This document shows positions 1 through 64,000 of a stretch of 64,000 nt of DNA, one piece after another. The notes below the pieces were generated by a model. The model saw only the letters and a program-made list of their open reading frames with translations. It had not been told where the DNA came from and did no database searches. This stretch comes from Bacillota bacterium. GTDB lineage: Bacteria; Bacillota; Dethiobacteria; DTU022; UBA8154. A program made the position numbers and the translations under genes. Location of the stretch: NCBI GenBank assembly GCA_012728375.1, contig JAAYFF010000025.1, positions 13,741 to 77,740 of the forward strand, in the 5' to 3' direction. Numbering within the stretch: position 1 is the stretch's first letter; the number at the start of each line of letters is the position of its first letter.

Positions 1-792
1 ATTCATGTCAGTGATCGCTCCTATTTTCCTGATATTGATGACGAGGAGATTGAGTGTATTCTCATTCGTGCCCAGGAGATTCCCCGTTATACACAAAGCG
101 GGATTCTGGATGCCGGTATCTCCGGAAAGGACTGGATTACGGAAACAGGTGCCGATGTTGTTGAAATTACAGATTTGACCTATTCAAAGCAGGGCTTAAG
201 ACCGATCAGGCTGGTGCTGGCCGTTCCCAGAGATTCAGAGATTAACAGCGTGGAGGACCTTCAGGGGAAAAAAATTGCCACGGAGCTTGTGGAGGTGACG
301 AAAAGATATCTTGAGGAAAAAAATATCCAAGCTTCTGTGGAGTTTTCCTGGGGGGCAACGGAAGTAAAACCTCCCGCCCTTGTCGATGCCATTGCCGAGC
401 TTACGGAAACAGGGAGGTCGCTTAAGGCAAATAACCTGAGGATCATCGAAACAATACTTACATCCACGCCGCGTTTTATTGCCAATAAAGATAGCTACAA
501 AGTCGACTGGAAGAGAAGTAAAATTGAGCAAATCTCCATGCTTTTACAGGCAGCTCTGATGGCGGAGGAAAAAGTCGGGCTGAAAATGAACATACATAAA
601 GAAAAGCTTCCGGCCATACTTCCTCTGCTTCCTGCTTTGAGAAGGCCGACAATTTCTCCTCTTGATGAAGAGGGATGGGTAGCCGTGGAAACGGTAATTG
701 ATGAAAAAAAGGTCCGCGAGCTGGTTTGTAAATTAAAACAGGCTGGTGCAGAAGGAATTATTGAATATTCTTTAAATAAAATTATTCCGTGA
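1..792 (+). CDS. hisG: ATP phosphoribosyltransferase HisG, long form with C-terminal regulatory domain (5' end outside window)
   Basis: Frame 1 is open from nt 1 ([30 protein letters not shown]...), continuous with listed ORF 175..792. The pattern is the HisG catalytic C-terminal part plus the HisG_C regulatory domain. Stop at 790-792. Confidence 0.8.
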
Positions 793-815
793 AAACGCGC
801 GTGAGGATGACTTAA

Positions 816-2195
816 ATGCCTTTATTTAAGCTTCCTGGTTTAAGCAAATGTGTGGGACTGGGAGAACGGGAAATTGTCTCTGCTTACGGCGCAGGTGGGA
901 AAACATCTTTTCTTTTGCGCCTGGCGGAGGAGCTTTCACAAGAAAACAAAAAGGTTATCTTGACGACGACTACCCATATCCTCCCTCCCCGGAACTTTCC
1001 CCTGGTCATCACTTCAGATTTCGCTGAAGCAAGGAGAAAACTTCAAAGTTATTTGCAGCGCGATAACGTTGTTGCGTTGGGAAGCGCTATGCTTCCCGGC
1101 GATAAAGTAAAGGGGATAGAGGCCGCCTGGGTTGACGAGTTTTTTTCCGAGGGTTTGGCTCCATATATACTTGTGGAAGCGGACGGAGCGGCAAGGCGGC
1201 CCATCAAGGGGTATGCTCCGTATGAGCCCGTTATTCCTCAATCTTCGACAACTATAGTTCCTGTGCTTGGAGCCGATGCTTTAGGATTGCCTATTGAGGC
1301 GGGCTTTGTCCACCGGCCGGAACTGCTGGTCCATCAGATCGGTGCCGCGGAGGGCGGGCTGATTGGAACGGATCATTTTATCCGCTGCCTCTTCTTTATG
1401 CTTGAGAGGGGCAGGAGGCAGGCTCCATCTGCCCGGGCGGTTCCTGTTGTCAATAAAGCGGACCTAATGAAAGATAAGGAACTGCTTTATGCTGTTGTCG
1501 GAGCCTTTTCCGCCTCTTCCCTGTCGGGTGTGTCACGCCTGCTTTTTACAGCCCTTTCAGAAGAATTCCCCGTACAATATATATGGGGGAAGCCTTTTTT
1601 AAAACCGTTCGTTTCCTGTGCAATTCTTAGCGCGGGTTTTTCCAGAAGGATGGGGGAAGACAAGCTGTCTCTCCGCTTTGGAGAGAAAACTATACTTGAG
1701 CATGCTGTGGGAAATGCCCTGCAAGGCGGTGCAGACGAAATATTTATTGTTACCCGTCCTGAACAGGAATGGGTGGAAAAACTTTTCTCCGGGGACAAGA
1801 TCAGGGTCGTAAAGAATCCTTTTTCAGCGCAGGGAATGTCCACCTCCATAAAAGCTGCCATCAGTGCTTGCAACCCTCTTGCCCAAGGGGTTATTTTTGC
1901 CCTGGGCGACCAGCCGTTTATTGACCCGGAGGTTTACCGGGCCTTAATCAAAAACTACAGTAGGAATTTAAATCTGGTTACTTATCCTTTATTTCAGGGA
2001 AAAAAAGGTAACCCCCAGATTTTTGACCGCAGAACCTGGCCACTACTATTGACCCTCCAGGGCGACCGTGGAGGCAGAGGAATTATTCCTTTGCTTCCGG
2101 AGGGGGAGATTCGGGGAGTGGAAACGCCTTTTCCCGGTGTTACCGTTGATATCGATACTGCGGAAGAATATATGAAATACCGGCCCCCGGAGTAA
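816..2195 (+). CDS. Fusion protein: YqeC-family selenium-dependent molybdenum-hydroxylase accessory domain (N-terminal) + MobA/MocA-like molybdenum-cofactor nucleotidyltransferase domain (C-terminal)
   Basis: 459-aa ORF. The N-terminal half has a P-loop-like GAGGKTSFL and ILVEADGA pattern typical of YqeC (TIGR03172-like). The C-terminal half (AGFSRRMGEDKL...IFALGDQPFI) looks like a MobA-like NTP transferase. A hairpin, CCGGAG-TAA-CTCCGG, overlaps the stop codon. Confidence 0.55.
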   Translation: MPLFKLPGLSKCVGLGEREIVSAYGAGGKTSFLLRLAEELSQENKKVILTTTTHILPPRNFPLVITSDFAEARRKLQSYLQRDNVVALGSAMLPGDKVKGIEAAWVDEFFSEGLAPYILVEADGAARRPIKGYAPYEPVIPQSSTTIVPVLGADALGLPIEAGFVHRPELLVHQIGAAEGGLIGTDHFIRCLFFMLERGRRQAPSARAVPVVNKADLMKDKELLYAVVGAFSASSLSGVSRLLFTALSEEFPVQYIWGKPFLKPFVSCAILSAGFSRRMGEDKLSLRFGEKTILEHAVGNALQGGADEIFIVTRPEQEWVEKLFSGDKIRVVKNPFSAQGMSTSIKAAISACNPLAQGVIFALGDQPFIDPEVYRALIKNYSRNLNLVTYPLFQGKKGNPQIFDRRTWPLLLTLQGDRGGRGIIPLLPEGEIRGVETPFPGVTVDIDTAEEYMKYRPPE

Positions 2196-2282
2196 CTCCG
2201 GATAGATTAAAAACTTGCAACTTTTTATGTTTTTTTGCACCGATATTTTTATTTTCTGGAAAAAGGGTTTTTTACAGAGAGA

Positions 2283-2306
2283 GTCGAATTAAAAAAGTGG
2301 ACATGA
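2283..2306. promoter_or_regulatory. Conserved element copy 1 (GTCGAATTAAAAAAGTGGACATGA), upstream of the sigma-54 activator gene and overlapping a sigma-70-like TGGACA-N15-TATAAT (2298-2324)
   Basis: It matches 4499-4523 at 18 of 19 positions and lies 55 bp upstream of ATG 2360. Confidence 0.35.
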
Positions 2307-2359
2307 AAAAGAAATATTTATAATATGTGTTAAATATTTTAACGAGGTTTAATTGCGCA

Positions 2360-4294
2360 ATGAAAAAAGCCCGCATAGTTATGATTTCCCCCCTTCCCGA
2401 GTTAACCAGGCTTGCCCGGCAGATTTCCAGGGAGCAAAATTTTAAACTGGAGATCGTGGAAGCTTTTCTGGATAAGGGAGTGGAAAAGGGCAAAAGGTTC
2501 GAACAGGCGGGTGCGGATGTAATTATCAGCCGCGGTCCCACGGGCGTGCTCCTCAAAAGAGAACTTTCCATTCCCGTTGTTTTAATCCAGATGACCAATT
2601 TTGATATTATTCGCGCTCTCTACCAGGCCAAGCAGTTAGGCCGGAAAATAGCTTATTTTGACCACATTAAGTGCAAGGAAATTTATGATTTTAAAATGAT
2701 CGATGAAATCCTTTCCCTGGAGGACCTGAGCTTTTTCTTTTACCGGGACGAAAGGGAGCTTGAAGCGCAGATACAGAGAGCGCAGGATGAAGGGGTAGAA
2801 GTTATTGTCGCCTCGGGTATTTGCATTCTGCGCATGGCCAAAATCCGCGGCATGAAGGGCGTGATGGCCTTTCCCTCCCGGGAAGCCGTTATTGAAGCCC
2901 TGCAGTGGGCCCAGGATGTTGTGCGCATGCGCGAAAAGGACCGGGAGAAAGCGGAATTTCTTAAAACCATTATTGATCATACATACACAGGCGTTATTGC
3001 CGTAAATAAAAAAGGTGAAGTAACACATTTCAACCGTTCTGCAGAAGAAATTTTCAAAGTTTCCCGCAATGATGCGGTTGGCAAAAAGGTGGAGAACCTG
3101 CCGATTCCCCTGCTGAAAATTTTTTACCAGGCCTCCGGGGAGGGGAAAGAGGAGGTACATAAAATCGGGGGTAAGCAAATCCTCTTTCACCGTATTCCCA
3201 TTTACATCGACAATGAGAAACACGGGACAGTCATTACCTTCCAGAGCGTTCACAAGATTCAGAACCTCGAGGCTACCATCCGCAAGAAACTCCATAGCAG
3301 CGGCCTTGTTTCACGCTACACCTTTAATCATCTCGTCGGCTCCTCACCGGAAATGGTAAAAACAATAAACCGTGCCAAAAAATTTGCAGCTTCCGGTTCA
3401 ACAGTTTTAATTATCGGGGAAAGCGGTACCGGAAAAGAGCTTTTTGCCCATAGCATTCACGCTGAGAGTCCTCGTCGCGAAGGACCGTTCGTGGCTATTA
3501 ACTGCGCCAGTATTCCCAAAGAATTGCTGGAAAGCGAGCTCTTTGGTTATGAAGAGGGCTCGTTTACAGGAGCCAAGAAAGGCGGGAAAATAGGGCTTTT
3601 TGAGCTTGCACACGGCGGAACGATTTTCCTGGACGAGATATCTGAGCTCTCTCCCCCTCTGCAGCTAAATCTGTTGCGGGTTCTCCAGGAAAAAGTGGTG
3701 CGCCGCATCGGCGGGGAACGGATTATTCCTGTAGATGTGAGGGTGCTCGCCGCCACAAACCGTTTTTTAGCCGGGGAAGTAAAAAAGGGGAATTTTCGGG
3801 AAGATCTTTTTTTCCGCCTTAATGTTTTAAACTTGCATATCCCTCCTTTGCGGCAGCGTAGAGATGATATTCCCCTTTTGATTGAACATTTTTGCAGGAA
3901 GTATAGGGGGAGCAGGAGCGGCAGCGAAGAATTCCCTCCCTCCATTATTCGCTATCTTTGTGAATATGACTGGCCGGGCAATGTCCGGGAGCTGGAAAAT
4001 TTCATTGAAAAATATGTTTTTCTTTCCGAAGAGGGTGCGGATAATTTTCGTTTAATTGAGGAACTGGTTGATGAGCTTTACCGCTACAGGGAAGACGAGC
4101 AGGGTCTCGTGCCGGCCGGAGAACAATATTTAACTATTGGTGTAGGAAAGATGGAAGATATGGAGAGGCAAATTATTGAAAAGCTTTATAAACAGAGCAA
4201 GCGGGACAAGAAGGATCTGGCCCGGCAGCTTGGAATCAGCCGCACGACTCTCTGGAAAAAATTAAAAAGCATTGAATCCGGTTCTGTGAAGTAG
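2360..4294 (+). CDS. Sigma-54-dependent transcriptional activator, PrpR-like (PrpR_N sensor, PAS, AAA+ sigma-54 interaction domain, Fis-type HTH)
   Basis: Walker A GESGTGKE, a GAFTGA-type loop (EEGSFTGA), ELENFIE, and a C-terminal HTH (DLARQLGISRTTLWKKLK). The N-terminus is PrpR_N-like. ATG 2360 (MKKARIVMIS) is preferred over the track start 2327. Confidence 0.9.
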   Translation: MKKARIVMISPLPELTRLARQISREQNFKLEIVEAFLDKGVEKGKRFEQAGADVIISRGPTGVLLKRELSIPVVLIQMTNFDIIRALYQAKQLGRKIAYFDHIKCKEIYDFKMIDEILSLEDLSFFFYRDERELEAQIQRAQDEGVEVIVASGICILRMAKIRGMKGVMAFPSREAVIEALQWAQDVVRMREKDREKAEFLKTIIDHTYTGVIAVNKKGEVTHFNRSAEEIFKVSRNDAVGKKVENLPIPLLKIFYQASGEGKEEVHKIGGKQILFHRIPIYIDNEKHGTVITFQSVHKIQNLEATIRKKLHSSGLVSRYTFNHLVGSSPEMVKTINRAKKFAASGSTVLIIGESGTGKELFAHSIHAESPRREGPFVAINCASIPKELLESELFGYEEGSFTGAKKGGKIGLFELAHGGTIFLDEISELSPPLQLNLLRVLQEKVVRRIGGERIIPVDVRVLAATNRFLAGEVKKGNFREDLFFRLNVLNLHIPPLRQRRDDIPLLIEHFCRKYRGSRSGSEEFPPSIIRYLCEYDWPGNVRELENFIEKYVFLSEEGADNFRLIEELVDELYRYREDEQGLVPAGEQYLTIGVGKMEDMERQIIEKLYKQSKRDKKDLARQLGISRTTLWKKLKSIESGSVK

Positions 4295-4330
4295 TTTCAC
4301 CATTTTGAACAAAGGGAGAACTTCTCTTGT

Positions 4331-4346
4331 TGGCATATAAATTGCA
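4331..4346 (+). promoter_or_regulatory. Sigma-54 (-24/-12) promoter: TGGCAT-N5-TTGCA
   Basis: tTGGCATataaaTTGCAtat matches the consensus TGGCAC-N5-TTGCW, with GG and GC 10 nt apart. It lies immediately downstream of the activator gene and upstream of the thiolase operon. Confidence 0.55.
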
Positions 4347-4498
4347 TATTTTCATTAATAGTAGACAAATTCCCCTTTTATAAAAATCTGGGTTTAACAT
4401 ATAAAAGCCCTGTTTAGTAGATAATTTGTAGGCTTATCAAGGAAAGGCATAAGGAATAAAAGAAAGGGGGGTTAAAAAAGTAAACATTGTTTCCGCGT

Positions 4499-4523
4499 GT
4501 CCAGTTAAAAAAATGGACATGAC
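4499..4523. promoter_or_regulatory. Conserved element copy 2: inverted repeat GTCCA-N10-TGGAC containing TTAAAAAAATGGACATGA (candidate activator-binding site / UAS)
   Basis: Near-identical to 2289-2306. It sits between the sigma-54 promoter (4331) and the thiolase start (4674). Confidence 0.4.
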
Positions 4524-4673
4524 TTCTCGCCAAAGCCGGAAATCAAGACGCTTATCAAGGCTTAAAAGGGAAGAGGAGGCATTATTTTTCAGTAAAAGAT
4601 GGGGTTAGGTTTTTGCATCTATAAAAAAATAGAAGGGAGGAAGTCCCGAAAGTGAACGCTTTCGGGGAAACAA

Positions 4674-5855
4674 ATGAAAAACCCAGTAATTGTAAGTGCC
4701 GTAAGGACTATCGCCGGCAGCTTTGGCGGCAGCTTAAAGAGCAAGACCGCTGCTGATCTGGGAGCAGCAGTTGTTGCCGAAGCTGTTAAGAGGGCGGGGA
4801 TCTCTCCTGAGGATGTGGATCAGTTAATTTTCGGTTGCGGTTGGCAGGCGGGAATTGGCCCGAATATTGCCCGTATCTGTGCTGTTCGGGGAGGGCTTCC
4901 TCACAAAGTGCCCGCCTATACAGTCAACATTCGTTGCGCTTCCAGCCTTCAGGCGATTATTGACGGATGCCGGTCCATTATGTGCGGCGATAATAATGTG
5001 TTGGTTGTGGGCGGTACCGAATCCGGTTCCAACGTTCCCTTCCTGATTCCCCAGGCCCGCTGGGGCGCCCGCATGTGGGATTTCCCCGTTTATGACGGTT
5101 TGCACTATGATGGTTTTAAGTGTATGCTGGCAGGAATGTTTATGGGCAATACCGCTGAACTCCTGGCAGAGAAATACAACATCAGCCGGCAGGAGCAGGA
5201 CGAATTTGCCCTGTGGAGCCATCAGAAAGCAGCGAAAGCTGTTGCTGAAGACAAATTCAGGGATGAAATTGTTCCCATTGAAGTTACCCAAAAGAAGAAG
5301 ACAGTGATCGTGGATCAGGAAGAAATTCCCCGGGCCGATGCTTCGTTGGAAAAAATGCTCAAGTTGCCCCCGGTATTTAAAAAAGACGGCACGGTAACGG
5401 CCGGCAATAGCTGCGCACTCTGCGACTGTGCATCCGCCCTGGTGATTATGTCTGAAGAAAGAGCTAAGTCCCTGGGAGTTACACCTATCGCCCGCATTGT
5501 GAGTTATGCTGAAGCAGGGGTAGATCCCATGTACATGGGAATTGGCCCGGTTGCCGCCATTCCTAAAGCCCTGGAAAGAGCCGGACTGAAGCTGGATGAT
5601 ATCGATCTCATTGAGTTAAACGAAGCTTTTGCCGCCCAGTATTTAGCCTGTGAAAGGGAACTGAAATTTAACCGGGAGAAAATTAATATCCACGGCGGAG
5701 CCATCGCCCTTGGTCACCCTGTGGGGGCCACCGGTACCAAACTCGTTACCACCAACCTCAATACCCTGAAACAATATGGCAAGACCCTTGGCATGACCAG
5801 CATGTGCGTGGGCGGCGGCCAGGGATTGGCTGTCATCGTAGAAAGATTAAACTAG
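4674..5855 (+). CDS. Acetyl-CoA acetyltransferase (thiolase)
   Basis: MKNPVIVSAVRTIAGSFGG... The thiolase active-site regions are present (NIRCASSLQAI, GNSCALCDCASALVIM, GHPVGATG). 393 aa. Confidence 0.9.
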   Translation: MKNPVIVSAVRTIAGSFGGSLKSKTAADLGAAVVAEAVKRAGISPEDVDQLIFGCGWQAGIGPNIARICAVRGGLPHKVPAYTVNIRCASSLQAIIDGCRSIMCGDNNVLVVGGTESGSNVPFLIPQARWGARMWDFPVYDGLHYDGFKCMLAGMFMGNTAELLAEKYNISRQEQDEFALWSHQKAAKAVAEDKFRDEIVPIEVTQKKKTVIVDQEEIPRADASLEKMLKLPPVFKKDGTVTAGNSCALCDCASALVIMSEERAKSLGVTPIARIVSYAEAGVDPMYMGIGPVAAIPKALERAGLKLDDIDLIELNEAFAAQYLACERELKFNREKINIHGGAIALGHPVGATGTKLVTTNLNTLKQYGKTLGMTSMCVGGGQGLAVIVERLN

Positions 5856-5908
5856 GCTCTTGTATATTTTAATCATATAAATAAAAGTATTTGAGAGGAG
5901 GAAATTTT

Positions 5909-6793
5909 ATGGATATTAAAAAAGTATTTGTTCTGGGTGCCGGGATCATGGGTACAGGTATTGCGCACCTTTGTGCCCAGCAGGGATTGAACGTTGTCCT
6001 TGTTGATATTAACGAGGATATCCTCAAGCGCAGCATTAGCAATATCGAGGGGATCCTGAACAAGAGAGTCGAGAAGGGTAAAATAACTGCCGATGCAGCC
6101 AAAGAACTTGTCGGACGGATTAAAACTTCCACCGATAAAAAAGAAGCTGCCGGCTGCGATTTCGTTATTGAAGCGGTTACTGAAAATGTCAAGCTCAAGC
6201 AACAATTATTCGCCGAGCTTGACGAGATCGTTCCCGCAGGGATAATTCTTGCCACCAATACGACCGCCTGTTCCATTTCTGAGGTTGCTTCCGCAACCAA
6301 GGATCCAAGCCGGGTAATCGGAATGCACTTCTTCAATCCCGCAGTGGTCATGAAACTGGTGGAAATTATGCCCGGCCTGGCGACTAAACCTGAAGTTGCT
6401 GCGACAACCAAGGAACTCGTTGAGTTTTTAGGCAAAGAACCCGTTGTAACCGCCAAGGAAGGGATTGCCGGGATCGCCAGCCGCGTCCTGGCCGGTATGT
6501 TGAATGAAGCGGTTTGGGTGTTGGAAGAAGGGATCGGTACAGCCGCGGATATCGATAAGGCTATGAAGATGGGCTCCAATCTGCCCATGGGTCCCCTGGC
6601 GCTCATCGATATGATTGGAATCGATACCCACCTGGCCAAAACCAGAACCCTTTATGAAAAGCTGGGCGATGCCCGTTACCGTCCCTGCTACCTCCTGGAG
6701 AAAATGGTTCATGCCGGTTATCTGGGACGCAAATCAGGGAAAGGTTTCTATGATTACAGCCAGGATCCGCCCGTGCCCACAGTGTTAAGATAA
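5909..6793 (+). CDS. hbd: 3-hydroxybutyryl-CoA dehydrogenase
   Basis: [20 protein letters not shown] carries a Rossmann GxGxxG. The 3HCDH N and C domains are recognisable. RBS GAGAGGAGG precedes ATG 5909 (the track start TTG 5891 is rejected). Confidence 0.9.
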
Positions 6794-6906
6794 GTGCGGG
6801 TATAACGCGATACGCGAAAAACTTAAATTTTGAAAAATGCTGTTTTTGCAGGCTTGAGCCGGCGGCCAAGCTTTCAGAAAGGGCGAAAAAAAAAGGAGGT
6901 TATTTT

Positions 6907-8061
6907 ATGGATTTTGAACTGAATTCCGAACAACTGGCAGTGCAAAAGATGGTCCGCGAATTTGTTGAAAAAGAGATTACCCCCAATGCCAAGCAATGGG
7001 ACCTTGATGAGAAGTTCCCCATGGACACATGGAAGAAGATGGGCGATCTCGGAATTATCGGTACATCCATCCCCGAAGAATACGATGGTAGCGGAATGGA
7101 TTTCATCTCCCACGCTATTGTCGCGGAAGAGCTTGGTTACGGATGCTCCTCCATGCGGGGTTCTTATTCCGTGAATATCTCTCTGGTGGCCAAGACCATT
7201 TTGAAGTGGGGAACCGAAGAACAAAAGAAAAAGTACGTCCCCCCCATTGCCCGGGGAGAAGCTTTTGGCTGCTACGGCCTTACCGAGCCGGATTCGGGAA
7301 GCGATGCCGCCAGCTTGAAAAGTGTCGCGGAAAAGGATGGGGATTATTATATCCTCAACGGCAACAAAATGTGGATTACCCATGCCAATATGGCTGATGT
7401 TTCTCTTATTTTTGCCAAAACGGATAAAGATGCCGGAGCAAAGGGTATTACCTGCTTCCTGGTGGACAAAGGTACTCCTGGTATGAACCCGCAGCCCATT
7501 CATGAAAAGATCGGTCTTCGCGCCCAGGATACCGGCGAGATTTACATGGAGAACGTGCGCGTCCACAAGGACCAAATTTTGGGACCAATCGGCAAAGGTT
7601 TTGCCGTTGCCATGTCAGCTCTCGATAATGCACGTTTCACTGTTGCTGCAGGTTGCGTAGGCACCGCGCAGGCTGCTTACGATATTGCCAAGGCCCATGC
7701 CAAGGAAAGGGTTCAGTTTGGCAAAGTGATCGCCAGCCGTCAGCTTGTCCAGTCATTGCTGGCCAACATGATTCTGAATATAGAACTGGGCCGGATGCTC
7801 GTTTGGAGGGCCGGCTGGCTGAAGAATAAAGGAGTTCCCAATACCCGTGAGACCTCCATGGCCAAGTATTTCTGCGGCGAAATGGTTAACAAGGTTTGTT
7901 ATGATGCTATGCAGATACTGGGAGGCTACAGCTTCTCGGGCGAATATGCCCTGGAAAGAATGTACCGCGATTCCCGCATCAATACCCTTTACGAAGGCAC
8001 ATCCCAGATCCAGCAACTGATTATCGGCAATGCCGAGCTGGGAATTCCTGCTTTTGCATAA
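6907..8061 (+). CDS. bcd: Acyl-CoA dehydrogenase (short-chain/butyryl-CoA dehydrogenase type)
   Basis: 384 aa. ACAD N, M and C domains, with the catalytic-Glu context near the C-terminus (YEGTSQIQQLIIG). RBS AAAGGAGG. Confidence 0.9.
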   Translation: MDFELNSEQLAVQKMVREFVEKEITPNAKQWDLDEKFPMDTWKKMGDLGIIGTSIPEEYDGSGMDFISHAIVAEELGYGCSSMRGSYSVNISLVAKTILKWGTEEQKKKYVPPIARGEAFGCYGLTEPDSGSDAASLKSVAEKDGDYYILNGNKMWITHANMADVSLIFAKTDKDAGAKGITCFLVDKGTPGMNPQPIHEKIGLRAQDTGEIYMENVRVHKDQILGPIGKGFAVAMSALDNARFTVAAGCVGTAQAAYDIAKAHAKERVQFGKVIASRQLVQSLLANMILNIELGRMLVWRAGWLKNKGVPNTRETSMAKYFCGEMVNKVCYDAMQILGGYSFSGEYALERMYRDSRINTLYEGTSQIQQLIIGNAELGIPAFA

Positions 8062-8094
8062 AAGGCGAGAATTGTTATAAACTATTTCTAAAAG

Positions 8095-8153
8095 TATGGG
8101 GAAGGGGGAAAGGGAATTATCCCTTCCTCCATCCCCATTTTTTGTTACTTAGA
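8095..8153 (+). terminator. Long imperfect GC-rich hairpin followed by TTTTTTG (possible attenuator/terminator between bcd and crt)
   Basis: ATGGGGAAGGGGGAAAGGGAAttaTCCCTTCCTCCATCCCCAT, then tttttg. Confidence 0.35.
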
Positions 8154-8177
8154 CTTTAAAAAAGAGGAGGTATGGAG

Positions 8178-8957
8178 ATGTACCAGTTTATTAAATATGA
8201 AAAAGAAGCGCCTCTGGCGATTATTACCGTTAATCGCCCGGAAGTCATGAATGCTATGAATAATGCCCTTGTGGAAGAGTTTGCCCAGGCCTTTAAAGAA
8301 GCGGAAAATGACGATGAAGTAAGAGCGCTGATTATAACCGGGGAAGGCAACAAGGCTTTCATGGCCGGTGCGGATATCAAGGAAGTACAGGCTAGAGACT
8401 TTGTTCTGGGGCGCAAACAGACCCGCAGGCGCCAGGAAGTATTAAACATGCTGTATGAAATGCCCAAGCCCGTAATCGCCGCTATTAACGGATTTGCCCT
8501 CGGGGCCGGCTTGGAGACGGCACTGGCCTGCACACTGCGCATTGCCTCTACCAACGCCAAACTGGGCGCTCCGGAAGTAAACCTGGGGATTATTCCCGGC
8601 GACGGTGCCACCCAGCGTCTTCCGAGAATGATTGGCTTTGGCCGTGCAATGGAGATGGTTTTAACGGCGCGTATGGTGGATGCCGAAGAGGCCTACCGCA
8701 TCGGGCTGGTAAACAAGGTGGTGCCCCAGGAAGAATTAATGGAAGAAGCTAAAAAAATGGCCGGCAGCATTATCAACAAATCGCCTCTGGCCATCCAGTA
8801 CGCCAAGGAAGCAGTCAACCGCTCCATGGAAATGGGTCTTTATGAAGGAATGGCCCATGAGTCTTACCTCCACGCCCTGGCCTGTGCCACGGAGGATAAG
8901 AAAGAAGGAGTTGCCGCATTCCTGGAGAAGCGTAAAGCCCAGTATCAAGGGAAATAA
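8178..8957 (+). CDS. crt: Enoyl-CoA hydratase (crotonase family)
   Basis: The crotonase fold is recognisable (LAIITVNRPEVMNAMN, FMAGADIKE, ING-A-GAGLETALACTLRIA). RBS GAGGAGG at 8164-8170 favours ATG 8178 over 8172. Confidence 0.9.
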   Translation: MYQFIKYEKEAPLAIITVNRPEVMNAMNNALVEEFAQAFKEAENDDEVRALIITGEGNKAFMAGADIKEVQARDFVLGRKQTRRRQEVLNMLYEMPKPVIAAINGFALGAGLETALACTLRIASTNAKLGAPEVNLGIIPGDGATQRLPRMIGFGRAMEMVLTARMVDAEEAYRIGLVNKVVPQEELMEEAKKMAGSIINKSPLAIQYAKEAVNRSMEMGLYEGMAHESYLHALACATEDKKEGVAAFLEKRKAQYQGK

Positions 8958-8981
8958 AATAATTCGATACATGATGCTTAT

Positions 8982-9018
8982 ATGCAAAAAAGTCCAAAAA
9001 ATTTGGGCTTTTTTGCAT
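8982..9018 (+). terminator. 17-bp AT-rich hairpin ATGCAAAAAAGTCCAAA-AAA-TTTGGGCTTTTTTGCAT downstream of crt
   Basis: Perfect stem except for one G.T wobble. The T-run lies in the 3' arm. It starts 25 nt after the crt stop. Confidence 0.5.
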
Positions 9019-9030
9019 GTACAAGTATAT

Positions 9031-9060
9031 TTCCACTATGTGAAAAAAATGTGTTATAAT
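9031..9060 (+). promoter_or_regulatory. Sigma-A type promoter with extended -10 (TGtTATAAT) for gatCAB
   Basis: TTCCAC-N18-TGT-TATAAT at 9031-9060. Confidence 0.4.
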
Positions 9061-9096
9061 TTGTGTATGTCACAACAGTAAGGATGGTGAAGATGA

Positions 9097-9384
9097 TTGG
9101 AAATTTCCCGGGAAGAGTTCATGCAAGCGTCGTGGGATGCCCGTCTGGAACTGATGCCGGAAGAATTGGAAGGATTGGAGAAACAGACAAAAAATATCTT
9201 CGAACAGGCAACTTTTTTGCAAAGTAGTGCGCTGGATGATGTGGAAGCCACATATTTTCCCCTTGCACAGAAAAATACAGTGAGAGAAGATCTCGCTGCA
9301 CCTTCTTTACCGCTGGAAACAGCGTTGTCGAATGCTCCTGGAGCTGAATCGCCTTACATCCAGGTTCCAAAGATTGTCGAGTAA
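9097..9384 (+). CDS. gatC: Asp-tRNA(Asn)/Glu-tRNA(Gln) amidotransferase subunit C
   Basis: 95 aa with a GatC-like sequence. TTG start at 9097 directly follows an in-frame TGA. AGGA lies 12 nt upstream. Confidence 0.8.
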   Translation: MEISREEFMQASWDARLELMPEELEGLEKQTKNIFEQATFLQSSALDDVEATYFPLAQKNTVREDLAAPSLPLETALSNAPGAESPYIQVPKIVE

Positions 9385-9416
9385 GGTATATTATAATTGA
9401 AGGGAGACCTGATTTT

Positions 9417-10865
9417 TTGGATTTCTATAAACATATCGTTCAAAAACTCGCCGGGGAAGTCAACGCCAAAGAGGTTTCCCCGCAACAAATCGGAGAAGAT
9501 GTGGCGCGGCGTTGTGCTGCAGTACACGAAAAGTGCAATGCCTTCATTAAATTTGACCCCGAATTGATTGAGAAAGGAATAAAGGACATCTCGCAAAAAA
9601 TTGCGCAGAATAAAAAACTGCCGCTGGCCGGTGTTTCCTTTGGTCTGTCCGATGCAATCTGCGTAGGCGGAACGACGACGACCTGTGCCTCACGGATGCT
9701 GGAATCTTATCGACCTCCTTTTGAAGCGTCGGTTGTCTTGAAATTGAAGGAATGGGGAGCTTTTCCTGCCGGCAAAACCAATATGGATGAGTTCAACCTT
9801 GGAGCAACCGGAAAAAACTCCTTTTTCGGGGAAATAAAAAATCCCTGGGATACAGAATATACAGCCGGCAGCGGAGCTGCGGCAGCTGTCTCAAGTCGTG
9901 CTGTGAATTTTGCCCTCGCTCCGGACGGATGCGGTGAGTTGAGATATTCCGCCTCCTACTGCGGTATTCCTGCCCTTAAGCCTACGTATGGCAGAGTTTC
10001 CCGTAAAGGTTTGGTTGATGTGGCTCCCTCCCTGGATCAAATCGGCATTATGGCCCCATCTGTCCTTGATCTTGCCGCAATTTTGGAGGCTATTAGCGGA
10101 TATGATCCGGAGGATCCCACTTCATTTGCCCATGAGGTACCTTCATATACATTGCTACTGCAGGAAAAAGAAAACATTGGTCCCTTTAAGGTTGCTGTTC
10201 CGGAGAACTGGGCGGAAGCTCCTTATCTGGAAGAGGGGATTAAAAAAGCCTTTCTTGAGACATTGGAATATTTAAAGAAGGAAAATTTCCAGGTACAAAT
10301 GGTTTCCTTGCCGAATTTTTCGCATTCCCTTGTCACTGCTGCCATAATTCGTGCTGTGGAGGCCTTTTCTTCTCTGGGCAATTATGATGGTGTGCGATTT
10401 GGGCTCAGGGTAGAAGGAAGCCATCTGCAGGAAATGTACAGAAAAAGCCGCACAGAAGGTTTTGGCAGCAACCTGAAACAGTTCCTGACTTTTGGAGCCC
10501 TCATCTCCGCGGGAAACTACTACGGCATGGTTTTCCAAAAAGCACAAAAGATGCGCACCCTTATTATTAAGGAATTGGAAAGCTGCCTGCAGTCATTTGA
10601 TCTGCTCTTTATTCCTGCCGTTCCCTTTCAGGCGCCGCTGCTGAGCAGCAACGACAAGGCATGTTTGCTGCCCGACCCCGCGGGCTATTACACTGCTGCA
10701 GCAAACCTTGCCGGCCTGCCGGCAATCACCATTCCGGTGCCTGCCGAATCTGTTAGCGGCTCAGCCGGAGTGCAATTTATCGGGAAGGCCTTTGATGAAG
10801 CAAAACTTTTACAAGCCGGCCTGCTCCTTGAAAAAGAAAACCCTCCGCGTTTTCCCAATGTTTAA
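9417..10865 (+). CDS. gatA: Glutamyl-tRNA(Gln) amidotransferase subunit A (amidase family)
   Basis: Amidase signature (GGSSGG-like GSGAAAAVSS, KPTYGRVSR). TTG start with GGGAG RBS. 482 aa. Confidence 0.9.
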   Translation: MDFYKHIVQKLAGEVNAKEVSPQQIGEDVARRCAAVHEKCNAFIKFDPELIEKGIKDISQKIAQNKKLPLAGVSFGLSDAICVGGTTTTCASRMLESYRPPFEASVVLKLKEWGAFPAGKTNMDEFNLGATGKNSFFGEIKNPWDTEYTAGSGAAAAVSSRAVNFALAPDGCGELRYSASYCGIPALKPTYGRVSRKGLVDVAPSLDQIGIMAPSVLDLAAILEAISGYDPEDPTSFAHEVPSYTLLLQEKENIGPFKVAVPENWAEAPYLEEGIKKAFLETLEYLKKENFQVQMVSLPNFSHSLVTAAIIRAVEAFSSLGNYDGVRFGLRVEGSHLQEMYRKSRTEGFGSNLKQFLTFGALISAGNYYGMVFQKAQKMRTLIIKELESCLQSFDLLFIPAVPFQAPLLSSNDKACLLPDPAGYYTAAANLAGLPAITIPVPAESVSGSAGVQFIGKAFDEAKLLQAGLLLEKENPPRFPNV

Positions 10866-10938
10866 GGAGATTGGCTGTGTTATCCGGTTTAAAGTCTACC
10901 ATTTTTAGAAGTGTTCAAGATTAGAAGGAGGGATTTTT

Positions 10939-12387
10939 TTGCACGAATATGAAACCGTAATCGGACTGGAAGTTCATGTGGAACTGTTGACCGATACGAA
11001 ATTGTTTTGCGGATGCAGTACCGCCTTTGGAGCCGAACCGAATACGCAGGTCTGCCCAATATGCCTGGGCCTTCCCGGAGGTACACTGCCTCTGTTAAAT
11101 AAAAAAGCGGCAGAATTTACCATTAAAGCCGCTTTGGCGCTCAACTGCGAGATTGCTCCAAAGATTGCTTTTGACCGGAAAAATTATTTCTATGCGGATT
11201 TGCCCAAGGGCTTTCAGATTTCTCAATATTTTTATCCCATGGGGAGAAATGGTTATATAGAATTCCTGGTTAATGGAAAAACAAAAAGAGTCGGTATTCA
11301 CCAGCTCCACCTGGAAGAGGATACGGGCAAGCTTTCCCATATTGGGGACGACATTATCTCTTCTCCCTCCAGCAGGGTTGATTTTAACCGGGCCGGAGTG
11401 CCGCTGATGGAAATCGTCTCCGAGCCGGATATTCGATCTGCAGAAGAGGCACGGCTTTTTCTGCAGAAACTGCGCTCCATCATTCGTTACCTGGACATTT
11501 CGGATTGTAAAATGGAAGAGGGCTCCATGCGTTGCGACGCCAATATCAGCATACGCCCCGTTGGCTCCACTGAGTTTGGGAAGAAAACGGAGCTAAAAAA
11601 CATGAATTCCTTCCGCTCAGTTTATCGCGGTATAGAATACGAGGCAGAGAGGCAACGTTCCGTTGTGCTTTCGGGAGAAAGCGTTATTCCCGAAACCAGG
11701 CATTGGGACGAAGCCAAGGGTGTGACCCGGGCAATGCGCAGCAAGCTTGTTTCGGCAGATTATCGCTGTTTCCCTGATCCCAATATTCCACCCTATCCTG
11801 TTACTGAAGAATGGATACAAGAAATTAAAAAGACTATTCCCGAGCTTCCTGACGAGCGCTACAAGCGTTTAACAGAAGAGCACGACCTTCCGTCTTCAAC
11901 TGCAGAAGTGCTCACCAGCTCAAAAGAGTTGGCTGATTTTTATGATGCCGTCCTCTCCGTTCACAATGAGCCCAAAACGGTCAGCAACTGGATTGTAAGC
12001 GAGTACCTGGGCCTTCTCAACGCAGCAGGCATGGATATTACGGAATCAAAGATAACGCCCGCCGGGCTCGGAAAGCTTTTGCAAAGCATCGCAAAAGGTG
12101 AAATAAGCGGAAAAATAGGGAAAACAGTCTTTGAAGAGATGTTTAACACCGGCGAAGATCCGGCGCTGATTATTGAAAAAAAGGGGCTCAAGCAGATATC
12201 CGATACAGATACCCTCTCCCGGATTATCTCCGCGGTCCTGGCCGCAAACCCGCAATCTATTGAAGATTACCGCAAAGGTAAAAAAAGAGCCATGGGCTTT
12301 CTGGTCGGTCAGATTATGAAAGAAACAAAGGGTCAGGCCAATCCACAGCTCGTCAACAAGCTGCTCATGGAGGAGCTGAACAAGTAG
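10939..12387 (+). CDS. gatB: Aspartyl/glutamyl-tRNA amidotransferase subunit B
   Basis: MHEYETVIGLEVHVEL is the canonical GatB N-terminus. TTG start with GAAGGAGG RBS. 482 aa. Confidence 0.9.
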   Translation: MHEYETVIGLEVHVELLTDTKLFCGCSTAFGAEPNTQVCPICLGLPGGTLPLLNKKAAEFTIKAALALNCEIAPKIAFDRKNYFYADLPKGFQISQYFYPMGRNGYIEFLVNGKTKRVGIHQLHLEEDTGKLSHIGDDIISSPSSRVDFNRAGVPLMEIVSEPDIRSAEEARLFLQKLRSIIRYLDISDCKMEEGSMRCDANISIRPVGSTEFGKKTELKNMNSFRSVYRGIEYEAERQRSVVLSGESVIPETRHWDEAKGVTRAMRSKLVSADYRCFPDPNIPPYPVTEEWIQEIKKTIPELPDERYKRLTEEHDLPSSTAEVLTSSKELADFYDAVLSVHNEPKTVSNWIVSEYLGLLNAAGMDITESKITPAGLGKLLQSIAKGEISGKIGKTVFEEMFNTGEDPALIIEKKGLKQISDTDTLSRIISAVLAANPQSIEDYRKGKKRAMGFLVGQIMKETKGQANPQLVNKLLMEELNK

Positions 12388-12422
12388 CGAAATTTCTTGG
12401 GCTGCAGGACGATATAACGTTT

Positions 12423-12448
12423 GAAGCCCCCTTAAAAAAGGGGGCTTC
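12423..12448. terminator. Hairpin GAAGCCCCC-TTAAAAAA-GGGGGCTTC between convergent gatB and the 4Fe-4S gene
   Basis: Perfect 9-bp GC-rich stem. The flanking U-tracts are weak. Confidence 0.45.
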
Positions 12449-12455
12449 TACAGAT

Positions 12456-13169
12456 TTATTCAAGTATCTCTCCCTCTATGCTGATAACAACAACTTCCAG
12501 GGGTATTTGTTTGCCGCTGCCTTCTATTGCCTGTTCCAAAAGGCGCTTTAATCCGGAACAGCAGGGCACTTCCATAATAAGAGCGGTTATTTTTTGTATT
12601 TCGTTATCCTTGATAATTTTAGTTAGCTTTTCCAGGTATATTATTGTATTGTCAAGCTTGGGACAGCCGACGCAAAGGGCCGTCCCTTCGCCCAGAAAAG
12701 TACGGTGAAAATCGCCATAGGCAAAGGGAACGCAGTCCGCAGCAACGATAAGATTTGCTTCCCGAAAAAATACGGCATTTGTCGGAAGGAGGGCCAGTTG
12801 TACCGGCCATTGGCGCAGAAGGGAAGGTGCCCTTTCCCCTTTTTCAATTGGAAAAGGACGGCTGGTGGTTCTTGCCAAAGAGGAAGGACATCCGCTGACC
12901 GGAGAGCAAAAGTCCAGCGCTGTTGCCTGCATGCTGCTTAGATGTTTCTTGACTGCTTCCTCATCGTACGCCTCAGCATCACGCTCCACAATGGTGATTG
13001 CCCCGTGCGGACATTCCTTCAGACAGTCTCCCAGGCCGTCACAGAGTTTTTCGGCAATAAGGCGCGCTTTTCCATCAATAATTTGTATTGCTCCCTCGTG
13101 GCAGGCCGGGATACATATTCCGCAACCAGTGCATTTATCTTCATCAATATGCACAATTTTCCTTTTCAA
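12456..13169 (-). CDS. 4Fe-4S dicluster-domain protein, uncharacterised
   Basis: N-terminal CTGCGICIPACHEG and CDGLGDCLKECP ferredoxin motifs, plus a Cys-rich C-terminus (CVGCP, EVPCCSG). TTG start with GGGGGAGG RBS. Confidence 0.6.
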   Translation of the reverse strand: MKRKIVHIDEDKCTGCGICIPACHEGAIQIIDGKARLIAEKLCDGLGDCLKECPHGAITIVERDAEAYDEEAVKKHLSSMQATALDFCSPVSGCPSSLARTTSRPFPIEKGERAPSLLRQWPVQLALLPTNAVFFREANLIVAADCVPFAYGDFHRTFLGEGTALCVGCPKLDNTIIYLEKLTKIIKDNEIQKITALIMEVPCCSGLKRLLEQAIEGSGKQIPLEVVVISIEGEILE

Positions 13170-13228
13170 AATGTCCTCCCCCTAAAGTTTTTAAAATTAA
13201 AAAAGTTTTGGATATACGGGAATGGAAA

Positions 13229-14224
13229 TTATACATTTAACTCGACAATGTCCCCGTCTTCCAGGACATAATCCCGGGCTACCGATTGCCCGTCATATTT
13301 GGAGGAACCCCAGATACGGGCATTTTTTAGGCGGTTCGGAAAATCCCGGTGAATGTTGTAGGCCAGATCGAGGACTGTTTCTCCCCTTTTAAGGACAAAG
13401 GGAGTGCCCATATCGGGCTGTTTTCCCGGAGCTTTGGTATAAACCCGGATGATTTCCAGCGCTTGAAAAATCTTTTCTTTCAGCGCATTAAGGGTTGTTT
13501 CGTCGTTAACGGATACCTGAAGAAAGGAAAGGTTTGGATTTAGTTCCTGCAAAATTTTTAAGTTTTCCCGGCTTTGCGGGTGATCAGATTTTGTCGCGGC
13601 AATGAGGAAAGGAAGAACTTGTATTTTTCCAATCTTACCGTCTTCCGCGGGAGGACGCTTGCCGGACAGATCGTAAATTACTTTTTTATTGAGCAAAAAA
13701 GAAAGCGTTTCTTCCGTTTGTTCCAGGCAGAGGTCCGAGCTGGTATCAATGGTAATTAGCAGCAGATCCCCCCCCCGGAGCGTATTTAACAGGCCTGGCG
13801 GAGGTCCTTCGCTGCTGATGGGCGGTGTATCGACCAATTGAATAAAAATATCTTGATATGGCATCATTCCTGCCAAGGGGAAGGAAGTTGTAAAGGGATA
13901 TTCGGCTACTTTGGCTTTAGCCCTGGTGAGGGCTGATAGGAGGGATGACTTGCCGGTATTGGGATAACCTACCATAACAACTTGCCCCGCGCCTTGTTTT
14001 TCTACAAAGAAAGGATTATAACGGCTGCCCTTGGCTTTTTTCTCGCCTTCCTCTTTTAATTTGGAGAGGCGTCGTTTAAGGTCAGCCTGCAGTTTTTCCG
14101 TCCCTTTGTGTTTGGGTATCACGGCCAGCATTTCCTGAAGGGCTTCAATTTTTTCCTCGAGCGTGGAAGCTTTCTTAAAAGCTTCTTCAGCAGCATGGTA
14201 CTGAGGTGTAAGGTTAGCCGGCAT
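13229..14224 (-). CDS. Obg-family GTPase with C-terminal TGS domain, DRG/Rbg-like
   Basis: G1 GYPNTGKSSLLSAL. N-terminal coiled-coil region like DRG proteins. C-terminal TGS-like segment (VLEDGDIVEL). Confidence 0.65.
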   Translation of the reverse strand: MPANLTPQYHAAEEAFKKASTLEEKIEALQEMLAVIPKHKGTEKLQADLKRRLSKLKEEGEKKAKGSRYNPFFVEKQGAGQVVMVGYPNTGKSSLLSALTRAKAKVAEYPFTTSFPLAGMMPYQDIFIQLVDTPPISSEGPPPGLLNTLRGGDLLLITIDTSSDLCLEQTEETLSFLLNKKVIYDLSGKRPPAEDGKIGKIQVLPFLIAATKSDHPQSRENLKILQELNPNLSFLQVSVNDETTLNALKEKIFQALEIIRVYTKAPGKQPDMGTPFVLKRGETVLDLAYNIHRDFPNRLKNARIWGSSKYDGQSVARDYVLEDGDIVELNV

Positions 14225-14331
14225 TGAACTTTCCCTACCTCTTTTAGTAAATAAAATATTTAAGTTCTAAATATTTCCGAAGGGCTTTACCCCTTCCCTT
14301 ATATTTATTTTATCTTGAAATGGTGATAAAA

Positions 14332-17220
14332 TCAATGCCCTGGAGCTTCATCCCCTGATAACCCGTAGTTTTGGGAGAGTATGTTCAGATCAAGGTTATT
14401 AACAAAACCGTCACCGTTCAGGTCGGCAAGAGAATTCCAGTTTTTATCGCCGGGTTTGGTAAAATAAGCCAGGGATAAGAGGGAGAGGTCCGTCAGATCG
14501 ATTTTGTTGTCGTTGTTCAGATCCCCTGCTAGCATCTTGATGGGGCCCAGGTTAATAAACTTTTGTTTTTCCCACAGCTCTATCCCAATTACTTTTGTAA
14601 GATGCTGTCTGCTGCTTATCACTAGCAAATAAGAGCCCAGGGGAAGGTTAAGGTCAAAAGAACCGTCTTTGGCAAAAGATGTAACGGGAAAGATTTCTTT
14701 AGTGTCACGGCAGATAAAACGGGCGGAGATCCTTTCTCCGTTTAATGATGGCTTTCCCTGGAGCTGTATTGTCCCGGTGATACGGGTTCCTTTTTTGATT
14801 ATGTAGGAAAACTCCGAGACAGGCCCTGGAATGGTGCCCAAGTAGGTCCGGGTTTTTAAGATGCTCGTTTTGTCGATGACAATGGGTCTTTCATAGACGG
14901 TGCTTTTTTCATGGGGATCGGTGCCGTCAAGGGTATAGGTTATTTTTTCTCCGCTGCCCGCCTGCAAGCTGATCTCAACCGTATTGATATATGTTCCCGG
15001 GTCGGGATGGGGGACGGCAGGTTTTATCTCCACGACGGCAATCTTAAATTCTGCAGATTTGTCGTTAAACGTTCCCCGGATAATACTTTCTCCCGGAGCA
15101 AGACCTGTAATGACGCCATTTTCAACCCGGGCAACGGCCGGATTGGATGAATGCCAGGTTACCAGCTCAGGTTGGATTTCTTTAAGTATGCGGGAAGAAA
15201 ACATGGCCTCTGCCCTTACAGCGGTTTCCTCACCCAGGGCTATTTTTGTTTTTTCCGGCGTTAGCCTGAGGCGATCGAGAGCCCTTAATGGCAGCGGATA
15301 CGCTTTAAGCGTCAGATCATCAATGTGCCATCCCATTCCTGAACCGTTATTATCGCTCTGAATCCGAAAACGGAGATAGAGGGAATTCGCTTCCCCCGGA
15401 CAGCTGAGGGGAATGGAAAAAGGTTCAAGTTTGCCGTTGCTTCCTGAAAAACGGTAGAGGATGGACCAGTTAATGCCGTCAACGGAAATTTCTACATAAG
15501 CATAGTCTTCACTGTCTTCGGTTTTTGCGAGGCCATAACAATGTTGAAAAAAAAGGACAGGGCTGTGGTATCCGTCTAGGAGGATAGGTTTTGCCGTAGC
15601 AATCCAGGAAGACGTATTGTTATTATAATCTTCCCATGGAGAGTCGGCAAAGGAAAATCTTCCGCTTCCCGCCAGTTCCCTGGTAATTTTCCAGGGGGTT
15701 TCCGGAGAGGTTTTCCAGTTAATGATTCCTTCTTCCGCACCGTCAAAAAAAAGAAGCTCCGGCGGCATGAGAGGCTCGTGTTTAACTGCGGCGTAAACGT
15801 CCGGAAGGCCGTAACCATAAACATTATTGGGACGGGAGCCGGAATTGTCCCAGAGGGGATCCCAAAAGGAAGTACTTTTTAGAAGGTATTTTATCTCTGC
15901 TGGGGAAAGATCGGGCTTGGCCCCCAGCAGAAGGGCAGCTGCTCCGGAAAGGTGAGCTGCTGCTGTGGATGTGCCGTCCTGGATAGCGTATTTTTTGCCG
16001 GGCCAGGTGGAAACGATATTTACGCCCGGTGCAACCAAGTCCGGTTTTATGTAAGAAATATCCTGCCAGCGAACAGGACCCTTGCTGCTGAAATTTGCTG
16101 CTTCAAAGCGGTCGCCCGCCTGTTTAAGGGCGCCTGCACAAAAAGAGTGGGGGTAACTGGCCGGGCTGCCGGGGCCTTCCTCACCGTTGTTGCCGGAGGC
16201 AAAAATTACCGTAATGCCAGCTTTTTCTAAAGTATATAAAATATCCCAATGAAGGAAATCTTCTGCAAATTCAGGTCTTGATGCCCAGGAACAATTGATG
16301 ATGTCCGGGGCATGATCGGGGTTCCCCCCGGGGGCAAGAAGCCATTGAAAGGCCAGGGCGATATGAGAATCCCAGGCATATCCATCGGAAAAGATGTTGA
16401 CGGCAATCCAGCGCGCTCCCGGCGCAATGCCCAGCGGCTTTTCTTTGCTGCCGCCCACGATAATCCCGGTAATATGGGTGCCGTGGCCGTGTGTATCTAC
16501 GGGCCCTTCCGCAGAGTTGGGTAGGGTTCCCGTGGCGTCGAACCAGCTGTCTTTATGGCTGTGGCCCGGGAGATTGCCGCGGTAATTTTGTTCCAGGTCG
16601 GGATGGTTCAGGTCTACCCCCGTATCCATAACGGCAACGACGACACCGTCCCCAAAATAACCTTCCTTCCAAAGGGGGGGTACATTTATAGCCTGCAGAT
16701 TAAAAAGATCTTTGCCTCTGCCGGGGAATTCATCCAAGAACATGCTTGCCTGAAAGACAGCCCGTTCCGGTTTGGAAACAGCGGAGAGGTAGCCGCGGCG
16801 ATGATCCAGGGTGATTGTTTTTATCTGGGGAAGTGCGCAGAGGCGTTTTAAGCCTTCTTTATTTATCTGTGCTGAGAAAGCGTTGATTACCCATAGGGAT
16901 TTGTAGCCGCGAAGGTTTCCATTGGCAGTTTCTTCTTTTAAAATGGGGAGTATTTCTTCCTCAGCAACTTTATTTGCCCTTTGTAATTCTTCAACTGCCG
17001 CACGCCCTGAAGCGGCCTTCATATCGGCAGGATCTTGCCCGGGGAGGGCCTTTTTTTTGAAAAAGGCAATGACAGGGACAAACGGTTCGGAGTCCAGGTA
17101 TTGTAAAACTTCGGGAGAGACGGTATTTTCTGTGTTTTTACCCAGGCAGTAAGTGAAAGGGTTAACAAGAAAAAATGTGATAAGAATTAGAATAGCCGGT
17201 GTTCTAACCTGCTTTAACAT
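14332..17220 (-). CDS. Secreted subtilisin-family (S8) serine protease with Big_2 and Fn3/CHB_HEX_C-like domains and a C-terminal type-I dockerin
   Basis: Signal peptide. The D/H/S triad is present (VMDTGVD, HGTHITG, GTSTAAAHLSGAAALL). The C-terminal DLNNDNKIDLTDLSLL...DLNGDGFVNNLDLNIL tandem Ca-binding repeats are dockerin-like. Confidence 0.85.
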   Translation of the reverse strand: MLKQVRTPAILILITFFLVNPFTYCLGKNTENTVSPEVLQYLDSEPFVPVIAFFKKKALPGQDPADMKAASGRAAVEELQRANKVAEEEILPILKEETANGNLRGYKSLWVINAFSAQINKEGLKRLCALPQIKTITLDHRRGYLSAVSKPERAVFQASMFLDEFPGRGKDLFNLQAINVPPLWKEGYFGDGVVVAVMDTGVDLNHPDLEQNYRGNLPGHSHKDSWFDATGTLPNSAEGPVDTHGHGTHITGIIVGGSKEKPLGIAPGARWIAVNIFSDGYAWDSHIALAFQWLLAPGGNPDHAPDIINCSWASRPEFAEDFLHWDILYTLEKAGITVIFASGNNGEEGPGSPASYPHSFCAGALKQAGDRFEAANFSSKGPVRWQDISYIKPDLVAPGVNIVSTWPGKKYAIQDGTSTAAAHLSGAAALLLGAKPDLSPAEIKYLLKSTSFWDPLWDNSGSRPNNVYGYGLPDVYAAVKHEPLMPPELLFFDGAEEGIINWKTSPETPWKITRELAGSGRFSFADSPWEDYNNNTSSWIATAKPILLDGYHSPVLFFQHCYGLAKTEDSEDYAYVEISVDGINWSILYRFSGSNGKLEPFSIPLSCPGEANSLYLRFRIQSDNNGSGMGWHIDDLTLKAYPLPLRALDRLRLTPEKTKIALGEETAVRAEAMFSSRILKEIQPELVTWHSSNPAVARVENGVITGLAPGESIIRGTFNDKSAEFKIAVVEIKPAVPHPDPGTYINTVEISLQAGSGEKITYTLDGTDPHEKSTVYERPIVIDKTSILKTRTYLGTIPGPVSEFSYIIKKGTRITGTIQLQGKPSLNGERISARFICRDTKEIFPVTSFAKDGSFDLNLPLGSYLLVISSRQHLTKVIGIELWEKQKFINLGPIKMLAGDLNNDNKIDLTDLSLLSLAYFTKPGDKNWNSLADLNGDGFVNNLDLNILSQNYGLSGDEAPGH

Positions 17221-17359
17221 TTCTATGTATTCCGGTCCTTTCTGAAGTGTTTATGTGTTAAAAAGGCGCCAAAGTTATAAATCCACCGTATTAAAAGACG
17301 GTTTATAATGATTATGGTTTTGCAAAAAAAAGCAATATCCTCGATCTTTTTAAAAACCT

Positions 17360-17387
17360 TTGCAGTATCTTTTGAAAAAGGTATAAT
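17360..17387 (+). promoter_or_regulatory. Sigma-A type promoter (TTGCAG-N16-TATAAT) about 300 nt upstream of rnfC
   Basis: Leaves a long leader from 17388 to 17684. Confidence 0.4.
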
Positions 17388-17684
17388 AAACTAGGATTTC
17401 ATTAGTCAAGAGCCTGCCGCTTGGTTAAGAATGGACGGGCTTAAAGGGGGTGTTGCAGTAAGGCGGGTATTTGATTTTCAAAGGATTCGCCTCCGTAAAG
17501 GGGCACGATTCTTGTAAGGCCTGATGAAACGTATGGTTATGTAACCAAGCCCTATGGAGCAATTTTTGCAGAAAGAAGATGCGGAGGAAGGAATTCTCGA
17601 GAAAATCACGAATTAAAGATGTTGGCAGGAGGTATGTAGTAGTTAGAAAAATTCAAAAATGAACAAAAAGGGGTGAATTAGTGG

Positions 17685-19013
17685 ATGAGTGAAAGGACTT
17701 TTGTAGGGGGGATCCATCCCGGTTACTTTAAAGAGAGCACTTCCGGGATACCTATTGCTCCCGCCAAGGCTCCTTCACAGGTGATTATACCGCTCCAGCA
17801 GAATATTGGGGCTCCCTGTGAAGCTATTGTCAAGGTGGGGGATGAGGTAAAAATGGGGCAAAAGATTGGTGAACCAAAAGGTTTTGTTTCCGCTCCTATT
17901 CATGCCAGCGTTTCAGGGAAAGTGTCCAAAATTGAGCCTTTCAACCACCCGATGGGTACTCAGGTCCTTGCCGTTTTTATCGAAAATGACGGCCAGGATA
18001 CACCTGACGAGGGTATGAAGCCTAATAAATCCCTGGAGGAACTAACGCCTGAAGAAATTAAAGCAATTTCTAAAGAGGCCGGGCTGGTAGGTATGGGTGG
18101 TGCAACATTTCCTACCCACGTAAAGTTGTCGCCGCCACCGGAAATTCAAATTGATACCGTAATTATTAATGGTGCGGAATGCGAACCTTTTCTTACGGCA
18201 GACCACCGGCTCATGTTAGAAAGGGCGGATGATATTGTCTTTGGTTTGCAGGCATTTATGAAGGCTTTGGGGGCTACCAGGGGGATAATCGGTATTGAGG
18301 ACAATAAGCCCGATGCTATCAGCAGTGTCAGGAAAGCTGTGGCCGAGAGCAGCGGGGATTATAATATTGAAGTCCATCCCTTGCACACCAAGTATCCCCA
18401 GGGCGCTGAAAAAATGCTTATTAAAGCGACAACGGGGAGAGAAGTGCCGCCGGGTGCCCTTCCGATGGCTGTTAACGTGGTTAATCAGAATACCGGGACC
18501 GCTATTGCCATGGCGGAAGCTATTAAACTCGGTAAGCCTCTCTATGAGAGGGTGGTAACAGTTACCGGGCCGGGCATCAAGAAGCCGGGCAATTTGCTGG
18601 TTAGAAACGGAACTCTGATCCGGGATATCATCGAGCAATGCGGCGGCCTGACCAGCGATGCGCGCAAGCTGGTTTTGGGCGGGCCCATGATGGGATTAGC
18701 CCAGCCAACCGATGAAATTCCGGCCATTAAAGGGACCTCAGGCGTGCTTGTTCTGACCGAAGAGTTTGTGAAGGAGCAGCCTATCGCTTCGTGCATTAAA
18801 TGTGGAAAATGCGTGGAAGTTTGTCCTATGAACCTTCTCCCCAGCTTTATCGGAGCGGCATCGGAGAAAAAAGTTTATGATTTGGCCGAAAAATATGGTG
18901 CGATGGATTGTTTTGAATGCGGATGCTGCACATATACCTGTCCTGCCAAGAGACCTCTGGTTCAGTGGATCCGGATCGCCAAAGGCGCTATTGCGGCCAG
19001 CAGGAAAAAGTAG
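17685..19013 (+). CDS. rnfC: Rnf electron-transport complex subunit C
   Basis: MSERTFVGGIHP..., NADH-binding region, and two C-terminal 4Fe-4S motifs (CIKCGKCVEVCP, CFECGCCTYTCP). Confidence 0.9.
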   Translation: MSERTFVGGIHPGYFKESTSGIPIAPAKAPSQVIIPLQQNIGAPCEAIVKVGDEVKMGQKIGEPKGFVSAPIHASVSGKVSKIEPFNHPMGTQVLAVFIENDGQDTPDEGMKPNKSLEELTPEEIKAISKEAGLVGMGGATFPTHVKLSPPPEIQIDTVIINGAECEPFLTADHRLMLERADDIVFGLQAFMKALGATRGIIGIEDNKPDAISSVRKAVAESSGDYNIEVHPLHTKYPQGAEKMLIKATTGREVPPGALPMAVNVVNQNTGTAIAMAEAIKLGKPLYERVVTVTGPGIKKPGNLLVRNGTLIRDIIEQCGGLTSDARKLVLGGPMMGLAQPTDEIPAIKGTSGVLVLTEEFVKEQPIASCIKCGKCVEVCPMNLLPSFIGAASEKKVYDLAEKYGAMDCFECGCCTYTCPAKRPLVQWIRIAKGAIAASRKK

Positions 19014-19038
19014 CACGTTATGAAGGAGGGATAAATTA

Positions 19039-19968
19039 ATGGATAGAAAGCTGGTAGTCTCTTCGTCCCCGCACATCAAATCACCGGAAACTATTCGGAG
19101 CATCATGATCGATGTTCTGGTTGCTCTTTTCCCCGTAGCTTTGATGGCTGTTTTTCTCTTTGGTTTTCGTGCCCTGGCAACGATGATTATTGCCATGGTA
19201 GCGGCTATGGCTACAGAAGCAATTATTTTACGTAGAAAAAACCTTTTCGGTGACGGCAGTGCGGCGGTTACAGGTTTGCTCCTGGCGATGACTCTTCCGC
19301 CGGCCCCGCCCTGGTGGGTAGTGGTCATCGGTTCTGTCGTTGCCATTGGCGTTGGAAAACATATTTATGGAGGTTTAGGTAACAATATTTTTAACCCGGC
19401 CCTGGTAGGGCGGGCGGTACTGTTTGTCTCCTGGAGTACTCATGTCGCCGGAAATGTCTGGATTAAGCCGGTCCCCTTCGGTTTTACAGCGGATGCGGTA
19501 ACCCAGGCATCTCCCCTGGTCACATACGATGCTTCCCTGGGAGACCTTTTTATAGGTACTGTGAGCGGTGCGTTAGGTGAAACATCGGCCCTGGCCCTGA
19601 TTATCGGAGCCATATGGCTGTTTTACCGCGGCCATATTGACTGGCGGATCCCGGGAAGCTTTATTGGGATCGTGTTTATCCTGGGCCTTTTCGACGGAGG
19701 CCTTTACATGGGGCTTTACCACGTCCTGGCGGGCGGCGTGATGCTCGGCGCTTTGTTTATGGCAACGGATATGGTTACTTCTCCGGTTACACCGGCAGGG
19801 AAACTTATTTTTGGCCTGGGGTGCGGGATCGTTACTATGGCAATCCGTATGTTCGGTGGAATGCCTGAGGGTGTAACCTTTGGGATTCTTCTTATGAATG
19901 GTCTTACCCCCCTTATCGATAACATGACTTTGCCTAAGAAGTTCGGGGAGGTGAAGAAGAGTGCGTGA
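19039..19968 (+). CDS. rnfD: Rnf complex subunit D
   Basis: Polytopic membrane protein, NqrB/RnfD family. The FMN-attachment threonine context (TGATPL-like ...VTQASPL) is present. Confidence 0.9.
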   Translation: MDRKLVVSSSPHIKSPETIRSIMIDVLVALFPVALMAVFLFGFRALATMIIAMVAAMATEAIILRRKNLFGDGSAAVTGLLLAMTLPPAPPWWVVVIGSVVAIGVGKHIYGGLGNNIFNPALVGRAVLFVSWSTHVAGNVWIKPVPFGFTADAVTQASPLVTYDASLGDLFIGTVSGALGETSALALIIGAIWLFYRGHIDWRIPGSFIGIVFILGLFDGGLYMGLYHVLAGGVMLGALFMATDMVTSPVTPAGKLIFGLGCGIVTMAIRMFGGMPEGVTFGILLMNGLTPLIDNMTLPKKFGEVKKSA

Positions 19969-20494
19969 GAGCGGACTGCGCATGGCTTTAACGCTATTGA
20001 TCATCGGTGCAATCTGCGGAGGGCTTCTTTCCATGGTAAACGGGTTTACTGCCCCTGTTATCGAGGAGAGGGCAATGACCGAGTTTCTGCAGGCATTGGA
20101 AGGGTTCTTTCCTGAGGTTGAGGATTATGAAGCGCAAGAAATCGGAGATGAAGTATTTTATTACTGTACAGACAACAGCGGCAACTTCATCGGTGTAGTG
20201 GGACAGGTCAAGGCAGACGGCTATGGAGGAAAAATTTCCTACGATTTAGCTGTCAATAACAGCGGTGATATTATTGGGATGCGGATCAGCTCCCACGGCG
20301 AAACCCCCGGTATCGGCGATGTCATTACAAGGGAAGAATTTCAAAGCCGCGTTATTGGCTTAAACTATGCCGATCCCATTTCTCCCGGCGTTGATGTAGA
20401 TACCGTTTCGGGTGCCACAATTTCCACCGGTGGGATGCTCAGCTCCATTCGCCGGGTGATGGATATTATTGGCGAGAACTTTATGACAAATTAG
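19961..20494 (+). CDS. rnfG: Rnf complex subunit G (FMN-binding)
   Basis: N-terminal TM, then an FMN_bind domain ending TVSGATIST (the flavinylated-Thr motif S/TGAT). GTG start overlaps the rnfD stop. Confidence 0.9.
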   Translation: MRESGLRMALTLLIIGAICGGLLSMVNGFTAPVIEERAMTEFLQALEGFFPEVEDYEAQEIGDEVFYYCTDNSGNFIGVVGQVKADGYGGKISYDLAVNNSGDIIGMRISSHGETPGIGDVITREEFQSRVIGLNYADPISPGVDVDTVSGATISTGGMLSSIRRVMDIIGENFMTN

Positions 20495-20524
20495 GACAGA
20501 TAATCACATTGGAGGTGAAAATAG

Positions 20525-21127
20525 ATGAGTACACTGGCTCAGGAGTTCAGTAAGGGGCTTTTAAAAGAAAACCCTACTTTTCGCCTTTTGTTGGGGATGT
20601 GTCCGACCCTTGCCATTACCACGTCGGCATTTTTCGGGTTTGGTATGGGCGTTTCCGTCTTTTTTGTTCTGCTGTGTTCCAATATTGTTATCTCTGTTAT
20701 ACGGAATTTTGTCCCCGACAAGGTTAGAATGCCGGCTTACATTCTTGTTATCGCTACATTCGTGACCATTACAGATATGGTTCTTAATGCTTTTGTCCCG
20801 GAGCTGCACAAAGCTTTGGGGATCTTTATCCCCCTCATTGTGGTGAACTGCATTATTATGGGTCGGGCGGAAGCCTTTGCCCGTAAGAATAATGTTATCC
20901 GTTCTATCTTAGATGCCCTCGGAATGGGCGTCGGAGTCACAATGTCCCTGACTCTCGTTGGAATTATCCGGGAACTGTTCGGTGCAGGAAGCATTTTTGG
21001 TTACAATATTATGGGTACGGCATTTGAACCCATGGGGGTGCTGGCCACCCCGCCCGGTGCGTTTATTACCCTGGGCATCCTGCTTGGATTGTTCAACTAT
21101 GCTTTTAAACGCCTGGGTATCGAATAG
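20525..21127 (+). CDS. rnfE: Rnf complex subunit E
   Basis: RnfE/NqrD family membrane protein, 200 aa. Confidence 0.9.
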   Translation: MSTLAQEFSKGLLKENPTFRLLLGMCPTLAITTSAFFGFGMGVSVFFVLLCSNIVISVIRNFVPDKVRMPAYILVIATFVTITDMVLNAFVPELHKALGIFIPLIVVNCIIMGRAEAFARKNNVIRSILDALGMGVGVTMSLTLVGIIRELFGAGSIFGYNIMGTAFEPMGVLATPPGAFITLGILLGLFNYAFKRLGIE

Positions 21128-21148
21128 GAGAGTAAAGGAGGTCTAAAG

Positions 21149-21727
21149 ATGCATCTGCTGGCGATTATTTTCGTGGCGATTTTGTCAAATAATATTGTTT
21201 TAAGCCAGTTCCTGGGTATTTGTCCGTACTTGGGCGTCACCAAGCGGATTGATACATCTGTAGGGATGGGAATGGCTGTTATTTTTGTCATGACCATGGC
21301 GGCTATTGTAACGTGGGTGCTCGATCTTTTTCTTCTGCAGCCATTTGGCTTGGAATTTCTGCGGACTATTGCTTTCATCCTGGTTATCGCCGGTTTGGTC
21401 CAGCTGGTGGAAATGATCCTGAAAAAGACCAACCCTGCTCTTTTCCGGGCGTTGGGGATTTATCTGCCCCTTATTACCACCAACTGTACTATCCTTGGTG
21501 TAGCGCTGCTCAATGTTCAGTCCGGGCATAATATTATTGAAACTGTTGTTTACTCGATTGCTACGGGGATTGGATTTACGCTGGCCATGGTTATTATGGC
21601 GGGTATACGGGAGAGGCTTGAACTGGTCAATATGTCAAACTATTTAAAAGGAGCCGCAGTGACACTGGTTTCCGCCGGGATCCTCTCCTTGGCTTTTATG
21701 GGCTTTAAAGGAATGGTAACACTTTAA
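21149..21727 (+). CDS. rnfA: Rnf complex subunit A
   Basis: RnfA/NqrE family membrane protein, 192 aa. Confidence 0.9.
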   Translation: MHLLAIIFVAILSNNIVLSQFLGICPYLGVTKRIDTSVGMGMAVIFVMTMAAIVTWVLDLFLLQPFGLEFLRTIAFILVIAGLVQLVEMILKKTNPALFRALGIYLPLITTNCTILGVALLNVQSGHNIIETVVYSIATGIGFTLAMVIMAGIRERLELVNMSNYLKGAAVTLVSAGILSLAFMGFKGMVTL

Positions 21728-21745
21728 CCTGGAGGTGAAAGAATA

Positions 21746-22561
21746 GTGGATCTGACCATGTCCATAGTTATTATCGGCGGGCTGGGGGTGCTTTTCGGCG
21801 GATTGCTTGCTTATGCTGCCAAGCGGTTTGCCGTAGAAGAAGATCCCAGGGTTGAAGTAGTAACGGATCTTCTTCCCGGTGCCAACTGCGGTGCCTGCGG
21901 CCTTGCCGGCTGCAGCAGCGCAGCCGAAAAAATCGTTGCCGGCGAAATACCGGTGGATAGTTGCATCCCCGGCGGGAAAAAAGTTGCCGATAGTATTTGT
22001 GAGGTTTTGGGAATTGAGTCTGTTGCCTCGGGAGGCAGAAAAGTTGCCGAAATTCATTGCCTGGGCACCAAAGATGTTGCTCCCGATAAATTTGATTACC
22101 AGGGTGTCAGGGATTGCAAGGCCGCAATGATGTACAGCGGTGGTTTTAAAGCCTGTGCTTACGGATGCCTGGGCCTCGGTACCTGCGTGGAGGCCTGCCC
22201 CTTTGAAGCTCTTTCCATGGGCGCAAACGGGCTGCCGCAGGTTGATACGGAAAAATGTACCGGCTGCGGTGTTTGTGCCAAAGCCTGTCCGCGGAATGTT
22301 ATTCATATTGAACTTGCTGACAGGAAAGCAAAATATATCCCCTGCAATTCAAAAGCCAGCGGCAAAGTTGTCCGTCAGGCCTGTGAAGTGGGATGTATCG
22401 GCTGCAGGGCGTGTGTCAAGGCCTGTCCGAATGAGGCTGTTACCGTGGAGAATAACCTGGCAGTCATAAATAGAGAAAAATGCACTGACTGCGGAAAATG
22501 CGTGGAGGCCTGCAAGCGCGGCATTATTAAAGACGTGGGCACGGTTCTCGTTTTGAAATAA
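21746..22561 (+). CDS. rnfB: Rnf complex subunit B (polyferredoxin)
   Basis: N-terminal TM, then multiple CxxCxxCxxxCP motifs. GTG start with GGAGGTG RBS. Confidence 0.9.
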   Translation: MDLTMSIVIIGGLGVLFGGLLAYAAKRFAVEEDPRVEVVTDLLPGANCGACGLAGCSSAAEKIVAGEIPVDSCIPGGKKVADSICEVLGIESVASGGRKVAEIHCLGTKDVAPDKFDYQGVRDCKAAMMYSGGFKACAYGCLGLGTCVEACPFEALSMGANGLPQVDTEKCTGCGVCAKACPRNVIHIELADRKAKYIPCNSKASGKVVRQACEVGCIGCRACVKACPNEAVTVENNLAVINREKCTDCGKCVEACKRGIIKDVGTVLVLK

Positions 22562-22602
22562 AATATAATTAATACATTATTATTTAAGTTTCATAAACGG
22601 TT

Positions 22603-22630
22603 AAAACGGCAAGGGAAACCTTGCCGTTTT
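22603..22630 (+). terminator. Rho-independent terminator AAAACGGCAAGG-GAAA-CCTTGCCGTTTT after rnfB
   Basis: Perfect stem with a GAAA tetraloop, followed by a U-tract. Confidence 0.65.
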
Positions 22631-22726
22631 CCGGTCCTTTGGGAAATATATTTGTCATATAAAAGAGTAAAAGGAGGGAAGCGGCATTTTTCCCATAGAC
22701 TTGTCGGCGGAAAATGCCAAAAGAAG

Positions 22727-23224
22727 TTGGATGAAAAGAATTTTACCCATTTTAATATCCAGGGCCGCGGGCGGATGGTCGATGTTACGGAAAAAAGCAT
22801 TACTGTTCGGGAGGCCCGGGCACAGGGGAAAATCCGCATGCATAAAAATACCCTGCAAAAGATTAAGGAAGGAACAATGGCCAAGGGAGATGTGCTGGGG
22901 GTGGCTCAGGTAGCAGGCGTTCTCGGAGCCAAACAAACGCCGTCATTAATTCCCATGTGTCATCCGCTGTTCATTACAGGAGTGGATCTTCACTTTTCTT
23001 TTGAAGATGAACGGACGCTGGTAATTGATGCTACTGTAAAAACCAGCGGACAAACCGGTGTGGAAATGGAAGCACTGACAGCGGTAAGTATTGCCGCGCT
23101 GACTGTTTATGATATGTGCAAAGCTGTGGATAGGGACATGGAAATTTTGCAAATACGTTTGATGGAAAAAAAAGGCGGTAAAAGCGGCCATTATATTCGA
23201 AGTGAGGCAAAATCTGAAGGATAG
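22727..23224 (+). CDS. moaC: Cyclic pyranopterin monophosphate synthase MoaC
   Basis: ...FTHFNIQGRGRMVDVTEK...MCHPL...TGVEMEALTAVSIAALTVYDMCKAV is the conserved MoaC core. A TTG at 22727 gives an N-terminus that aligns with known MoaC. The track ORF starts at 22652 (TTG), so the start is uncertain. Confidence 0.8.
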   Translation: MDEKNFTHFNIQGRGRMVDVTEKSITVREARAQGKIRMHKNTLQKIKEGTMAKGDVLGVAQVAGVLGAKQTPSLIPMCHPLFITGVDLHFSFEDERTLVIDATVKTSGQTGVEMEALTAVSIAALTVYDMCKAVDRDMEILQIRLMEKKGGKSGHYIRSEAKSEG

Positions 23225-23487
23225 TATTAATAAATAGTCGATATAGCAAGGATTCTGAAGGTTTGAAATGCCTGTTATTACCCGGGAAATTTTCTTGCTT
23301 AACCCCTTTAAAAATGATAGTATTTGTAGAAAGAAAGTAACTGCTTCGCAGTCCAATCGATAATCTGTCATTGCCGCGAGACGGTTCCATCGTCTATAAA
23401 CTTTTTAGACTGAGCAGTTACAAAAAATGAATTAATTGTTAAAACATTACTGAAAACGTCGAACTAAGAAAGGAGCCATCCGGGCAG

Positions 23488-24558
23488 GTGAAAAGATCAA
23501 AGCAGAGAAAAAGGCACGTACAGGTACTGATGATCTTGTGTATCTGTTTGCTCTTTTCTGCTTTGGGTTGCAGACCCGGCAATCCTGACGATGACAAGAC
23601 AACAATAACCCGTTTGCTAATGGATACCCGGGTTGACCTGACCCTGTATGGAATTGACAAGAAAACTTCTGAACGCATTGCCGGTGAGGTATTTGCCGAA
23701 ATGGAACGGTTGGAAAGCATTCTTAGCCGGACAGTTGCGGCAAGCGATCTTGACCGAGTTAACCGGGCAGCAGGCGAGGAGTGGGTTGATGTAAGCCCGG
23801 AACTTTTTTTCGTCCTCAGCAAAGCACTGGAATTTGCCGAACTGTCGGGAGGGGCCTTTGACCCCACAGTTGCCCCCCTCTTAGAACTCTGGGGATTTGG
23901 GACAGCTCATCCCAGGGTGCCTTCCGGAGAGGAGCTGCAAAAGGTTCTTCCCCTGATTGATTACCGACTGGTTGAGCTGGACGAAGACCGGTCAGCGGTT
24001 TTTCTGCCCCTTAAAGGGATGAAGCTTGATTTAGGCGGGATTGCTAAAGGTTTTATTATTGACCGGGGTATAGAGGTAGTCCGGAAATTTGATGTTCAGG
24101 CTTCTTTTCTCAATGCCGGCGGCGATATACGCATATATGGGGAAAAACCCTCCGGCGAGAGGTGGACGGTTGGTATACAAGACCCCAATGTTAACGGGAA
24201 GGGTTCAGATAGAACCTATATTGCCGCCCTCCGGCTGGAGGGGGAGGGCAGCGTCGTTACTTCGGGCGATTATCAGCGATTTTTTAAAAAAAACGGGAAA
24301 AAATATCATCACATTTTAAATCCTGCAGATGGAAAGCCGGCGCGTCAGTTAACAAGCGTTACCATTGTTGCAGGCGATGCCCTGACGGCAGACGCCCTGT
24401 CAACCGCTGTTTTCGTTTTGGGAAGGGAAAAGGGCCTGTCTTTGCTCAAACATTTTCCCGGGGTAGATGGTGTGATTGTTGACCAAGAGGGCAAAGTGCA
24501 TTATTCACCCGGCTTGGAGGATAAAATACAGTTAAATGCCCAGCAGACGGGGAGATAG
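23488..24558 (+). CDS. apbE: FAD:protein FMN transferase ApbE (lipoprotein)
   Basis: Lipobox LFSALGC. The ApbE family pattern is present (TRLLMDTRVDLTLY, DLGGIAKG, SGDYQRFF). GTG start with AGGAG RBS. Confidence 0.85.
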   Translation: MKRSKQRKRHVQVLMILCICLLFSALGCRPGNPDDDKTTITRLLMDTRVDLTLYGIDKKTSERIAGEVFAEMERLESILSRTVAASDLDRVNRAAGEEWVDVSPELFFVLSKALEFAELSGGAFDPTVAPLLELWGFGTAHPRVPSGEELQKVLPLIDYRLVELDEDRSAVFLPLKGMKLDLGGIAKGFIIDRGIEVVRKFDVQASFLNAGGDIRIYGEKPSGERWTVGIQDPNVNGKGSDRTYIAALRLEGEGSVVTSGDYQRFFKKNGKKYHHILNPADGKPARQLTSVTIVAGDALTADALSTAVFVLGREKGLSLLKHFPGVDGVIVDQEGKVHYSPGLEDKIQLNAQQTGR

Positions 24559-24597
24559 AAGTTGACAATACATCCGAGCTGGGTTTGGAGATGAGGA

Positions 24598-25137
24598 ATG
24601 GAACAGCTGCGGACTTTAAAAATGGTATACCTGGCCATTCTTGTCGCCTTTGCTGTAGGCGTGCATACAATAGAAGCCGTTCTTCCGGTGCCGCTGCCTG
24701 TTCCAGGAGTCAAGCTCGGGCTGGCCAATATTATTACGCTGCTGACCATTGTTTTGTACGGAACCCGTAGCGGCCTTTTGGTCGCCTCTTTGCGCAGCGT
24801 TCTGGGAAGCCTTATTTCGGGAAGTTTTTTAGGCTTCGGTTTTTATCTCAGCTTTGGGGGATCTGTGTTAAGCTGTCTGGCCATGGGAGGCATGATGGAG
24901 CTGTACCGCAGGAAAAAGATAACGCTTATTTCGGTGAGTATTGCTGGTGCGGTTGTTTTTAACGTTGTCCAGCTGGTATTGGCATCGATGCTGGTACAAA
25001 ATATCCTCTTATTTAGGGGATATCTTCCCTTTCTGTTGTTGCTGTCGGTGCCGACCGGTCTTTTTACCGGCATGGCTGCAATTTATCTGGCGAATGTCAT
25101 CCGGCGCATCGGCAGGCCGAATATTTTTTCGTTCTGA
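24598..25137 (+). CDS. Gx-transporter / heptaprenyl diphosphate synthase component I-like membrane protein
   Basis: 179-aa polytopic membrane protein (…PVPLPVPGVKLGLANIITLL…) of the type commonly found next to apbE and FMN-binding genes. Confidence 0.55.
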   Translation: MEQLRTLKMVYLAILVAFAVGVHTIEAVLPVPLPVPGVKLGLANIITLLTIVLYGTRSGLLVASLRSVLGSLISGSFLGFGFYLSFGGSVLSCLAMGGMMELYRRKKITLISVSIAGAVVFNVVQLVLASMLVQNILLFRGYLPFLLLLSVPTGLFTGMAAIYLANVIRRIGRPNIFSF

Positions 25138-25179
25138 ATAAGTTCTAGCAAATTCTCCTGGCCAGTTGGAGGTGTACGC

Positions 25180-25746
25180 TTGAAAAGATTGATTCTAGCT
25201 TCCGCTTCGCCGCGGCGGGCTCAATTGCTGGAGCAAATTGGGCTGAAGTTTCTCGTGGTTAAAAGCGGTTTTTCGGAGCCGGGGATTTACAGTGAAGAAG
25301 ACGTAGAAGAAATGGCCTTGGCCAAAGCCAGGTGGGTCCGCAAAGACTTTCCGGGAGAATTTATCCTCGGGGCTGATACAGCTGTGTTCAATGGGGGAAA
25401 AGCTTTAGGCAAGCCCCGGGACGAGAAGGAAGCTGCGGAAATGTTGAGATCCTTAAGCGGGCGGGTTCACAGCGTCATTACCGGCCTGGCTTTAATAAAA
25501 GACAACCGGGAAGTTACCGTAAGGGAGAAAACTCTTGTTCGAATGCGCCCACTGGATGAAGAGGAAATTAGGGCATATGTTTTTTCAGGTGAGCCGATGG
25601 ACAAGGCAGGGGCGTATGGCATTCAGGGCAGGGGAGCTCTTTTTGTGGAAAAGATAGAGGGTTGTTATTTCAATGTCGTAGGCTTGCCGCTGTCCAGGCT
25701 TGCCGCAATGCTGAAGTCGGAAGGCTTCCCCATCTGGGGAAATTAA
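25180..25746 (+). CDS. maf: Maf-like nucleoside triphosphate pyrophosphatase (septum formation protein Maf)
   Basis: MKRLILASASPRRAQLL...GADTAV...YGIQG. TTG start with GGAGGTG RBS. Confidence 0.85.
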   Translation: MKRLILASASPRRAQLLEQIGLKFLVVKSGFSEPGIYSEEDVEEMALAKARWVRKDFPGEFILGADTAVFNGGKALGKPRDEKEAAEMLRSLSGRVHSVITGLALIKDNREVTVREKTLVRMRPLDEEEIRAYVFSGEPMDKAGAYGIQGRGALFVEKIEGCYFNVVGLPLSRLAAMLKSEGFPIWGN

Positions 25747-25816
25747 GGAGGAGATTGCCGCGGAAAAGAAATTAACCATCAAGGACCTGCCCCTGGAAGA
25801 GCGCCCAAGGGAGAGA

Positions 25817-26449
25817 ATGAGGGAATTAGGTGCGGGGAGTCTTTCCAATGCAGAATTATTGGCTATTATTTTGCGGACAGGCTATCGGGAAGAGAGCGTT
25901 GTCCATTTGGCTGAGCGCATTCTGGCTCAGGCCGGAGGATTACGTTTTTTACCGGATTTGACTCTGGAAGAACTGCAAAAGATTAAAGGGGTCGGCCTGG
26001 CAAAAGCAGTACAGATAAAAGCTGCCCTGGAGTTGGGCAGGCGCATGGTTTTATCCCTGAAGCCGGAAGGCATATCCCTTACTTCTCCCTGGGAAGTTGC
26101 CAATTTCCTCATGGAAGAAATGCGTTATTACAATAAAGAGTACTTTAAGATTGTTCTTTTGAATACGAAAAACCAGCTTATTTCTCTGGAAGATATCTCT
26201 GTGGGAAGTTTAAATTCCTCTATTGTTCATCCCCGGGAAATTTTTCATTATCCAATTAAAAAAAGCGCTGCAGCCATTATTCTGGTACATAATCATCCCA
26301 GCGGTGATCCGACTCCAAGCCGGGAAGATCTTGATGTAACGAGAAGGCTTGTGGAAGCCGGAGAAATTTTAGGAATAAAGGTGCTTGATCATATTATCAT
26401 CGGAGAAGGTAAACATTTAAGTTTTAAAGAAAAGGGACTAATTCCCTAA
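25817..26449 (+). CDS. radC: RadC-like JAB-domain protein (UPF0758)
   Basis: HhH (GVGLAKA) plus a JAMM motif (HNHPSGDPTPSREDL). The conserved N-terminal segment KLTIKDLPLEERPRER lies in frame upstream of ATG 25817 with no canonical start (see findings). Confidence 0.8.
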   Translation: MRELGAGSLSNAELLAIILRTGYREESVVHLAERILAQAGGLRFLPDLTLEELQKIKGVGLAKAVQIKAALELGRRMVLSLKPEGISLTSPWEVANFLMEEMRYYNKEYFKIVLLNTKNQLISLEDISVGSLNSSIVHPREIFHYPIKKSAAAIILVHNHPSGDPTPSREDLDVTRRLVEAGEILGIKVLDHIIIGEGKHLSFKEKGLIP

Positions 26450-26471
26450 AGAAGGAAAGGGGAAGCATTAG

Positions 26472-27506
26472 ATGCCGTCTTTTTCTAAATTTTTTTCAAG
26501 AGATATCGGGATTGACCTTGGCACTGCCAATACCCTTGTTTATGTTAAAGGAAAAGGTATCGTCCTGAGGGAACCATCCGTAGTGGCCATTCGGAAGGAT
26601 ACGGGCTCTGTTTTAGCGGTGGGAAATGAAGCTAAAAAAATGATTGGCAGGACCCCGGGAAATATTATCGCCATCAGGCCGATGAAGGATGGAGTTATTG
26701 CAGATTTTGACGTAACACAGACTATGTTGCGGCATTTTATCAGCAGGGCCTATCGTCGGCGCACTGTGTTCCTGCCCCAGGTAGTGATCTGTGTTCCCTC
26801 GGGTGTTACGGAAGTCGAGAAAAGGGCAGTGCTGGATGCGACAAAACAAGCCGGGGCCAAAGAAGCATTTCTGATTGAGGAACCTATGGCTGCAGCAATG
26901 GGAGCAGGCCTTCCTGTTGAGGACCCGACGGGAAGCATGATTGTTGATATAGGAGGCGGGACAACGGAGGTAGCTGTTATTTCCCTCGGCGGTATTGTTA
27001 CCAGCAAGTCAATCCGCGTTGGCGGAGACGAACTGGATGATGCCATTATCAACTATATTAAAAAATCTTACAATTTAATGATCGGGGAACGTACAGCAGA
27101 AGAGATCAAAATGCAAATCGGTTCAGCCTATCATGCCGAGCAGGAAGAGCATTTTGAAATTCGTGGCAGGGATCTGGTCAACGGCCTGCCAAAGGTATTG
27201 ACCATCAGCTCCTGGGAAATCGAAGGTGCCCTTTCCGAACCCGTTGCCGCGATTTTAGAAACCGTAAAAACAACTTTGGAGCGAACGCCTCCCGAACTGG
27301 CAGCTGATTTAATGGAAAAAGGGATTGTCATGTCAGGGGGAGGCTCGCTCTTAAAGGGCCTGGATAAACTTATTTCCGGGGAAACAGGTATGCCCGTTTT
27401 CCTGGCGGAAAACCCTCTGGACTGCGTTGTTCTCGGAGCAGGAAAAGCCCTCTCCGCAATAGATCTTTTAAAACGGGTTTCTATTTCTCCTAAAAGAATA
27501 TTTTGA
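26472..27506 (+). CDS. mreB: Rod shape-determining protein MreB
   Basis: Actin-fold motifs ([20 protein letters not shown]). Confidence 0.9.
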
Positions 27507-27543
27507 GATATAGTTGCGGTTTTCGGGGAGGCGGTGTGAAGCG

Positions 27544-28419
27544 GTGAATCCGTCCGTCTGGAGAGTAGTTGCCATCCTGGGGGTTGGGGTTATACTTTTA
27601 GCACTTTCTCTGGTTTTTTTTACAGGGGAAGATCTTGCCCATGTTAATCTGGTTAAAGATACGTTTTTAACAGGCTTTTCACAAGTGCAGGGATTTGTTG
27701 CCAGGTTAGGAGCGAGTACGGCCGGTTTTTTTCAGGGGATTTTTGATTTCAGGAACCTGCAGGAAGAAAACAAGGAATTGCGGAAAGAATTGGCTGAGAG
27801 GGAAAATCTTCGCCATCAGATCCTGGAACTTCAAAAGGAAAATTACCGGTTAAGAGGAATGCTTGATTTTAAAGAACGAACAGAATACGAGCTTCTTCCG
27901 GCCGAAGTAATTGCCAGGGATCCCAGCAACTGGTTTGAGACGATTACGGTTAACCGGGGGGCCCTTCACGGCGTCAAAAAAAACATGCCCGTAATCACTT
28001 CCCAGGGGCTGGTGGGGAATATTCTTAAAGTATCGAGGACTTCTTCAAGGGTTCTGCTTCTTACGGACTCCAGGCGTGCTGTGAGCGCTCTGGTCATGCG
28101 TTCCCGGGAGCCCGGCGATGTAGGTATCGTGGAGGGTTCTTCCGGAGAAAGCGCTTCTTTGCGCATGACCAATCTTCCGCCGGAAGCCAATATCCAGCCT
28201 GGTGATACCGTTATTTCTTCAGGTCTGGGAGGTATTTTCCCCAAGGGTTTGGTAATTGGTACTGTCCTCGAAACCGGACTTGATCAGTATGGGTTGCTTC
28301 AGCAAGCGGTTGTTCTTCCTGCAGTTAATTTTAACCGTTTGGAGGAAGTTTTTATTGTCATGGACTTTCCTCATGAGAACGAGGAGCAGGAAGCAGAGGG
28401 GCACGAAAATGAAGGGTAG
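27544..28419 (+). CDS. mreC: Rod shape-determining protein MreC
   Basis: N-terminal TM, a coiled coil, then the beta-barrel domain (GLVGNILKVS, GLGGIFPKGLVIG). GTG 27544 with GGGGAGG RBS is preferred. The track start is TTG 27514. Confidence 0.8.
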   Translation: MNPSVWRVVAILGVGVILLALSLVFFTGEDLAHVNLVKDTFLTGFSQVQGFVARLGASTAGFFQGIFDFRNLQEENKELRKELAERENLRHQILELQKENYRLRGMLDFKERTEYELLPAEVIARDPSNWFETITVNRGALHGVKKNMPVITSQGLVGNILKVSRTSSRVLLLTDSRRAVSALVMRSREPGDVGIVEGSSGESASLRMTNLPPEANIQPGDTVISSGLGGIFPKGLVIGTVLETGLDQYGLLQQAVVLPAVNFNRLEEVFIVMDFPHENEEQEAEGHENEG

Positions 28420-28425
28420 AGGTGT

Positions 28426-28968
28426 ATGGCAGTGAGCGTTTTAGGAAACAAACTGCCGTTTAAAGCATTTTTTGTTTTATTTATTCTTATTTGTTTTACC
28501 TTGATCATAGAAGGCTCATTTTTCTCATTTATCTTTGCCCGGAGCATGGTGCCCGATTTGCTTCTTATTATTGTCGTTTGCCTGGCATTTTTATGGGGGG
28601 AAAAGAAGGGGATTGTCCTGGGGCTTATCTGCGGTTTTCTTCAGGATCTTTTTTATGGACCTGCTATCGGCTTTTTTAGCCTGGCTAAAATGATCTCCGC
28701 GTATTTTTCCGGACTTTCTTCCAGGGAAATTTATAAAGACCAAATTTTCGGCCCAATGCTGACAGTTTTTTTGGCAACCTTTGTCCACGAATTTATTGTT
28801 TATTTTCTGGTTGAACTCTTCTGGGGAAACAAGTTTTCTTTTTTCTTTGCCTTGGATCAAATTTTTATCCCCCGCGCCCTATACCACCTTTTCCTGACGT
28901 TGATGATTTACCCCTTGCTTTACCGGGCCGAGCAAAAAAGTTACTTTTATCCCCTATCCGGTAAGTAA
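28426..28968 (+). CDS. mreD: Rod shape-determining protein MreD
   Basis: 180-aa polytopic membrane protein immediately after mreC. Confidence 0.75.
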   Translation: MAVSVLGNKLPFKAFFVLFILICFTLIIEGSFFSFIFARSMVPDLLLIIVVCLAFLWGEKKGIVLGLICGFLQDLFYGPAIGFFSLAKMISAYFSGLSSREIYKDQIFGPMLTVFLATFVHEFIVYFLVELFWGNKFSFFFALDQIFIPRALYHLFLTLMIYPLLYRAEQKSYFYPLSGK

Positions 28969-29021
28969 CTTGATTCCAATTGCTCATATTCCAAAATAAC
29001 ATGAATCCCGGAGTGGCTTTG

Positions 29022-30869
29022 ATGGATAAGGAAATGCTGCGAAGAACAAGAATATTTATTTTTGTTGTGATACTTGTTTTCTTGTTGCTCGTTTCCAGGC
29101 TGGCGTACCTGCAAATTATTAATTATGAGTATTATTGGGAAAAGGCGGAAAAGAACCGTTTGCGCATTTTACCTATTACAGCACCCCGAGGTGAAATTTT
29201 CGATAGACAAGGCCGACAACTGGTTACCAACAGGCCTGGTTTTACTGTATCTCTCGTTGATCTGGGAAGCGGTTACGATGATGAGACAATAGTTCGCCTC
29301 GCTGAGCTGCTCGAAATGGAAGAAGAGGAGATTCAAAAAAAAATTGACCTTCAATATTACCGGCGTTATCTTCCAGTCCGCCTGAAAATGGATGTAGATT
29401 TTGAGACGGTTTCCAAAATTGCCGAGCACCGCCTGGACCTTCCCGGAGTGGTTATCGAAGTGCAGCCGATCAGATACTATGTTTTGAATGATTTTGCTGC
29501 TCATGTTTTAGGATATCTCGGCGAGGGAACCGTTGCCGGCACGGTAATAGATTTTTGGAACGAGGCCGGCTATGTCTATCGGGAGGGCGATTTGGTGGGC
29601 CAGGCTGGCTTGGAAATGGTATGGGAACCATTTTTAAAAGGAGAAGACGGTGGACTACAGGTTGAGGTCAATTCAACCGGGCAGGCGATCAGGGAGTTTG
29701 AACGGGTAGAGCCGAAGCCAGGGGCCAATCTTTTCCTGACCCTGGATGCTTCTTTGCAAATTGTAGTGGAGGAAGCCCTGCATGAAGCTGTCAGGTTGCA
29801 GTGGGAAGATAACAATTTCTATGCAGGAGAAGCCGGGGCAGTAGTCATTGACCCGCGCAACGGAAAAATTCTTGCCATGGCCAGTATCCCTTCTTATAAC
29901 CCCAATACCTTCAGTGAAGATTATACTACACTTTTGCAGAGCTCCGGCAGGCCCTTGGTTAATAAAACTATTGAGGAACATTATCCCGTTGGTTCTGTTT
30001 TTAAAATGGTTACCGGTATTGCGGGGCTCGAAGAGGGAGTTATTACTAGTACGGAAAGGTTGTATTGCGGGGGAAGAGTAACGCGTTTTGGCGCGACCAA
30101 GTCCTGTTTTCGCGGAACTGCGCACGGTTCCCTTAATATCGTCCAGGCGATAGCCAAATCATGCAATATTTTTTTCTATGAACTGGGACTTCGGGTAGGG
30201 ATTGACGATCTGGCCAACTATGCCCGGGAATTCGGTTTTGGGCAACCTACCGGTCTAAAGGATATTTTCGGCGAAAAAGGCGGTATTGTTGCCAGCCGTA
30301 AATATAAGGAGCAGTCTTTCAACGAGCCCTGGTACCCCGCGGAAACTATGGATGCCTCCATCGGTCAGAGCTTTCATAGCATTACCCTCCTGCAACTGGC
30401 CAACTATGTCTCCATGATCGCCAATGGAGGAATTCACTATCGTCCCTACCTGGTCGACAGGGTTGTGGACAGCGATGGTAATGTGCTGATGGTAGCAGAG
30501 CCGGAAGTTCTGCACAAAATGGAAGTAATGGATTTAAACTGGGAAATCATCCGTGAAGGTATGAAGCAGGTAACTATGCCGGGAGGAACTGCTTCCCGCC
30601 TGGCCAATCTCCCGGTAAAAGCCGCGGGTAAAACCGGATCCGCGCAGGTTGCGGGACGGGGGAGCGACATCCCTTCCCATGGGTTTTTTGTGGGATATGC
30701 GCCCGCGGATAATCCTGAAATAGCGCTTGTTGTTTTTATAAAATACGGTGGTACCGGGGGGGCAAGCGCCGTGCCGGTAGCGGAAAAAATACTGGAAAGT
30801 TATTTTGCGGATGAGACTGCTCAGGAATCGGAAGAAAGCAGTTTAGCAATTGAAAAAGACCTGGAATAG
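29022..30869 (+). CDS. mrdA: Penicillin-binding protein 2 (elongasome transpeptidase)
   Basis: PBP dimerisation domain plus a transpeptidase with SxxK (GSVFK), SxN (SCN) and KTG (KTGSAQ). ATG 29022 with GGAGTGG RBS. Confidence 0.85.
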   Translation: MDKEMLRRTRIFIFVVILVFLLLVSRLAYLQIINYEYYWEKAEKNRLRILPITAPRGEIFDRQGRQLVTNRPGFTVSLVDLGSGYDDETIVRLAELLEMEEEEIQKKIDLQYYRRYLPVRLKMDVDFETVSKIAEHRLDLPGVVIEVQPIRYYVLNDFAAHVLGYLGEGTVAGTVIDFWNEAGYVYREGDLVGQAGLEMVWEPFLKGEDGGLQVEVNSTGQAIREFERVEPKPGANLFLTLDASLQIVVEEALHEAVRLQWEDNNFYAGEAGAVVIDPRNGKILAMASIPSYNPNTFSEDYTTLLQSSGRPLVNKTIEEHYPVGSVFKMVTGIAGLEEGVITSTERLYCGGRVTRFGATKSCFRGTAHGSLNIVQAIAKSCNIFFYELGLRVGIDDLANYAREFGFGQPTGLKDIFGEKGGIVASRKYKEQSFNEPWYPAETMDASIGQSFHSITLLQLANYVSMIANGGIHYRPYLVDRVVDSDGNVLMVAEPEVLHKMEVMDLNWEIIREGMKQVTMPGGTASRLANLPVKAAGKTGSAQVAGRGSDIPSHGFFVGYAPADNPEIALVVFIKYGGTGGASAVPVAEKILESYFADETAQESEESSLAIEKDLE

Positions 30870-30950
30870 GAGGAGGTTTATCTTCTATTCGGACAGCGGT
30901 CTATGGTGTAAGAAGAGTTTTTTTCGGAAGTTCCGAAAGGAAGGAAACGA

Positions 30951-32051
30951 ATGTTTGATCGCCGCCTCTTAAAAAATTTTGACTATCAGCTGCTCATAAT
31001 TGTCCTGGTAATTTGTTCCTACGGCCTACTGGTAATCAGCAGCGCTACCCGGGGGGATGGCGCCGAATCGTTTGTTTATCTGCAGAAGCAGGCTATTTCT
31101 ATCGGCATCGGGCTCTTTGCCATTCTCGTTATTATCAGCATTGATTATCTGGACTTTTACCGCCTGTCCTGGTATTTATACGCCTTTAATTTTGTCTGTC
31201 TGGGCCTGGTTCTTTTTATTGGGAGAGAAGGCGGGGGGTCATACCGCTGGATTGACTTAAAAGTAATTGATTTTCAGCCTTCGGAAATGGCTAAAATTAT
31301 TATTATTATTACTCTGGCCCGTTTGCTTGTGGAGCAAAAGGAAAGGTTGGCCAACCCCGTTCAGCTTATTCCCCTGTTCTTGCATGTCCTTATCCCGATG
31401 ATTCTTATTTTCTTGCAGCCAGACCTGGGAACAGCCCTGGTGTTCGCGGCGATCTTTCTGGGTATGCTCTATATGGCGGGGGTCCCGGTAAAGAATCTCC
31501 TTATTGTCATCTGTTCCGGAATAGCAGCTTTCCCCTTGCTATGGTTTAGGCTAATGGATTACCAGAAAATGCGCCTGATTGTTTTTTTTAATCCTGATAT
31601 TGACCCTCTCGACCAAGGTTATCAGTTGACCCAATCCATGATTGCCATTGGTTCCGGCGGTCTGACAGGAAAAGGGCTTTTTGCCGGGACGCAGGCAAGG
31701 CTGCAATTTCTCCCCGAGCATCATACTGATTTTATTTTTTCCGTTCTGGGTGAAGAATTGGGCTTTCTTGGCGGGGTTTTTTTATTGTTCCTTTATCTTC
31801 TGTTAATTTACCGCATCCTGAAGATTGCCTCTTTTTCCAAAGACAGTTTTGGATCCTTGATTTGTGCCGGTGTAGCCACAATGCTTACTTTTCAAATATT
31901 GGTGAACGTAGGTATGACCCTTAGTATCATGCCGGTAACAGGGCTTCCCTTGCCCTATATGAGTTATGGGGGCAATTCCATACTGATGAATATGATTTCT
32001 ATCGGGTTTGTGCTCAATGTAGGGATGAGGCGGCACAAAATTCAGTTTTAG
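30951..32051 (+). CDS. rodA: Peptidoglycan glycosyltransferase RodA (SEDS family)
   Basis: FtsW/RodA/SpoVE family. 366-aa polytopic protein. Confidence 0.85.
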   Translation: MFDRRLLKNFDYQLLIIVLVICSYGLLVISSATRGDGAESFVYLQKQAISIGIGLFAILVIISIDYLDFYRLSWYLYAFNFVCLGLVLFIGREGGGSYRWIDLKVIDFQPSEMAKIIIIITLARLLVEQKERLANPVQLIPLFLHVLIPMILIFLQPDLGTALVFAAIFLGMLYMAGVPVKNLLIVICSGIAAFPLLWFRLMDYQKMRLIVFFNPDIDPLDQGYQLTQSMIAIGSGGLTGKGLFAGTQARLQFLPEHHTDFIFSVLGEELGFLGGVFLLFLYLLLIYRILKIASFSKDSFGSLICAGVATMLTFQILVNVGMTLSIMPVTGLPLPYMSYGGNSILMNMISIGFVLNVGMRRHKIQF

Positions 32052-32111
32052 CATAAACGCGTTTCCCGGAGAATATATTGTACAGGCAGCACTACTCCGG
32101 GAGGGTCTAAT

Positions 32112-32936
32112 GTGTTAGAAAAATTTCGGCAGAAATCGTTTCCCCGTTTTCATCTAAGGGCGCGTTTAGATGAATATGATAACTTACGGGAGAAGAGATA
32201 CTGGGGTGAAGGCGGAGAATTTGAAGGCAGGGGGAACCGATCTTTTTTTGACCTCTTTCCCTTTTCGGTTTTGAAAGAAATGCACAGTTTCCTTCTTTTT
32301 AAAGTTACCTTTGTGGTTTCCATCATCCTCATTGTCTTTCTTCTCTCACTGCTTAATTTTTCTTTTGCCCGGGCACTAATTAAAAATATAAACTATTTAA
32401 CTACCTGGAAGACGGATTTTATTGCCATCGGCAGGAAGGCTGCCCCTGTGATAAGCGACCTATGGGAGGGAAACCCGGAAAGGGGGCTTGCAGTGCTGGC
32501 CCCTTTGGTTGGCGAAAGGAAAGAAGAAGGCAGCGTCCTGCGGTTTGCCATGCCTTTGGAAGGACGAGTTGTGAAAAACTTTGGCTATGGTTATAATCCC
32601 AAACTGCAGATGGATGATATGACTTATGGAATAGTTTTCAGCGCTTCAGGGGAAAGGGATATTACCGCTTCCGCGGCGGGAAAGGTAAGCAAGATCAAGA
32701 ATGATCCCTACTACGGCTTACTTTTAGTGTTGCAGCATTCAGGGGGCATGGAAACATGCTATGGCTACTTAAAGGAAACCTATGTAAAAGAGGGCGAAGA
32801 AGTCAGGCAAGGTGCCAGAATTGCCCGGACAGGACCGGATATGGGGGTGCAGAATTCTTTTTTATATTTTGAAGCCCGGGATAAGGGGAAACCCTTTGAC
32901 CCGTTGCCCTATTTGACGGAACAATCTGGGCCTTAA
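32112..32936 (+). CDS. M23/LytM-domain peptidase, SpoIVFA-like by position
   Basis: N-terminal TM and a C-terminal LytM domain (VLQHSGGMETCYGYL...GARIARTG). GTG start with GGGAGGG RBS. It lies directly upstream of an M50 protease gene. Confidence 0.65.
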   Translation: MLEKFRQKSFPRFHLRARLDEYDNLREKRYWGEGGEFEGRGNRSFFDLFPFSVLKEMHSFLLFKVTFVVSIILIVFLLSLLNFSFARALIKNINYLTTWKTDFIAIGRKAAPVISDLWEGNPERGLAVLAPLVGERKEEGSVLRFAMPLEGRVVKNFGYGYNPKLQMDDMTYGIVFSASGERDITASAAGKVSKIKNDPYYGLLLVLQHSGGMETCYGYLKETYVKEGEEVRQGARIARTGPDMGVQNSFLYFEARDKGKPFDPLPYLTEQSGP

Positions 32937-32992
32937 GCAAAGCTGCAATTCAGATTATGGCAAGATATTAAAGGCAAACAGGAGGTTTTTTT

Positions 32993-33922
32993 TTGAGCTG
33001 GTGCCTGGCGAAAATTAAGGGGCAGAAAATTTTGCTCCACCCCTTTTTTTTACTCTTTCTATTCCTCTGGCTGCTGGCAGGATTGCCGCTGCAAACCCTT
33101 TTCCTTTTTATTTTTGTTTTATTGCATGAACTGGTGCATTCTTTGGCAGGATGGTTTTGCGGTATTAAGTTCGATAAGATCGAGCTTTTTCCCTTTGGGG
33201 GAGCGGCGCATCCGGCCAAACCTTTGGAATTCGAACCCCTGAAAGAAATTTTTGTTGCGGTAGCCGGGCCGCTTTTTAATCTTTCCGTGTTTTTGTTGCT
33301 GTATAACTATCAAGAGCTTTTCTCTCTTTTTTCCCCTCTAGCCCGCAGCTCATATTATCCGTTTATGCTCAGGGCCAATCTTTTTCTCTTTTTTTTCAAT
33401 TTGCTTCCAGGGCTGCCCCTTGACGGGGGCAGAATTCTCCGGGCCTTGCTCAGTTCCAGAATGGGCTTTTACCGGGCAACGGAGGCTTGCGCGGGTTATG
33501 GCAAGATCCTGGGAGGAGGGTTTTTTATTGCCGGCTTGCTGTTATCATACTATGACTTTTTAATTCTCTCGGTTTCTTTAATAGGTCTTTTCCTTTATTA
33601 TGCAGCAGGGCGTGAACAGCAATCATCCATTTATCTCTTTTTGCGCTACCTGGTGAGAAAAGAAAGAATGCTGCAAAAAACAGGAATTCTGAAAGGAGAA
33701 CAGCTAGTGGCGCTGGAAAGCACGGCAATTATTGATGTTTTAAAAAGGTTCAAACCGTCAAAATACCACCAGATAATCGTTCTGAGCCGAACCTGCCGCG
33801 TCATCGACGAGCTGTCGGAAAGCCAGCTTCTCTCCGCGGCTTTGCTGAAGGGCATCCATCTGCCCCTGCGCCATCTCTGCCGCGACAGGACCAGGCAAAC
33901 AAAACGACCACCGGGTGCTTAA
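32993..33922 (+). CDS. spoIVFB: Site-2 (M50) zinc metalloprotease with C-terminal CBS-like domain, SpoIVFB-like
   Basis: HELVH zinc motif in a TM helix, and LPGLPLDGGRIL (the LDG motif). TTG start with GGAGG RBS. Confidence 0.6.
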   Translation: MSWCLAKIKGQKILLHPFFLLFLFLWLLAGLPLQTLFLFIFVLLHELVHSLAGWFCGIKFDKIELFPFGGAAHPAKPLEFEPLKEIFVAVAGPLFNLSVFLLLYNYQELFSLFSPLARSSYYPFMLRANLFLFFFNLLPGLPLDGGRILRALLSSRMGFYRATEACAGYGKILGGGFFIAGLLLSYYDFLILSVSLIGLFLYYAAGREQQSSIYLFLRYLVRKERMLQKTGILKGEQLVALESTAIIDVLKRFKPSKYHQIIVLSRTCRVIDELSESQLLSAALLKGIHLPLRHLCRDRTRQTKRPPGA

Positions 33923-33966
33923 TATATCCGGTTCATTGAATATTTTGTTGTATCTACGCGCCCCTA

Positions 33967-35259
33967 CTAAGCAAAATCCCTGTTTAATTTCCTGTGCTTA
34001 AAAGTTTTGGTGCGGTTGGCATAATCCTCGACAATATGGCCGTTTCCTATTAGTTTGTATTTATAGATCACCAATCCGTCAAGGCCTACCGGCCCCCTGG
34101 AGTGAATCTTGCCGGTGCTTATCCCAACTTCCGCGCCGAATCCATAGCGGAAGCCGTCACTAAAGCGCGTCGAACAGTTCCAAAAAACATTCCCCGAGTC
34201 CACATAATCCATAAAACGGAGAGCCCTTTCTCTGTCCCCGGTTATGATGCTGTCCGTGTGTCCTGATCCATAGGTATTAATATGCTCAATAGCTTCCTCC
34301 AGCGTGGATACGATTTTAATGGACAGTTTGTAATCGAGGTATTCTGTTTTCCAGTCCTCAGGGGTTGCAGGGGCGACGGGAATTATAGACTGAGTCCGGG
34401 GGCATCCGACTATTTCCACCTTCTTGCTGTCCAGCAAATTTTTTAATGCGGGTAAAAAAGCAGGCGCGATACTTTCATGCACCAGAAGGGTCTCTGCAGC
34501 ATTGCATACGGCCACGTACTGGGTTTTTGAGTCAACTACGATTTTTGCAGCCATATTCAGATCCGCCTTCTCATCCACGTAACAGTGGCAGATCCCGTCT
34601 GCATGGCCCAAAACAGGAATTCGCGAATTGTCCATGATATAACGTACAAACTCATTTGAACCCCTGGGAATGATAAGGTCAATATAGCCGTCCATTTTAA
34701 GCATATCATTGACATCGGATCTTGTTTCCAGAAGTGCCGCCCAGTACTCCGGAATGCCGGCCTTCATTGTTGCATCTAAGATAACCTCGGCCAGGATGCG
34801 GTTGGTTTCCATGGCTTCTGATCCACCTTTTAGAAGAACACCGTTTCCGCTTTTAAGGCAAAGGGTTGCTATTTGTACAAGTGCATCCGGTCTCGATTCA
34901 AAAATGACCCCAATGACCCCAATGGGGCTGGTTACCTTGTACAGCTCCAACCCCTCGTCCAGCTCGGTAGAGAGCAAGGTTTTTCCCACGGGATCTTCAA
35001 GCTTAATCAGATCGTGGATGCCGTCCACCACATCCGCGATTTTCTCTTCATCAAAATTTAACCTTTTCAATAACGGCGCAGATAAATTTTCTTTCTCGCT
35101 CCTGTCCAGATCCAGACGGTTAGCTTTTATTATTTCGTTTTTTCTTTCAGTTAAAGAAGCGGCAATAAACTCAAGGGCTTTATTTTTAACTTCTGTCGTT
35201 GCCGCGGCCAGCCTGATTGAGGAATCCTTAACCCGGCGGGCAAGCTCATCCATGTTCAT
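33967..35259 (-). CDS. proA: Gamma-glutamyl phosphate reductase
   Basis: 430-aa aldehyde-dehydrogenase-fold ProA (…VCNAAETLLVHE…, catalytic Cys context). Confidence 0.9.
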   Translation of the reverse strand: MNMDELARRVKDSSIRLAAATTEVKNKALEFIAASLTERKNEIIKANRLDLDRSEKENLSAPLLKRLNFDEEKIADVVDGIHDLIKLEDPVGKTLLSTELDEGLELYKVTSPIGVIGVIFESRPDALVQIATLCLKSGNGVLLKGGSEAMETNRILAEVILDATMKAGIPEYWAALLETRSDVNDMLKMDGYIDLIIPRGSNEFVRYIMDNSRIPVLGHADGICHCYVDEKADLNMAAKIVVDSKTQYVAVCNAAETLLVHESIAPAFLPALKNLLDSKKVEIVGCPRTQSIIPVAPATPEDWKTEYLDYKLSIKIVSTLEEAIEHINTYGSGHTDSIITGDRERALRFMDYVDSGNVFWNCSTRFSDGFRYGFGAEVGISTGKIHSRGPVGLDGLVIYKYKLIGNGHIVEDYANRTKTFKHRKLNRDFA

Positions 35260-35451
35260 GGCAATCCCTCCTTGTACAATTATCTTATAACTTTACAAAA
35301 AAGAAATCAATGTAAAATGTATGATCCAAATGGTATGATATAATAGTCAAAGGATGGTAAGGCAGCAAAAAATTTTAAAGGAATTATTTTCCTTTGTCCC
35401 GGTCTAGAATAAAGGATAAACAAAACTTTATTATTATGGAGCAGTGAACAT

Positions 35452-37305
35452 ATGAGAAAACTTGATTACCGGGCTCTCTTGGATAAAGTGCAGAAACCGG
35501 CCCGCTACCTGGGAAAAGAGATCAATGCCGTGCATAAAGATCCGGATGATGTCCAGCTGCACATTGCCTTGGCCTTTCCCGATCTTTACGAAGTTGGAAT
35601 GTCTCACCTGGGATTGAAAATCCTTTATGCCCTTAGCAACAATATCCCCGGTGTTTACGCTGAAAGGGTTTTTGCCCCGGCCCGGGACATGGAGGAACTT
35701 TTGCGTGCCGGGGGACTGCCCCTTTTTAGTTTGGAGACCTGGACTCCCCTGCATGCTTTTGACCTGGTCGGCTTTACAATACAGTATGAATTGTGTTATA
35801 CTGCCATTTTAAACATGCTGGAGCTGGGCGGGATTCCCTTGAGAAGCAAGGAGAGAAAAGACGGGGACCCGTTTATCGTTGGAGGAGGGCCTGGCGCATT
35901 TAATCCGGAACCTTTGGCTCCGTTTTTTGATTTTTTTGTCATCGGTGACGGCGAAGAGGTCCTGCCCGAACTCCTTGAGGAATACCAACGGTGGAAAAAA
36001 AGCGGGGATCAGCAGAGGATATCTTTCCTACGCCGGATTGCGTCCATTCCCGGTATTTATGTGCCCTCCTTTTATGAACCCTTGGAAAAGGATGGAAAAT
36101 TTGTCGGTATTAAACCGCTGCTAAGTGGTATACCCTCCAAAATTACTAAAAGAACGGTAGACCTTGAGCATAGCTTTTATCCGGAAGCTTTTCCTGTTCC
36201 TTATATGAAAGTGGTTCACGACCGGGCCATGTTGGAACTTTTCCGGGGTTGCACGCAGGGGTGCCGTTTTTGCCAGGCCGGAATCATCTATCGGCCGGTA
36301 AGGAACCGCTCGATCCCCAGGTTGAGGCAGCTGGCGGGAAATATTATTGCCAGGACGGGATTTGAGGAGCTTTCTTTGACTTCGCTCAGCAGCGGAGATT
36401 ATCCTGGAATTGAAGAACTTGTGGACGAGTTGAAGGAAGAGCTTGAGGGTAAAGATGTGCAGCTTTCCTTTCCTTCTCTACGGGCAGAGTCTTCTGCCCT
36501 GAAGCTGGCAGACCGGGTACAAAGAAATCGGAGCGGCGGGGTTACTTTTGCTCCGGAAGCCGGGACACAGCGCCTGCGAAATGTTATTAACAAAAGGATT
36601 TCCCGGGAGGAAATATTAGGTGCTGCGGCTGAAGCCATCTCTTCCGGGAGAAACCATGTTAAGCTTTATTTTATGATCGGTCTTCCCACGGAAAAAGACG
36701 AGGACATCCTGGGGATTGTCAAACTTGTACAAGATACTTTGGCGATTTATGAAAAGAGAGACAAGAAGAACAGAGGCCCTTTTCGCATCACCGTCAGCAC
36801 AGCAACTTTTGTTCCTAAAGCGCATACACCTTTCCAATGGGAGCCGCAGATCCCCCTTAAGGAGATTAGACGCCGTCAGGCATTGCTAAAGCGGGAATTT
36901 CGCCCTCTGCGAAAGGTGGATTTTACCTGGCACGAAGCGGAAATGAGCTTTCTTGAAGCTGTTTTTGCCCGGGGAGACCGTAAACTGGCCCCTGTCCTGG
37001 AAAAGGCCTACCGAATGGGCAGCCGGCTGGATGCCTGGAGCGATAAGTTTTCTTTTTCCCTGTGGAAAAGGGCCTTTGAAGCGGAAGGGCTTGACCCGGA
37101 GTATTACACAGAGTTCCAACCCGGTTATGACGACCCCCTTCCCTGGGATCATATCGATACCAAAGTAAGCAAAGAGTATCTAATAAAAGAGCACAGACGT
37201 GCCATCAGGGGCGAAACAACCGGCGATTGCCGGGTGGAAGGCTGCAGGGGCTGCGGAATAAAAAACTGCCCCGGAATGGGGGTGGATGGCAATTTATCGC
37301 TATAG
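35452..37305 (+). CDS. B12-binding-domain radical SAM protein, TIGR03960 family
   Basis: CTQGCRFCQAG is the CxxxCxxC motif. 617 aa. Conserved partner of the downstream TIGR03936 gene. Confidence 0.8.
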   Translation: MRKLDYRALLDKVQKPARYLGKEINAVHKDPDDVQLHIALAFPDLYEVGMSHLGLKILYALSNNIPGVYAERVFAPARDMEELLRAGGLPLFSLETWTPLHAFDLVGFTIQYELCYTAILNMLELGGIPLRSKERKDGDPFIVGGGPGAFNPEPLAPFFDFFVIGDGEEVLPELLEEYQRWKKSGDQQRISFLRRIASIPGIYVPSFYEPLEKDGKFVGIKPLLSGIPSKITKRTVDLEHSFYPEAFPVPYMKVVHDRAMLELFRGCTQGCRFCQAGIIYRPVRNRSIPRLRQLAGNIIARTGFEELSLTSLSSGDYPGIEELVDELKEELEGKDVQLSFPSLRAESSALKLADRVQRNRSGGVTFAPEAGTQRLRNVINKRISREEILGAAAEAISSGRNHVKLYFMIGLPTEKDEDILGIVKLVQDTLAIYEKRDKKNRGPFRITVSTATFVPKAHTPFQWEPQIPLKEIRRRQALLKREFRPLRKVDFTWHEAEMSFLEAVFARGDRKLAPVLEKAYRMGSRLDAWSDKFSFSLWKRAFEAEGLDPEYYTEFQPGYDDPLPWDHIDTKVSKEYLIKEHRRAIRGETTGDCRVEGCRGCGIKNCPGMGVDGNLSL

Positions 37306-37999
37306 GCTTTGTTTTTCCAAGGAAAAAGAGATGAAGTATATTTCTCATTTGGATCTCCAGCGCGTTTTTACACGGGCTTTACGCCGCGGAGCAATCCCGG
37401 TAGCATTTAGCCAGGGTTTTAACCCGCAGCCGCGCTTGGTATTCGCAGCTCCCCTGGCAGTAGGGCTCGAAGGAAAAAATGAGTACCTTGATCTGTATTT
37501 AACCAGTTGCTGGGAAAAGGAGGTGCTAAAACAGGTTTTACAGGAGCAGCTCCCCGGGGGGCTTGCTATTAAAACAATTACCTTCGTTGATTTGTCTGCT
37601 GAGCCATTATCCGCGCTCGTAGAAGCCGCGCTTTATGTAGCTCTCTTCCCAAGTTTTTCTGAACAGTACGTCTTAACCGTCGCTGATATCCTCCAAGCAA
37701 AAGAGATCGTGGCTGTAAGAACAGGTAAAAAGGAGAGAAAAGTGGATATCCGGCCCTTTATTTACAGCCTGAAAATAAAAAATGATTCAGGCGGGGCTCA
37801 ACTTTTTATGCTGCTTGCCGCGGGGAGCAAGGGAGGGGCCAGGCCGGAAGAGGTTTTATCACTTTTCCCCGGGGGAAAAGAAACGGCAAAAGTATTCCGG
37901 GAGAACATTTTTTTGCGAAACGGAGAAACGCTATTAACTCCTGCAGGAGAAACCTATGAAGAGTACCTGCAAAAAGTGCAGCTGTTTTTGCCGGCTTAA
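37286..37999 (+). CDS. Radical-SAM-associated protein, TIGR03936 (DUF2344) family
   Basis: MAIYRYRLCFSKEKEMKYISHLDL... It overlaps the upstream gene by 20 nt. Confidence 0.75.
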   Translation: MAIYRYRLCFSKEKEMKYISHLDLQRVFTRALRRGAIPVAFSQGFNPQPRLVFAAPLAVGLEGKNEYLDLYLTSCWEKEVLKQVLQEQLPGGLAIKTITFVDLSAEPLSALVEAALYVALFPSFSEQYVLTVADILQAKEIVAVRTGKKERKVDIRPFIYSLKIKNDSGGAQLFMLLAAGSKGGARPEEVLSLFPGGKETAKVFRENIFLRNGETLLTPAGETYEEYLQKVQLFLPA

Positions 38000-38047
38000 G
38001 CTGCTTTCTTTTTATATTTTTGATTCTTAGATATCCAGAGGTTTAAT

Positions 38048-39733
38048 ATGGAACAAAAAATTATTGTCAATTATGATCATAGGGAAACCAGAGTTGCCCT
38101 GCTGGAAGACGGACGCCTTGCTGAGATTTATATTGAGCGCCCCTTGCAGCAAAGGATGGTTGGAAATGTCTATAAAGGTTTGGTAGAAAATGTTATTCCC
38201 GGGATGCAGGCAGCATTTGTCAACATCGGTGAAGAAAGAAATGCTTTTTTATATGTTGATGATATCCCGCAGCTACGGGGTGAGGGCTCTCCGAGTGAAA
38301 GGATGCCCATTCAACGCCTTCTTCACGTTGGTAAAGAAATAATGGTCCAGGTGATGAAAGAACCTTTTGGCAGCAAGGGGGCTCGCTTGACGGGTAATAT
38401 CTCTCTTCCCGGTCGCTATCTCGTCTTGATGCCCGGCTTAAATTATGTGGGGGTTTCCAAGCGTATAAGCTCACAGGAGGAAAGGGAGCGGTTGAAAAAA
38501 GAAACGGAAAGGATAAAGCCCGAAGGAGTGGGTGTAATTGTCCGGACTGCCGCTGAGGGAATCGACGGGGAGAGTTTAATGAATGATTTGCAGTTTCTCC
38601 TCCAGCTCTGGGAAACAACAAAAGAGCTGTATTGCCGTGAAAAGTCGCCTGCTCTGCTTCACCGTGATGCCGCTTTAATTTACCGTATTATCCGGGATCT
38701 TTTTAATGACCGCATTAGCCAGTTCATTATCGATAACGAACAAGAATATGTAAAAGTCCTGGAGATCCTGGAAATGCTTTCGCCGCAACTTAAAAATAGA
38801 GTCTTTTATTACCGCAATAAAGAACCAATTTTTGAGCGTTTCTGTATTGAAGAGGAAATAGACCGCTCTTTGAGCCGGGTGGTCTGGCTGCGCTGCGGAG
38901 GATATCTGGTTTTTGACGAAACGGAAGCGTTAACGGTAATTGATGTTAACACGGGAAAGCACACTGGGAAGGTAAACCTGGAGGAAACGATATTTAAAAC
39001 AAATATGGAGGCAGCCGTGGAGATTGCCAGGCAGATACGCCTCCGGGATATCGGAGGAATTATTATCGTAGATTTGATTGATATGAACTCCCCGAACCAT
39101 CGCCAAAAGGTACTGGAATGCCTCAGGGAAGAGATGAGCCGAGATCGCACTAAAAGCCAGGTTTTAGGTATTACCAATCTCGGCCTTGTAGAAATTTCCA
39201 GGAAAAAAGTCAGACAGGGCCTTTCCGCCAATATGCAGCAACCCTGTTCTTACTGCTACGGCAAGGGCAAGGTTCTTTCTCCGGAGGCGGTTTGCAGCAA
39301 AGTGGAGAGGGAATTGAAAAAAATACTTAAAGACAGTAAAGTCGAAGCTGTTTTAGTGGAAATGAACAGCGAAGTCGCGGCACTGATGATCGGGAGCGGC
39401 GGGCTATATTTAAAAAAAATGGAGGCAGAAACGGGCAAAAATATTTTTGTTCGGGGATCAGATAATCTCCATATTGAAAAGTATAAAATATTAATGACCG
39501 GCAAATTAGGCGAGGTTGAGAGGCACGCTCTGCCTGTGGAAGAAGGGGGTATTTACCGGGTGCGGGTAGAAGAGCAGCATTCATCCCATCCCGAGCGGGG
39601 GATAGCCAGGCTGCACGGTTATATCCTTGATATTGAGGGGGCGGGGGAAATGGTCGGTGAAGAGGTTTTGGTCGTCATTAAGGAGACGAACAGGACATCT
39701 GCCAAAGCTGTTCTCTGGGAAAAGCAAGGATAA
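38048..39733 (+). CDS. rng: Ribonuclease G/E family endoribonuclease (Rne/Rng)
   Basis: S1 domain (GNVYKGLVENVIPGMQAAFVNIG), RNase E/G catalytic core (DVNTGK...). 561 aa. Confidence 0.85.
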   Translation: MEQKIIVNYDHRETRVALLEDGRLAEIYIERPLQQRMVGNVYKGLVENVIPGMQAAFVNIGEERNAFLYVDDIPQLRGEGSPSERMPIQRLLHVGKEIMVQVMKEPFGSKGARLTGNISLPGRYLVLMPGLNYVGVSKRISSQEERERLKKETERIKPEGVGVIVRTAAEGIDGESLMNDLQFLLQLWETTKELYCREKSPALLHRDAALIYRIIRDLFNDRISQFIIDNEQEYVKVLEILEMLSPQLKNRVFYYRNKEPIFERFCIEEEIDRSLSRVVWLRCGGYLVFDETEALTVIDVNTGKHTGKVNLEETIFKTNMEAAVEIARQIRLRDIGGIIIVDLIDMNSPNHRQKVLECLREEMSRDRTKSQVLGITNLGLVEISRKKVRQGLSANMQQPCSYCYGKGKVLSPEAVCSKVERELKKILKDSKVEAVLVEMNSEVAALMIGSGGLYLKKMEAETGKNIFVRGSDNLHIEKYKILMTGKLGEVERHALPVEEGGIYRVRVEEQHSSHPERGIARLHGYILDIEGAGEMVGEEVLVVIKETNRTSAKAVLWEKQG

Positions 39734-39753
39734 CAGGTTGAGGAGGAATATCT

Positions 39754-40458
39754 TTGCAGATCTGCGGTTTTCAAAAGACCAGCCTTGTGGACTTTCCCGG
39801 GGAAGTCTGTTCCACGGTTTTTGTGGGCCGGTGCAATTTGCGGTGCCGGTTTTGTTTCAACCGGGATCTGGTTTTACACCCTGAAACCCTTCCCTCATAT
39901 ACAGAGAAAGAAATTTTTGACCTTTTAAAAAAACGTATGCATGTTCAGGGAGCCCTTTGTATCACCGGCGGGGAACCGGCTTTACAGGAGGATCTTATCG
40001 CTTTTATCGCCGGGGCCAAAGAAGTAGGCGTAAAAGTTAAGCTCGATACCAACGGCACCTTTCCCGAAGTTCTGGAACAGCTTCTAAAAGAGGGAACCTT
40101 GGATTATGTAGCTGTGGATATAAAAGCTCCCCCGGAAAAATACGATCTCATTGCCGGAAGAAAAGTTAATTATGGGAAAGTTGAGCAGACAATACTATTA
40201 CTAAAGAATTCAAATGTAAGATATGAATTTCGAACAACAGCAGTTCCCGGGCTTTTGGAAAAACAAGATCTGGTGAGGATAGCCAAAATTTTGGAAGGCT
40301 CCCCCCTTTATGTATTACAACAGTTCAAAAGGAACACCGTTGTTTTAGATGAAAACTTGCCGGTGAAGGAGTTACAGTTATATACGAGGGAGGAGATGGA
40401 AGAAGTCGCCTCCTTGTGCCGTGCTTATGTTGAGGCAGTTTTACTGAGAAGTTTTTAA
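39754..40458 (+). CDS. Radical SAM activase, NrdG-like (anaerobic ribonucleotide reductase activating protein family, TIGR02495-like)
   Basis: GRCNLRCRFC (CxxxCxxC), LCITGGEP. 234 aa. TTG start with AGGAGG RBS. No nrdD in the window. Confidence 0.7.
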   Translation: MQICGFQKTSLVDFPGEVCSTVFVGRCNLRCRFCFNRDLVLHPETLPSYTEKEIFDLLKKRMHVQGALCITGGEPALQEDLIAFIAGAKEVGVKVKLDTNGTFPEVLEQLLKEGTLDYVAVDIKAPPEKYDLIAGRKVNYGKVEQTILLLKNSNVRYEFRTTAVPGLLEKQDLVRIAKILEGSPLYVLQQFKRNTVVLDENLPVKELQLYTREEMEEVASLCRAYVEAVLLRSF

Positions 40459-40465
40459 ATAATTT

Positions 40466-40509
40466 ACCCCGGAAGGGGAAGGTTTTCCGCTTCCGGGGTA
40501 CTTTTTTTT
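40466..40509. terminator. Bidirectional rho-independent terminator ACCCCGGAAG-(loop)-CTTCCGGGGT + T8
   Basis: Perfect 10-bp stem, then TTTTTTTT. Lies between the convergent nrdG-like and aspC genes. Confidence 0.7.
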
Positions 40510-41704
40510 AGGTCAGCTCGCGGAGAAAAGATTCGAGGCGGTCAAGCCCCGCAGCAATAATTTCCTCGGAAGTGGCATAAGAGAAGCGGGCATATTCCGG
40601 CGCTCCGAAGCCTTTTCCCGGTACAATGGCCACCCGATAATGTTCAAGGAGCAGGGCTGCAAAATTGTCGCCATCACCGATAAGCGTTCCCCTGAACTTT
40701 TTGGCAAACGTTTTTCCCACATGGATAAAAAGATAAAAGGCACCTTCCGGTTCAACAGCAGAAATAAAAGGAAAACTTTTCAGCCTGTTTAGCATGTAAT
40801 CCCTGCGCCGGGTAAAAGTGCGGCGCATTTCTTCCACACAATCCTGAGGGCCGTTTAAGGCTGCCAGAGCTGCTTTTTGGGCAATAGAATTGGGGTTCGA
40901 GGCAGCATGGCTCTGGAGATTGGCCATGGCATTTGCTAGGGGCAAAGACGAGGCGGTATAGCCGATTCGCCAGCCGGTCATGGCGTAGGACTTGGAAACG
41001 CCGTTAACAATGATAGTCTGCTCCTGAACCTCCTTGCTTAGGGAAGCAATGGAAACATGCTCATTTTCCCCGTAAATCAACTTTTCATAAATTTCATCGG
41101 AAACGATATAAAATTGGTGTTTTAATGCCAGATGCGCGATTCCCTCCAGTTCATCCCTGGTATAAACACAGCCTGTGGGATTGTTTGGGCTGTTTAAGAT
41201 AAAAGCTTTGGTCCGGGGAGTGATGGCTTTTTCCAGTTCATCTGTGCGCGCTTTATAGCAATTGTCCTTCTTTGTTTCCAGGATGACGGGGACTCCGTCA
41301 TTCAATTTTACCAGTTCCGGATAGCTGACCCAGTACGGGGCGGGGATGATGACCTCGTCTCCCTTATTTAAAATGGCGGCAAAAACATTGTCAAGGGAGT
41401 GTTTGGCTCCATTGCTGACGACGATTTGTCCCGGCTGAAATTCCAACCCGTTATCTTTCCTTAGTTTTTCGCAAATGGCCTTTTTAAGCTCCGGTATTCC
41501 GCTGGCCGGCGTGTATCTGGTAAAACCCTCATCAATGGCATTTTTGGCGGCCTCCCGAATATGTAAAGGAGTATCAAAATCCGGCTCGCCGGCGCCGAAG
41601 CCAATGACATCTTCCCCCGCACTTTTTAATTCTTTAGCCCTGGCATCAATAGTCAAAGTGGGAGAAGGTGAAATCGCTGAAACTTTTTGTGAAAGTGTCG
41701 GCAT
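40508..41704 (-). CDS. aspC: Aspartate/aromatic aminotransferase (class I PLP)
   Basis: MPTLSQKVSAISPSPTLTIDARAKELKSAGEDVIGFGAGEPDF is the canonical N-terminus. SKSYAMTGWRIGY is the PLP-Lys region. Start ATG at 41704 with GGAAGGAG RBS; the track's 41827 extension is rejected. Confidence 0.85.
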   Translation of the reverse strand: MPTLSQKVSAISPSPTLTIDARAKELKSAGEDVIGFGAGEPDFDTPLHIREAAKNAIDEGFTRYTPASGIPELKKAICEKLRKDNGLEFQPGQIVVSNGAKHSLDNVFAAILNKGDEVIIPAPYWVSYPELVKLNDGVPVILETKKDNCYKARTDELEKAITPRTKAFILNSPNNPTGCVYTRDELEGIAHLALKHQFYIVSDEIYEKLIYGENEHVSIASLSKEVQEQTIIVNGVSKSYAMTGWRIGYTASSLPLANAMANLQSHAASNPNSIAQKAALAALNGPQDCVEEMRRTFTRRRDYMLNRLKSFPFISAVEPEGAFYLFIHVGKTFAKKFRGTLIGDGDNFAALLLEHYRVAIVPGKGFGAPEYARFSYATSEEIIAAGLDRLESFLRELT

Positions 41705-41726
41705 AATCTTCACTCCTTCCGGCTTT

Positions 41727-42821
41727 TCAGGCTTTGTGTTTGTTGCAGAAGTCCTCCATAAATTGGGCAAGGGTTTCGCAGCCTTCCAGGGGCATGGCAT
41801 TGTAGATGGAGGCTCGTATACCGCCAACGGAACGGTGTCCTTTTAATCCCATTAGCCCTTCTTTGGCGGCTTCTTCCAGAAACAGTTTTTCCATTTTTTC
41901 ATCAGGAAGGCGAAAAGTGATATTCATCGTTGAACGGCATTCTTTTTGTGCGTGTCCCCTGTAGAAATTTTCGCTCCGGTCAATTGCTTCGTATATAAGC
42001 GAAGCTTTTTTTTCATTAAGGATTTCAATGGCTTTGAGCCCGCCCTGGTCTTTGAGCCATTCCATAACCAGCTGAAGAATATAGATGGGAAAGCATGGCG
42101 GAGTGTTGTAAAGGGAGCCGGATTCAGCATGGACTTTGTAGCTGAATATGTTGGGAATATTTTCGGGAACTCTTTCCAGCATACTTTTGCGAATGACCAC
42201 CGCAGTAACCCCGGCAGGGCCGAGGTTTTTCTGTGCGCCTGCGTAAAACAAAGAAAACTTGGTTAAATCTATTTCCCGGGAAAGAATATCGCTGGACATA
42301 TCCGCCACCAGTGGAACATCCCCGCAGTCAGGGATATATTTCCACTGTGTCCCGTAAATAGTATTATTTGTCGTCAGATGCACGTACGCAGGGTCCGGAC
42401 TAAAGGACAGATCTTCTTGACGGGGTATGGAGCGATACCCGGTGTCTTTTGTACTGGCAACAATGTGAGTTTTGCCGATACGGGACGCTTCTTTTTGAGC
42501 TTTTTCCGCAAAAATCCCTGTTTCAATGTAGTCTGCCGTTTTCCCGTCGGGAAGGAAGTTGTAGGGCACCATCATGAACTGAAGGCTGGCGCCTCCCTGC
42601 AGGAAAAGTACCCGGTAGTCCCGGTTGTTCAGACCGGCAAGTTCCAAAAAGGAAGCTTCTGCGGAGGTAATAATCTCTTCAAAGTCGCTGGAACGGTGGC
42701 TGATTTCCATGACGGACATGCCTGTCCCCCTGTAATCCAAAAGTTCCTCACGGGCTTTTTCCAGCACCGGCAGGGGAAGGGTGGCTGGGCCCGGGTTAAA
42801 ATTATAAACTCTATGTATCAA
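41727..42821 (-). CDS. serC: Phosphoserine aminotransferase
   Basis: (M)IHRVYNFNPGPATLP is the canonical SerC N-terminus. TTG start at 42821 with GAGGAGG RBS 8 nt upstream. The track start 42887 lies upstream of the predicted -10. Confidence 0.85.
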   Translation of the reverse strand: MIHRVYNFNPGPATLPLPVLEKAREELLDYRGTGMSVMEISHRSSDFEEIITSAEASFLELAGLNNRDYRVLFLQGGASLQFMMVPYNFLPDGKTADYIETGIFAEKAQKEASRIGKTHIVASTKDTGYRSIPRQEDLSFSPDPAYVHLTTNNTIYGTQWKYIPDCGDVPLVADMSSDILSREIDLTKFSLFYAGAQKNLGPAGVTAVVIRKSMLERVPENIPNIFSYKVHAESGSLYNTPPCFPIYILQLVMEWLKDQGGLKAIEILNEKKASLIYEAIDRSENFYRGHAQKECRSTMNITFRLPDEKMEKLFLEEAAKEGLMGLKGHRSVGGIRASIYNAMPLEGCETLAQFMEDFCNKHKA

Positions 42822-42938
42822 TAATAAAACCTCCTCACGGTTCAAATTGTCTCCTTTCCTGGTGGATAAACAGGTAAGTGGCATCAACTTATTATACCTG
42901 ATACCGGGACAAATAAAAATAGCAAATACGTCAGACCT

Positions 42939-42985
42939 GTCATTTTTTTGTTCGTCATTTTTTGGCTAACTTAGCGGCAAGGGGC
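42939..42985 (-). promoter_or_regulatory. Upstream regulatory module of serC: GTCAT(T7)G x2, palindrome CTAACTTAG, CAAGG
   Basis: It shares GTCAT-(N)-CTAACTTAGCGG-(N)-CAAGG with the nfu upstream region at 47157-47186. Confidence 0.35.
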
Positions 42986-43112
42986 AGTACATATAAAGGA
43001 AAAAGTAGAAAATAAAGGTAAACTTGACTTTATAGTGCCGCTTTGGTACAATTCACATAAATAATAAGAAGTAAGCGGAATAACTTTTTCGGGAAGGGGG
43101 GTAGACACCCCG

Positions 43113-44342
43113 TTGTTTGTTAACTTTTTTTATGAGCTGAAAAGATCCGGAGTTCCTGTTTCCCTGACTGAGTGGATGACCTTGATGGAGGCTCTCAGCA
43201 AGGGCCTGGCTTATTCCAGCCTGAACAGTTTTTACTATCTGGCCAGGGCTGTGCTGGTTAAGAGCGAAGCATACTTTGATAGCTACGACCAAGCCTTTTA
43301 TAACTACTTTAAGGATATAGAAACGCCCGATGAGGTGGTTGAAAAGGCTTTAAAATGGATGGAAAAAGATAAAAAAGTGATCCAGCTAATGAGCGAAGAT
43401 AACGAAGATGAAGAGGACCCCTTACAGGATCGGAAGATTAGAAAATTGAAAAAAGAAGCGGTAAAGCACAAAGTGGATGATAAAGGGGAGAAGAGAGACC
43501 TTGCTTCGCCTGCCGGCACAAAAGGCGGTGAAGGCGGAGGAGCGCGGGTCGGGCAGGGAGGTTATACCCCTACTGGCGGTATACGCATTGGCGGTAATCC
43601 TTCCGGTGGTTCAGCTGTGAAAGTGGCGGGTGATAGGCTTTACCGGGGTTATCGCAGCGATGTAATCATTGGTGTAAGGAGATTTGAGGCTGCGTTGCGC
43701 GTTCTTCGTCAGCTTTCCAATCGCAATGACGCCCCAAAAGACGAATTCGATTTAGACGGCACCATCGAGGCAACGAGCAAGAACGCCGGCCGTCTGGAAA
43801 TTGTCTGGGATCGCCCGCGCAAGAACAAGCTGAAAGTGCTCCTTGTGATGGACTCGGGGGGCTCGATGGACAGTTATATCAACCTTTGCAGCCAGCTGTT
43901 TACCGCGGTAAAGCGCTCGACTCATTTTAAAGAGCTTCATTTTTATTATTTCCATAATTGTATTTATGAAAATATTTATATAAAACCCGCTTGCATTTCC
44001 AGCAATGCCATAAAAACAACTGAATTCTTACAAAAGCACGATCCGGATTGCCTCTTGATTATTGTAGGCGATGCCAGCATGGCTCCGGCTGAACTTACCA
44101 TGGTTGGCGGTTCGATTGATTGGGATGTAAATGATAATGAACCGGGGTTGGTCTGGTTGGAGCGCGTCATCAGCCATTTTAAGCATGCAGTCTGGCTCAA
44201 CCCAATACCCGCCACGGCATGGGATGAGACCAAAAATTACCGTGCGAAGAGCATCAGTATGATCCGCACTATTATCCCCATGTATGAACTGAGCCTCGAA
44301 GGGCTTCATAGCGCCATAAAAAAGCTGAAAGTGCGCGCCTGA
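43113..44342 (+). CDS. VWA-domain protein, CoxE-like (VWA_CoxE family)
   Basis: The N-terminus FFYELKRSGVPVSLTEWMTLMEAL is CoxE-like. MIDAS motif in LVMDSGGSMD. A Gly-rich low-complexity linker. TTG start with GGGAAGGGGGG RBS. Confidence 0.7.
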   Translation: MFVNFFYELKRSGVPVSLTEWMTLMEALSKGLAYSSLNSFYYLARAVLVKSEAYFDSYDQAFYNYFKDIETPDEVVEKALKWMEKDKKVIQLMSEDNEDEEDPLQDRKIRKLKKEAVKHKVDDKGEKRDLASPAGTKGGEGGGARVGQGGYTPTGGIRIGGNPSGGSAVKVAGDRLYRGYRSDVIIGVRRFEAALRVLRQLSNRNDAPKDEFDLDGTIEATSKNAGRLEIVWDRPRKNKLKVLLVMDSGGSMDSYINLCSQLFTAVKRSTHFKELHFYYFHNCIYENIYIKPACISSNAIKTTEFLQKHDPDCLLIIVGDASMAPAELTMVGGSIDWDVNDNEPGLVWLERVISHFKHAVWLNPIPATAWDETKNYRAKSISMIRTIIPMYELSLEGLHSAIKKLKVRA

Positions 44343-44366
44343 ACCCCGCTCTATTAATAAATTTTA

Positions 44367-45548
44367 TCATACCCCCGCCATTTTCTCAGTTAATTGTTTT
44401 AAACCGGAAATTACCTCATTAATCCTTTGTACCGCTCTAGTGATCTCTTCCTGTGTTGTCCGCGCAGAAAAGCTAAAGCGGACAGCCCCTTCCATTTCCG
44501 CCCTGCCGAGCTTCATTGCCTGCAGGACATGGCTTTCCCCTTTGCTGTTGGAGTGGCAGGCTGAGCCTGTAGAGGCATAAATCCCCTGTTCCTCCAGGGC
44601 GTGGACAATAATTTCCCCTTTTAGCCCCGGGAAGGAAATGTTGACAATATGCGGCGCGCTTTCCTTTTCATCAACTCCGGGTCCGTTGATCCTGATCCAC
44701 GGGTGCCGGGTTTGCAGGTCCGAAATGAATTGCTTTTTCATCTGGCGAAGTTGAGCTGCTTTTTTATTAATTTCCACAAAACTGTAACGGGCAGCCAGCG
44801 CCATACCTGCGATTCCGGGCGTGTTTTCCGTTCCTGCCCGCAGCCCCCTCTCGTGCCCTCCACCCAGCAGAAGAGGTTCGATCATTATCCCGCTTTTTAA
44901 GTAAAGGGCACCGGTTCCCTTTGGTCCGTGCAGCTTGTGAGCGCTGATACTGAGGGCGTCAATCCCCTGAAGGCCCGGAGGAAGGGTTACTTTGCCAAAT
45001 GATTGCACTGCGTCCACATGAAATATGATTTCAGGTTTTTCCCTTTTCAGGATCCCGGAGATTTCTTGAATGGGTTGTATGGAGCCCACTTCATTATTGA
45101 CATGCATGATGCTCACGAAGATGGTTTCCGGTTTTAAGGCCTTCAGGAGGTCTTGCGGAGCGATAACCCCCCTGGAATCCGGCGTCAGGTATGTGACTTC
45201 GAACCCTTCTTTTTCCAACAATTGAAAAGGTTGCAGGACGGAGGGATGCTCAATTGCTGTTGTAATCAGGTGTTTACCTCTCCTGAGGTAACGCCGGGCG
45301 ATTCCCAGGATAGCAAGGTTGTTTGACTCCGTTCCCCCGGAGGTAAAGATGATTTCGCTGTCCCGGACGCCCAGAAAGTCGGCCAGTACTTTCCGGGAGG
45401 TGGTGAGTACCCTTTCACCTTCCCTGCCCTTGCGGTGAAGGGAGGACGGGTTGCCGTAGATCTGCAAGGCTACTCTGGCCATTTCTTCCATGACGCGAGG
45501 GTCTATGGGAGTGGTCGCACTATTGTCCAGATAAATCTCTTCATTCAT
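44367..45548 (-). CDS. Cysteine desulfurase (NifS/IscS class; NifZ-like by context)
   Basis: MNEEIYLDNSATTP. PLP-Lys region SISAHKLHGPKG. Active-site Cys STGSACHS. ATG 45548 with GGAGG RBS. Confidence 0.85.
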   Translation of the reverse strand: MNEEIYLDNSATTPIDPRVMEEMARVALQIYGNPSSLHRKGREGERVLTTSRKVLADFLGVRDSEIIFTSGGTESNNLAILGIARRYLRRGKHLITTAIEHPSVLQPFQLLEKEGFEVTYLTPDSRGVIAPQDLLKALKPETIFVSIMHVNNEVGSIQPIQEISGILKREKPEIIFHVDAVQSFGKVTLPPGLQGIDALSISAHKLHGPKGTGALYLKSGIMIEPLLLGGGHERGLRAGTENTPGIAGMALAARYSFVEINKKAAQLRQMKKQFISDLQTRHPWIRINGPGVDEKESAPHIVNISFPGLKGEIIVHALEEQGIYASTGSACHSNSKGESHVLQAMKLGRAEMEGAVRFSFSARTTQEEITRAVQRINEVISGLKQLTEKMAGV

Positions 45549-45588
45549 TTTTCTTGCCTCCAGTGTAGTAGTCTTGCATGTCAAACCT

Positions 45589-46755
45589 TTAGGGGTTAAC
45601 TGTTCTTGTTTCTATCTTCTCCAGGCATGAAGCCAGTAATTCATCCAGGGGGATTTTCTTTTCTGCTTTTTCCAGCTCTTCCGGTTTTGGCCTGGTCACC
45701 GGGTGTTTGGGCACGAAAAGGGTACAGCAATCTTCAAAAGGAAGGGTGGAGATGGAATAGGTATTAATTTGTCGGGAAATATTGACGATTTCTTCTTTGT
45801 CAAATCCAATGAGCGGCCTTAAAACCGGTATGGAAACAACTCTATCTATTCCCGTCAGATTCTCCAAAGTCTGGCTGGCTACCTGTCCCAGGCTCTCACC
45901 GGTGAAGAGGACTTCTATACCCCTTCGCGCGGCCAATTTTTCTGCAATGCGAAACATGGCCCTGCGCATAAGGGTGATGGTCATCGACTCCGGGCAGTGA
46001 AGGCGGATTTGCGTTTGAATTTCCGTAAAGTGTGCCAGGTGGAGCTTAATCTTTTCTCCGTAAGAAGCCAGAACCCGGCACAAATCGTTTACTTTATTAA
46101 CGGCAGCTTCCCCTGTAAAGGGAGGGCTGTAAAAGTGAAGCGCTTCCAGAGTAACTCCTCTTTTTAATGCCATATAACCGGCAACAGGACTGTCGATTCC
46201 ACCGGAAAGCAAAAGGAGCCCCCTTCCGGTAACACCGACGGGCAGCCCTCCCGGCCCGGGGTATCTTTCGCAAAAAAGATAAGCTACTCGCTCCCTGATC
46301 TCAATTTGAATAAGAATTTGCGGTTGATGGACATCGACTTTTACATCCAGACCGCTTTTCAAAATAAAAGCGCCGACTTGGCTGTTGACCTCGGGGGAGG
46401 GGTAAGGAAACCGTTTATTGACCCTGTTGGTCTCTATTTTAAAGCTGACTCCCGGAAAGTAGCTATTTCGGAGAAGAGCGAGGGCTTCTTGGCAGATTGC
46501 AGCCAGCTCCGGTTCTGCCGGGTAGGCCGGGCTGACGGAGACAATTCCAAAGACCCTGCGAAGCCTTTCCTGGGCGGAAAAGAGCCTTTCCCCGCCAATA
46601 TGCAGGAAAAAACGTCCCCGCTGAAATATTAGCTTAAAGGGCTCCAAACCGCGGAGCGCTGTTTTTATGTTTTGCTCTAGTTTTTTTTCAAAAAAGGGCC
46701 TGTTTTTTCCTTTCAGAGCTATTTCGCCGTAACGAATCAACAGTATTGCGTCCAT
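45589..46755 (-). CDS. thiI: tRNA 4-thiouridine(8) synthase ThiI (no rhodanese domain)
   Basis: THUMP domain plus PP-loop SGGIDSPVA. 388 aa. Confidence 0.85.
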   Translation of the reverse strand: MDAILLIRYGEIALKGKNRPFFEKKLEQNIKTALRGLEPFKLIFQRGRFFLHIGGERLFSAQERLRRVFGIVSVSPAYPAEPELAAICQEALALLRNSYFPGVSFKIETNRVNKRFPYPSPEVNSQVGAFILKSGLDVKVDVHQPQILIQIEIRERVAYLFCERYPGPGGLPVGVTGRGLLLLSGGIDSPVAGYMALKRGVTLEALHFYSPPFTGEAAVNKVNDLCRVLASYGEKIKLHLAHFTEIQTQIRLHCPESMTITLMRRAMFRIAEKLAARRGIEVLFTGESLGQVASQTLENLTGIDRVVSIPVLRPLIGFDKEEIVNISRQINTYSISTLPFEDCCTLFVPKHPVTRPKPEELEKAEKKIPLDELLASCLEKIETRTVNP

Positions 46756-46779
46756 GGGGTTTTTTGCCCTCCTTCCTAA

Positions 46780-46822
46780 AAAAAAAGCCCCGCTTAAGAC
46801 AGCTGATGGGGGCGGTTTTCAA
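46780..46822 (-). terminator. Possible terminator after nfu (GC stem, then T9 on minus strand)
   Basis: Minus strand reads CCGCCCCC...GCGGGGC TTTTTTTTT. The stem is weak (5 bp). Confidence 0.3.
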
Positions 46823-46865
46823 GCTAAGCTTTCGTTCCAAAGGATTTCTCGCTTTTCCCGGTGGA

Positions 46866-47087
46866 CTAAGCCTGAACGACTTCCTTTACCCCAGGGACTT
46901 CACTTTTGAGCAGGCGTTCAATCCCCTGTTTTAAAGTCATGGTGGACATGGGGCATCCGCCGCAGGCGCCGGTTAATTGCACCTTAACGGTGCCGTCCTC
47001 ATCGACATCGAGAAGGATCACATCCCCTCCGTCAGCCTGCAATGAGGGGCGAATTTTTTCCAACGCTTTTTCGACCTGTTCTTTCAT
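46866..47087 (-). CDS. NifU-like C-terminal domain (Nfu) Fe-S cluster carrier protein
   Basis: 73 aa. LQADGGDV...GACGGCP is the Nfu CxxC motif. Confidence 0.75.
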
Positions 47088-47131
47088 GGCTTTAAGCCTC
47101 CCGTTTTCTTTAAGTTTAACAAACTATATTT

Positions 47132-47186
47132 ATTATATCATAATACTTTGTATTTTGTCATGCACTAACTTAGCGGTTTGTCAAGG
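47132..47186 (-). promoter_or_regulatory. nfu promoter (ATGACA-N18-TGaTATAAT on minus strand) preceded by palindrome CTAACTTAG and CAAGG
   Basis: The -10 is at 47137..47132 and the -35 at 47161..47156. The CTAACTTAGCGG module is at 47165-47176. Confidence 0.4.
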
Positions 47187-48929
47187 TCACTTTGCCGCAG
47201 CAGCCCTCGCCAGAACGTCATTTTTTAGCGCGGACATTTTGGCCTCCGCCTCTTTTTGGGAGGAAGCATTAACGGAAAAGTAGTATTTAATTTTTGGCTC
47301 CGTTCCTGATGGGCGGATGGAAAACCAAGCGCCTCCTTCAAGGGCAAAGAAGAGGACATCCGAGCGCGGCAACAGGAGTTCTCCTTCCTTCCCCGTAAGC
47401 ATGTTGAAGAACTTCCCCTGCCTGTAATCCCTACGCTCCTCTATTTTCAGCCCCCCGATCATCTCCATGGGGTTATCCCGGAAAGAGCGGAGTATTTCTG
47501 CAGCCTGGGCGATATTTTCCAGCTGAATGGACTCCAGCACTTCCAGATGGTAGCCATGTTTGCTGTAAAGCTCTTCCAGGACTTCGAGCACATTTTTCCC
47601 TTGTTTCTTATAATAGGCGGTCATTTCTACGAGCAGGGATGAAGAAATGACCGCATCCTTATCTCTCACAAAGGTTCCGGCCAGATAGCCGCAGCTTTCT
47701 TCGTATCCAAAAAGAAACCGGCGCTCCCCTGTGGAATCATATTCTTTCATTTTTTCTCCGATGTATTTAAATCCCGTCAGCGTTTCCACTGTTTCCACTC
47801 CATAGGAGGCAGCGATCTTTTTCCCAAGGTTCCCTGTAACAATGGTTTTAATCATCACCCCGTTGTCGGGAATGCCGCCTTTTTCTTGCAGCCGGCCGAG
47901 GAGATACTCCAACAACAGGGCTCCAACCTGATTGCCGTTTAAAAAGGCATATCCCTGACCGGGAGCTTTGACCGCGCAGCCCACCCGGTCGGCATCCGGG
48001 TCGGTTGCCAGGACGAGATCAGCATCTTTTGCTTCCGCAAGCCGCAGCGCCAGGTCAAATGATTTTCTTTCCTCCGGGTTGGGAGATTCCACGGTGGGGA
48101 ACGCGGGGTCCAAAGCGGCCTGTTCCTCTACAATAAAAACGTTCCGGTAGCCAAGCTCCTTGAGCAGGCGGGGAATGAGAAACAAACCTGTTCCATGAAG
48201 AGGAGTATAAACCACTCTTATGTCTTTATCGCCCTGGTTCAAAGAAAGAGATTTAATCTTTTCGAGATATATGCTGTCAAAATTTTCTTCTATATATTTC
48301 CACAAACCCCTTTCTATTGCCTCATTTTTGGAGAGAAGGTTTATGCCCGTGAAATAATCCACTTCCTTAATTTTTGCGGACAGTTCTGCAGCCAAGTCTG
48401 TTGCCGCCTGGCCTCCGTCCTCACCGTAAACCTTAAAGCCATTGTACTGAGGAGGGTTGTGACTGGCGGTAATTATTACTCCCGCCTGGCAGCCCAATTC
48501 CCTGACAGCAAAGGAAAGCTGGGGGGTGGGGCGCATTTCCCTAAAAATAAGCGCTTTAATTCCGTTTCCTGCAACAACGCGCGCTGTCTCCTCGGCAAAT
48601 TCACGGGAGTTAAAGCGGGAATCATAGGCAATAGCCACTTTTTTTTCTTTTATCTCTGGGTATTGTTGATTTATATAGTTGGCCAGCCCCTGCGTGGTTC
48701 TGCGGATGACATACTTGTTCATTTTGTTTGTCCCCGCGGCCATGATACCCCTAAGGCCGCCGGTACCAAATTCCAGCTCTGCAGCAAACCTTTCCATAAT
48801 TTCATCCTTATTATCTTTTATCTGAAGGAGTTCTTTTTTGCTCTCCTCATCGAGCGCTTCGCTGTTAAGCCATGTTTCAAAGGATATTTCCCACTGCTGT
48901 TTTTGCCTTTTGTTACTGCTGTCGTACAT
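47187..48929 (-). CDS. pgcA: Phosphoglucomutase (alpha-D-phosphohexomutase family)
   Basis: TASHNPPQYNGFKVY is the phosphoserine loop. A metal-binding DPDADR motif is present. 580 aa, PgcA-like overall. Confidence 0.85.
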   Translation of the reverse strand: MYDSSNKRQKQQWEISFETWLNSEALDEESKKELLQIKDNKDEIMERFAAELEFGTGGLRGIMAAGTNKMNKYVIRRTTQGLANYINQQYPEIKEKKVAIAYDSRFNSREFAEETARVVAGNGIKALIFREMRPTPQLSFAVRELGCQAGVIITASHNPPQYNGFKVYGEDGGQAATDLAAELSAKIKEVDYFTGINLLSKNEAIERGLWKYIEENFDSIYLEKIKSLSLNQGDKDIRVVYTPLHGTGLFLIPRLLKELGYRNVFIVEEQAALDPAFPTVESPNPEERKSFDLALRLAEAKDADLVLATDPDADRVGCAVKAPGQGYAFLNGNQVGALLLEYLLGRLQEKGGIPDNGVMIKTIVTGNLGKKIAASYGVETVETLTGFKYIGEKMKEYDSTGERRFLFGYEESCGYLAGTFVRDKDAVISSSLLVEMTAYYKKQGKNVLEVLEELYSKHGYHLEVLESIQLENIAQAAEILRSFRDNPMEMIGGLKIEERRDYRQGKFFNMLTGKEGELLLPRSDVLFFALEGGAWFSIRPSGTEPKIKYYFSVNASSQKEAEAKMSALKNDVLARAAAAK

Positions 48930-49126
48930 CGGCTTTTCCCTCCTGTAATGCTCTTTTAAGGGTAATATAATCTTTTATTTAAAAGTTATGTCCAAAAGAA
49001 TTATTTTGTATGTTTTTCCTAAAATTCTACAGCTTGAGACCTTTCCCCTACCTTTACATACTATTTTATTCCACAATAGGACCGAATTACCTCCTCTTAA
49101 TCCTGTTACGGTGCGGAGAGTTTCAA

Positions 49127-49156
49127 TTGACTTGGTAAGGATTCAATTAGTATAAT
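49127..49156 (+). promoter_or_regulatory. Sigma-A type promoter TTGACT-N18-TATAAT upstream of trxB
   Basis: ttcaaTTGACTtggtaaggattcaattagTATAATtgg. Confidence 0.45.
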
Positions 49157-49282
49157 TGGCCGCCGGGAAGGCAATGTTTAAAGGAGCACTTTTAATCATG
49201 ACCGATAATGACTTAATAATTTGCTTTCTCAGTATTAATCTGGTAAAATTTATAACGTAAGTGATAAAAAGGGGCGAAAAGA

Positions 49283-50248
49283 ATGGATTCTCGGGACAAT
49301 AAGGAAAAAATATATGATATGATCGTTTTGGGGGCAGGACCGGCCGGGCTTTCGGCGGCTATTTACGGTGGCAGGGCTCAAATGAGCACACTGGTTATTG
49401 AACCGAGAATGGCCGGTGGGGAAATTACCCTAACGGATAGGCTGGACAATTATCCCGGTTTTCCGGAGGGTATCAGCGGCTTTGAGTTCGGCTTGCTCCT
49501 TGAAAAACATGCTGCCCGTTTTGGTGCGGAAATGGTTTCGACTTTTGTAGAAAGGGTGGAGCCTGAAGGCAGGGTTAAAAAGGTTATAACTTCTTCCGGA
49601 GCTTTTTTTGGACAAACTCTTGTCATCGCTACAGGGACTGCACCGCGCACACTTGGGGTTCCAGGTGAAAGCATTTTTACCGGAAGGGGTATTTCTTTTT
49701 GCGCAACATGCGACGGCCCTCTTTTCCGGCAAAAAAGATTGGCGGTCATCGGGGGGGGCGACGCTGCTGTAGAAGAAGCCCTTTACCTTTCCAGGTTCGC
49801 TGCAGAGGTTATACTTATTCACCGAAGGAATACTCTGAGAGCTGTTCCGTATTTGCAGAAAAAACTGTCGGAAAATCCCATCATTAAATTTCTTGGCGAA
49901 ACGGTAGTCAAAGAATTTAAAGGGAATCAGAAACTGGAAAAAATTGTTCTTAAAAATGTAACCGATAATAAAGTTTCGGAAATCAGCGTTGACGGAGCCT
50001 TCTTATATATCGGGCGCGTGCCCAGCAGCGGGTTTATTGATGGTGTAGAAAAAGATAGTCAAGGATATATTATAACCAATGAGGCAATGGAAACATCCAT
50101 TTCCGGTGTCTTCGCAGCAGGCGATATCCGGCAGAAAGTCCTCCGCCAAGTTGTCACCGCTGCGGCGGATGGAGCTATCGCTGCCACCATGGCCCTTAAG
50201 TACATACAAAATAATCTAACCCTCACGGGGTACAAGAATGTTACATAG
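49283..50248 (+). CDS. trxB: Thioredoxin-disulfide reductase
   Basis: GAGPAG FAD site, redox-active CATC, and GGGDAA NADPH site. Confidence 0.9.
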   Translation: MDSRDNKEKIYDMIVLGAGPAGLSAAIYGGRAQMSTLVIEPRMAGGEITLTDRLDNYPGFPEGISGFEFGLLLEKHAARFGAEMVSTFVERVEPEGRVKKVITSSGAFFGQTLVIATGTAPRTLGVPGESIFTGRGISFCATCDGPLFRQKRLAVIGGGDAAVEEALYLSRFAAEVILIHRRNTLRAVPYLQKKLSENPIIKFLGETVVKEFKGNQKLEKIVLKNVTDNKVSEISVDGAFLYIGRVPSSGFIDGVEKDSQGYIITNEAMETSISGVFAAGDIRQKVLRQVVTAAADGAIAATMALKYIQNNLTLTGYKNVT

Positions 50249-50293
50249 AACTTTAAAAAGGAGGTGCGCCCTGGTTGAAAAACCAGGAAAACT

Positions 50294-50620
50294 ATGGATG
50301 GAAAACCCATTGACATCGGAGACAGCCAATTTTCAGATGAAGTTTTAAATGTGGATTCACCTGTTCTGGTAGATTTTTGGGCTTCGTGGTGCGGGCCGTG
50401 CCGTATGGTAGCGCCGGTACTGGAAGAGGTTGCCAAGGATTACCAAGGCAAACTAAAGGTTGTCAAAGTAAACGTAGATGATAATAGCGAGACGGCTTCA
50501 CGCTACGGAATTATGAGTATTCCCACGATGATGCTTTTTAAAAATGGAAAACCGGTGGAAACAATTGTCGGTTTTCGCAAGAAAGAGGAACTCAGCGATA
50601 TTATTGACAAGAATCTGTAA
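50294..50620 (+). CDS. trxA: Thioredoxin
   Basis: WCGPC active site. 108 aa. Confidence 0.9.
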   Translation: MDGKPIDIGDSQFSDEVLNVDSPVLVDFWASWCGPCRMVAPVLEEVAKDYQGKLKVVKVNVDDNSETASRYGIMSIPTMMLFKNGKPVETIVGFRKKEELSDIIDKNL

Positions 50621-50681
50621 TAAAAGGAGCCGTATACGGAACCCCTTTTACCGGGATAATAGGGTAAAGGGGGATTTTATT

Positions 50682-51524
50682 TTGCGAGCGATGTGGAAGG
50701 GTTCCCTCAGTTTTGGCTTGGTCAATATTCCTGTGCGCCTTTTTGCCGCCACAGAGAATAAGGGCTTGAAATTCAGGTATTTGCATCTTCCCTGTCACAG
50801 CCCGGTAGAATACAAAAGGGTCTGCCCCGTCTGCGGAAAAGAGGTGCCATGGGAAGAGCTCGCCCGCGGCTTTGAATATGAAAAAGGGGCTTTTGTTATT
50901 TTGGATGAGCAGGAATTTAAAGCTGCTGCCGGAGAAAGCGAGCACCTCATCGAAATTCAAGATTTTGTCCGGATCGAAGAAATCGATCCTGTTTATTTTC
51001 AAAGTACCTACTATCTCTCTCCCGACGGGACCGGCCGGAAACCATACGCCCTTTTGCGCAAGGCCATGGAAGATACGGGCAAGGTCGCGGTAGCCGGGAT
51101 TACCATACGAACAAAAAAGACACCTGCTGTGGTAAGGGTTTACAGGGATATTCTTGCTCTGTCAACCATGTTTTTTCCCGATGAGGTGAGGAATACCCGA
51201 GAACTTCCGGACATTCCGGGAGAGGAAACAATTCGTGACAGGGAATTGGAGATGGCCAGAGACCTCATTGAAAATCTGGCAACTCCTTTTGTTCTGGAAA
51301 AATTTCATGATACATACCGGGAAAAACTTTTGGAGATAATTGATGCCAAGATCAAAGGCAAAAAGATTGCCGTAGCACCATCGCCCGAAAGGGAAAAGGT
51401 CGTAGATTTGTTGGAAGCACTTCAGGCCAGCGTGGAAAAAGTGCGGGAAAAAAAGAGCAAAGAAACGGCAGCTCAGGAGGGGAAACCCCCGAAGGAAAAA
51501 GTAACAACAACATCCCGGCGGTGA
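50682..51524 (+). CDS. ku: Non-homologous end joining protein Ku
   Basis: MRAMWKGSLSFGLVNIPVRLF is the canonical Ku N-terminus. TTG 50682 with AAAGGGGGA RBS. The track start 50544 is rejected. Confidence 0.85.
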   Translation: MRAMWKGSLSFGLVNIPVRLFAATENKGLKFRYLHLPCHSPVEYKRVCPVCGKEVPWEELARGFEYEKGAFVILDEQEFKAAAGESEHLIEIQDFVRIEEIDPVYFQSTYYLSPDGTGRKPYALLRKAMEDTGKVAVAGITIRTKKTPAVVRVYRDILALSTMFFPDEVRNTRELPDIPGEETIRDRELEMARDLIENLATPFVLEKFHDTYREKLLEIIDAKIKGKKIAVAPSPEREKVVDLLEALQASVEKVREKKSKETAAQEGKPPKEKVTTTSRR

Positions 51525-51554
51525 TCGTTTATCTTTAAAAAATATATTATTCCT

Positions 51555-52442
51555 ATGGAGCCGCAGGCCAGCCGGATTTTGCCCCAGGAGCCGTCCTGCG
51601 TTTACCAGGTTAAATGGGACGGAATGAGGCTGCTGGCATACTGGGACGGAGTTAAGCTTTTGCTCCAGGGGAAAAGCCTTAAAGATAAAACAGCATCTTA
51701 TCCGGAACTGGCCGTATTGCCGGAGCTGGTAAAAGGGCAAAGTTTTCTGCTCGATGGGGAGTTGATTTCTTTAAAAGGGGGAAAGCCCTGTTTTTTTACT
51801 CTCATGCAGCGGGAAAACAGTTCCCCCTTTTCCCGCATACCTGTTTACTACATGGTATTCGACCTACTGCTGTTGGACGGCACTTGGCTGCTGGAAAGGC
51901 CCTGGGAAGCCCGGCAGGAATTGCTGCAAAACTCCTTGGAAAAACACGACCTCGTTTCCGTAACAAAAAATTATGCAGACGGGAAAAATTTGCTGGAAGC
52001 GGTTGCTGAAAGGGGAATGGAAGGGGTAGTCACCAAAAAAAGGGGGACTCCCTATGTTCCCGGTCCCCGCAAATCAAGTTACTGGATAAAAACCAAACTG
52101 CAGCAGACCCTGGAAGCCTGCGTCGGAGGAATATACTTAAAAGGGAAAAAACCGATTTCTTTGCTTCTGGGGGTGGAAGAAAACAGCGGCGGTGACGGAG
52201 CGGGAAAAGTTCGCTACATAGGAAGTGTAAGCAGCGGCCTGACAGAAACAGAACTTGATTTATGGCTCCAATGGGGGCTGGAAAACTCTTCAGATTACCC
52301 TCTTTTTTTTAATCCTCCTCCCAAACAACCGGGAAGAAATATTTTATGGGTAAAACCCGTCCGGAGGGTGCAGGTGCTTTTCAGCGAGTGGACCCCGGGT
52401 TTAAAACTGCGCTCTCCCCGCATAAAACATTGTCCTGCTTAG
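51555..52442 (+). CDS. ligD: ATP-dependent DNA ligase, LigD ligase-domain-only protein
   Basis: Motif I KWDGMR (adenylated Lys). 295 aa. No polymerase or phosphoesterase domain. Confidence 0.8.
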   Translation: MEPQASRILPQEPSCVYQVKWDGMRLLAYWDGVKLLLQGKSLKDKTASYPELAVLPELVKGQSFLLDGELISLKGGKPCFFTLMQRENSSPFSRIPVYYMVFDLLLLDGTWLLERPWEARQELLQNSLEKHDLVSVTKNYADGKNLLEAVAERGMEGVVTKKRGTPYVPGPRKSSYWIKTKLQQTLEACVGGIYLKGKKPISLLLGVEENSGGDGAGKVRYIGSVSSGLTETELDLWLQWGLENSSDYPLFFNPPPKQPGRNILWVKPVRRVQVLFSEWTPGLKLRSPRIKHCPA

Positions 52443-52458
52443 TAAGGAGCAATCTTCA

Positions 52459-53343
52459 ATGACCTCTTTGCTGGAAACAAGAGGGAAGAAAATAACGCTT
52501 ACCAATTTAAAAAAAGAGCTTTGGCCGGGCGAAGGGATTACTAAATATCACCTGATCAAATATTATCTGGAAGTATCCGCCTTTATGCTGCCCCACTTAG
52601 AAAACCGCTTTTTAGTTATTCAGCGCTTTCCTGAAGGAATCCACCGGCCGGGTTTTTTTCAAAAAAATATCCCCGAAGGAGCCCCGTCCTGGTTAAAAAC
52701 AGCTGTTTTTCAGGGCAGTGAAAAAGAAACCCGCTATCTGCTGTGCAGTGATCCTGAAACTCTGGCCTGGCTTGGGAATCAGGCCTGCCTGGAAATCCAT
52801 CCCTGGCTTTCATCCAGACACACTCCGGAAAAACCTGATTATGCTGTTTTTGATTTGGATCCCCCGCAGGGAGTTTCTTTCAGAAAGGTGTGTTTGGTTG
52901 CCCTGGTTTTGCATAAAATATTAAAAAAGAAAGGGCTTAAAGCCTATCCGAAAACTTCAGGTTCACGTGGGATACAGGTTTATCTTCCTTTAAAGCCTGT
53001 CTATTCCTATGAGCAGGTTAGAGACTTTACTGCCGCTGTTTTTAAAATTGTAGAAAACGAGCTTCCGGATATAACAACCACAGAAAGGAAAGTTTCCATG
53101 CGGGGGGGAAAAATTTATCTCGATCATCTGCAGAACGCCCGGGGAAAAACCCTTGTTGCGCCTTACTCGCCCCGGCCGTTGAAAGGGGCCCCTGTTTCAG
53201 CTCCACTGTTATGGGAGGAGCTTACTAACCCATCTCTTATACCTTCCTCATTTACCATTCACACCATTCTTCCCCGCCTTCGCTCAAGGGGTGAATTGTT
53301 TGCCCCGGTTCTTCATGACCGTCAGGAGATACCGAAAAAATAA
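52459..53343 (+). CDS. NHEJ polymerase/primase, LigD polymerase-domain-only protein
   Basis: The pattern is LigD Pol-domain-like (…VFDLDPP…, YSPRP). 294 aa. AAGGAG RBS. Confidence 0.8.
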   Translation: MTSLLETRGKKITLTNLKKELWPGEGITKYHLIKYYLEVSAFMLPHLENRFLVIQRFPEGIHRPGFFQKNIPEGAPSWLKTAVFQGSEKETRYLLCSDPETLAWLGNQACLEIHPWLSSRHTPEKPDYAVFDLDPPQGVSFRKVCLVALVLHKILKKKGLKAYPKTSGSRGIQVYLPLKPVYSYEQVRDFTAAVFKIVENELPDITTTERKVSMRGGKIYLDHLQNARGKTLVAPYSPRPLKGAPVSAPLLWEELTNPSLIPSSFTIHTILPRLRSRGELFAPVLHDRQEIPKK

Positions 53344-53364
53344 GTTTTTCCGCCCTTACTGCAG

Positions 53365-53393
53365 TTGACAAGTCTTGCTTATTTTAATAAAAT
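53365..53393 (+). promoter_or_regulatory. Sigma-A type promoter TTGACA-N17-TAAAAT upstream of the M24 peptidase
   Basis: gcagTTGACAagtcttgcttattttaaTAAAATtg. Confidence 0.4.
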
Positions 53394-53439
53394 TGAGAAA
53401 ATAATTAAATAAATTGAGAGAAAACGGGGTGTATGAATT

Positions 53440-54636
53440 TTGAATTTTACACCGGCGGAAGAGCTGCTGAGACGTCAGGGCAGGCTTCAGGAGAGAATTG
53501 GGCTGGAATTCCTTGACGGTGCCCTTTTAACGGAAAATATGGATCTTTTTTATTTTACCGGCTCGATGCAGCAGGGTTTTTTATTTATTCCGGATGAGGG
53601 GAATTCTCTTTATATGGTCAGGAGAAATTTTGCCAGGGCCCTGGATGAATCCGGATTGGAAATAATACGCCCCCTGAGAGATATGAAACAACTGCAAGCT
53701 TATATAAATGATTTTCGCGGTAAAAAAAAGCTTAAAAGGATTGGTCTGGAACTGGACGTTCTCCCGGTAAAGTCCTTTAGACGTCTGGAGGAAATGTTCT
53801 CCGGGGTGGAGTTTGTAGATATTTCAGGCATTATCAAGGAAATTCGCATGGTCAAGTCCGAATATGAAATAAATTTTTTTAGGAAAGCCAATGAAATAGC
53901 CTGTAGAATTTTTGAACAGATCCCTGGATTTTTGCAGGTGGGAAAGCCGGAAGCGGCCGTGTCCGCGGAGATTGAAGCCCTTTACCGGAAGGCGGGGCAC
54001 CAGGGACTGGTGCGCATGCGCACCTTTAATATGGAGATATTTTTTTGCCATGTTTTTTCCGGTGAAAACGGTACGATGAGCTCGTTTTTGGACAGCTGTA
54101 CCGCTGGGAGGGGTATTTCCCCGGCCAGCCCCCAGGCAGCCGGATGGAAGGCGCTGGCCCCCCACGAGCCCATTGGAATAGATTATACCAGCATTTATGA
54201 AGGTTATATTCTGGATCATACCAGGATCTTTTCTATCGGCGCGCTTTCTGCTGAGCTGGAGAGGGCATACCGGCTTGCCGTATCAATTCAAAATGAGATT
54301 GTTGCCAGAGCCCGCCCGGGATTAGCATGTAAGGACCTTTACCGGCTGGCTGTGGAAATGGCAGCCGGAGAAGGTCTTGATGACTACTTTATGGGGTATG
54401 GGGAGGGGCAGGTTAAATTTATTGCTCACGGTATCGGCCTCAACCTTGATGAATTTCCTGTTTTCTCTCAAGGAACGCCACATCTTCTCCAACCGGGGAT
54501 GGTCTTTGCCTTGGAACCAAAGTTTATCTTTCCGGGTAAAGGAATGGTGGGACTGGAAAACGTTTGGCTTGTAACGGATTCAGGTTTGGAAAGACTTACT
54601 ACCATGCCCGACGACTTGGTGACAATCGATTACTAA
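53440..54636 (+). CDS. Xaa-Pro aminopeptidase / M24 family metallopeptidase (creatinase-N + M24 domains)
   Basis: 398 aa with M24 metal-ligand contexts (HGIGLNLDE, ALEPK). TTG start with ACGGGGTG RBS. Confidence 0.8.
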   Translation: MNFTPAEELLRRQGRLQERIGLEFLDGALLTENMDLFYFTGSMQQGFLFIPDEGNSLYMVRRNFARALDESGLEIIRPLRDMKQLQAYINDFRGKKKLKRIGLELDVLPVKSFRRLEEMFSGVEFVDISGIIKEIRMVKSEYEINFFRKANEIACRIFEQIPGFLQVGKPEAAVSAEIEALYRKAGHQGLVRMRTFNMEIFFCHVFSGENGTMSSFLDSCTAGRGISPASPQAAGWKALAPHEPIGIDYTSIYEGYILDHTRIFSIGALSAELERAYRLAVSIQNEIVARARPGLACKDLYRLAVEMAAGEGLDDYFMGYGEGQVKFIAHGIGLNLDEFPVFSQGTPHLLQPGMVFALEPKFIFPGKGMVGLENVWLVTDSGLERLTTMPDDLVTIDY

Positions 54637-54655
54637 AAATAAAGCGGGGTTTAAT

Positions 54656-55366
54656 ATGGCGCTAATCAGTTATTTCGAAATTGCTTTTCGTCTCTTTTTA
54701 GCCCTGCTTCTTGGAGGAATTGTAGGCTTTGAGAGGGAGAGCCAGAACCGGCCGGCGGGTTTCAGGACCCATATACTGGTATCTGTGGGTTCTGCCCTGG
54801 TGATGCTGGTTTCTGCTTATAGTTTTTCCGGCGAAAATGTAGATCCGTCACGGATTGCCGCCCAGGTAGTCACAGGGGTAGGTTTTTTAGGAGCCGGGAC
54901 AATTCTCCGCCACGGGAATACCGTCACCGGACTCACTACGGCCGCGTCCCTCTGGATTGTTTCCGGAATTGGGCTTGCCGTGGGAATTGGTTTTTATATG
55001 GGCGCTGTTTTTGCCACCTTAATGGTTTTAATCAGCTTGATCGTGCTTCGCAGCCTGGAAAGCTACTTTACCCGAAAGAGATGCTTGCGCAGGCTCTGGG
55101 TAAAAGGTTTTTACCAGCCGGGACTTTTGGGTCGGGTTGGCGGCGTTTTAGGAGAACTGGGGATTTATGTCGTCAAGGTTGACCTGGGAGACGCCCAGTA
55201 CCTGGAGAGTTTTCAAAGGGATGTTATTACCATTGAGTTTGTCTTAAGATTGCCCCAGAGGACAAATGTATCCGATTTTTTATACAGGGTGGCCGTATTA
55301 GAGGGAATAATAGAGGTCGGATGGGACGGAGACGAAGTACCGGTAAATATGACAGTTAAAAAGTAA
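54656..55366 (+). CDS. mgtC: MgtC/SapB family membrane protein
   Basis: The N-terminal MgtC domain (LLLGGIVGFERE...GFRTH) plus a C-terminal ACT-like domain. Confidence 0.8.
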   Translation: MALISYFEIAFRLFLALLLGGIVGFERESQNRPAGFRTHILVSVGSALVMLVSAYSFSGENVDPSRIAAQVVTGVGFLGAGTILRHGNTVTGLTTAASLWIVSGIGLAVGIGFYMGAVFATLMVLISLIVLRSLESYFTRKRCLRRLWVKGFYQPGLLGRVGGVLGELGIYVVKVDLGDAQYLESFQRDVITIEFVLRLPQRTNVSDFLYRVAVLEGIIEVGWDGDEVPVNMTVKK

Positions 55367-55477
55367 CTTCCCAAAATGTGACCCGGGGATGAATGAATCC
55401 GGCAAAACTAGGCTATGATATAAAGGTGATCGGGCAATGGTCAGCTTTGAGTTATTTGCTCCGGGGGGAAGTAAATC

Positions 55478-55798
55478 ATGAAAGTCGTTAGTTTTCAGGA
55501 GAAAAAGAAGAAAAAGCTGGAGGATAATCTTGCTGTTTTTCAAGAGCATTTTTGGGAATGGGTTTTTGCTTACCGTTGGAAACCATGCCCCAATTGTACT
55601 CGTTTACTTATGTCCATGTTAGGCCAGGAACATCTCTGGTCGAATCTTTGCACCAGCTGTTGTTCATATTTTTATTTCTATCAGGTACTTTATGTCAGAG
55701 CAATTAAAACAATTTGCCGAAGGGGGGAAAAAGTTCCTTCCTTTCGGGAACTTGAAGACTGGTATTATGAGCAGGAGCCTTTTAAAGAAAAAGAATAA
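55478..55798 (+). CDS. Hypothetical small Cys-rich protein (CPNC...CTSCC)
   Basis: 106-aa ORF with a good SD (GGGGGGAAG, 6-nt spacing). The region is followed by a strong terminator at 55914. No recognisable family. Confidence 0.35.
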   Translation: MKVVSFQEKKKKKLEDNLAVFQEHFWEWVFAYRWKPCPNCTRLLMSMLGQEHLWSNLCTSCCSYFYFYQVLYVRAIKTICRRGEKVPSFRELEDWYYEQEPFKEKE

Positions 55799-55913
55799 GC
55801 TAAAGCTTGCCCATTGCCGGAAGGCGGGTGTTTGGACCTGCTCAGCAAGGCAAAATAGTTTGAAGCAATATTCCAGCTATGTCCCGGCGTATCTATGACC
55901 GGGCTTCCTAGAG

Positions 55914-55938
55914 AGGGGCCGACCAGAGGGCGGCCCCT
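55914..55938 (+). terminator. Rho-independent terminator AGGGGCCG-(loop)-CGGCCCCT + TTT..TTTT
   Basis: Perfect 8-bp GC stem followed by tttagaattttattt. Confidence 0.6.
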
Positions 55939-56058
55939 TTTAGAATTTTATTTGCAAATAAAAAGAGTATTTCCGAGAGATTCTTGTTGAGAATGAGAAA
56001 AAAGAACAAAACCTGCATTATTTTAAGAAAAAGCCATCAAAATAAACTTAGATTATAT

Positions 56059-56089
56059 TTGCATTATTAGGGGGAAAAAGGAGTATAAT
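56059..56089 (+). promoter_or_regulatory. Sigma-A type promoter TTGCAT-N19-TATAAT of the ctsR operon
   Basis: Located immediately upstream of the CtsR operator. Confidence 0.45.
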
Positions 56090-56097
56090 ATGAGTAA

Positions 56098-56116
56098 AGG
56101 TCAAAGATGGTCAAAG
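56098..56116 (+). promoter_or_regulatory. CtsR operator (tandem heptad AGGTCAAA-GAT-GGTCAAAG)
   Basis: A near-exact match to the CtsR box A/GGTCAAAnAnA/GGTCAAA, placed just downstream of the -10 and 38 nt upstream of the ctsR ATG. Confidence 0.85.
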
Positions 56117-56153
56117 ATATAACCTGTTAATTAAAAGAAATGGAGACGCAGCG

Positions 56154-56627
56154 ATGAGCAATTTAGCAGATGGAATTGAGGACTACTTGAAAAAGCTGCT
56201 TACCTTAAGCGCCTCCGGTTATATAGAGATTAAAAGAAAAGAACTGGCTGCAAAATTTTCCTGCGTTCCTTCCCAGGTAAATTATGTTTTGGAGACGCGT
56301 TTTACCATGGAAAGAGGTTTCCTTGTGGAGAGCAAAAGGGGCGGGAAAGGTTTTGTCAGCATTAAAAAATTAAACTTACCTGCTAAGAAGTTGCTGTCCA
56401 TGTTAATGCCGGAGATTCAGGAGGGGCGGATTAACGATAAAAAAGCAAAAATGCTCCTTAGAAAAATTTATGAAGAAAAATATATTTCCTTCCGGGAGCG
56501 AAAGCTTATGGAATCCGCTCTTGAAACACTTAATTATCTTGAAGAAGAATATATGCAGGCAAAGTTAAGGAGCCTGCTGCTTAGAAATATGTTGACTGTT
56601 TTAGCAGGACAGGTTCACTTTGATTGA
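56154..56627 (+). CDS. ctsR: Class III stress-gene transcriptional repressor CtsR
   Basis: MSNLADGIEDYLKKLL..GYIEIKRKELAAKFSCVPSQVNYVLETRFT is the CtsR winged-HTH N-terminus. 157 aa. Confidence 0.9.
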   Translation: MSNLADGIEDYLKKLLTLSASGYIEIKRKELAAKFSCVPSQVNYVLETRFTMERGFLVESKRGGKGFVSIKKLNLPAKKLLSMLMPEIQEGRINDKKAKMLLRKIYEEKYISFRERKLMESALETLNYLEEEYMQAKLRSLLLRNMLTVLAGQVHFD

Positions 56628-56752
56628 AGTTTGAATGAAGTTTGAAAACAGGGAAACAGGCAAAAGATTTTTGTCAATTTTTAACAAAGGGGGGAAAGCG
56701 GCGGTAGCGTGCAGCTCTCGTAAAATTGCACATTTATCGTCCGGAAAATAAA

Positions 56753-57304
56753 ATGCTATGTCAGTCTTGTGGCAAGAATAATGCTTCTGTGCATGTTACG
56801 CAAATAGTGAATGGGGAAAAGACAGAAGTTTATCTTTGTGAAGCTTGTGCCAGGGAAAAGGGTGAAATAATTGATTTCCCCTGGGAGGGAAAATTTCCTC
56901 TACACCAGTTTTTTTCAGGATTTATGGGGCTTGTTCCCCATGGAGGCGGGGGAACTGCCAAGAAGGCTGCTTCCAGTGGCTTGCAGTGCAGTGCTTGTGG
57001 TCTGACCCATGCACAATTCGGCCAAATCGGCCGCTTCGGCTGCAGCCGCTGTTATGAGGCTTTCGGTGAAGCACTGATTCCCCTTTTCCGTCGCCTGCAC
57101 GGAAACCCGAAACACATGGGGAAAATTCCTGCCAGGGCTGGAGCTGACGTAAAGATAAAAAAGGAAATTGAACGTTTGCGGCAGGAGTTGCAGAAAAAAA
57201 TTGCGGAAGAAGCCTTTGAAGAGGCGGCGCAAATAAGAGACGAAATCCGCAGGCTGGAAAGCGGCGGCCGTCGTTTGGGAGGTGGTAGCTTTGAGCAGCG
57301 ATAA
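56753..57304 (+). CDS. mcsA: Protein-arginine kinase activator McsA (zinc-finger + UVR domain)
   Basis: MLCQSCGKN...CEAC and CSACG...CSRC Cys pairs, plus a C-terminal UVR motif FEEAAQIRDEIRRLE. ATG 56753 is preferred over track TTG 56726. Confidence 0.8.
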   Translation: MLCQSCGKNNASVHVTQIVNGEKTEVYLCEACAREKGEIIDFPWEGKFPLHQFFSGFMGLVPHGGGGTAKKAASSGLQCSACGLTHAQFGQIGRFGCSRCYEAFGEALIPLFRRLHGNPKHMGKIPARAGADVKIKKEIERLRQELQKKIAEEAFEEAAQIRDEIRRLESGGRRLGGGSFEQR

Positions 57305-58448
57305 CCATGAAAAGCATGAAGAAAAACAAACTTTTTCCGGTAAAAGTTCCCTGGAAGAAATTGTTCGTCAAAACAAAGAACTGGAGGAGCAGGAGGAAGA
57401 GCGAAGAAAAGAGCTGTACAGTCGATGGATGGAGGGGACGGGGCCTGACGCGGAATTCGTCATCAGTACACGGGTAAGGTTGGCTAGAAATATTTGCAAT
57501 TTCCCCTTTCCCTCCCTCGCTTCAGATGAGCAGCTGGAGAAAATTTTCGGGATGGTAGAGAGGACCTTCCGGGAGCATCAGGATAAATTGCCCGGGTTTC
57601 GTTTCCTTAATATTCATGCACTTCCACCTGTGTACCGGCAGGTACTGGTGGAAAAACATTTAATCAGTCCGCTGCTTACCAAAGAGACATATGCCCGGGC
57701 CCTTGCTGTTGCGGAGGACGAGGTAGTCAGCTTTATGGTTAACGAGGAAGATCATTTTCGCATTCAATGCATTCTACCGGGCTTACAACTGGAACAGGCA
57801 TGGCTCACAGCTTCGCGGTATGATGATCTTCTTGAATCCCAGGTGGATTACGCTTTTCATGAAGAATTAGGCTTTTTGACAGCTTGTCCTACCAATGTGG
57901 GAACAGGTTTGAGGGTATCGGTAATGCTGCACCTTCCTGCGCTGGTAATCACCAGAAGAATTAACCATATTTTAGCTGCCGTCAACCAGGTGAGTCTCGC
58001 TGTACGAGGTTTGTATGGAGAAGGAACGGAGATGACCGGAAATTTGTTCCAGATTTCCAACCAAATTACCCTGGGGCAATCGGAAGAAGAAATTTGGCAG
58101 AACCTTTATGGTGTGACGAGACAGCTGATTAATCAAGAGAAGAAGGCCAGGGAACAGCTGCTCAATGAAGGAAGAGAGAAGCTGGAGGACCGGGCCGGCA
58201 GGGCTTTCGGTATTCTCCTGCACGCGCGGCTTCTCACTTCGCAGGAAGCAATGCAGCTTCTTTCGGATGTTCGCCTCGGAGTAGATCTGGGGCTTATCAA
58301 AAAAATTCCCACCAGAGTATTAAACGAGCTTTTGGTAGTCACCCGACCCGGATGCTTGCAGTATCTCAAGGGAAGGCCTCTAAATGCTTATGAACGTGAT
58401 TTGGAAAGAGCGGTTCAGATACAAAAAATTTTACAAGACTACAAATAA
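57291..58448 (+). CDS. mcsB: Protein arginine kinase McsB
   Basis: Phosphagen-kinase-like domain ([18 protein letters not shown]). TTG 57291 with GGGAGGTGG RBS overlaps the mcsA stop. The track start is GTG 57282. Confidence 0.9.
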
Positions 58449-58468
58449 GAGGAAAGGAGTGCAAGGAA

Positions 58469-60949
58469 ATGTTTATGTTCGGAAGGTTTACTGAAAGGGC
58501 GCAACAGGTTTTGGTGTTGGCCCAGGAGGAAGCAAAAAGGTTAAATCATAACTTTATCGGAACAGAACATATTCTCCTGGGACTTATCCGGGAGGGTTCA
58601 GGTATCGCCTCCAGGGCTTTGCAAAATATGGGCATTGAGTCGTCCCGGATCCGTTCCGAGATAGAGAAAATTACAGGTAAAGGTGATAAAGGTATTATTC
58701 AAGGGATCAGCTATACACCCAGGGCAAAAAAAGTAATCGAACTGGCCATCGAAGAAGGACAAAATTTTGGGCATAATTATGTAGGAACCGAACATCTCCT
58801 GCTGGGCCTCCTGCGGGAGGGAGAAGGGATTGCCGCCCAGGTGCTGACCAATATGGGTATTGACTTAAAGAAGACCAGGCGGGAGGTGATTCAGCTCCTC
58901 GGAGGTGAACCGCAAATTGGAGGGGGACCTGTAGGAAAAAACGTTCCCCAAACCCCCACAGTTGATGCCTTTGGGCGCGACCTTACCAAACTGGGCAAGG
59001 AAGGAAAACTGGACCCTGTTGTCGGCCGCGATCAGGAAATAGAAAGGGTAATCCAGATCTTAAGCCGCCGGACGAAGAATAACCCGGTTTTAATAGGGGA
59101 ACCGGGGGTCGGAAAGACGGCGATTGTTGAAGGGCTGGCCCAGAGAATAACCGAGGGCAACGTTCCTGATATCCTGCTGGAAAAAAGAGTGGTTACCCTG
59201 GAGCTGGCTGCAGTTGTGGCCGGAACAAAGTATCGGGGTGAATTTGAAGAGCGCCTGCGCAAATTAATGGTTGAGCTTCAGCAGGCCGGAAATGTAATTA
59301 TTTTTATTGACGAGCTGCATACCATTATCGGGGCCGGTGCAGCCGAGGGAGCGATTGACGCCTCCAATATCCTTAAACCGGCCCTGGCCAAAGGGGAACT
59401 TCAAGCGATTGGGGCGACCACCCTGGATGAATACAGGAAATATATTGAAAGGGACCCTGCACTGGAGAGGCGTTTCCAGCCCATAGTCGTAGGGGAACCT
59501 TCTGTAGAAGAGAGTTTGGAGATTCTCAAAGGGCTGCGCGATCGCTACGAAGCTCATCACCGGGTTAAAATTACCGATGAAGCTCTGGAAGCTGCAGTAA
59601 AGCTGGCCGACCGGTATATACAAGACCGTTTTTTGCCGGATAAAGCAATTGACCTCGTTGACGAAGCGGCTTCCAGGGTCAGGCTCCGCAATTATACAGC
59701 GCCTCCTGATTTGAAGGAGATGGAGGAAAAATTGGAAAATATACGGCAAGAAAAAGAGGCCGCGGTCCGGAGCCAGGATTTTGAGCATGCAGCCCAGCTG
59801 CGGGATAAAGAACAGCAGTTTAAAGCCAGGCTGATGGAGCTGAAGAAAGAATGGGAACAAAAAAAGGTTGTTTCCGATCAAGCGGTTGTAACTGAGGATG
59901 ACATTTCGCATATTGTTTCCAGCTGGACCGGAATTCCGGTGAAAAAACTGGCTGAAGAAGAGTCGGAGCGCCTGCTTCGCATGGAGGAAATTTTACACCA
60001 GCGCGTTATTGGTCAGCATGAAGCGGTGCAGGCTGTCTCCCGGGCAATCCGGCGCGGCAGGGCGGGTCTGAAAGACCCCAAGCGGCCGATAGGCTCCTTT
60101 ATTTTCCTGGGTCCCACCGGAGTGGGTAAGACAGAGCTGGCCCGCAGTCTGGCCGAGGCGATTTTCGGTGATGAGGATGCCATGATTCGTTTGGATATGT
60201 CCGAGTATATGGAAAAGCATACCACTGCCCGCTTAATCGGAGCGCCCCCGGGATATGTGGGGTACGAAGAAGGAGGTCAACTGACCGAAAAAGTGCGGCG
60301 CAAACCCTACAGCGTCATCCTGCTGGATGAAATTGAAAAAGCCCACCCCGATGTTTTTAACATCCTGCTGCAAATTTTGGAAGACGGCCGTTTGACGGAC
60401 GGAAAGGGGCGGACGGTAAACTTCCGCAATGCAGTGATCATTATGACTTCCAACGTTGGGGCAAACCTTATCAAAAAACAGCCGACAATGGGCTTTCAGC
60501 CGGACGATGTGGAAAAAAGCTATGAAGACATGAAGGGCAGACTGCTGGAGGAACTAAAAAGGACTTTTCGCCCTGAATTTCTAAACAGGGTTGACGATCT
60601 CATTGTCTTTAAACCCCTGACTAAAGAAGAAATTGCTCAGATTGTGGACCTGATGCTCGCCGATCTTTCCAAGCGTATTGCCGATTACGGCTTACAGCTT
60701 GACGTATCCGCAGAGGCTAAGGAGCTTCTGGCGCGGGAGGGGTTTGACCCCACCTATGGTGCCCGCCCCTTAAGGCGTGTAATCCAAAAAAGGCTGGAAG
60801 ACGGAATTTCCGAGGAGTTGTTGAGAGGAACGTTTACAGCCGGCGATACAATCAGCGTGGAGAAAGAAAAAGAAGAAGAGAAGCTGGCTTTTATTAAAAA
60901 AGGTGCGAAAAAGGAAGAACCTGCAACAAACTCTCCTGAAACAGCATAA
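58469..60949 (+). CDS. clpC: ATP-dependent Clp protease ATP-binding subunit ClpC
   Basis: [15 protein letters not shown]. Two Clp_N repeats, two AAA+ modules ([16 protein letters not shown]), and a UVR motif in the linker. 826 aa. Confidence 0.95.
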
Positions 60950-60960
60950 TGAAACAGCCG

Positions 60961-60993
60961 CCCTTTAAGATCCCGCAAGGGGTCTTTTTTTTT
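60961..60993 (+). terminator. Rho-independent terminator AAGATCCC-GCAA-GGGGTCTT + T9
   Basis: 8-bp stem with one G.U wobble, a GNRA loop, and then TTTTTTTTT. Confidence 0.7.
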
Positions 60994-61088
60994 AAAAAAA
61001 CCGGTGCAGGAATAAAAATGACCCGTAGCGAAATAGCTACCAAAACAAAATCCTGTGAACTTATTTTCAGGTTAGGAGGCTGGCGCTG

Positions 61089-63302
61089 ATGCCCATCTGT
61101 CGGGCAGGAAAGAATAAATGGGAAAATTCTTTTGACAAAATATATGAATGGGTAATAGAATGTTCCCGGCCTCCTCTGGCGCTTTTTCAAAAAGCCTATA
61201 ACGGCGTTGTTGCCGCTATCTGCTCTGCTAAGTACGAGCTTCGCCGATCGCTCTTAACCTTTGGGCAGGATTATCCCGTCAGCTTCCCTGAAACGGATTA
61301 TTATTTACCTGTCATAAGGAGTTTAAGCGGTGAAAAAGTGACCAGGCTGGGTGAACTGGCTCCCATCTTAGACCGTGTCCGAAGCCGGATAAAAAAAGAG
61401 CTAAACTTCGGTAACGCACTTCTTTGTGGGGAGGCTACCGCTTATGCCGAGGAAATTGTGGAAGCTCTCCGCTGCCTAAATGGCAGGGATGCCCGGACCG
61501 GTGTTGGAGCGCGTTTCCCCGGCGACTCTCTTTTGCGCAGCTGTGGGATTCTTCTGGCCGATTGGAGCATTCCCGGTCAAGCTATCCTGATGGGCAAGGC
61601 GAAGTCAGCCGAATTATTGCAGAAGGTGGTTGCTGACCTGCAGGCTAAAGGCTTCCTTATTTTCCTGGCCGGCGAGGTGGCAGAACAGGCTGTTGAAGCC
61701 GGAATTAAGCTGGGCGAAGATTATCTGACCTTTGCCCTGGGCGGATTAACAGGTGCGGTTCACGCTCTGGGCTTTGCTCTGCGGGTCGGGCTTGCTTTCG
61801 GCGGGATTGCACCGGGAGCAAGGGATGAACAGCGCGATTACCAGTGGCGCAGGATCAGGGCCTTTGTCCTGCATTTCGGCCAAAGGGATGATCTATGTGT
61901 GGCCAATCACTTTGCCGCTATTTTTCTCGGGTTCCCTGTCCTGGCAGATCACAAACTTCCCGGGGACGAACAGATTCCTGACTGGTACATTTCACATCCC
62001 TATTATGATACTCTTATCCGCAAGGCTATGGAAGTGCGGGGGATTAAACTTAAAATTGCCCATATTCCCGTCCCCTTTGCCGTTTCTTACGCCTTTGAAG
62101 GGGAAGCGATCCGGGAGGAAGAGATGTACCTGGAGCTCGGAGGCAGCCGCGCACCTTTCTTCGAATTGGTGACAATGGTTGACGAAAGCGGGATCGAGGA
62201 CGGCAAAGCGGAGGTGATTGGCCCTGATGTGGACAGGGTTGAGGAAGGGGTAACCTTAGGCGGCGGCATCTGCGTAAAGGTTTACGGCCGCAGGATGCAG
62301 AAAGACTTTGAAGCGGTGATCGAGCGGCGCATCCATGAGTTTATCAATTGGGGCCAAGGCCTCCGGCATGAAGGGCAGCGCGATGCCTGCCGCTACCGGG
62401 TCAGCAGGGATTGCGTAGCCAGGGGCTTTAAATTCCGCCACTACGGGGAACTTCTCATTGCCAGGATCAAAGAGGTTTTTTCGGAGATTGTTGATCGCGT
62501 TCAGGTAACCGTTTATACTGATCCCAAAGCTGCAAAGGAAAAACTTGAAGAGGCAAGGGGGATTTACGCCGCGCGGGACGCCAGGCTGGCAGGACTCACC
62601 GATGAATCGGTGGAGGTTTTTTATTCCTGTGCCATCTGTCAGTCTCTTGCTCCCAACCATATCTGCATTATTACACCGGAACGCCCCGGACTTTGCGGTG
62701 CTGTAAGCTGGCTGGACGCCAAAGTTTCCTTTGAGCTCAACCCCGCGGGCCCCCACCGTTTGATCGGGAAACAAGGGCTGATTGACGCAGAAAAAGGAAT
62801 CTGGAAAAGTATAAACGATTTTGTCTTTCAAAATAGTAATGGTACTGTTAAAACCTGTTCCTTGTATTCCTTTCTCGATCATCCCACGACCTCCTGCGGA
62901 TTTTTTGAGTGCATTACGGGGATTGTGCCCGAAGCCAACGGCGTGATGATTACCACGAGGGAGCACCGGGGAATGACCCCCTGCGGGATGGATTTTTCCA
63001 CCCTGGCCGGTTTTGTGGGCAATGGCGTCCAGACCCCGGGCTTTATGGGGCATGGCAAGGACTATATTTTAAGTAAAAAATTTATCAGGGCAGACGGGGG
63101 ATTGGCCCGTGTCGTCTGGATGCCCTGTGAACTTAAAGGCCGCCTGGGTGACGGCCTGCGCAGAGCTGCCGTATCCCAGGGCCTGGGGACCGGTTTTGTT
63201 GATAAGATTGCCGATGAGGCTGTCGGTGCAACCGTTGCGGAAATCCTGCCTTTTTTAAAGGAGAAAGGTCATCCCGCGCTGAGAATGAAGCCTTTAATAT
63301 AA
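61089..63302 (+). CDS. acsB: CO-methylating acetyl-CoA synthase catalytic subunit (ACS, A-cluster protein)
   Basis: The whole 737 aa is colinear with Moorella-type AcsB (…ETDYYLPVIRSLSG…, FYSCAICQSLAPNHICIITPERPGLCGAVSWLDAK, …TSCG…, GHPALRMKPLI). AGGAGG RBS is 9 nt upstream. Confidence 0.9.
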   Translation: MPICRAGKNKWENSFDKIYEWVIECSRPPLALFQKAYNGVVAAICSAKYELRRSLLTFGQDYPVSFPETDYYLPVIRSLSGEKVTRLGELAPILDRVRSRIKKELNFGNALLCGEATAYAEEIVEALRCLNGRDARTGVGARFPGDSLLRSCGILLADWSIPGQAILMGKAKSAELLQKVVADLQAKGFLIFLAGEVAEQAVEAGIKLGEDYLTFALGGLTGAVHALGFALRVGLAFGGIAPGARDEQRDYQWRRIRAFVLHFGQRDDLCVANHFAAIFLGFPVLADHKLPGDEQIPDWYISHPYYDTLIRKAMEVRGIKLKIAHIPVPFAVSYAFEGEAIREEEMYLELGGSRAPFFELVTMVDESGIEDGKAEVIGPDVDRVEEGVTLGGGICVKVYGRRMQKDFEAVIERRIHEFINWGQGLRHEGQRDACRYRVSRDCVARGFKFRHYGELLIARIKEVFSEIVDRVQVTVYTDPKAAKEKLEEARGIYAARDARLAGLTDESVEVFYSCAICQSLAPNHICIITPERPGLCGAVSWLDAKVSFELNPAGPHRLIGKQGLIDAEKGIWKSINDFVFQNSNGTVKTCSLYSFLDHPTTSCGFFECITGIVPEANGVMITTREHRGMTPCGMDFSTLAGFVGNGVQTPGFMGHGKDYILSKKFIRADGGLARVVWMPCELKGRLGDGLRRAAVSQGLGTGFVDKIADEAVGATVAEILPFLKEKGHPALRMKPLI

Positions 63303-63321
63303 TTGGAAAGAGAGGAAAAAA

Positions 63322-64000
63322 ATGGCTTTAACAGGATTGGATATTTTCAAGCTTCTGCCCAAGACCAACTGTAAAAAGTGCGGCTATCTTACCTGCCTTG
63401 CCTTTGCGATGGCTTTGGCAAACGGCAAGTCTTCTGTTGACGCCTGCCCGGAGCTTTCAGCGGAGGCGAGGGAAACGCTTTCTTCCGCTGCTGAACCCCC
63501 CATCAGATCGGTTAACATCGGCAGCGGGGAAAAGATTGTGAAAGTGGGCGGCGAAACGGAGCTTTTCCGCCATGATAAGCGCTTTAACCATCCTGTGGCG
63601 ATCGCTGTTGCTGTCAACGATAACGAAGATGTGGAGGCAAAGATAGATAAAATTAACAGCCTTTCCTTTGAGCGGGTCGGCCAGCATTATGAAGTAGATA
63701 TGGTTGCCCTTATGAACACCTCCGGCGATGCTGCCGTTTTTAAAGAAGCAGCTGTGAAGGCCGCGGCCGGGACGGATAAAAACTTTATCCTGGTTACCCG
63801 TGACACCTTAGCCATGGAAGCAGCCCTCCAGGTTCTCGGCCCTCGAAAACCGCTTCTTTATGCGGCAGATGGGGATAATTATGCGGAGATGACCGAACTG
63901 GCCAAAGCGCATGGTTGTGCCCTCGCCGTGAGAGCCGGGGACCTTCATGCCCTTGCCGAACTGACGGCAAAGGTTATTGCCCTGGGATACCGTGAATTGG
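63322..64000 (+). CDS. acsC: Corrinoid iron-sulfur protein large subunit (CFeSP gamma), 3' end outside window
   Basis: MALTGLDIFKLLPKTNCKKCGYLTCLAFAMALANGK is the N-terminal 4Fe-4S motif of AcsC. The ORF is open to the end of the window. Confidence 0.85.
   Translation, partial: MALTGLDIFKLLPKTNCKKCGYLTCLAFAMALANGKSSVDACPELSAEARETLSSAAEPPIRSVNIGSGEKIVKVGGETELFRHDKRFNHPVAIAVAVNDNEDVEAKIDKINSLSFERVGQHYEVDMVALMNTSGDAAVFKEAAVKAAAGTDKNFILVTRDTLAMEAALQVLGPRKPLLYAADGDNYAEMTELAKAHGCALAVRAGDLHALAELTAKVIALGYREL

Follow-up and report, generated by a model that had tools for sequence, protein, structure and literature searches.

The two nearly identical 18-nt sequences that precede a sigma-54 activator gene and the fatty-acid operon next to it can be assigned, as members U1 and S2, to a conserved family of 15-bp dyads (GTTnA-N5-TnAAC) and do not form a stand-alone element. 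Judging from the DNA sequence, the sites of this family are most likely bound by the neighboring sigma-54 activator, which would control both its own gene and the adjacent operon. The full reading that we favor, with a probability of roughly 0.65, is that the two 18-mers are two of four to five activator sites, with autorepression at U1 and U2 and a downstream enhancer at S1 and S2. Bacterial switches of this kind are ordinary; what is unusual is the layout, in which the main sites are located downstream of the promoter. The features of the locus are listed below in coordinates of "the window", i.e., the whole 64-kb stretch of DNA that was analyzed.

2264..2289, plus strand: predicted SigH-type promoter of the activator gene (-35 AGGG, 2264-2267; 18-nt spacer; -10 GAAT, 2286-2289)
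2288..2302, plus strand: U1, core of copy 1, ATTAAAAAAGTGGAC; proposed to be a weak operator for autoregulation, overlapping both the -10 and the predicted start
2329..2343, no strand assigned: U2, perfect 15-bp palindrome GTTAAATATTTTAAC in the activator 5' UTR, 17 nt ahead of the ATG; proposed to be a strong operator for autoregulation
2360..4294, plus strand: enhancer-binding protein (EBP) of 644 aa; PrpR_N, PAS, sigma-54 AAA+ and HTH_8 domains (Pfam)
4296..4312, no strand assigned: S0', degenerate site GTTTCACCATTTTGAAC just past the stop codon, centered at about -53, with a spacer of 11 and not 9
4331..4346, plus strand: predicted sigma-54 promoter TGGCATATAAATTGCA (-24 GG, -12 GC), predicted start at about 4357
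4471..4485, no strand assigned: S1, GTTAAAAAAGTAAAC, centered at about +121; proposed enhancer site
4504..4518, no strand assigned: S2, core of copy 2, GTTAAAAAAATGGAC, centered at about +154, within the palindrome TGTCCA-N10-TGGACA (4498-4519)
4632..4666, plus strand: conserved, strong Shine-Dalgarno-like GAAGGGAGGAAG (4632-4643) and hairpin CCCGAAAG (4645-4652)/CTTTCGGG (4659-4666), just before the thiolase ATG
4674..8957, plus strand: target operon (Pfam and NCBIfam), consisting of the plus-strand genes for thiolase (4674-5855), 3-hydroxyacyl-CoA dehydrogenase (5891-6793), acyl-CoA dehydrogenase (6907-8061) and enoyl-CoA hydratase (8172-8957)

The initial annotation described a 19-bp element that occurs twice with 18 of 19 positions identical. 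Two copies do exist, TTAAAAAAGTGGACATGA at 2289-2306 (copy 1) and TTAAAAAAATGGACATGA at 4505-4522 (copy 2), but their shared length is 18 nt and their identity 17/18, and one more base on either side is a mismatch. With up to three mismatches allowed, the 18-mer matches the 64 kb at these two places only (chance mean 0.21), which rules out the dispersed repeat that had been raised as a possibility. The best 18-mer common to both intergenic regions is this 17/18 match, and first-order Markov shuffles reached it in 3 of 1000 cases. The inverted repeat reported around copy 2, GTCCA-N10-TGGAC, is present and in fact slightly longer (0 mismatches), and the left arm at copy 1 is imperfect (GTCGA-N10-TGGAC, 2283-2302). 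Both the ATGA tail of the 18-mer and its GTCCA left arm are kept in the closest clade only. A third related copy, S1, and the perfect palindrome U2 had been overlooked, and the functional unit is better described as the 15-bp dyad, with four to five sites at the locus, than as a 19-mer present twice.

Four clear dyad sites (U1, U2, S1 and S2) and a fifth, degenerate one (S0', which fails the family pattern) are found at the locus. Among 896 dyad and spacing combinations scored in 5.5 kb of regulatory DNA from the orthologous loci of 12 Dethiobacteria lineages, GTT-N9-AAC ranked first, with 30 occurrences observed against 1.44 expected and at least one in each of the 12 loci (p=5e-29); since the lineages are related, the statistics overstate independence. 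The pattern RTTWAANNNNTNRAC has eight matches in the window, five of them in the two intergenic regions (1.44 expected), and none of 100 shuffles reached eight; family matches at 42795, 46087, 32379 and 56361 are attributed to chance because all are within coding sequences of unrelated genes. When scored with a position weight matrix (PWM) against 126,688 background 15-mers from the window, U2 (20.6) lies above every background 15-mer and S1 (19.1) is equaled by two, S2 scores 12.4 (background fraction 5.5e-5), and U1 is a marginal match (4.5; 5.6e-4). The family also adjoins sigma-54 promoters beside more distant homologues of the activator: in Carboxydocella (activator 48% identical) the interval from the activator stop codon to a sigma-54 promoter contains two sites, at about -104 and -73 and thus 31 bp apart, and in Natranaerofaba (46% identical) there is one site at about -131.

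The activator has the domains and motifs of an EBP. Its Pfam Sigma54_activat match has an E-value of 1.2e-67, and the motif alignment recovers GESGTGKE, GSFTGA and FREDLFFRL, with the Walker A motif encoded at 3416-3439, the GSFTGA loop at 3557-3574 and the arginine finger, R486, at 3815-3817. It falls below the cut-offs of two equivalog models, PrpR (TIGR02329; 397.5 bits, cut-off 499.2) and PrdR (NF041552; 403 bits, cut-off 795). The HTH_8 domain comprises residues 598-636, and its helix ISRTTLWKKLK is invariant across orthologues. Covariation of this recognition helix with the sites was considered as a test of the binder and is uninformative: the helix is also identical in a 49% paralogue whose own locus contains no such sites, and it therefore does not discriminate. 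The order of the activator gene and the operon is kept in 12 lineages.

In the alignment of the control region of the activator gene (A1), blocks A and B are invariant. All 13 loci have exactly one match to AGG[AG]-N17/18-GAAT in front of this gene, with a spacer of 18 nt in 11 and 17 nt in two, against a background rate of 0.019 per 200 nt; the published SigH motif is AGGA-N17-18-GAAT (PMC12456013). The -10 (GAAT) overlaps the left edge of copy 1, and from the consensus the transcript is predicted to start at about 2295-2297, some 7 nt after GAAT. The sigma-70-like promoter previously proposed here has its letters in the window (TGGACA at 2298-2303, a 15-nt spacer, TATAAT at 2319-2324; an alternative pairing, TGGACA-N17-TAATAT, matches at 9/12), but inspection of the alignment revealed no conserved -10 hexamer 16-18 nt after TGGAC in L010, L011, L013, L015 or L016, and it is the SigH-type promoter that is conserved in all 13 loci. 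A sigma-70 -35 with an UP element at copy 1 was ruled out, there being no conserved -10, as was a Spo0A box over GTCGAAT, of which GAA alone is conserved across lineages on inspection. The activators of the 13 loci are as little as 63% identical, and among these loci neither U1 nor U2 varies: TTwAAAAArTGGAC at U1 is kept in 12 of 12 non-redundant lineages with diverging flanks, and GTT.A.....T.AAC at U2 in 13 of 13 loci. The proposal of a conserved cis-regulatory element linked to the EBP (2360-4294) is supported for the activator's own promoter and for the thiolase-hbd-acd-crt operon. Copy 1, being marginal against the family matrix, is assigned to this protein less securely than copy 2. U1 may serve another purpose or another protein, as its TGGAC is invariant across lineages and never reads TGAAC.

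The sigma-54 promoter at 4331-4346 is the sole zero-mismatch match in the 64 kb and occurs at the same position in L006, L001, L008, L010 and L013. Copy 2 was correctly placed upstream of the thiolase ATG (4674), but it lies about 160 bp downstream of this only sigma-54 promoter, and both S1 and S2 are thus in the transcribed 5' leader. If another sigma-54 promoter followed the S sites, S1 and S2 would be ordinary upstream enhancers. The only candidate is GGGTTAGGTTTTTGCA at 4602, but its -24 element is poor and even L001 and L002 do not conserve it; no other was found in any lineage, nor on the minus strand. S1 has positional homologues in L001, L002, L008 and L013, and its distance from S2 is 33, 33, 33, 33 and 32 bp in the window, L001, L002, L008 and L013, respectively; the site homologous to S2 reads TGAAC in other clades. 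The strong conserved dyads lie between +103 and +181, and upstream of the promoter there is only S0 (-38 to -73), which is canonical (GTTCAATAATTAAAC and similar) at the same place in L001, L002, L008, L010 and L013, in different reading-frame contexts, and degenerate in the window. The enhancer sites of EBPs are usually found 100-250 bp upstream of the promoter (PMC6615313), and sites within a transcribed leader could alternatively act as a roadblock or at the level of RNA. Further down the leader, an invariant AGGAGG and a hairpin with a CCGG core and variable loop length are present in 12 loci (alignment A2), and the hairpin at 4645-4666 appears in the minimum free energy (MFE) fold. A small ORF or alternative thiolase start within this hairpin was rejected, the GTG at 4652 being out of frame on inspection, and an Rfam search of the leader at gathering thresholds returned no known RNA family.

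The association between activator, promoter and S sites can be followed across lineages. In five lineages the activator retains an intact G[AS]FTGA loop, Walker A motif and arginine finger, and all five have the sigma-54 promoter and S1/S2. In six others the GAFTGA loop is altered and the arginine finger is replaced by H, Q or C (6/6), and it is exactly these six that lack the sigma-54 promoter and S1/S2, while U1, U2 and the HTH are kept. The intact L008 has the decayed L009 as its sister (87% identity) and is itself nested within decayed lineages, which means that the joint loss occurred at least twice. TyrR-type regulators are derived from EBPs and no longer use sigma-54. The six altered orthologues ("group 2") resemble them in that the domain layout and HTH are kept, the GAFTGA loop is altered, and both the arginine finger and an adjoining sigma-54 promoter are missing; the TyrR type, however, is an old, established family, whereas group 2 would represent recent, repeated decays within one orthologous group.

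The conservation and specificity of the sites, their geometry and the pattern of joint loss are established by the analysis; the identity of the binder, the sign of regulation, the start sites and the effector are inferred. The mechanism that we envisage is as follows. The activator would use its Fis-type HTH to bind GTTnA-N5-TnAAC, probably in dimeric form. With U1 lying over the -10 and start of the SigH-type promoter and U2 at about +40, activator bound at these sites would repress its own transcription. The PrpR_N/PAS module may sense an acyl-CoA or organic-acid signal, and the signaled activator would oligomerize on S1 (at about +121) and S2 (at about +154), whose separation of 33 bp corresponds to three helical turns, loop back, and remodel the sigma-54 closed complex.

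Three other explanations for the repeated sequence were weighed. The least improbable of them, which we nevertheless regard as unlikely, is that U1 is simply a promoter element, consisting of the SigH-type -10, start and initial transcribed sequence (or of an A-tract UP element and the sigma-70 -35 TGGACA), that its likeness to copy 2 is partly coincidental, and that the activator sites are U2 and S0-S2 only. The overlap of U1 with the GAAT of AGGA-N17/18-GAAT in 13 of 13 loci would be expected if this were so, and its marginal PWM score, its unvarying TGGAC, a copy match significant at only ~0.003 and a shared ATGA tail that is specific to one clade all point the same way. Against this, the ten invariant bases past the -10 (AAAAArTGGAC) exceed the normal needs of a promoter, the sigma-70 version fails for want of a conserved -10 hexamer 16-18 nt after TGGAC, and both departures of U1 from the dyad, A at position 1 (which is forced by GAAT) and G at position 13, are found singly in positionally homologous S sites: the L015 S site is ATTAATTTTGTGAAC, and S2 in the clade of the window ends in TGGAC.

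It appears distinctly improbable that a factor encoded elsewhere, for example a redox or fatty-acid repressor such as Rex, represses the activator gene as well as the operon, either through a repression loop in which S0 and S1/S2 flank the sigma-54 promoter or by way of a roadblock. The sites overlap or follow both promoters, as is typical of repressors, and Rex controls thl/crt/bcd/hbd genes in clostridia through a box, TTGTTAANNNNTTAACAA, with the same GTTAA/TTAAC half-sites (PMC5367854). The spacer here, however, is 5 and not 4, the TT/AA flanks of the Rex box are missing, and a direct search for the 18-bp TTGTTAA-N4-TTAACAA with up to three mismatches found no match in either regulatory region; spacing and search together rule out a Rex operator. 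With respect to any such repressor, the sites accompany the activator family to loci with other target operons, where they occupy canonical upstream enhancer positions, and S1/S2 vanish exactly with the decay of the ATPase and sigma-54-contact motifs of the activator, which an independent repressor would not predict. It is more improbable still that copy 2 works as RNA, its palindrome GUGUCCAG...AUGGACAU forming a hairpin in the ~315-nt 5' leader that affects stability, attenuation or translation, with the DNA likeness to copy 1 incidental. Copy 2 does lie within the transcribed leader, which is more stable than its shuffles (z = -3.3) and has the hairpin in its MFE fold, and the window, L001 and L002 all keep the left arm beyond the 15-mer, where a single C-to-U change preserves a G-U pair. 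Yet there is no double compensatory change, L008, L010 and L013 have the 15-mer at the homologous position without the palindrome, Rfam finds nothing, and members of the same 15-mer family are also located upstream of sigma-54 promoters, in DNA that is not transcribed (S0, and sites in L018 and L019).

Binding by the neighboring activator, our preferred reading, can be placed beside known systems. Like PrpR, the activator of propionate catabolism in Salmonella and E. coli, the protein has a PrpR_N sensory domain, a sigma-54 AAA+ domain and a Fis-type HTH, and its gene adjoins a catabolic operon of the acyl-CoA type; the experimentally defined Salmonella PrpR enhancer, CGTTTCATGAAACG, is also a dyad with outer triplets GTT...AAC (PMC4987338). 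Here there is an extra PAS domain, the triplets are 9 apart and not 6, the target is thiolase-hbd-acd-crt instead of prpBCDE, the activator gene points in the same direction as its target, and most of the binding is expected downstream of the promoter, where the main sites are. CrbR and related clostridial EBPs, which are predictions (Nie et al. 2019, PMC6615313), share a sigma-54 activator beside a crt-hbd-thl-bcd-type operon, multiple A-rich dyad sites and a long leader. Their sites read TGT-N10-12-ACA and lie upstream, in contrast to GTT-N9-AAC downstream, and it is by these sites, not by protein sequence, that the two are set apart. A precedent in the Bacillota for a sigma-54 promoter with EBP sites downstream is RocR/rocG of Bacillus subtilis, whose downstream activating sequence (Belitsky & Sonenshein 1999, as cited in PMC4941409) is, by that account, 1.5 kb downstream, beyond the gene, and doubles as the upstream enhancer of the next operon. 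The candidate sites described here are ~120-155 bp downstream, within the 5' leader of the same operon, and would constitute the second natural case after rocG of candidate enhancer sites downstream of a sigma-54 promoter, at short range and in the leader.

None of this overturns current understanding; the locus is useful for annotation and as a model for comparison. GTTnA-N5-TnAAC provides a testable binding motif and a regulon seed for sigma-54 activators of the PrpR_N type that form a so far uncharacterized subfamily, are found in Dethiobacteria and related Bacillota, and may control short-chain acyl-CoA metabolism. Sister lineages such as L008 and L009 allow loss of activator function to be compared directly with loss of promoter and enhancer. 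More tentatively, and with somewhat less than even odds in our estimation, a conserved leader-embedded enhancer (+100 to +180) serves a sigma-54 promoter in Dethiobacteria, the activator level is set by a SigH-type promoter that operators overlap, and this module has collapsed repeatedly, the promoter and leader enhancer disappearing together with the sigma-54-contact loop and arginine finger of the activator, to leave an autoregulating DNA-binding "ex-EBP". Confirmation would turn these lineages into a natural, replicated record of the dismantling and rewiring of enhancer-dependent transcription.

Comparison across related lineages indicates that this locus is a sigma-54 activator with its probable cognate dyad sites beside a butyryl-CoA or beta-oxidation-type operon, laid out in the window as follows.

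2288-2302: U1, 15-bp dyad site, core of repeat copy 1
2329-2343: U2, 15-bp dyad site
2360-4294: activator gene; product 644 aa, with PrpR_N, PAS, sigma-54 AAA+ and HTH_8
4296-4312: S0', degenerate dyad site
4331-4346: sigma-54 promoter TGGCATATAAATTGCA, 37 nt past the activator stop codon; the only perfect one in the window
4471-4485: S1, third element GTTAAAAAAGTAAAC, 33 bp ahead of repeat copy 2
4504-4518: S2, core of repeat copy 2
4674-8957: target operon; thiolase, 3-hydroxyacyl-CoA dehydrogenase, acyl-CoA dehydrogenase and enoyl-CoA hydratase

Orthologues of the activator form a tight group (62-95% identity, labelled Dethiobacter/Dethiobacteria), the next homologues being found only at about 50%. 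The comparison set consisted of 12 further loci with the same order, activator followed by thiolase operon (identity 99% in L006, 90% in L001, 87% in L002 and 63-75% in L008-L016).

The repeat from which the analysis started lies where the initial annotation had placed it, with TTAAAAAAGTGGACATGA at 2289-2306 (copy 1) and TTAAAAAAATGGACATGA at 4505-4522 (copy 2), but it is 18 nt long and identical at 17 of 18 positions, not 18 of 19, because one more base on either side is a mismatch. No third copy was found in the 64-kb window with up to three mismatches allowed (chance mean 0.21), and as good a match (17/18) between the intergenic regions came up in 3 of 1000 Markov shuffles. The inverted repeat reported at copy 2 extends slightly further (TGTCCA-N10-TGGACA, 4498-4519) and has an imperfect counterpart at copy 1, GTCGA-N10-TGGAC. 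The copy-2 palindrome is present as a hairpin in the MFE fold of a leader with a folding z of -3.3. We regard a role as RNA, conceivable in the closest clade, as very improbable; other clades with the 15-mer lack the palindrome.

Upstream of the activator gene, the alignment reveals three conserved blocks amid diverged DNA: block A, AGGAtTTT; block B, GAATTwAAAAArTGGAC, which is copy 1, the ATGA tail of which is conserved in the closest clade only; and block C, the palindrome GTT.A.....T.AAC (GTTAAATATTTTAAC at 2329-2343). Block A and the GAAT of block B (AGG[AG]-N17/18-GAAT) occur exactly once in each of 13/13 loci, against a background rate of 0.019 per 200 nt, and their spacing agrees with the published SigH motif of AGGA and GAAT separated by 17-18 nt (PMC12456013). 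The predicted SigH-type -10 lies at 2286-2289, and copy 1 covers it together with the predicted start. The sequence TGGACA-N15-TATAAT, proposed earlier as a sigma-70 promoter, is present at 2298-2324, but the orthologues do not support that promoter: at 16-18 nt past TGGAC, this alignment shows no conserved -10 hexamer. A less likely reading is that copy 1 is mainly promoter sequence; its TGGAC is invariant. The SigH-type -35 is preceded by a partly conserved A/T-rich block (ATATTTTTATTTT / CAAAARTTAAA; 2243-2258, alignment columns ~75-100), which may represent a further weak site or a UP-like element. The conserved regulatory blocks start directly 3' of a YqeC plus MobA-like NTP-transferase fusion gene (816-2195), which in the window separates hisG (175-792) from the activator; as hisG adjoins the activator in most other lineages, the fusion gene seems to have been inserted within the D. 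alkaliphilus clade.

Block C, both copies and the third element all match [GA]TT.A.....T.[AG]AC. Matches to RTTWAANNNNTNRAC number 8 in the window (expectation 1.44; 0/100 shuffles reach 8); 5/8 sit in the two regulatory regions and the remainder within unrelated coding sequences. When, independently of this expression, 64 trinucleotide dyads at 14 spacings were compared between the regulatory DNA of 12 lineages and the rest of their loci, GTT-N9-AAC ranked first of 896 (30 observed vs 1.44 expected, 12/12 loci, p=5e-29), followed by generic AAA/TTT combinations. A matrix trained with the window and every TGGAC site excluded, against 126,688 background 15-mers, scored U2 at 20.6 (equally good background 15-mers, 0), S1 at 19.1 (2), S2 at 12.4 (7) and U1 at 4.5 (71); copy 2 thus clearly belongs to the family, and copy 1 does so marginally. 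The matrix is too harsh on the outer triplets, which were held fixed in the pattern used for training.

Copy 2 does precede the thiolase gene, as first described, but with a single perfect sigma-54 promoter in the window it falls within a leader of ~315 nt, ~160 bp downstream of that promoter; no second sigma-54 promoter occurs downstream of the S sites on either strand. Five lineages (window/L006, L001, L008, L010 and L013) have a recognisable sigma-54 promoter and a common layout, in which a single site, S0, sits on the activator stop codon or immediately past it (centre -38 to -73), kept across differing reading-frame contexts, and two or three sites, S1 to S3, lie at +103 to +181. The S1-S2 start-to-start distance is 33 bp in the window, L001, L002 and L008 and 32 bp in L013. 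With a spacer of 11, S0 of the window is degenerate, which leaves S1 and S2 as the good sites there. In L002 the activator gene is interrupted (2006-3203, the ORF at its start having just 275 aa), either as a pseudogene or through a MAG assembly error, and the sigma-54 promoter, AAGGGGATAGTTTGCA, is one base off in spacing.

The leader carries further elements. Across the 12 aligned loci, a strong and invariant Shine-Dalgarno-like AAGGAGGAA precedes a CCGG-core hairpin, after which comes the thiolase ATG (window 4632-4673; CCCGAAAG pairs with CTTTCGGG, loop 4-30 nt by lineage), which places the strong SD 30-45 nt from the start codon. The 3' arm of the hairpin (GGGGA/GGAGG) may be the real SD, sequestered in the stem, and the whole, for which Rfam gave no match, may be a translational control element. 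Comparison of the window with the L008, L009, L012 and L015 leaders also revealed a block GGGGTTAGGTTT / GGAGGTTGGGG ~60 nt ahead of the ATG (window 4601-4612) and, in clades other than the D. alkaliphilus group, GTGAGGTGATGC immediately 3' of the final S site; these blocks are Shine-Dalgarno-like, yet no ORF follows them.

The sites are linked to the activator by their pattern of loss. The sigma-54 promoter is absent, and S1/S2 essentially so, from six lineages (L009, L011, L012, L014, L015 and L016), and in exactly those six the sigma-54-contact loop is damaged (GAFSGA, GTFTGV twice, GVFSGT, GAFSGT, GDDLAD), H, Q or C stands in place of the arginine finger (6/6) and Walker A is often damaged, in proteins that are still full-length with a conserved HTH. 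Loop, finger and Walker A are kept in 5/5 promoter-bearing lineages and in three distant homologues. L008 (intact) and L009 (decayed) are sisters at 87% identity; because L008 nests among decayed lineages and L009 retains a remnant of the promoter that lacks one base, the promoter and these activator motifs were lost together at least twice. The presence of U1, U2 and the HTH helix in every lineage fits a sigma-54-independent DNA-binding role, e.g., autoregulation. That the sites belong to some other protein, for example the repressor Rex, is improbable, since this would leave the co-loss unexplained and the Rex box, TTGTTAANNNNTTAACAA with its 4-bp spacer (PMC5367854), has no match in either regulatory region with up to three mismatches allowed. 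The same dyad is also found at the classical enhancer position beside homologues of 46-48% identity with different operons: in Carboxydocella at ~-104 and ~-73, two sites separated by 31 bp on the stretch from the stop codon to TGGCATGGTTTTTGCT, and in Natranaerofaba at ~-131, with another beside a second sigma-54 promoter. In Natranaerofaba carboxydovora (L018, 2453-2520), a perfect sigma-54 promoter, TGGCACAAAAATTGCA, precedes an acetyl-CoA-synthetase-like (ADP-forming) gene, and a family site, GTTAACAAATTAAAC, lies ~35 nt past the predicted start, a further downstream-placed site in this activator family.

We infer that the activator binds these sites, and likewise in which direction it regulates, where transcription starts and what kind of effector is sensed. 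The activator would recognise GTTnA-N5-TnAAC; on U1 (-10 and start) and U2 (~+40) it would restrain its own SigH-type transcription, and upon signal it would assemble at S1/S2, three helical turns apart, and loop back ~130-180 bp onto the sigma-54 closed complex, in a mirror image of the usual upstream geometry. For a downstream enhancer, RocR at rocG offers a precedent (PMC4941409). The Salmonella PrpR enhancer, CGTTTCATGAAACG, shares the outer triplets GTT...AAC but has a spacer 3 bp shorter (PMC4987338), and membership in PrpR or PrdR was rejected, the activator scoring under the curated cut-offs of both. The clostridial CrbR system, itself predicted, is analogous in pairing a sigma-54 activator and dyad sites with a butyryl-CoA/beta-oxidation-type operon; its sites are TGT-N10-12-ACA, upstream of the promoter (PMC6615313), and CrbR-type membership was rejected on this site form and placement. 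What is unusual here is the conserved placement of the enhancer downstream of the promoter, and the repeated pattern of decay is informative.

Follow-up and report, generated by a model that had tools for sequence, protein, structure and literature searches.

A predicted sigma-54 promoter with candidate activator sites on its downstream side, in the leader of a thiolase-hbd-acd-crt operon of Dethiobacteria

Control of the butyryl-CoA genes by sigma-54 and an enhancer-binding protein (EBP), CrbR, has been predicted in Clostridium, and most of the sites in that study lie 100-250 bp upstream (PMC6615313). Long leaders are found in the clostridial set too, where start codons are preceded by promoters at -255 and -324 (PMC6615313). 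Leader length alone is therefore not unusual. Enhancer sites on the downstream side of a promoter appear, by comparison with described systems, to be rare but to have precedents. Belitsky and Sonenshein are said to have described in 1999 that the SigL promoter of Bacillus subtilis rocG is served by a RocR downstream activating sequence; this element is reportedly located past the coding region at a distance of about 1.5 kb, and the next operon shares it. Flagellar promoters of Caulobacter reportedly have downstream ftr2/ftr3 elements and a 3' enhancer. EBPs contact sigma-54 through the GAFTGA loop (see the references in PMC5095919), and TyrR and the NtrC of Rhodobacter capsulatus are relatives of EBPs that are independent of sigma-54.

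The window (the whole 64-kb stretch of DNA that was analysed) contains an activator gene, a -24/-12 element and an operon of acyl-CoA genes, in this order:

2360..4294, + strand: sigma-54 enhancer-binding protein, 644 aa, with PrpR_N, PAS, AAA+ and HTH_8 domains
4331..4346, + strand: predicted sigma-54 (-24/-12) promoter TGGCATATAAATTGCA, with a predicted start near 4357
4674..8957, + strand: target operon, assigned by Pfam, in the same order after the activator gene in all orthologous loci
4674-5855, + strand: thiolase (Pfam)
5891-6793, + strand: 3-hydroxyacyl-CoA dehydrogenase, hbd (Pfam)
6907-8061, + strand: acyl-CoA dehydrogenase (Pfam)
8172-8957, + strand: crotonase (Pfam)

The activator protein matched the Pfam families Sigma54_activat (PF00158, 1.2e-67), PrpR_N (3e-35) and HTH_8 (PF02954, 2.2e-07), as well as PAS and AAA-lid, and carried a GSFTGA contact loop and a GESGTGKE Walker A motif. 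Nie et al. 2019 (PMC6615313) list GSFTGA in their supplement, where it belongs to another EBP of the PrpR_N-PAS type. Scores of the protein were below the NCBIfam equivalog cut-offs of PrdR (403 vs 795) and PrpR (397.5 vs 499.2). An earlier note on this DNA had read the operon as thiolase-hbd-bcd-crt, and the Pfam assignments confirmed the order thiolase-hbd-acyl-CoA dehydrogenase-crotonase; the note had also placed the promoter directly after a gene for a sigma-54 activator; this was also correct, the element lying 37 nt past the stop codon of a gene whose product contains a Sigma54_activat domain.

The 4331-4346 element reads TGGCAT-ATAAA-TTGCA on the + strand and is identical to the consensus TGGCAC-N5-TTGCW at 10 of 11 positions. 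It is housed in the 379-nt gap between the activator and thiolase genes, 37 nt after the activator stop codon (4292-4294) and 343 nt before the thiolase ATG (4674). The near-consensus match claimed in the earlier note was thus found, and it is the sole exact match to TGGCAY-N5-TTGCW in the 64-kb window (0.15 expected); at least one such match occurred in 13 of 100 shuffled windows, and when one mismatch was allowed there were 3 matches vs 4.3 expected. By itself the sequence match is not significant; its significance comes from the placement and conservation of the element. With its GC at 4344-4345, transcription is predicted to start at ~4357, giving a leader of ~317 nt. The long leader described earlier is real and conserved (~300 nt across orthologs), its predicted length being ~317 nt and not ~340.

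Fifteen loci were compared, comprising the window and 14 retrieved orthologous loci. By protein search, the activator ortholog group (P0001-P0029) had 62-95% identity, and the next matches fell to about 50%. The best genome match was a D. alkaliphilus MAG, the activator having 90% protein identity, and the genome scan yielded just 2 close loci. The order (hisG)-activator-thiolase-hbd-acd-(crt) was found in all loci wherever flanking sequence was present, with 126-441 nt from the activator stop to the thiolase start. TGGCA-N6-TTGCA was found on the + strand in 7 of the 15 orthologous intergenic regions (window, L001, L006, L009, L094, L095 and L096), 10-90 nt past the activator stop and 298-386 nt ahead of the thiolase start, so that conservation of the GG/GC pair, which the earlier note had named as a check, holds for the 4331 element (7/15 loci). 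In a 96-nt promoter-anchored frame of these seven loci, the only invariant columns were the ten bases of TGGCA and TTGCA, and the pairwise identities of the 40-nt flanks were at random level (25% and 29%). In the six loci other than the window, the promoter was the sole match of at least 10/11 to the -24/-12 consensus within 6-14 kb each. Matches of at least 10/11 in L012, L013 and L097 were taken as coding coincidences, the homologous positions being inside the activator, thiolase, hbd and acd genes. Scans with sigma-70 consensus sequences were negative for the leader and for the short intergenic regions of the promoter-less loci, and no terminator was found between the activator and thiolase genes. 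No Rfam family matched anywhere in the 64-kb window, and the leader was also blank at both gathering and permissive thresholds.

Presence of the promoter followed the state of the sigma-54 contact loop in the activator. All seven promoter-bearing loci had an intact G[AS]FTGA loop and a GESGTGKE Walker A motif (GDSGTGKE in L006), and all seven promoter-less loci with a full-length activator gene had a degenerate loop: GAFSGA (L008), GTFTGV (L010 and L098), GAFSGT (L011), DDLADT (L012), GVFSGT (L013) or GVFTGA (L097). Two of these additionally had Walker A/B changes (L098, GEKGSGRK; L013, FLNEITAL). In L002 the activator gene was a pseudogene (tblastn hits covering 1-64, 188-386 and 485-644 across two frames) and the promoter was absent. 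The degenerate loop is the derived state, because GAFTGA was read in 58 of 59 parsed loops of the next-closest homologs. On an NJ tree the promoter-less loci occupied at least four separate positions (L008 by L006; L013 and L097 by L095; L010 with L098; L011 with L012), the L002 pseudogene with its promoter loss being a fifth case, and alignments of sister loci showed deletions that span the promoter. The association of loop and promoter (7/0 against 0/7) gave a Fisher p of 0.0006, uncorrected, for which the count of independent losses is the more honest measure. There are at least four independent co-losses of the promoter and an intact GAFTGA. Because GAFTGA decays exactly where the promoter is missing, the 4331 promoter is tied to the adjacent activator; judged from this comparison, it is very probably functional and dependent on that activator. 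Sigma-54 control of the thiolase-hbd-acd-crt cassette, thought very likely before, is supported by a core kept in seven orthologous loci and lost together with the GAFTGA loop.

Two copies of a motif, designated boxA, lie in the window leader:

4471..4485, unstranded: boxA1, GTTAAAAAAGTAAAC, predicted activator site centred at +121, repeat family D1, kept in L001 and L002
4504..4518, unstranded: boxA2, GTTAAAAAAATGGAC, predicted site centred at +154, within the palindrome 4498-4519

The palindrome TGTCCAGTTAAAAAAATGGACA at 4498-4519 is unique in the 64-kb window (0 expected). It contains boxA, a 15-bp quasi-palindrome GTTWA-N5-TKAAC with an AT-rich N5. A single candidate activator site (4499-4523) had been proposed earlier; its palindrome was confirmed, but it is one of two tandem boxA copies (4471-4485 and 4504-4518). 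Counted by strand, the pattern GTTNA-N5-TDRAC matched 10 times in the window, at 6 sites, vs 1.96 expected, a number reached by none of 100 shuffles, and three of the six sites (2329, 4471 and 4504) fall in two regulatory regions. The matches at 15469, 42795 and 46087 were treated as chance, being isolated single sites inside coding regions, and in the 3' part of the activator gene the look-alikes at 4050 and 4067 were conserved in no ortholog. An independent repeat search grouped 2278-2304, 4461-4487 and 4494-4520 into one family. As SigH promoters the leader copies were rejected, since no AGGAWWW is suitably spaced and GAAT is not retained.

The downstream position of boxA is a conserved property of the promoter-bearing loci. 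Their leaders contained 2-3 tandem copies each, with centres from +91 to +181 of the predicted start; in total 20 sites fell within +75 to +200 and none within -300 to -75. The activator site that the earlier note had seen downstream of the promoter, inside the leader, is thus real and conserved. The spacing of boxA1 and boxA2 was 32-33 bp, about three helical turns (33 bp in the window, as in L001 and L002), and that of boxA2 and boxA3 was 28-29 or 40 bp. The first copy begins 95-130 bp past the promoter, behind a spacer whose sequence is unconserved; over the ~110 nt from promoter to boxA1, the window and L001 showed no conservation. Four orthologs have an additional copy, boxA0, at -38 to -73, and sites thus flank the promoter on both sides there; the window is without boxA0. 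Multiple dyad-symmetric sites, whole-turn spacing and a distance of 80-250 bp from the promoter are all features expected of an enhancer, but the usual position is upstream of the promoter and this cluster lies downstream. In the promoter-less loci, the leader had no or one boxA copy, boxA1 and boxA2 were absent and both copies at the activator promoter were retained; the joint loss of boxA1/boxA2 and the promoter could be a by-product of single deletions removing both. Promoter-less loci still keep the last boxA copy together with the region past it, and this persistence points to an extra, sigma-54-independent role, e.g. as an operator or in a proximal promoter.

More distant homologs carry the same motif on the other side of their promoters. 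A metagenome scan by activator alignment, in which peptide patterns were generic, yielded only distant EBPs (at most 45% identity), among them L014 (45% identity) and L017 and L018 (38%). These three are of the PrpR_N type, and their recognition helix, LGISRTTLWKK, is identical to that of the window activator. L014 has the palindrome GTTTAAAAAATAAAC at -137 of its own sigma-54 promoter, L018 has GTTCATAAATTAAAC at -113 and GTTTATTATTTGAAC at -92 upstream of its own sigma-54 promoter, and L017 has boxA-type sites at -113 and -91; the leaders of all three are only about 50-60 nt. Judged by these positions, boxA in the relatives has the character of an ordinary upstream activator sequence. In the lineage of the window, boxA is at the mirror-image distance on the downstream side of the promoter. 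The motif was assigned to the activator because it occurs with the same recognition helix in the homologs, because copies lie at the activator promoter and because the cluster decays with GAFTGA; from this evidence we infer that boxA is the predicted binding site of this activator.

The region in front of the activator gene contained the following:

2264..2291, + strand: SigH-like promoter, AGGGTTT-N12-GTCGAATTA, at the same place in 15/15 loci and exact in 8
2288..2302, unstranded: boxA-like ATTAAAAAAGTGGAC, overlapping the -10/+1 of the activator promoter, in 15/15 loci
2329..2343, unstranded: boxA palindrome GTTAAATATTTTAAC, a 10/10 motif match, with a copy at the same place in 15/15 loci

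The 2264-2291 sequence is the sole match to AGGRTTY-N12-RNNGAATTW in the window (0.05 expected), and it is SigH-like by comparison with the SigH consensus. The boxA-like region at 2288 is 88% identical over 24 nt to 4499-4522 (repeat family D4), and the 2329 copy lies ~40 bp downstream of the one overlapping -10/+1. The position of these copies (2288-2343) makes it probable that the activator is a repressor of the SigH-like promoter in front of its gene.

The 3' end of the leader contained a further set of conserved elements:

4601..4617, + strand: boxB, GGGGTTAGGTTT, with a second -24/-12 look-alike; not a sigma-54 promoter
4635-4640, + strand: Shine-Dalgarno sequence GGGAGG, followed by a conserved hairpin, in 15/15 loci
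4645-4652 and 4659-4666 (within 4635..4666), + strand: arms of the hairpin, 7 nt before the ATG, in 15/15 loci

Compensatory changes were found for 5 of the 7 predicted pairs of the hairpin before the thiolase ATG, and its loop varied from 3 to 29 nt. The boxB block, GGGGTTAGGTT(T) or GGAGGTTGGGG, was conserved in most orthologs, including those with a degenerate GAFTGA; by eye it fits neither a SigB nor a sigma-A promoter. A leader peptide, ATGGGGTTAGG..., starting from 4600 was rejected because neither its reading frame nor its stop is maintained in L001, L002 and other loci.

Taken together, we consider it moderately probable that the 4331 promoter, the adjacent activator and a boxA enhancer within the transcribed leader form one system. 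Sigma-54 holoenzyme would form a closed complex at 4331-4346, and activator dimers would occupy boxA1 and boxA2 (and boxA3 in other species). On sensing a ligand through PrpR_N/PAS, the dimers would assemble into an active ring, which would loop back about 100-150 bp to Esigma54 and open the closed complex by ATP hydrolysis. Transcription from near 4357 would then cross the enhancer into the thiolase-hbd-acd-crt operon. The long leader would consist mostly of enhancer DNA and spacer, followed by the conserved translation-initiation module, and its ~317 nt would be explained by the placement of enhancer and spacer within it. NorR is reported to have three enhancer sites and to assemble as a hexamer (PMC2831303), and three tandem dimer sites would fit a similar hexamer assembly here. 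In this scheme the activator's binding to boxA, the loop formed from the downstream side, the ligand and the autorepression are all putative. Against a downstream enhancer counts that an activator bound at +90 to +180 would stand in the way of the very polymerase that it activates. Tentatively, the bound activator might have a dual role across Dethiobacteria, as a roadblock to SigH-driven read-through without inducer and as an enhancer with inducer, and deletion of the promoter module might repeatedly have turned it into a sigma-54-independent regulator; we regard this as possible but doubtful.

Several other readings of the leader were weighed. The promoter could be real and activator-dependent while the leader boxA copies serve as an operator or roadblock, or control a proximal sigma-54-independent promoter; activation would then be exerted from boxA0, from solution or by way of the sites that lie about 2 kb upstream. 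The missing terminator between the activator and thiolase genes would suit such an operator, as would the retention of the last boxA copy, GYGRGGTGATGC and boxB where the promoter and GAFTGA are lost, the repressor-like overlap of boxA with -10/+1 at the activator promoter, and boxA0 just upstream of the promoter in four loci. But the short intergenic regions have no sigma-70-type promoter, the window has no boxA0, boxA1 and boxA2 are missing wherever the promoter is missing, and the number of sites, their three-turn spacing and the distance of 95-130 bp fit an enhancer. We therefore judge this reading rather unlikely, and it would be compatible with the dual role. A wholly different function, in which the palindromes act as RNA hairpins of a regulatory leader that a ligand or an RNA-binding protein recognizes, would draw on the length of the leader, on its folding somewhat better than shuffled sequences (z = -3.26) and on the palindrome forming a hairpin in the minimum-free-energy structure. 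It is very improbable, given that the leader matched no Rfam family even at permissive thresholds, that the motif also occurs in non-transcribed DNA (the upstream regions of the homologs) and at the activator's own promoter, that what is conserved is the half-site sequence with its AT-rich spacer and not the pairing, and that the 110 nt from promoter to boxA1 are unconserved between the window and L001.

The remaining two readings deny a role to the 4331 promoter. The earlier note had described a second, weaker -24/-12-like sequence at 4603-4617 and left undecided which arrangement is used. This sequence is present as described: 4602-4617 reads gGGtta-ggttt-TTGCA, a GG-N10-GC with TTGCA at the canonical distance past boxA in the window, and the conserved boxB overlaps its -24 half. 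If it were the working promoter, the palindromes would lie at a canonical ~100 bp upstream and 4331 would be silent. As a promoter, however, it fails in the closest relatives: TTGCA is found in the window only; L001, whose activator is 90% identical, reads AACAA in its place, L002 reads ATGTA, and the other orthologs have no GC in register. The absence of a GC at -12 in orthologs led to the rejection of boxB as a sigma-54 promoter; its -24 half is also without CA, and boxB persists where the activator has lost GAFTGA, whereas it is the 4331 element that tracks GAFTGA. This alternative is thus highly improbable, and the question left undecided is resolved for the upstream promoter with downstream sites, against 4603-4617. 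That the 4331 match is instead a functionless chance occurrence could be argued from the exact matches in 13 of 100 shuffled windows, but it lies in a 379-nt gap directly after the activator gene, its core is invariant in seven diverged loci and it is co-lost with GAFTGA, so we give chance the least credence of all these readings.

Sigma-54 and an activator over butyryl-CoA genes are not new, having already been predicted in clostridia. New here would be a conserved natural enhancer about 100-180 bp downstream of its promoter and inside the leader, where close homologs with an identical recognition helix use the usual upstream layout. New as well are the comparative link of one promoter to one activator, by promoter deletion and GAFTGA decay in at least four lineages, and the view this offers of sigma-54 activators turning into sigma-54-independent regulators. 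In practical terms, a predicted motif, start site and regulator are provided for a pathway of central carbon metabolism in an alkaliphilic group rich in uncultured members.

Compared with the clostridial CrbR system, the locus shares a sigma-54 promoter, an adjacent EBP and multiple AT-rich palindromes predicted to control a butyryl-CoA cassette. In CrbR every row has its sites upstream of the promoter; relative to the start codon, the sites are at -133 to -344 and the promoter at -41 to -255 (PMC6615313), and the order in the window is inverted. CrbR sites, e.g. TGTAAAAAAATGAACA, resemble GTTAAAAAAATGGACA at 4504-4519 of the window in composition, but their core is TGT-N10-12-ACA vs GTTWA-N5-TKAAC here; unlike the CrbR cassette and its hosts, the window cassette is without etfAB and the organism (Dethiobacter) is outside the Clostridiales. 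The rocG promoter is reportedly likewise a natural SigL (sigma-54) promoter of a Firmicute with its enhancer downstream, whereas the window sites lie at +91 to +181, in the 5' leader of the same operon, and would be dedicated to that operon. In Caulobacter, too, the enhancer is said to lie roughly 100 bp downstream of the start and the same activator to repress at other sites, but there the activator is of the response-regulator type, the host is a proteobacterium, IHF is involved and the genes are flagellar. The promoter-less orthologs resemble the TyrR type in keeping AAA+ and HTH while the GAFTGA consensus is lost; they differ in that the loss is recent, repeated within one ortholog group and accompanied each time by deletion of the cognate promoter. 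With EBPs of the PrpR/prpBCDE type, the window activator shares its domain architecture, and with L014, L017 and L018 also the recognition helix and type of palindrome; in these three the palindromes are at -91 to -137 and the leaders are short, whereas the window sites are downstream. The window and its upstream-layout homologs thus make a matched pair for the effect of position on looping and on the passage of polymerase past its own activator.

The thiolase start codon was preceded by a Shine-Dalgarno sequence and a stable hairpin in all 15 loci (the window and 14 orthologous loci, prefixed L), and two further blocks of the leader were widely kept. In the window these elements were:

4573-4579, GAGGAGG, counterpart of the conserved block GYGRGGTGATGC
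4601-4612, boxB, a purine-rich block (GGGGTTAGGTT / GGAGGTTGGGG)
4635-4676, Shine-Dalgarno GGGAGG, then the hairpin (arms 4645-4652 and 4659-4666), then 7 nt, then ATG

Hairpin loops varied from 3 to 29 nt, and compensatory changes were seen in five of the seven pairs across the 15 loci. The distance from the Shine-Dalgarno sequence to the start was 33 nt unfolded and was predicted to be ~11 nt once the hairpin folds; since folding shortens it in this way, translation of the thiolase may depend on the hairpin, judging from sequence.

boxB was also present in L006, L008, L009, L010, L013, L095, L097 and L098, ~60-75 nt 5′ of the thiolase start. It was kept both in loci with and in loci without the sigma-54 promoter, and comparison with promoter consensus sequences gave no match. 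GYGRGGTGATGC was kept in L006, L008, L010, L011, L013, L094, L095, L097 and L098, immediately 3′ of the last copy of boxA (GTTWA-N5-TKAAC, the predicted activator site) at about -120 from the start. It matched the extended anti-Shine-Dalgarno complement (AGGTGAT) although it lay well away from any start codon, and could be an SD-like element stabilizing the mRNA or mark the start of a proximal transcript.

In four loci one more boxA copy (GTTCAATAATTAAAC or a close variant) overlapped the activator stop codon or followed it, lying between -38 and -73 relative to the predicted transcription start:

L001, 7948-7962
L006, 5433-5447
L009, 5436-5450
L096, 2285-2299

Therefore boxA sites lay on both sides of the promoter in these loci; no extra copy was found near the activator stop codon in the window.

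The GAFTGA loop, by which the activator contacts sigma-54, was degenerate in the orthologs of L008, L010, L011, L012, L013, L097 and L098, with Walker A/B motifs also changed in L098 and L013. These proteins retained the HTH, and two boxA sites were kept at their own promoter. On sequence grounds, it looks as if a sigma-54 activator has repeatedly been turned into a sigma-54-independent regulator. The L002 activator gene (1994-3203), split across two frames and missing residues 65-187 and 387-484, is a pseudogene or a misassembly; the sigma-54 promoter of this locus was deleted, yet boxA1 and boxA2, the leader copies, were intact.

Matches of at least 10/11 to the -24/-12 element occurred inside acd (L012 8569, L013 8581, L097 8572) and hbd (L013 6885, L097 6880), at homologous coding positions among these promoter-less loci, and are probably coding coincidences.

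In several orthologous loci the second gene upstream of the activator encoded a PALP-domain protein and was preceded by a T-box leader (L006 434-721, L010 511-789, L013 171-490; 99-102 bits, above the gathering score); the window had a YqeC/MobA-like gene in its place.

Upstream of the activator gene, a conserved promoter was detected in the window:

2264-2291, SigH-like promoter, AGGRTTY-N12-RNNGAATTW

This pattern matched once in the window (0.05 expected), and the promoter occupied the equivalent place in 14/14 other loci. Its resemblance to the SigH consensus of B. subtilis suggests that the activator would be expressed at transition or stationary phase.

Follow-up and report, generated by a model that had tools for sequence, protein, structure and literature searches.

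The gene under study occupies positions 13229..14224 of the minus strand in our window, that is, the whole 64,000-nt stretch of Bacillota DNA, from a Dethiobacter-like bacterium, that was analysed; all features given below lie on the same strand. It is complete, with an ATG start and its stop codon at 13229-13231, and the list of open reading frames confirms the 331-aa product that an earlier sequence-only reading of this DNA had assigned to these positions. Because its homologues number in the thousands, the reading frame is far beyond what chance would give. One protein found in public metagenomes (P0001) is 100% identical to the GTPase, and comparison with three orthologues (L002-L004; 82-85% protein identity) gave dN/dS values of 0.07-0.11. 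This is a real gene under strong purifying selection.

A putative Shine-Dalgarno sequence, the purine-rich AAGAGGTAGGG (14233..14243), can be read 8 nt 5' of the ATG. Further upstream, the 107-nt gap that separates the GTPase gene from an S8 protease gene contains a weak sigma-70-like promoter match, TTGATT-17-TAAAAT (14307..14335), which scored 9/12 in a consensus scan whose total of sigma-70-like sites was no higher than shuffle expectation. The same gap contains a GC-rich hairpin (14279-14296) that could equally be the terminator of the S8 protease gene. A scan of the whole window with Rfam gave no match at threshold. On the other side, 59 nt downstream of the GTPase gene, lies a gene (12456..13169) whose 237-aa product carries two 4Fe-4S ferredoxin motifs (residues 5-60) and a Cys-rich C-terminal half; domain scans that included Pfam and NCBIfam found no family match for the remainder of this protein. 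The GTPase gene is a typical member of its family, and the locus itself is unexceptional.

Domains and motifs of the GTPase

In Pfam, MMR_HSR1 matched residues 81-180 (E 2.6e-17) and TGS matched residues 259-329 (E 6.6e-17). An AlphaFold model of the protein (pLDDT 82.5, pTM 0.70) starts with three helices (7-18, 22-35 and 43-65); the G domain spans about 81-256, and residues 258-330 form a C-terminal domain rich in beta structure. The order of N-terminal helices, G domain and TGS domain that had been proposed from the sequence is what we see. The N-terminal helical region (aa 1-66; 14027..14224) comprises the three model helices and equates to the helix-turn-helix (HTH) region of DRGs together with a prokaryote-specific N-terminal extension, which carries the motif MPANLTPQY..AEE...EKIEALQEML..IPKHKGTEKL. 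Residues 24-66 align with Rbg2 from its residue 4 and with Rbg1 from its residue 8, and H39, K40, G41 and T42 vary little or not at all among 123 diverse members. At the other end, the TGS domain (aa 258-331; 13232..13453), identified by Pfam, aligns with those of Rbg1, Rbg2 and human DRG1 (2eki).

Within the Obg-class G domain (aa 77-257; 13454..13996), the G1, G2 and G4 motifs are present. The G1 motif or P-loop, GYPNTGKS (aa 86-93; 13946..13969), was located by alignment, and its Asn89, a residue typical of K+-dependent TRAFAC GTPases, is kept in 378 of 382 family members. The G2 motif in switch I, YPFTT (aa 109-113; 13886..13900), has a Thr kept in all but one of the 382; pLDDT drops at 105-114, which is what a mobile switch I would give. 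The G4 motif TKSD (aa 211-214; 13583..13594, codons read) is the guanine-specificity motif and appears in most of the family as [NTS]KxD, with degenerate forms (THxD, TGxD, THxS) in a minority of members. The G3 motif is non-canonical. Where DxxG is expected, the GTPase has DTPP (aa 132-135; 13820..13831, codons GAT ACA CCG CCC), which aligns with DLPG of Rbg1 and Rbg2; among the 382 relatives the last residue of the motif is Pro 346 times, Ala 26 times, Ser 8 times and Gly only twice. The sequence-only reading had overlooked this motif.

The second departure from known DRGs lies between G3 and G4. The linker there (aa 161-205; 13610..13744), at the site where DRGs have the S5D2L of about 65 aa, consists in the model of a helix (166-179) and a low-confidence loop. 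The G3-to-G4 spacing is 75 residues, close to the median of 71 for the short form (as we call family members with this short linker) and to the 66 of ObgE, against 127 in a Thermococcus DRG, 128 in Rbg1 and 130 in Rbg2; profile positions 166-193 cover Rbg2 residues 154-233. The Pfam MMR_HSR1_Xtn was matched in the second half of its profile only and scored 17 bits, where its cut-off is 35. The model, the alignments and the spacing all show the S5D2L to be absent from the GTPase. The "DRG-specific HTH insert" to which the sequence-only reading had referred is a misidentification: the insertion of DRGs is the S5D2L between G3 and G4, and the HTH is N-terminal (PMC3510508).

Three kinds of search placed the protein nearest to Rbg1 and Rbg2. 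With phmmer against PDB the matches were Rbg2 (1.4e-33) and Rbg1 (1.5e-28), then Obg (4.8e-11) and YchF (about 1e-6). A profile of 36 homologues gave Rbg2 at 2e-43, Rbg1 at 8e-41 and Obg at 9.5e-18, with the Nog1-type PH1320 (7.8e-15) and the Ygr210-type 1wxq (6e-9) behind. Foldseek with the GTPase model had Rbg1 at the top (2.5e-18, TM 0.63 over the whole chain) and its runner-up at 4e-10.

Comparison with the yeast and human proteins shows both what is shared and what is missing. Yeast Rbg1/human DRG1 (PDB 4a9a, 7rr5; partner Tma46/DFRP1) has the same module order of HTH-type helices, Obg-class G domain and TGS, and corresponding G1, G2 and G4 motifs, but differs in its S5D2L and its DLPG; at about 369 aa it is also longer than the GTPase, which nevertheless has some 20 extra N-terminal residues, an extension that it has in common with archaeal DRGs. 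Yeast Rbg2/human DRG2 (PDB 7nrc chain So; partner Gir2/DFRP2) differs from the GTPase in the same ways, and it works together with Gir2/Gcn1 when 80S ribosomes have stalled and collided; bacteria lack this pathway.

The closest characterisable relative is a Thermococcus DRG of 388 aa (P0273, "OBG GTPase family GTP-binding protein"), which can be aligned over its whole length with Rbg2 (2.3e-63) and Rbg1 and is 47% identical to the GTPase over the matched stretches. Its N-terminus is nearly identical (MP[AT]N[LV]T.[QE]Y..AEE...EKI.AL..M....PKHKGTEKL), as is its TGS. Many archaeal DRGs also lack the G3 glycine (ExPA, ExPP), with Glu usually at the first G3 position where the GTPase has Asp; unlike the GTPase, they retain the S5D2L.

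Of the four DRG modules, the GTPase has the N-terminal HTH region, the G domain and TGS and is missing the S5D2L; it is thus not a canonical DRG. We read it as belonging to a "minimal" DRG/Rbg branch of the Obg-class TRAFAC GTPases that is large and mostly bacterial, and give this reading as a whole, including the mechanism discussed next, a probability of roughly 0.6.

Nucleotide handling and a possible role on the ribosome

The conservation of G1, G2 and G4 predicts that nucleotide binding is intact and guanine-specific. Hydrolysis is probably less ordinary, in that a conserved Pro at the DxxG glycine cannot give a backbone N-H to the gamma-phosphate; we would therefore predict that switch II is unusual and that intrinsic GTP hydrolysis is slow, with the ribosome and/or K+ needed for the enzyme to fire. 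In Ras, Gly60 hydrogen-bonds the gamma-phosphate, and the G60A substitution drastically reduces intrinsic GTPase activity (PMC4867591).

A stand-alone ribosome-associated GTPase is the likely function. For Rbg1, the G domain and HTH lie on the 60S sarcin-ricin loop, the S5D2L on the A-site tRNA and the TGS on 18S h5 (bioRxiv 10.1101/2020.07.06.190082). On this analogy we infer ribosome binding, the binding site, the kinetics and the physiological role: by homology with Rbg1 on 80S, the protein would bind the 70S ribosome as a stand-alone factor, its G domain and HTH would sit on the sarcin-ricin loop, its TGS would touch small-subunit rRNA near h5, and without an S5D2L no contact with A-site tRNA would be expected. 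It may adjust translation where ribosomes are slow or paused, or signal nucleotide state to them. Rbg1 is inactivated by deletion of its HTH or its TGS, while deletion of its S5D2L is only temperature-sensitive and leaves GTPase activity in place (PMC3510508), so that a DRG without S5D2L can work; Rbg1 lacking its S5D2L functions at 30 C in the yeast rbg1 rbg2 slh1 triple mutant. Still, given the loss of both the tRNA-contacting S5D2L and the G3 glycine, the activity may have diverged substantially from that of DRGs. We know of no DFRP in bacteria, and the mode of recruitment must then differ from that of Rbg1. The eukaryotic protein is brought to polysomes by its DFRP partner Tma46 via the TGS (PMC3510508), and DFRPs are uncertain even in Archaea (PMC8629797).

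A possible objection to this mechanism is that the protein does not hydrolyse as a switch but senses nucleotides by binding them, with the G3 Pro locking switch II and with GTP, GDP or (p)ppGpp levels reported through TGS and HTH, on the ribosome or elsewhere, and no GTPase cycle. Several observations lean this way: Pro, Ala or Ser takes the place of the G3 glycine in 380 of 382 members, binding appears to be kept through G1, G2 and G4, a minority of members have the degenerate G4 motifs, and TGS also occurs in RelA/SpoT, with NCBIfam giving a weak spoT_relA match over the GTPase TGS. Ras G60A, moreover, is not only drastically impaired as a GTPase but held in an inactive "state 1" (PMC4867591).

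Three points weigh on the other side. First, the G2 Thr and the G1 Asn, both almost invariant, have roles in catalysis and in coordinating the cation and not just in binding. Second, Ras is an imperfect guide to Obg-class GTPases, which are hydrophobic-substituted (HAS-type) enzymes independent of a switch-II Gln. Third, archaeal DRGs that do bear the S5D2L also show ExPA or ExPP at G3, which makes the substitution compatible with archaeal DRG activity. We consider a sensor unlikely, and continue to favour a ribosome-associated GTPase that hydrolyses slowly unless stimulated.

Genomic neighbours

The sequence-only reading had pointed to the 4Fe-4S gene on the same strand. The neighbour is indeed there, but among 43 related loci its adjacency is not conserved outside Dethiobacteria: it adjoins the GTPase gene in seven, all Dethiobacteria-like, and is missing from the closest relatives (L001-L004, 82-85% identity). 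The S8 protease gene lies upstream in 22 Dethiobacteria-type loci, and in Pelotomaculum, Desulforudis and other phyla the GTPase gene has unrelated neighbours. A conserved partner, whether a DFRP analogue or the 4Fe-4S protein, was sought across the 43 loci and none was found beyond the order level. The adjacency of the 4Fe-4S gene is lineage-specific synteny and gives no sign of partnership.

One might still suppose that the GTPase has the 4Fe-4S protein, the secreted S8 protease or both as partners, for example in metallocentre insertion or maturation of the HydF/HypB kind; the two genes are close by and on the GTPase strand in the window, each recurs beside it in Dethiobacteria-type loci, and NCBIfam gives a weak HydF match to the G domain (3.7e-6). 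We think this very improbable. Neither neighbour travels with the GTPase gene outside one order, the closest relatives do without the 4Fe-4S gene, the promoter-like site and the hairpin stand between the S8 protease gene and the GTPase gene, and the combination of HTH and TGS is the architecture of RNA- or ribosome-binding factors.

The 43 loci also show no ribosome-linked context and no neighbour kept across lineages, which counts against a ribosome role. The only translation-related neighbour seen was an RlmI-like rRNA methyltransferase gene in one distant lineage, an anecdotal case.

Relation to Obg and YchF, and spread in bacteria

The Obg and YchF families were considered as identities for the GTPase and rejected. 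Obg/CgtA/ObgE resembles it in its Obg-class G domain and G3-G4 spacing, and Obg is ribosome-associated, but has a glycine-rich N-terminal Obg fold, a canonical DIPG at G3, no HTH region and no TGS of the GTPase type. The N-terminus of the GTPase is alpha-helical in the model, without that glycine-rich fold; alignment shows no counterpart of the 150-residue N-terminal domain of ObgE; and the NCBIfam Obg models match the G domain only (51-66 bits against cut-offs of 280-406). YchF/OLA1/EngD likewise combines an Obg-class G domain with a TGS-like domain at the C-terminus, and YchF binds ribosomes, but a coiled coil is inserted between its G3 and G4, its G4 is NxxE (ATP-preferring), and it has no N-terminal HTH region. 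The GTPase lacks the coiled-coil insert, has TKSD rather than NxxE, has a spacing of 75 rather than the 131 of E. coli YchF, and reaches 29.6 bits with TIGR00092, whose cut-off is 279. No NCBIfam model matched the GTPase at its cut-off, hence it has no curated bacterial family name; the best partial matches, to YchF-related and ObgE models, were at 66 bits against cut-offs of 387-406.

That the protein is an ordinary Obg/CgtA or YchF/EngD merely resembling a DRG is scarcely credible: these partial matches and the "GTPase Obg/ObgE" label on some database records of relatives are set against the missing Obg fold and YchF insert, an N-terminal motif and TGS in common with the archaeal DRG, a lead of Rbg1/2 over rivals by 17-25 orders of magnitude in sequence and profile E-values and by 8 in Foldseek, and an NJ tree of DRG-type, Obg and YchF sequences that splits the first from the other two at 96% bootstrap. 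The sequence-only assignment as DRG/Rbg-like was correct in this respect; the grouping inside YchF/EngD that it had named as its counter-case is not what we see.

The short form is widespread. We found 566 clusters at 50% identity (E<=1e-30) and, in a profile search, at least 7,958 clusters at 90% identity (E<=1e-20), spanning at least 10 bacterial phyla; those named include Bacillota, Chloroflexota, Acidobacteriota, Planctomycetota, Armatimonadota, Nitrospinota, Tectomicrobia and TA06, among others. It also occurs in isolates and complete genomes (Pelotomaculum propionicicum MGP, Desulforudis sp. Tu-874). With at least about 8,000 such clusters in many phyla, the description of DRG-like proteins as uncommon in bacteria was overstated; of the sequence-only reading, then, the DRG/Rbg-like core survives while the insert and the rarity do not.

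IMG often names the short form "ribosome-interacting GTPase 1", and elsewhere the one family goes, inconsistently, by "GTPase Obg", "TGS domain-containing protein" or "RBG1". The DRG literature holds that bacteria have no DRG (PMC8629797, PMC4263083), yet a COG table lists COG1163 as present in all bacterial groups (PMC3685469). That table was the only description of a bacterial DRG that our literature search found, apart from preprints in which "bacterial Drg" means ObgE. Recent preprints call Obg "the bacterial Drg orthologue", and as late as 2026 a phylogeny paired bacterial Obg with archaeal and eukaryotic Rbg/Drg. The bacterial DRG branch is annotated in databases yet passed over in the DRG literature.

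There is still debate over the basic mechanism of the DRG GTPases, a conserved group of translation factors, and a widespread bacterial branch corrects the phyletic picture of the family. The short form amounts to a natural "S5D2L-deletion, no-DFRP" version in which one could ask which DRG activities are intrinsic to the HTH/G/TGS core, and its fixed replacement of a near-universal DxxG glycine offers a test case for switch II in Obg-class GTPases. A wider proposal, which we advance tentatively and at clearly less than even odds, is that DRGs are a family of all three domains of life rather than an archaeal/eukaryotic one, the bacterial branch being a partner-independent "core DRG" (HTH, G and TGS, no S5D2L) that acts on the 70S ribosome with a glycine-less switch II. 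If the short form came first and the archaeal line acquired the S5D2L afterwards, Obg is a paralogue rather than the "bacterial DRG orthologue" of recent work, and the bacterial carriers would be the simplest system for finding the fundamental DRG role.

On the question of S5D2L gain or loss, a strict short-form clade received 30-44% bootstrap in reduced-taxon runs and about 75% when two rogue sequences were left free; the short clade was nested in 44% of bootstrap replicates and the long clade in 37%. One probably archaeal protein (P0241), which adjoins the short forms in the tree, has S5D2L and DTPP together.

Gene identity and family placement

The ORF at 13229..14224 (-) starts with ATG and encodes 331 aa (ORF listing), exactly the position and length given by the sequence-only reading; a purine-rich ribosome-binding stretch lies 8 nt 5' of it. 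Pfam finds an MMR_HSR1 G domain at residues 81-180 (2.6e-17) and a TGS domain at residues 259-329 (6.6e-17). The AlphaFold2 model, with 36 homologues as input, is confident (mean pLDDT 82.5, pTM 0.70) and has three N-terminal helices, then a Ras-like G domain, then a beta-rich C-terminal domain, so that the architecture first proposed (helical N-terminus, G domain, TGS) is indeed seen. The dN/dS against three orthologues (82-85% protein identity) is 0.07-0.11, and taken with the domain matches and the confident model this shows a real gene under selection. The window belongs to a Dethiobacter-type Bacillota bacterium; the best genomic match, a Dethiobacter alkaliphilus MAG, has 85% protein identity and shares the flanking S8 protease and Rnf genes. 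No other TRAFAC-type P-loop GTPase gene was found in the 64-kb window, and no Rfam family reached gathering score anywhere in window positions 1-64000.

All comparisons favour DRG/Rbg as the family. Single-sequence phmmer against PDB ranked Rbg2 (1.4e-33) and Rbg1 (1.5e-28) ahead of Obg (4.8e-11) and YchF (about 1e-6). The gap between DRG and other families was larger with a profile of close homologues: Rbg2 2e-43 and Rbg1 8e-41, versus 9.5e-18 for Bacillus Obg, 7.8e-15 for the Nog1-type PH1320 and 6e-9 for the Ygr210-type PH0525. Foldseek aligned Rbg1 over the whole chain (2.5e-18, TM 0.63), with runners-up PH1320, YchF, HflX and Nog1 at 4e-10 or worse. An exhaustive representative search placed longer relatives, of 364-392 aa, among its top matches. 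One of these, a Thermococcus 'OBG GTPase family GTP-binding protein', is a canonical archaeal DRG, since its alignments to Rbg2 (2.3e-63) and Rbg1 run over the full length. Over matched stretches its identity to the window protein is 47%; in the alignment, bacterial and archaeal proteins have very similar TGS domains and nearly identical N-termini (MP[AT]N[LV]T..Y..AEE...EKI.AL..M....PKHKGTEKL).

An NJ tree combined the window protein with 16 labelled homologues, 141 cluster representatives, the Thermococcus DRG, and Rbg1 and Rbg2 sequences taken from HMMER alignments, with E. coli ObgE, E. coli YchF and a Bacillota Obg as outgroups. Every DRG-type protein was split from Obg/YchF with 96% bootstrap (reduced-taxon runs), supporting, along with phmmer, profile and Foldseek results, the initial call of a DRG-like protein that is neither Obg nor YchF. 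By the same split, the protein does not group inside YchF/EngD.

Departures from canonical DRG and bacterial distribution

The window protein nevertheless lacks two defining DRG features, the S5D2L insert and the usual G3 motif, and is therefore described here as a DRG-related variant, not a canonical DRG. First, the sequence-only reading was wrong to name an 'HTH insert' as the DRG-specific insertion, and the S5D2L insert is absent by three measures. G3-G4 spacing is 75 residues (median 71 in short forms, that is, DRG-type proteins without S5D2L), compared with 127 in the Thermococcus DRG, 128 in Rbg1, 130 in Rbg2 and 66 in ObgE; the modelled G3-G4 region is just one helix and a poorly ordered loop; and about 50 Rbg residues at the insert site have no counterpart in the profile alignment. 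Second, G3 is DTPP, where Rbg1/2 have DLPG. This is a family-wide feature and no single-sequence quirk: the fourth G3 position is Pro in 346 of 382 retrieved relatives, Ala in 26, Ser in 8 and Gly in 2, both of the latter being archaeal forms with S5D2L. ExPA or ExPP is likewise found at G3 in several forms that carry S5D2L. Among the 382, G1 Asn (378) and G2 Thr (381) are nearly invariant, and a G4 of [NTS]KxD type is retained.

The short form is not rare. A single-sequence search gave at least 8,000 candidate relatives, and a profile of 123 diverse short forms matched at least 7,958 proteins at E<=1e-20 across many bacterial phyla, so the earlier description 'uncommon in bacteria' is not borne out; clustering (50% identity, E<=1e-30) gave 566 clusters, some archaeal DRGs among them. 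Named Bacillota members include Dethiobacter, Pelotomaculum propionicicum strain MGP, Desulforudis sp. Tu-874 (complete genome) and Syntrophomonadaceae; others come from Chloroflexia, Acidobacteria/Blastocatellia, Planctomycetota/Pirellulales, Armatimonadota, Nitrospinae, Tectomicrobia, candidate division TA06 and an alphaproteobacterial MAG. One lineage has it on closed metagenomic chromosomes, the largest of 5.85 Mb. A few short forms bear archaeal labels (Euryarchaeota and Micrarchaeota MAGs), and such MAG labels need caution.

In databases, many relatives go by 'ribosome-interacting GTPase 1' (IMG) or 'GTP-binding protein RBG1'; for others the names 'TGS domain-containing protein' and even 'GTPase Obg' are used. 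In a 2013 COG survey, COG1163 appears in every bacterial group examined (PMC3685469). The DRG literature, in contrast, includes a 2021 review placing homologues in Archaea 'though not in bacteria' (PMC8629797), a plant GTPase study likewise reporting no bacterial DRGs (PMC4263083), and 2024 and 2026 preprints in which ObgE stands for 'the bacterial Drg orthologue' and the tree contains archaeal and eukaryotic Rbg only. Comparative-genomic resources thus imply a bacterial presence that is undescribed as a family, and the window gene is an ordinary member of this large, uncharacterised bacterial DRG branch lacking S5D2L and the G3 glycine.

Genomic neighbourhood

The 4Fe-4S protein gene at 12456-13169 (-) encodes 237 aa with a 2x[4Fe-4S] ferredoxin-type N-terminus (residues 5-60); its Cys-rich C-terminal half (about 150 aa) had no Pfam, NCBIfam or PDB sequence match, and contains the conserved CVPFAYGDF...CPKLD...MEVPCCSGL. 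Its same-strand adjacency to the GTPase gene, remarked on earlier, is real, but a functional link does not follow: of 43 related loci, just 7, each of Dethiobacteria type, have it 3' of the GTPase gene, and the four closest relatives lack it there. On the other side, the gene at 14332-17220 (-) encodes a secreted S8 subtilase of 962 aa that combines Fn3_assoc/CHB_HEX_C domains with a type I dockerin at its C-terminal end (aa 898-950); none of the genes seen near it bears a cohesin. The protease and GTPase genes, between which lie a candidate promoter-like site and hairpin (weak evidence), are syntenic in 22 Dethiobacteria-type loci, and the upstream protease is conserved within that order only. 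Unrelated genes flank the short DRG gene in Pelotomaculum, Desulforudis and other phyla. With no neighbour kept across lineages, we conclude that the GTPase gene stands alone in evolutionary terms and that its position beside the Fe-S gene gives no sign of a shared function.

In most Dethiobacteria loci (L003, L006, L007 and others) an enoyl-CoA hydratase/acyl-CoA dehydrogenase/3-hydroxyacyl-CoA dehydrogenase/thiolase operon lies directly downstream of the GTPase gene, in opposite orientation. The corresponding part of the window (4674-8957 and 9097-12387) differs in that GatCAB and the 4Fe-4S gene separate the two, indicating local rearrangement. Four 'uncultured Desulfovibrionaceae bacterium' MAGs (L012, L019, L020, L024) encode GTPases 64-69% identical to the window's, and several MAGs so labelled show Dethiobacteria-type S8-protease/Rnf synteny; their bin labels look unreliable. 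The sole translation-related neighbour seen among the loci is an RlmI-like (PUA + SAM methyltransferase) rRNA methyltransferase gene right before the short DRG gene (4001-4996) in L047-L050, from a distant bacterial lineage whose chromosomes reach 5.85 Mb; a NAD kinase gene follows the short DRG gene.

Proposed mode of action and origin of the short form

Since G1, G2 and G4 are conserved, the protein is predicted to bind Mg-GTP and to be specific for guanine. Its G1 Asn suggests K+ dependence, which is reported for other Obg-class enzymes. Structural work on Rbg1/Tma46 bound to the 80S assigns 60S binding at the sarcin-ricin loop to the G domain and HTH, A-site tRNA contact to S5D2L and 18S h5 contact to TGS (bioRxiv 10.1101/2020.07.06.190082). 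Rbg1 is inactive after HTH or TGS deletion, while without S5D2L it complements at 30 C and keeps GTPase activity and polysome sedimentation (PMC3510508). The window protein amounts to a natural counterpart of that S5D2L deletion. By this analogy it would most likely be a stand-alone factor that docks at the 70S GTPase-associated centre through G domain and HTH, with TGS placed on the small subunit and the tRNA left uncontacted.

A Pro at G3 cannot offer the gamma-phosphate a backbone N-H as the DxxG glycine does, and Ras G60A has drastically lower GTPase activity and is trapped in an inactive state (PMC4867591); slow intrinsic hydrolysis and an atypical switch II would therefore be expected. 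The main rival to a slowly hydrolysing ribosome-docking factor is a nucleotide sensor without hydrolysis.

The rooted NJ topology places S5D2L-bearing (long) forms basally and short forms as a derived clade beside P0241, with poor support: the strict short-form clade appears in 30-44% of bootstrap replicates (about 75% with two rogue sequences free), the long-form clade in 37%, and the two never in the same replicate. Bacteria may have acquired an archaeal gene that then lost S5D2L, or S5D2L may have been gained in Archaea. P0241 (L051, 5837-7015) is a 392-aa DRG with both an S5D2L insert and the bacterial-type DTPP G3, and may be intermediate between canonical DRG and short forms; it is probably archaeal, because its contig carries a RaSEA/ArcS-like archaeosine-synthesis gene. 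Short DRG-like proteins labelled archaeal (L042 2020-2907, P0243, P0270 and P0197/P0321, from Micrarchaeota and Euryarchaeota MAGs) group with the long archaeal forms, pointing to deletions that arose independently or to contigs binned wrongly. An ExPA G3 is present in some of these proteins, and in L042 much of the G3-G4 region is deleted.

Follow-up and report, generated by a model that had tools for sequence, protein, structure and literature searches.

Initiation of radC without a canonical start codon in a Dethiobacteria clade, with GCG as the candidate start

Conserved weak start codons are documented for infC (AUU or AUA), Staphylococcus aureus cvfC1 (AUU) and ccpN (AUA) (PMC13009471; for their strengths, see PMC3643588), and in S. 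aureus they are accompanied by extended Shine-Dalgarno (SD) helices (PMC13009471). In Escherichia coli, ACG reaches about 0.7–1% of the activity of AUG and about a sixth of that of AUU (PMC3643588), and initiation with methionine from non-near-cognate codons amounts to about 0.01–1% of AUG (10.1101/063800). Plant organelles represent a different case, in which start codons are made by C-to-U editing, as in the conversion of ACG to AUG in rpl2, psbL and ndhD (PMC9845219). In the literature searched, no natural gene that relies on and conserves a non-near-cognate start is described, and nothing relevant to the start codons of radC was found.

The radC gene in the window (the whole stretch of DNA that was analysed, 64,000 nt) resembles infC, cvfC1 and ccpN in several respects. 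It has no canonical start in front of its conserved N-terminus, this non-canonical state is conserved in relatives, and its SD is strong, with pairing predicted to reach towards the start. As with those genes, low or tunable expression is a likely consequence, and automatic gene callers misplace the start. By contrast, the three known genes have a single-mismatch codon (AUU or AUA) at proper spacer length, whereas the sole AUU of radC is only 2 nt away from the SD core and forms part of the predicted helix. The proper slot of radC is occupied by GCG, for which relatives have ACG, UCG, CUG or GUU; GCG is not among the recognised starts. A single-mismatch codon (AUU, AUC, AUA or CUG) at normal spacer length is absent from the junction in the window and is present, as CTG, in the relatives L012, L021 and L165. 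We consider weak, SD-directed initiation at GCG 25760 the best reading, with a probability of about one half. The mechanism proposed is that of the E. coli reporters, in which a strong ribosome-binding site drives a methionine start from almost any codon (10.1101/063800); those reporters were engineered, whereas radC would be a natural case.

The maf-radC junction

The radC frame is open from position 25715, behind a closing TGA at 25712–25714, and not one of the 34 codons over 25715–25816 is ATG, GTG or TTG. The last 24 of them (25745–25816, KEEIAAEKKLTIKDLPLEERPRER) run directly into ATG 25817. Thus, the open frame and the missing start codon, both described in a first-pass annotation of this DNA, are borne out, as are the SD that it placed at 25745–25753 (AAGGAGGAG) and the adjoining maf stop codon. 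The four in-frame candidates that it named, ATT 25754, ATC 25778, CTG 25787 and CTG 25793, are likewise all present; missing from its list is GCG 25760, the codon favoured by the comparative and geometric evidence. The upstream gene is identified as maf by Pfam PF02545 (205.6 bits, profile positions 1–186 of 187), and in this window its TAA overlaps the 5' end of the radC SD, 13 nt before GCG (Table 1).

Table 1. Features of the maf-radC junction in the window.
Feature	Position	Strand	Remarks
maf CDS	25180..25746	+	188 codons, TTG start, TAA stop 25744-25746; ORF list
Shine-Dalgarno core AAGGAGG	25745..25751	+	GGAGG = 25747-25751
GAUU including ATT 25754-25756	25753..25756	+	by prediction pairs with 5'-GAUC of the 16S tail and lengthens the SD helix towards the start
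Out-of-frame (+1) mini-ORF	25755..25775	+	TTG CCG CGG AAA AGA AAT TAA; from the sequence
GCC, 3-nt spacer between extended SD helix and start slot	25757..25759	+	would be codon 2 (Ala) with a start at AUU
GCG, codon in the SD-defined start slot, proposed initiation codon	25760..25762	+	8 nt after GGAGG
Proposed radC CDS	25760..26449	+	229 codons + TAA; 25754-26449 if AUU is the start
Translated 5' extension EKKLTIKDLPLEERPRER	25763..25816	+	start of UPF0758 N-terminal domain; omitted by gene callers
First in-frame canonical ATG, internal Met codon	25817..25819	+	ORF list; start of 210-aa database calls

By chance alone, a canonical start would be missing across 21–34 codons with a probability of about 0.2–0.35. 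Its absence per se is therefore not improbable; what goes beyond chance is a conserved coding sequence under purifying selection upstream of the first ATG. A scan of the junction between maf and radC revealed no promoter or terminator signal, RNAalifold found 0 pairs of conserved RNA structure over 14 junctions, and an Rfam search of 25100–26500 gave no match.

radC is the sole ORF in the 64-kb window that combines a strong SD with the lack of a properly spaced canonical start. The ORF at 12721–13183 was rejected as a second such case because it lies antisense to a longer ORF and gave no match in Pfam. With radC as the only qualifying ORF, genome-wide relaxed initiation was rejected as well. 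No tRNA genes were found within the 64-kb window.

A TTG at 25755–25757, not mentioned in the first-pass annotation, opens an ORF of six codons in another frame, 3 nt from GGAGG and closed by TAA at 25773–25775. This TTG is confined to lineages with ATT-GCN, and the stop codon arises from Leu/Ile/Val plus Thr codons. The mini-ORF is probably incidental.

A coding N-terminal extension conserved across the clade

The gene product scores 272.6 bits against the RadC equivalog NF000642 of NCBIfam (cutoff 180). Pfam places UPF0758_N at 25778–26011 and the RadC-like JAB domain (PF04002; 160.6 bits, profile positions 1–121 of 121) at 26078–26440. The HxHPxGD metal motif is present, residues H177, N178, H179, P180, G182 and D183 do not vary among 36 homologues, and PDB entry 2qlc matches the JAB domain only (residues 122–229). 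With the extension included, UPF0758_N (PF20582) is matched over positions 1–77 of 77 with 100 bits, starting with the Ile of ATC 25778, whereas a protein starting at ATG 25817 matches positions 16–77 only (73.7 bits); the extension thus adds 26 bits. A complete UPF0758 N-terminal domain with the motif [IL]KD[LM]PxxERPRE is found only when the region before the ATG is included. Encoded upstream of ATG 25817 are six residues that are invariant (I, P, E, P, R, E) and two that are nearly invariant in the 36 homologues. The first-pass annotation had recognized in this segment the hallmark N-terminal motif of RadC/UPF0758 proteins, and the domain match and the invariant residues agree with it.

The extension evolves as coding sequence. 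Over codons −11 to +6 (counted from the first E of EERPRER), pS is 0.86 and pN 0.10 among 20 non-canonical relatives, compared with 0.68 and 0.15 in the gene body; within the subclade of the window, the extension has a pS of 0.73 and a pN of 0.07. This purifying selection supports the earlier view of the extension as a conserved RadC N-terminus. It follows that the extension is translated and, with ATG, GTG and TTG absent ahead of it, that initiation must be non-canonical and upstream of the motif, one of the two alternatives given in the first-pass annotation.

The same arrangement was found throughout the clade. Of 36 distinct maf-radC junctions from the Dethiobacteria clade, 27 have no canonical start anywhere from codon −14 to codon −9; among these 27, RadC identity drops to 66%. 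Outside the clade, RadC without exception starts at a canonical codon 11–16 codons before EERPRER. An SD occupies the equivalent place in all clade members, and in the subclade of the window the maf stop lies 10–11 nt before the column of ATT 25754. Judged from a neighbour-joining tree, the non-canonical state appears to be ancestral for the clade; its age speaks against the recent loss of a start codon by mutation, one of the explanations first offered. The other, a sequencing error, is contradicted by the recurrence of the arrangement in many independent assemblies from different samples. Examples are L001–L003, of which L002 (a D. alkaliphilus MAG) reads AGGAGGTAG ATT GCT GCG, and L161, a separate assembly with a 96% identical RadC and the junction ATT GCC ACG. 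A homopolymer indel was also considered, as one extra A in GGAAAAGAAA would bring TTG 25755 into frame; it was rejected because L161 and L001–L003 share the frame and lineages with ATT-AAG have no such TTG. Apart from the missing start codon itself, nothing favours a pseudogene in decay or a mistake in assembly or sequencing. Frames are intact in 23 of 23 genes checked (227–229 codons), and purifying selection is strong (pN/pS about 0.1). On these comparative data, the explanation is hardly credible and may be regarded as already refuted.

It is also unlikely that translation starts only downstream, at ATC 25778 or CTG 25787, or at ATG 25817 with an upstream conservation that does not stem from translation. 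Consistent with such a start, gene callers pick ATG 25817 or the equivalent of Leu −3 (210- and 220-aa calls), codon −6 is nearly always ATH, and a comparison of L169 with L172 revealed relaxed constraint at codons −10 to −7 and not at −6 to +6. However, codons −10 to −7 otherwise bear a coding signature, with Thr encoded as ACG, ACC, ACA or ACT, Leu/Ile/Val exchanges, and a pN of 0.00 in six lineages. ATC 25778 and CTG 25787 are located 26 and 35 nt, respectively, from the SD. The Met encoded by ATG 25817 lies within a predicted helix (residues 16–23), and a product starting there would miss the six invariant residues. Orthologues starting at the equivalent of this ATG, whose existence the first-pass annotation had considered, were not seen. 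The equivalent codon (+7) is TTG in L089 and ATA in L086, L173 and L174, and in the latter three a canonical start is absent for 21 further codons.

The Shine-Dalgarno helix and the start slot

With an assumed Bacillota 16S tail, the SD duplex of radC is predicted at −14.1 kcal/mol, which ranks 13th of 66 ORFs in the window; on the same assumption, values range from −11 to −23 in the non-canonical relatives versus −7.5 to −14 in most canonical ones. Of 30 genes in the window that have an SD, 20 start 7–9 nt after the GGAGG register; for GCG this distance is 8 nt and for ATT 2 nt. Two genes of the window with verified starts, proA (GGAGGGATT-gcc-ATG) and gatB (GGAGGGATT-ttt-TTG), share the layout of radC (GGAGGAGATT-gcc-GCG). 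The hexamer preceding the start is even identical in proA (GGAGG-G-ATTGCC-ATG) and radC (GGAGG-AG-ATTGCC-GCG).

We infer that the SD helix extends through GAUU. The pattern G+[A/G]T[T/C] is kept in 21 of the 27 non-canonical relatives, and the base preceding the triplet is G in 25 of them. ATT, GTT and ATC alike retain the predicted pairing with the 16S tail, and in L171 the complementarity is perfect (GGGGGUGAUU), with AGA and then TCG coming next. The spacer column varies freely among relatives (GCN, AAR, GAG, AGA, CAG, TAG). An upstream ATG in L011 and a GTG in L171 (codon −15) were rejected as starts and are read as SD bases because they are located 0 nt from, or within, the SD complement (UGAUU).

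The column of GCG 25760 behaves like a start codon position. The 27 non-canonical junctions have GCG (19), CTG (3; the lineages named above), ACG (2), TCG (2) or GTT (1) there; each of these codons is one substitution away from a canonical start, and the synonymous codons GCA, GCC and GCT do not occur. Within the GCG set the third base never varies, and none of 37 four-fold control columns is invariant. Canonical relatives have GTG (L163) or ATG (L010, L071, L014, L018, L166) in this column, and those with ATG have an N-terminus equal in length to that proposed from GCG. The coding signature starts directly after GCG. The columns of ATT (conserved in 17 of 27) and GCG (19 of 27) are both under nucleotide-level constraint, with a pS of 0.31 as opposed to 0.86 for flanking codons. 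Six lineages combine GTT, TTT or AAG in the ATT column with GCG in the start slot; their K-K-L-T segment has a pN of 0.00 and a pS of about 1.08, and four of the six lack any canonical start further upstream.

The first-pass annotation had put forward ATT 25754, directly after the SD, as a candidate start. Translation would then begin at AUU 25754–25756, a classical near-cognate as in infC, GCC and GCG would simply encode Ala, and the protein would start with Met-Ala-Ala-Glu-Lys-Lys. This is the main alternative to GCG, though a less probable one. The codon is in frame and ATT is the commonest triplet of its column, which reads ATT, ATC or ATA in 19 of 27; no other near-cognate codon lies close to the SD in this window. 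As a weak start AUU is well established, reaching about 4% of AUG in E. coli (PMC3643588), and Bacillota use it together with strong SDs (PMC13009471). The reading frame of L002 and L003 opens exactly at ATT, immediately behind an in-frame TAG. In the subclade of the window the following column changes at the third position only (GCC, GCA, GCT), which fits a translated Ala codon after AUU, with only 2–3 events underlying this pattern. Moreover, ATT was turned into ACT in the sister lineages L004 and L162, which gained a GTG one codon downstream. Against AUU speaks its distance of only 2 nt from GGAGG, compared with 7–9 nt in this genome; spacings below 4 nt perform poorly in B. subtilis (PMC10084748), and the codon falls inside the predicted SD helix. 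The ATT column reads GTT, TTT or AAG in seven relatives (GTT, TTT, AAG or GCG in 8 of 27) in which the extension is still under selection, and an in-frame stop directly follows it in two lineages (L169/L170 and L172). ATT, ATA or GTA also follow the SD in the canonical relatives L163, L010 and L071, so that ATT is not specific to the loss of a canonical start. A change from ATT to ATG was never seen, ATG being absent from the column, and the invariant third base of GCG is left unexplained by a start at AUU.

Returning to GCG, we infer that this codon is itself decoded as the start. The 30S subunit would pair with AAGGAGG (25745–25751), and pairing would probably extend through GAUU (25753–25756). 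The 3-nt spacer GCC would then set GCG 25760–25762 in the P site, where the initiator tRNA would read it inefficiently, forming a G·U wobble with the first base, a C·A mismatch with the second and a G-C pair with the third. Initiation there would yield a low-abundance protein with the N-terminus Met-Glu-Lys-Lys-Leu-Thr-Ile-Lys-Asp-Leu-Pro.

Several points argue against initiation at GCG. The expected efficiency is very low, and to our knowledge a natural GCG start codon has not been documented. The relaxed codons −10 to −7 of L169 and L172 (pN/pS 0.91), whose frame opens exactly at GCG, suggest that these lineages may start further downstream, and L167 has GTT in the GCG column. Finally, the change from GCG to GTG is a single transition that was seen only once, so that this reading requires selection for weak expression.

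It is nearly an even bet that radC genuinely starts at NCG in the slot set by the SD (GCG here, ACG or UCG in relatives), a codon conserved to 66% RadC identity and either read directly by initiator tRNA with the help of an extended SD helix or edited. For editing, the analogy is with plant organelles: radC has NCG where relatives have NUG (NCG in 23 of 27 junctions versus ATG or GTG at the equivalent column in six canonical relatives), and C-to-U conversion of GCG, ACG and UCG would create the three canonical starts. C-to-U editing of mRNA is not known in bacteria (PMC9845219), and its occurrence in radC is a formal possibility only and a very improbable one.

Relation to maf, expression and annotation

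The locus shares features with translationally coupled genes in that maf and radC are adjacent and apparently co-transcribed, with the maf stop positioned over the radC SD. However, coupling normally uses ATG, GTG or TTG, the maf stop shifts in position between relatives, and maf is missing upstream of radC in some of the non-canonical ones. A maf-dependent synthesis, either by re-initiation near the maf stop without a proper start codon or by a frameshift or readthrough that yields a Maf-RadC fusion, is improbable. It would be compatible with the lack of promoter and terminator signals between the genes, with maf stops that overlap the SD in the subclade of the window (−10 or −11 nt) or the ATT and spacer columns in L011, L017 and L164, and with the in-frame maf stop immediately 5' of GCG in L169 and L172. 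Furthermore, most loci without maf upstream have canonical starts, a correlation that may, however, reflect one or two events in the tree. Speaking against such dependence, the maf stop ranges from −120 to +26 nt with all three frame relations, and L086/L173, L089 and L167 are non-canonical despite having no maf upstream. A slippery site with an upstream stimulator is not present, and a fusion cannot be the general rule, given the in-frame stops that separate maf from the extension in L002, L003, L006 and L013. Fusion as a general mechanism was also rejected because the frame relation between the genes is not constant.

With initiation at GCG, radC would be a functional gene of low expression, possibly aided by ribosomes that terminate on maf, 13 nt upstream. 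radC is widely conserved, and its weak start has been retained over a long time. That so weak a start was kept although a change of GCG to GTG would repair it argues for selection of a low RadC dosage. Should GCG indeed be decoded, it would be the first natural, conserved example known to us of a bacterial start outside the single-mismatch set, and a clean test case for the extent to which an extended SD helix can replace codon-anticodon pairing in Bacillota. If NCG starts are genuine, they would constitute a natural family of start codons one step removed from NUG.

For annotation, the consequences extend beyond the window. Calls of 209–211 aa that start at ATG 25817 make up 12 of the best 120 homologue clusters. 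Altogether, among the 120 RadC clusters in public databases that are closest, at least 23 have calls that fall short by 10 to 35 residues (209–211, 219–220 or 196 aa). The short calls drop the six invariant residues and part of the predicted helix, and gene callers bound to canonical start codons will repeat this error clade-wide.

Conservation of the RadC N-terminus upstream of the first ATG

The radC frame is closed upstream by TGA 25712-25714 and is open from 25715; codons 25745-25816 read KEEIAAEKKLTIKDLPLEERPRER, and ATG 25817 comes next. On recheck of the sequence, the coordinates given for this region by the first-pass annotation were all accurate, and its claim that no ATG, GTG or TTG occurs among these codons was borne out. 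The adjoining upstream gene was identified as maf by a Pfam match of 205.6 bits, and its stop lies 13 nt before GCG 25760. No second start-less case of this kind was found in the 64-kb window, radC being the sole one.

Profile position 1 of Pfam UPF0758_N aligns at the Ile of ATC 25778, and the family scores 100 bits with the extension compared with 73.7 bits from ATG 25817. Upstream of this ATG, six residues are invariant and two nearly so among 36 homologues compared. In an AlphaFold model of RadC (mean pLDDT 82), the Met encoded by the ATG falls within helix 16-23.

The closest RadC homologues are proteins from Dethiobacteria MAGs called at 209-211, 219-220, 196 or 227-236 aa, and thus gene callers disagree on the start. 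Junction DNA of relatives (loci with L numbers) was taken from genome collections, metagenome collections and individual contigs, with the first E of EERPRER (window 25796) as anchor. Columns A, B and C denote codons -14 (ATT 25754), -13 (GCC 25757) and -12 (GCG 25760); ATG 25817 is codon +7. No canonical in-frame start is present at codons -14 to -9 in 27 of 36 distinct clade junctions, and RadC identity among these 27 goes down to 66%. L161, a separate assembly whose RadC is 96% identical, has ATT GCC ACG at columns A-C. These three observations led us to reject error or recent change as the cause. L001-L003 have ATT GCN GCG. Outside the clade, a canonical start lies 11-16 codons before the anchor in every case, and a neighbour-joining tree suggests that the clade's ancestor already lacked a canonical start. 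The NCBI-annotated RadC P0038 (222 aa) begins MKELPLEEQP, its first residue falling at codon -6, where the related locus L013 has ATA; it may be annotated on a non-canonical ATA start, or its contig may have ATG there.

In 20 non-canonical sequences, codons -11 to +6 have a pS of 0.86 and a pN of 0.10 (0.73 and 0.07 in the window's subclade), and the gene body (+7 to +60) has 0.68 and 0.15; the extension thus evolves like the gene body. In a single sequence found in three assemblies (L086, L173, L174) codon +7 is ATA and the next canonical start lies 21 codons past the anchor, so that translation there has to begin at a non-canonical codon ahead of the motif. We conclude that radC translation very probably needs such a start. 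The non-canonical radC start is real, clade-conserved and systematically mis-annotated, and represents a novel variant within the known class of weak starts combined with a strong Shine-Dalgarno (SD) sequence.

Choice of the start codon

The most likely reading, to which we assign a probability of about one half, is weak SD-directed initiation at GCG 25760. Among 30 SD-bearing genes of the window, the distance from the GGAGG register to the start is 7 nt in 11, 8 nt in four and 9 nt in five. The GGAGG of radC (25747-25751) is separated from ATT by 2 nt, from GCC by 5 nt and from GCG by 8 nt. In B. subtilis 7-9 nt are preferred and less than 4 nt is poor (PMC10084748). The starts of gatB and proA, confirmed by full-length family models, have the same layout as radC (Table), and their GGAGGGATT contains the AGGNAT extended-SD motif as defined in S. 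aureus. The hexamer ATTGCC directly before the start slot is common to proA and radC.

Table. Features of the radC start region and genes with comparable SD layout
Feature	Position	Strand	Description
maf stop TAA	25744-25746	+	overlaps SD AAGGAGGAG 25745-25753
radC		+	GGAGGAGATT-gcc-GCG
out-of-frame mini-ORF	25755-25775	+	TTG CCG CGG AAA AGA AAT TAA; ends 2 nt before ATC 25778
gatB	10927-10941	+	GGAGGGATT-ttt-TTG, TTG 10939
proA	35271-35257	-	GGAGGGATT-gcc-ATG, ATG 35259

Duplex modelling assumed the usual Bacillota 16S tail, with which the recurrent GGAGGTGA of the strongest SDs in the window agrees. In most non-canonical relatives the helix is predicted to extend through G-AUU, leaving a 3-nt spacer before column C; at radC the extended helix is likewise a prediction. 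In L163 this layout comes with GTG at column C, and L171 has the perfect complement GGGGGUGAUU, then AGA, then TCG. Start-proximal extended SD pairing is used by S. aureus ribosomes and accompanies the conserved AUU and AUA starts of that species (PMC13009471).

In the 27 non-canonical junctions, column A is ATT (17), GTT (4), TTT (2), ATC, ATA, AAG or GCG (1 each), and G+[A/G]T[T/C] is kept in 21, preserving the predicted pairing. Column C is GCG (19), CTG (3), ACG (2), TCG (2) or GTT (1), each one substitution away from a canonical start; the synonymous GCA, GCC and GCT do not occur there among the 27. As a control, the third base is invariant in 0 of 37 four-fold degenerate radC columns of the GCG sequences. 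Across columns A-C of the 20 sequences pS is 0.31 and pN 0.41, unlike in the extension and the gene body, which indicates constraint on nucleotides, not amino acids. Canonical or CTG codons were gained several times at column C (L163, L166, L165, L012/L021, the L010/L071/L014 group), with a single gain each at column B (L004/L162) and at codon -15 within the SD (L011), and none at column A across the clade junctions compared.

The main rival, a start at AUU 25754, one of the candidates of the first-pass annotation, still draws support from the conservation of ATT at column A, from third-base-only variation at column B in the window's subclade and from the replacement of ATT by ACT in relatives that gained GTG at column B; we consider it less likely, as the codon is closer to GGAGG than is usual for the window's genes and as in L169/L170 and L172 the in-frame maf stop TAG occupies column B, so that ATT cannot start radC there. 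The sharpest test of the start codon is provided by six lineages that combine GCG at column C with GTT, TTT or AAG at column A: there K-K-L-T has a pN of 0.00 and a pS of about 1.08, and in four of these lineages no canonical start lies upstream. Between L169 and L172, selection appears relaxed at codons -10 to -7 (pN/pS 0.91) and maintained at -6 to +6 (0.03); this pair may start at Ile codon -6 and is no proof of GCG usage.

We know of no natural start codon GCG, and initiation there, if confirmed, would be of considerable interest. In E. coli reporters AUU reaches about 4% and ACG about 0.7-1% of AUG (PMC3643588); for non-near-cognate codons, which yield an N-terminal Met, the figure is 0.01-1% (10.1101/063800). 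Initiation at GCG would yield very little RadC.

The L167/L168 lineage, found on more than 20 contigs, has the junction GAG GAG ATA CAG GTT GGG GAA AAA TTA, with GTT at column C; the sequence is identical in two metagenomes and hence not an obvious error. An out-of-frame TTG with one more A in the A-run would give MGKKLTIKDMP, like the relative L015.

Relation to maf and neighbouring features

The gene order in 23488-28419 is conserved and runs ApbE, Hpre_diP_synt_I, maf, radC, mreB, mreC, with mreD next in relatives; radC heads a cell-shape operon like in other Bacillota. A Maf-RadC fusion or a fixed termination/re-initiation geometry is excluded as general mechanism because the position of the maf stop varies from -120 to +26 nt, with every frame relation represented, and because maf is absent upstream of radC in several non-canonical relatives. 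Neither a conserved RNA structure or Rfam family nor a promoter or terminator was found at the junction. In the window, coupling to maf may assist radC initiation.

The junction GAG GAG GAG ATT TAG GCG (L169 1438-1446, L170, L172) has maf and radC in the same frame with one TAG between them, and readthrough would yield a Maf-RadC fusion. In several lineages (L171, L163, L167/L168, L173/L174, L010, L071, L014, L015, L018) maf has disappeared from its place upstream of radC and the Hpre_diP_synt_I gene directly precedes radC; in L171 a 63-aa Maf remnant (951-1142) is all that remains. At most loci without maf, radC starts canonically, the exceptions being L167, L086/L173 and L089. All ATT-GCN relatives (L001-L003, L090, L161) carry an equivalent of the mini-ORF (TTG...TAA/TGA), and L167 carries one that resembles it; the mini-ORF probably arises incidentally from ATT+G and from Leu/Ile/Val plus Thr codons.
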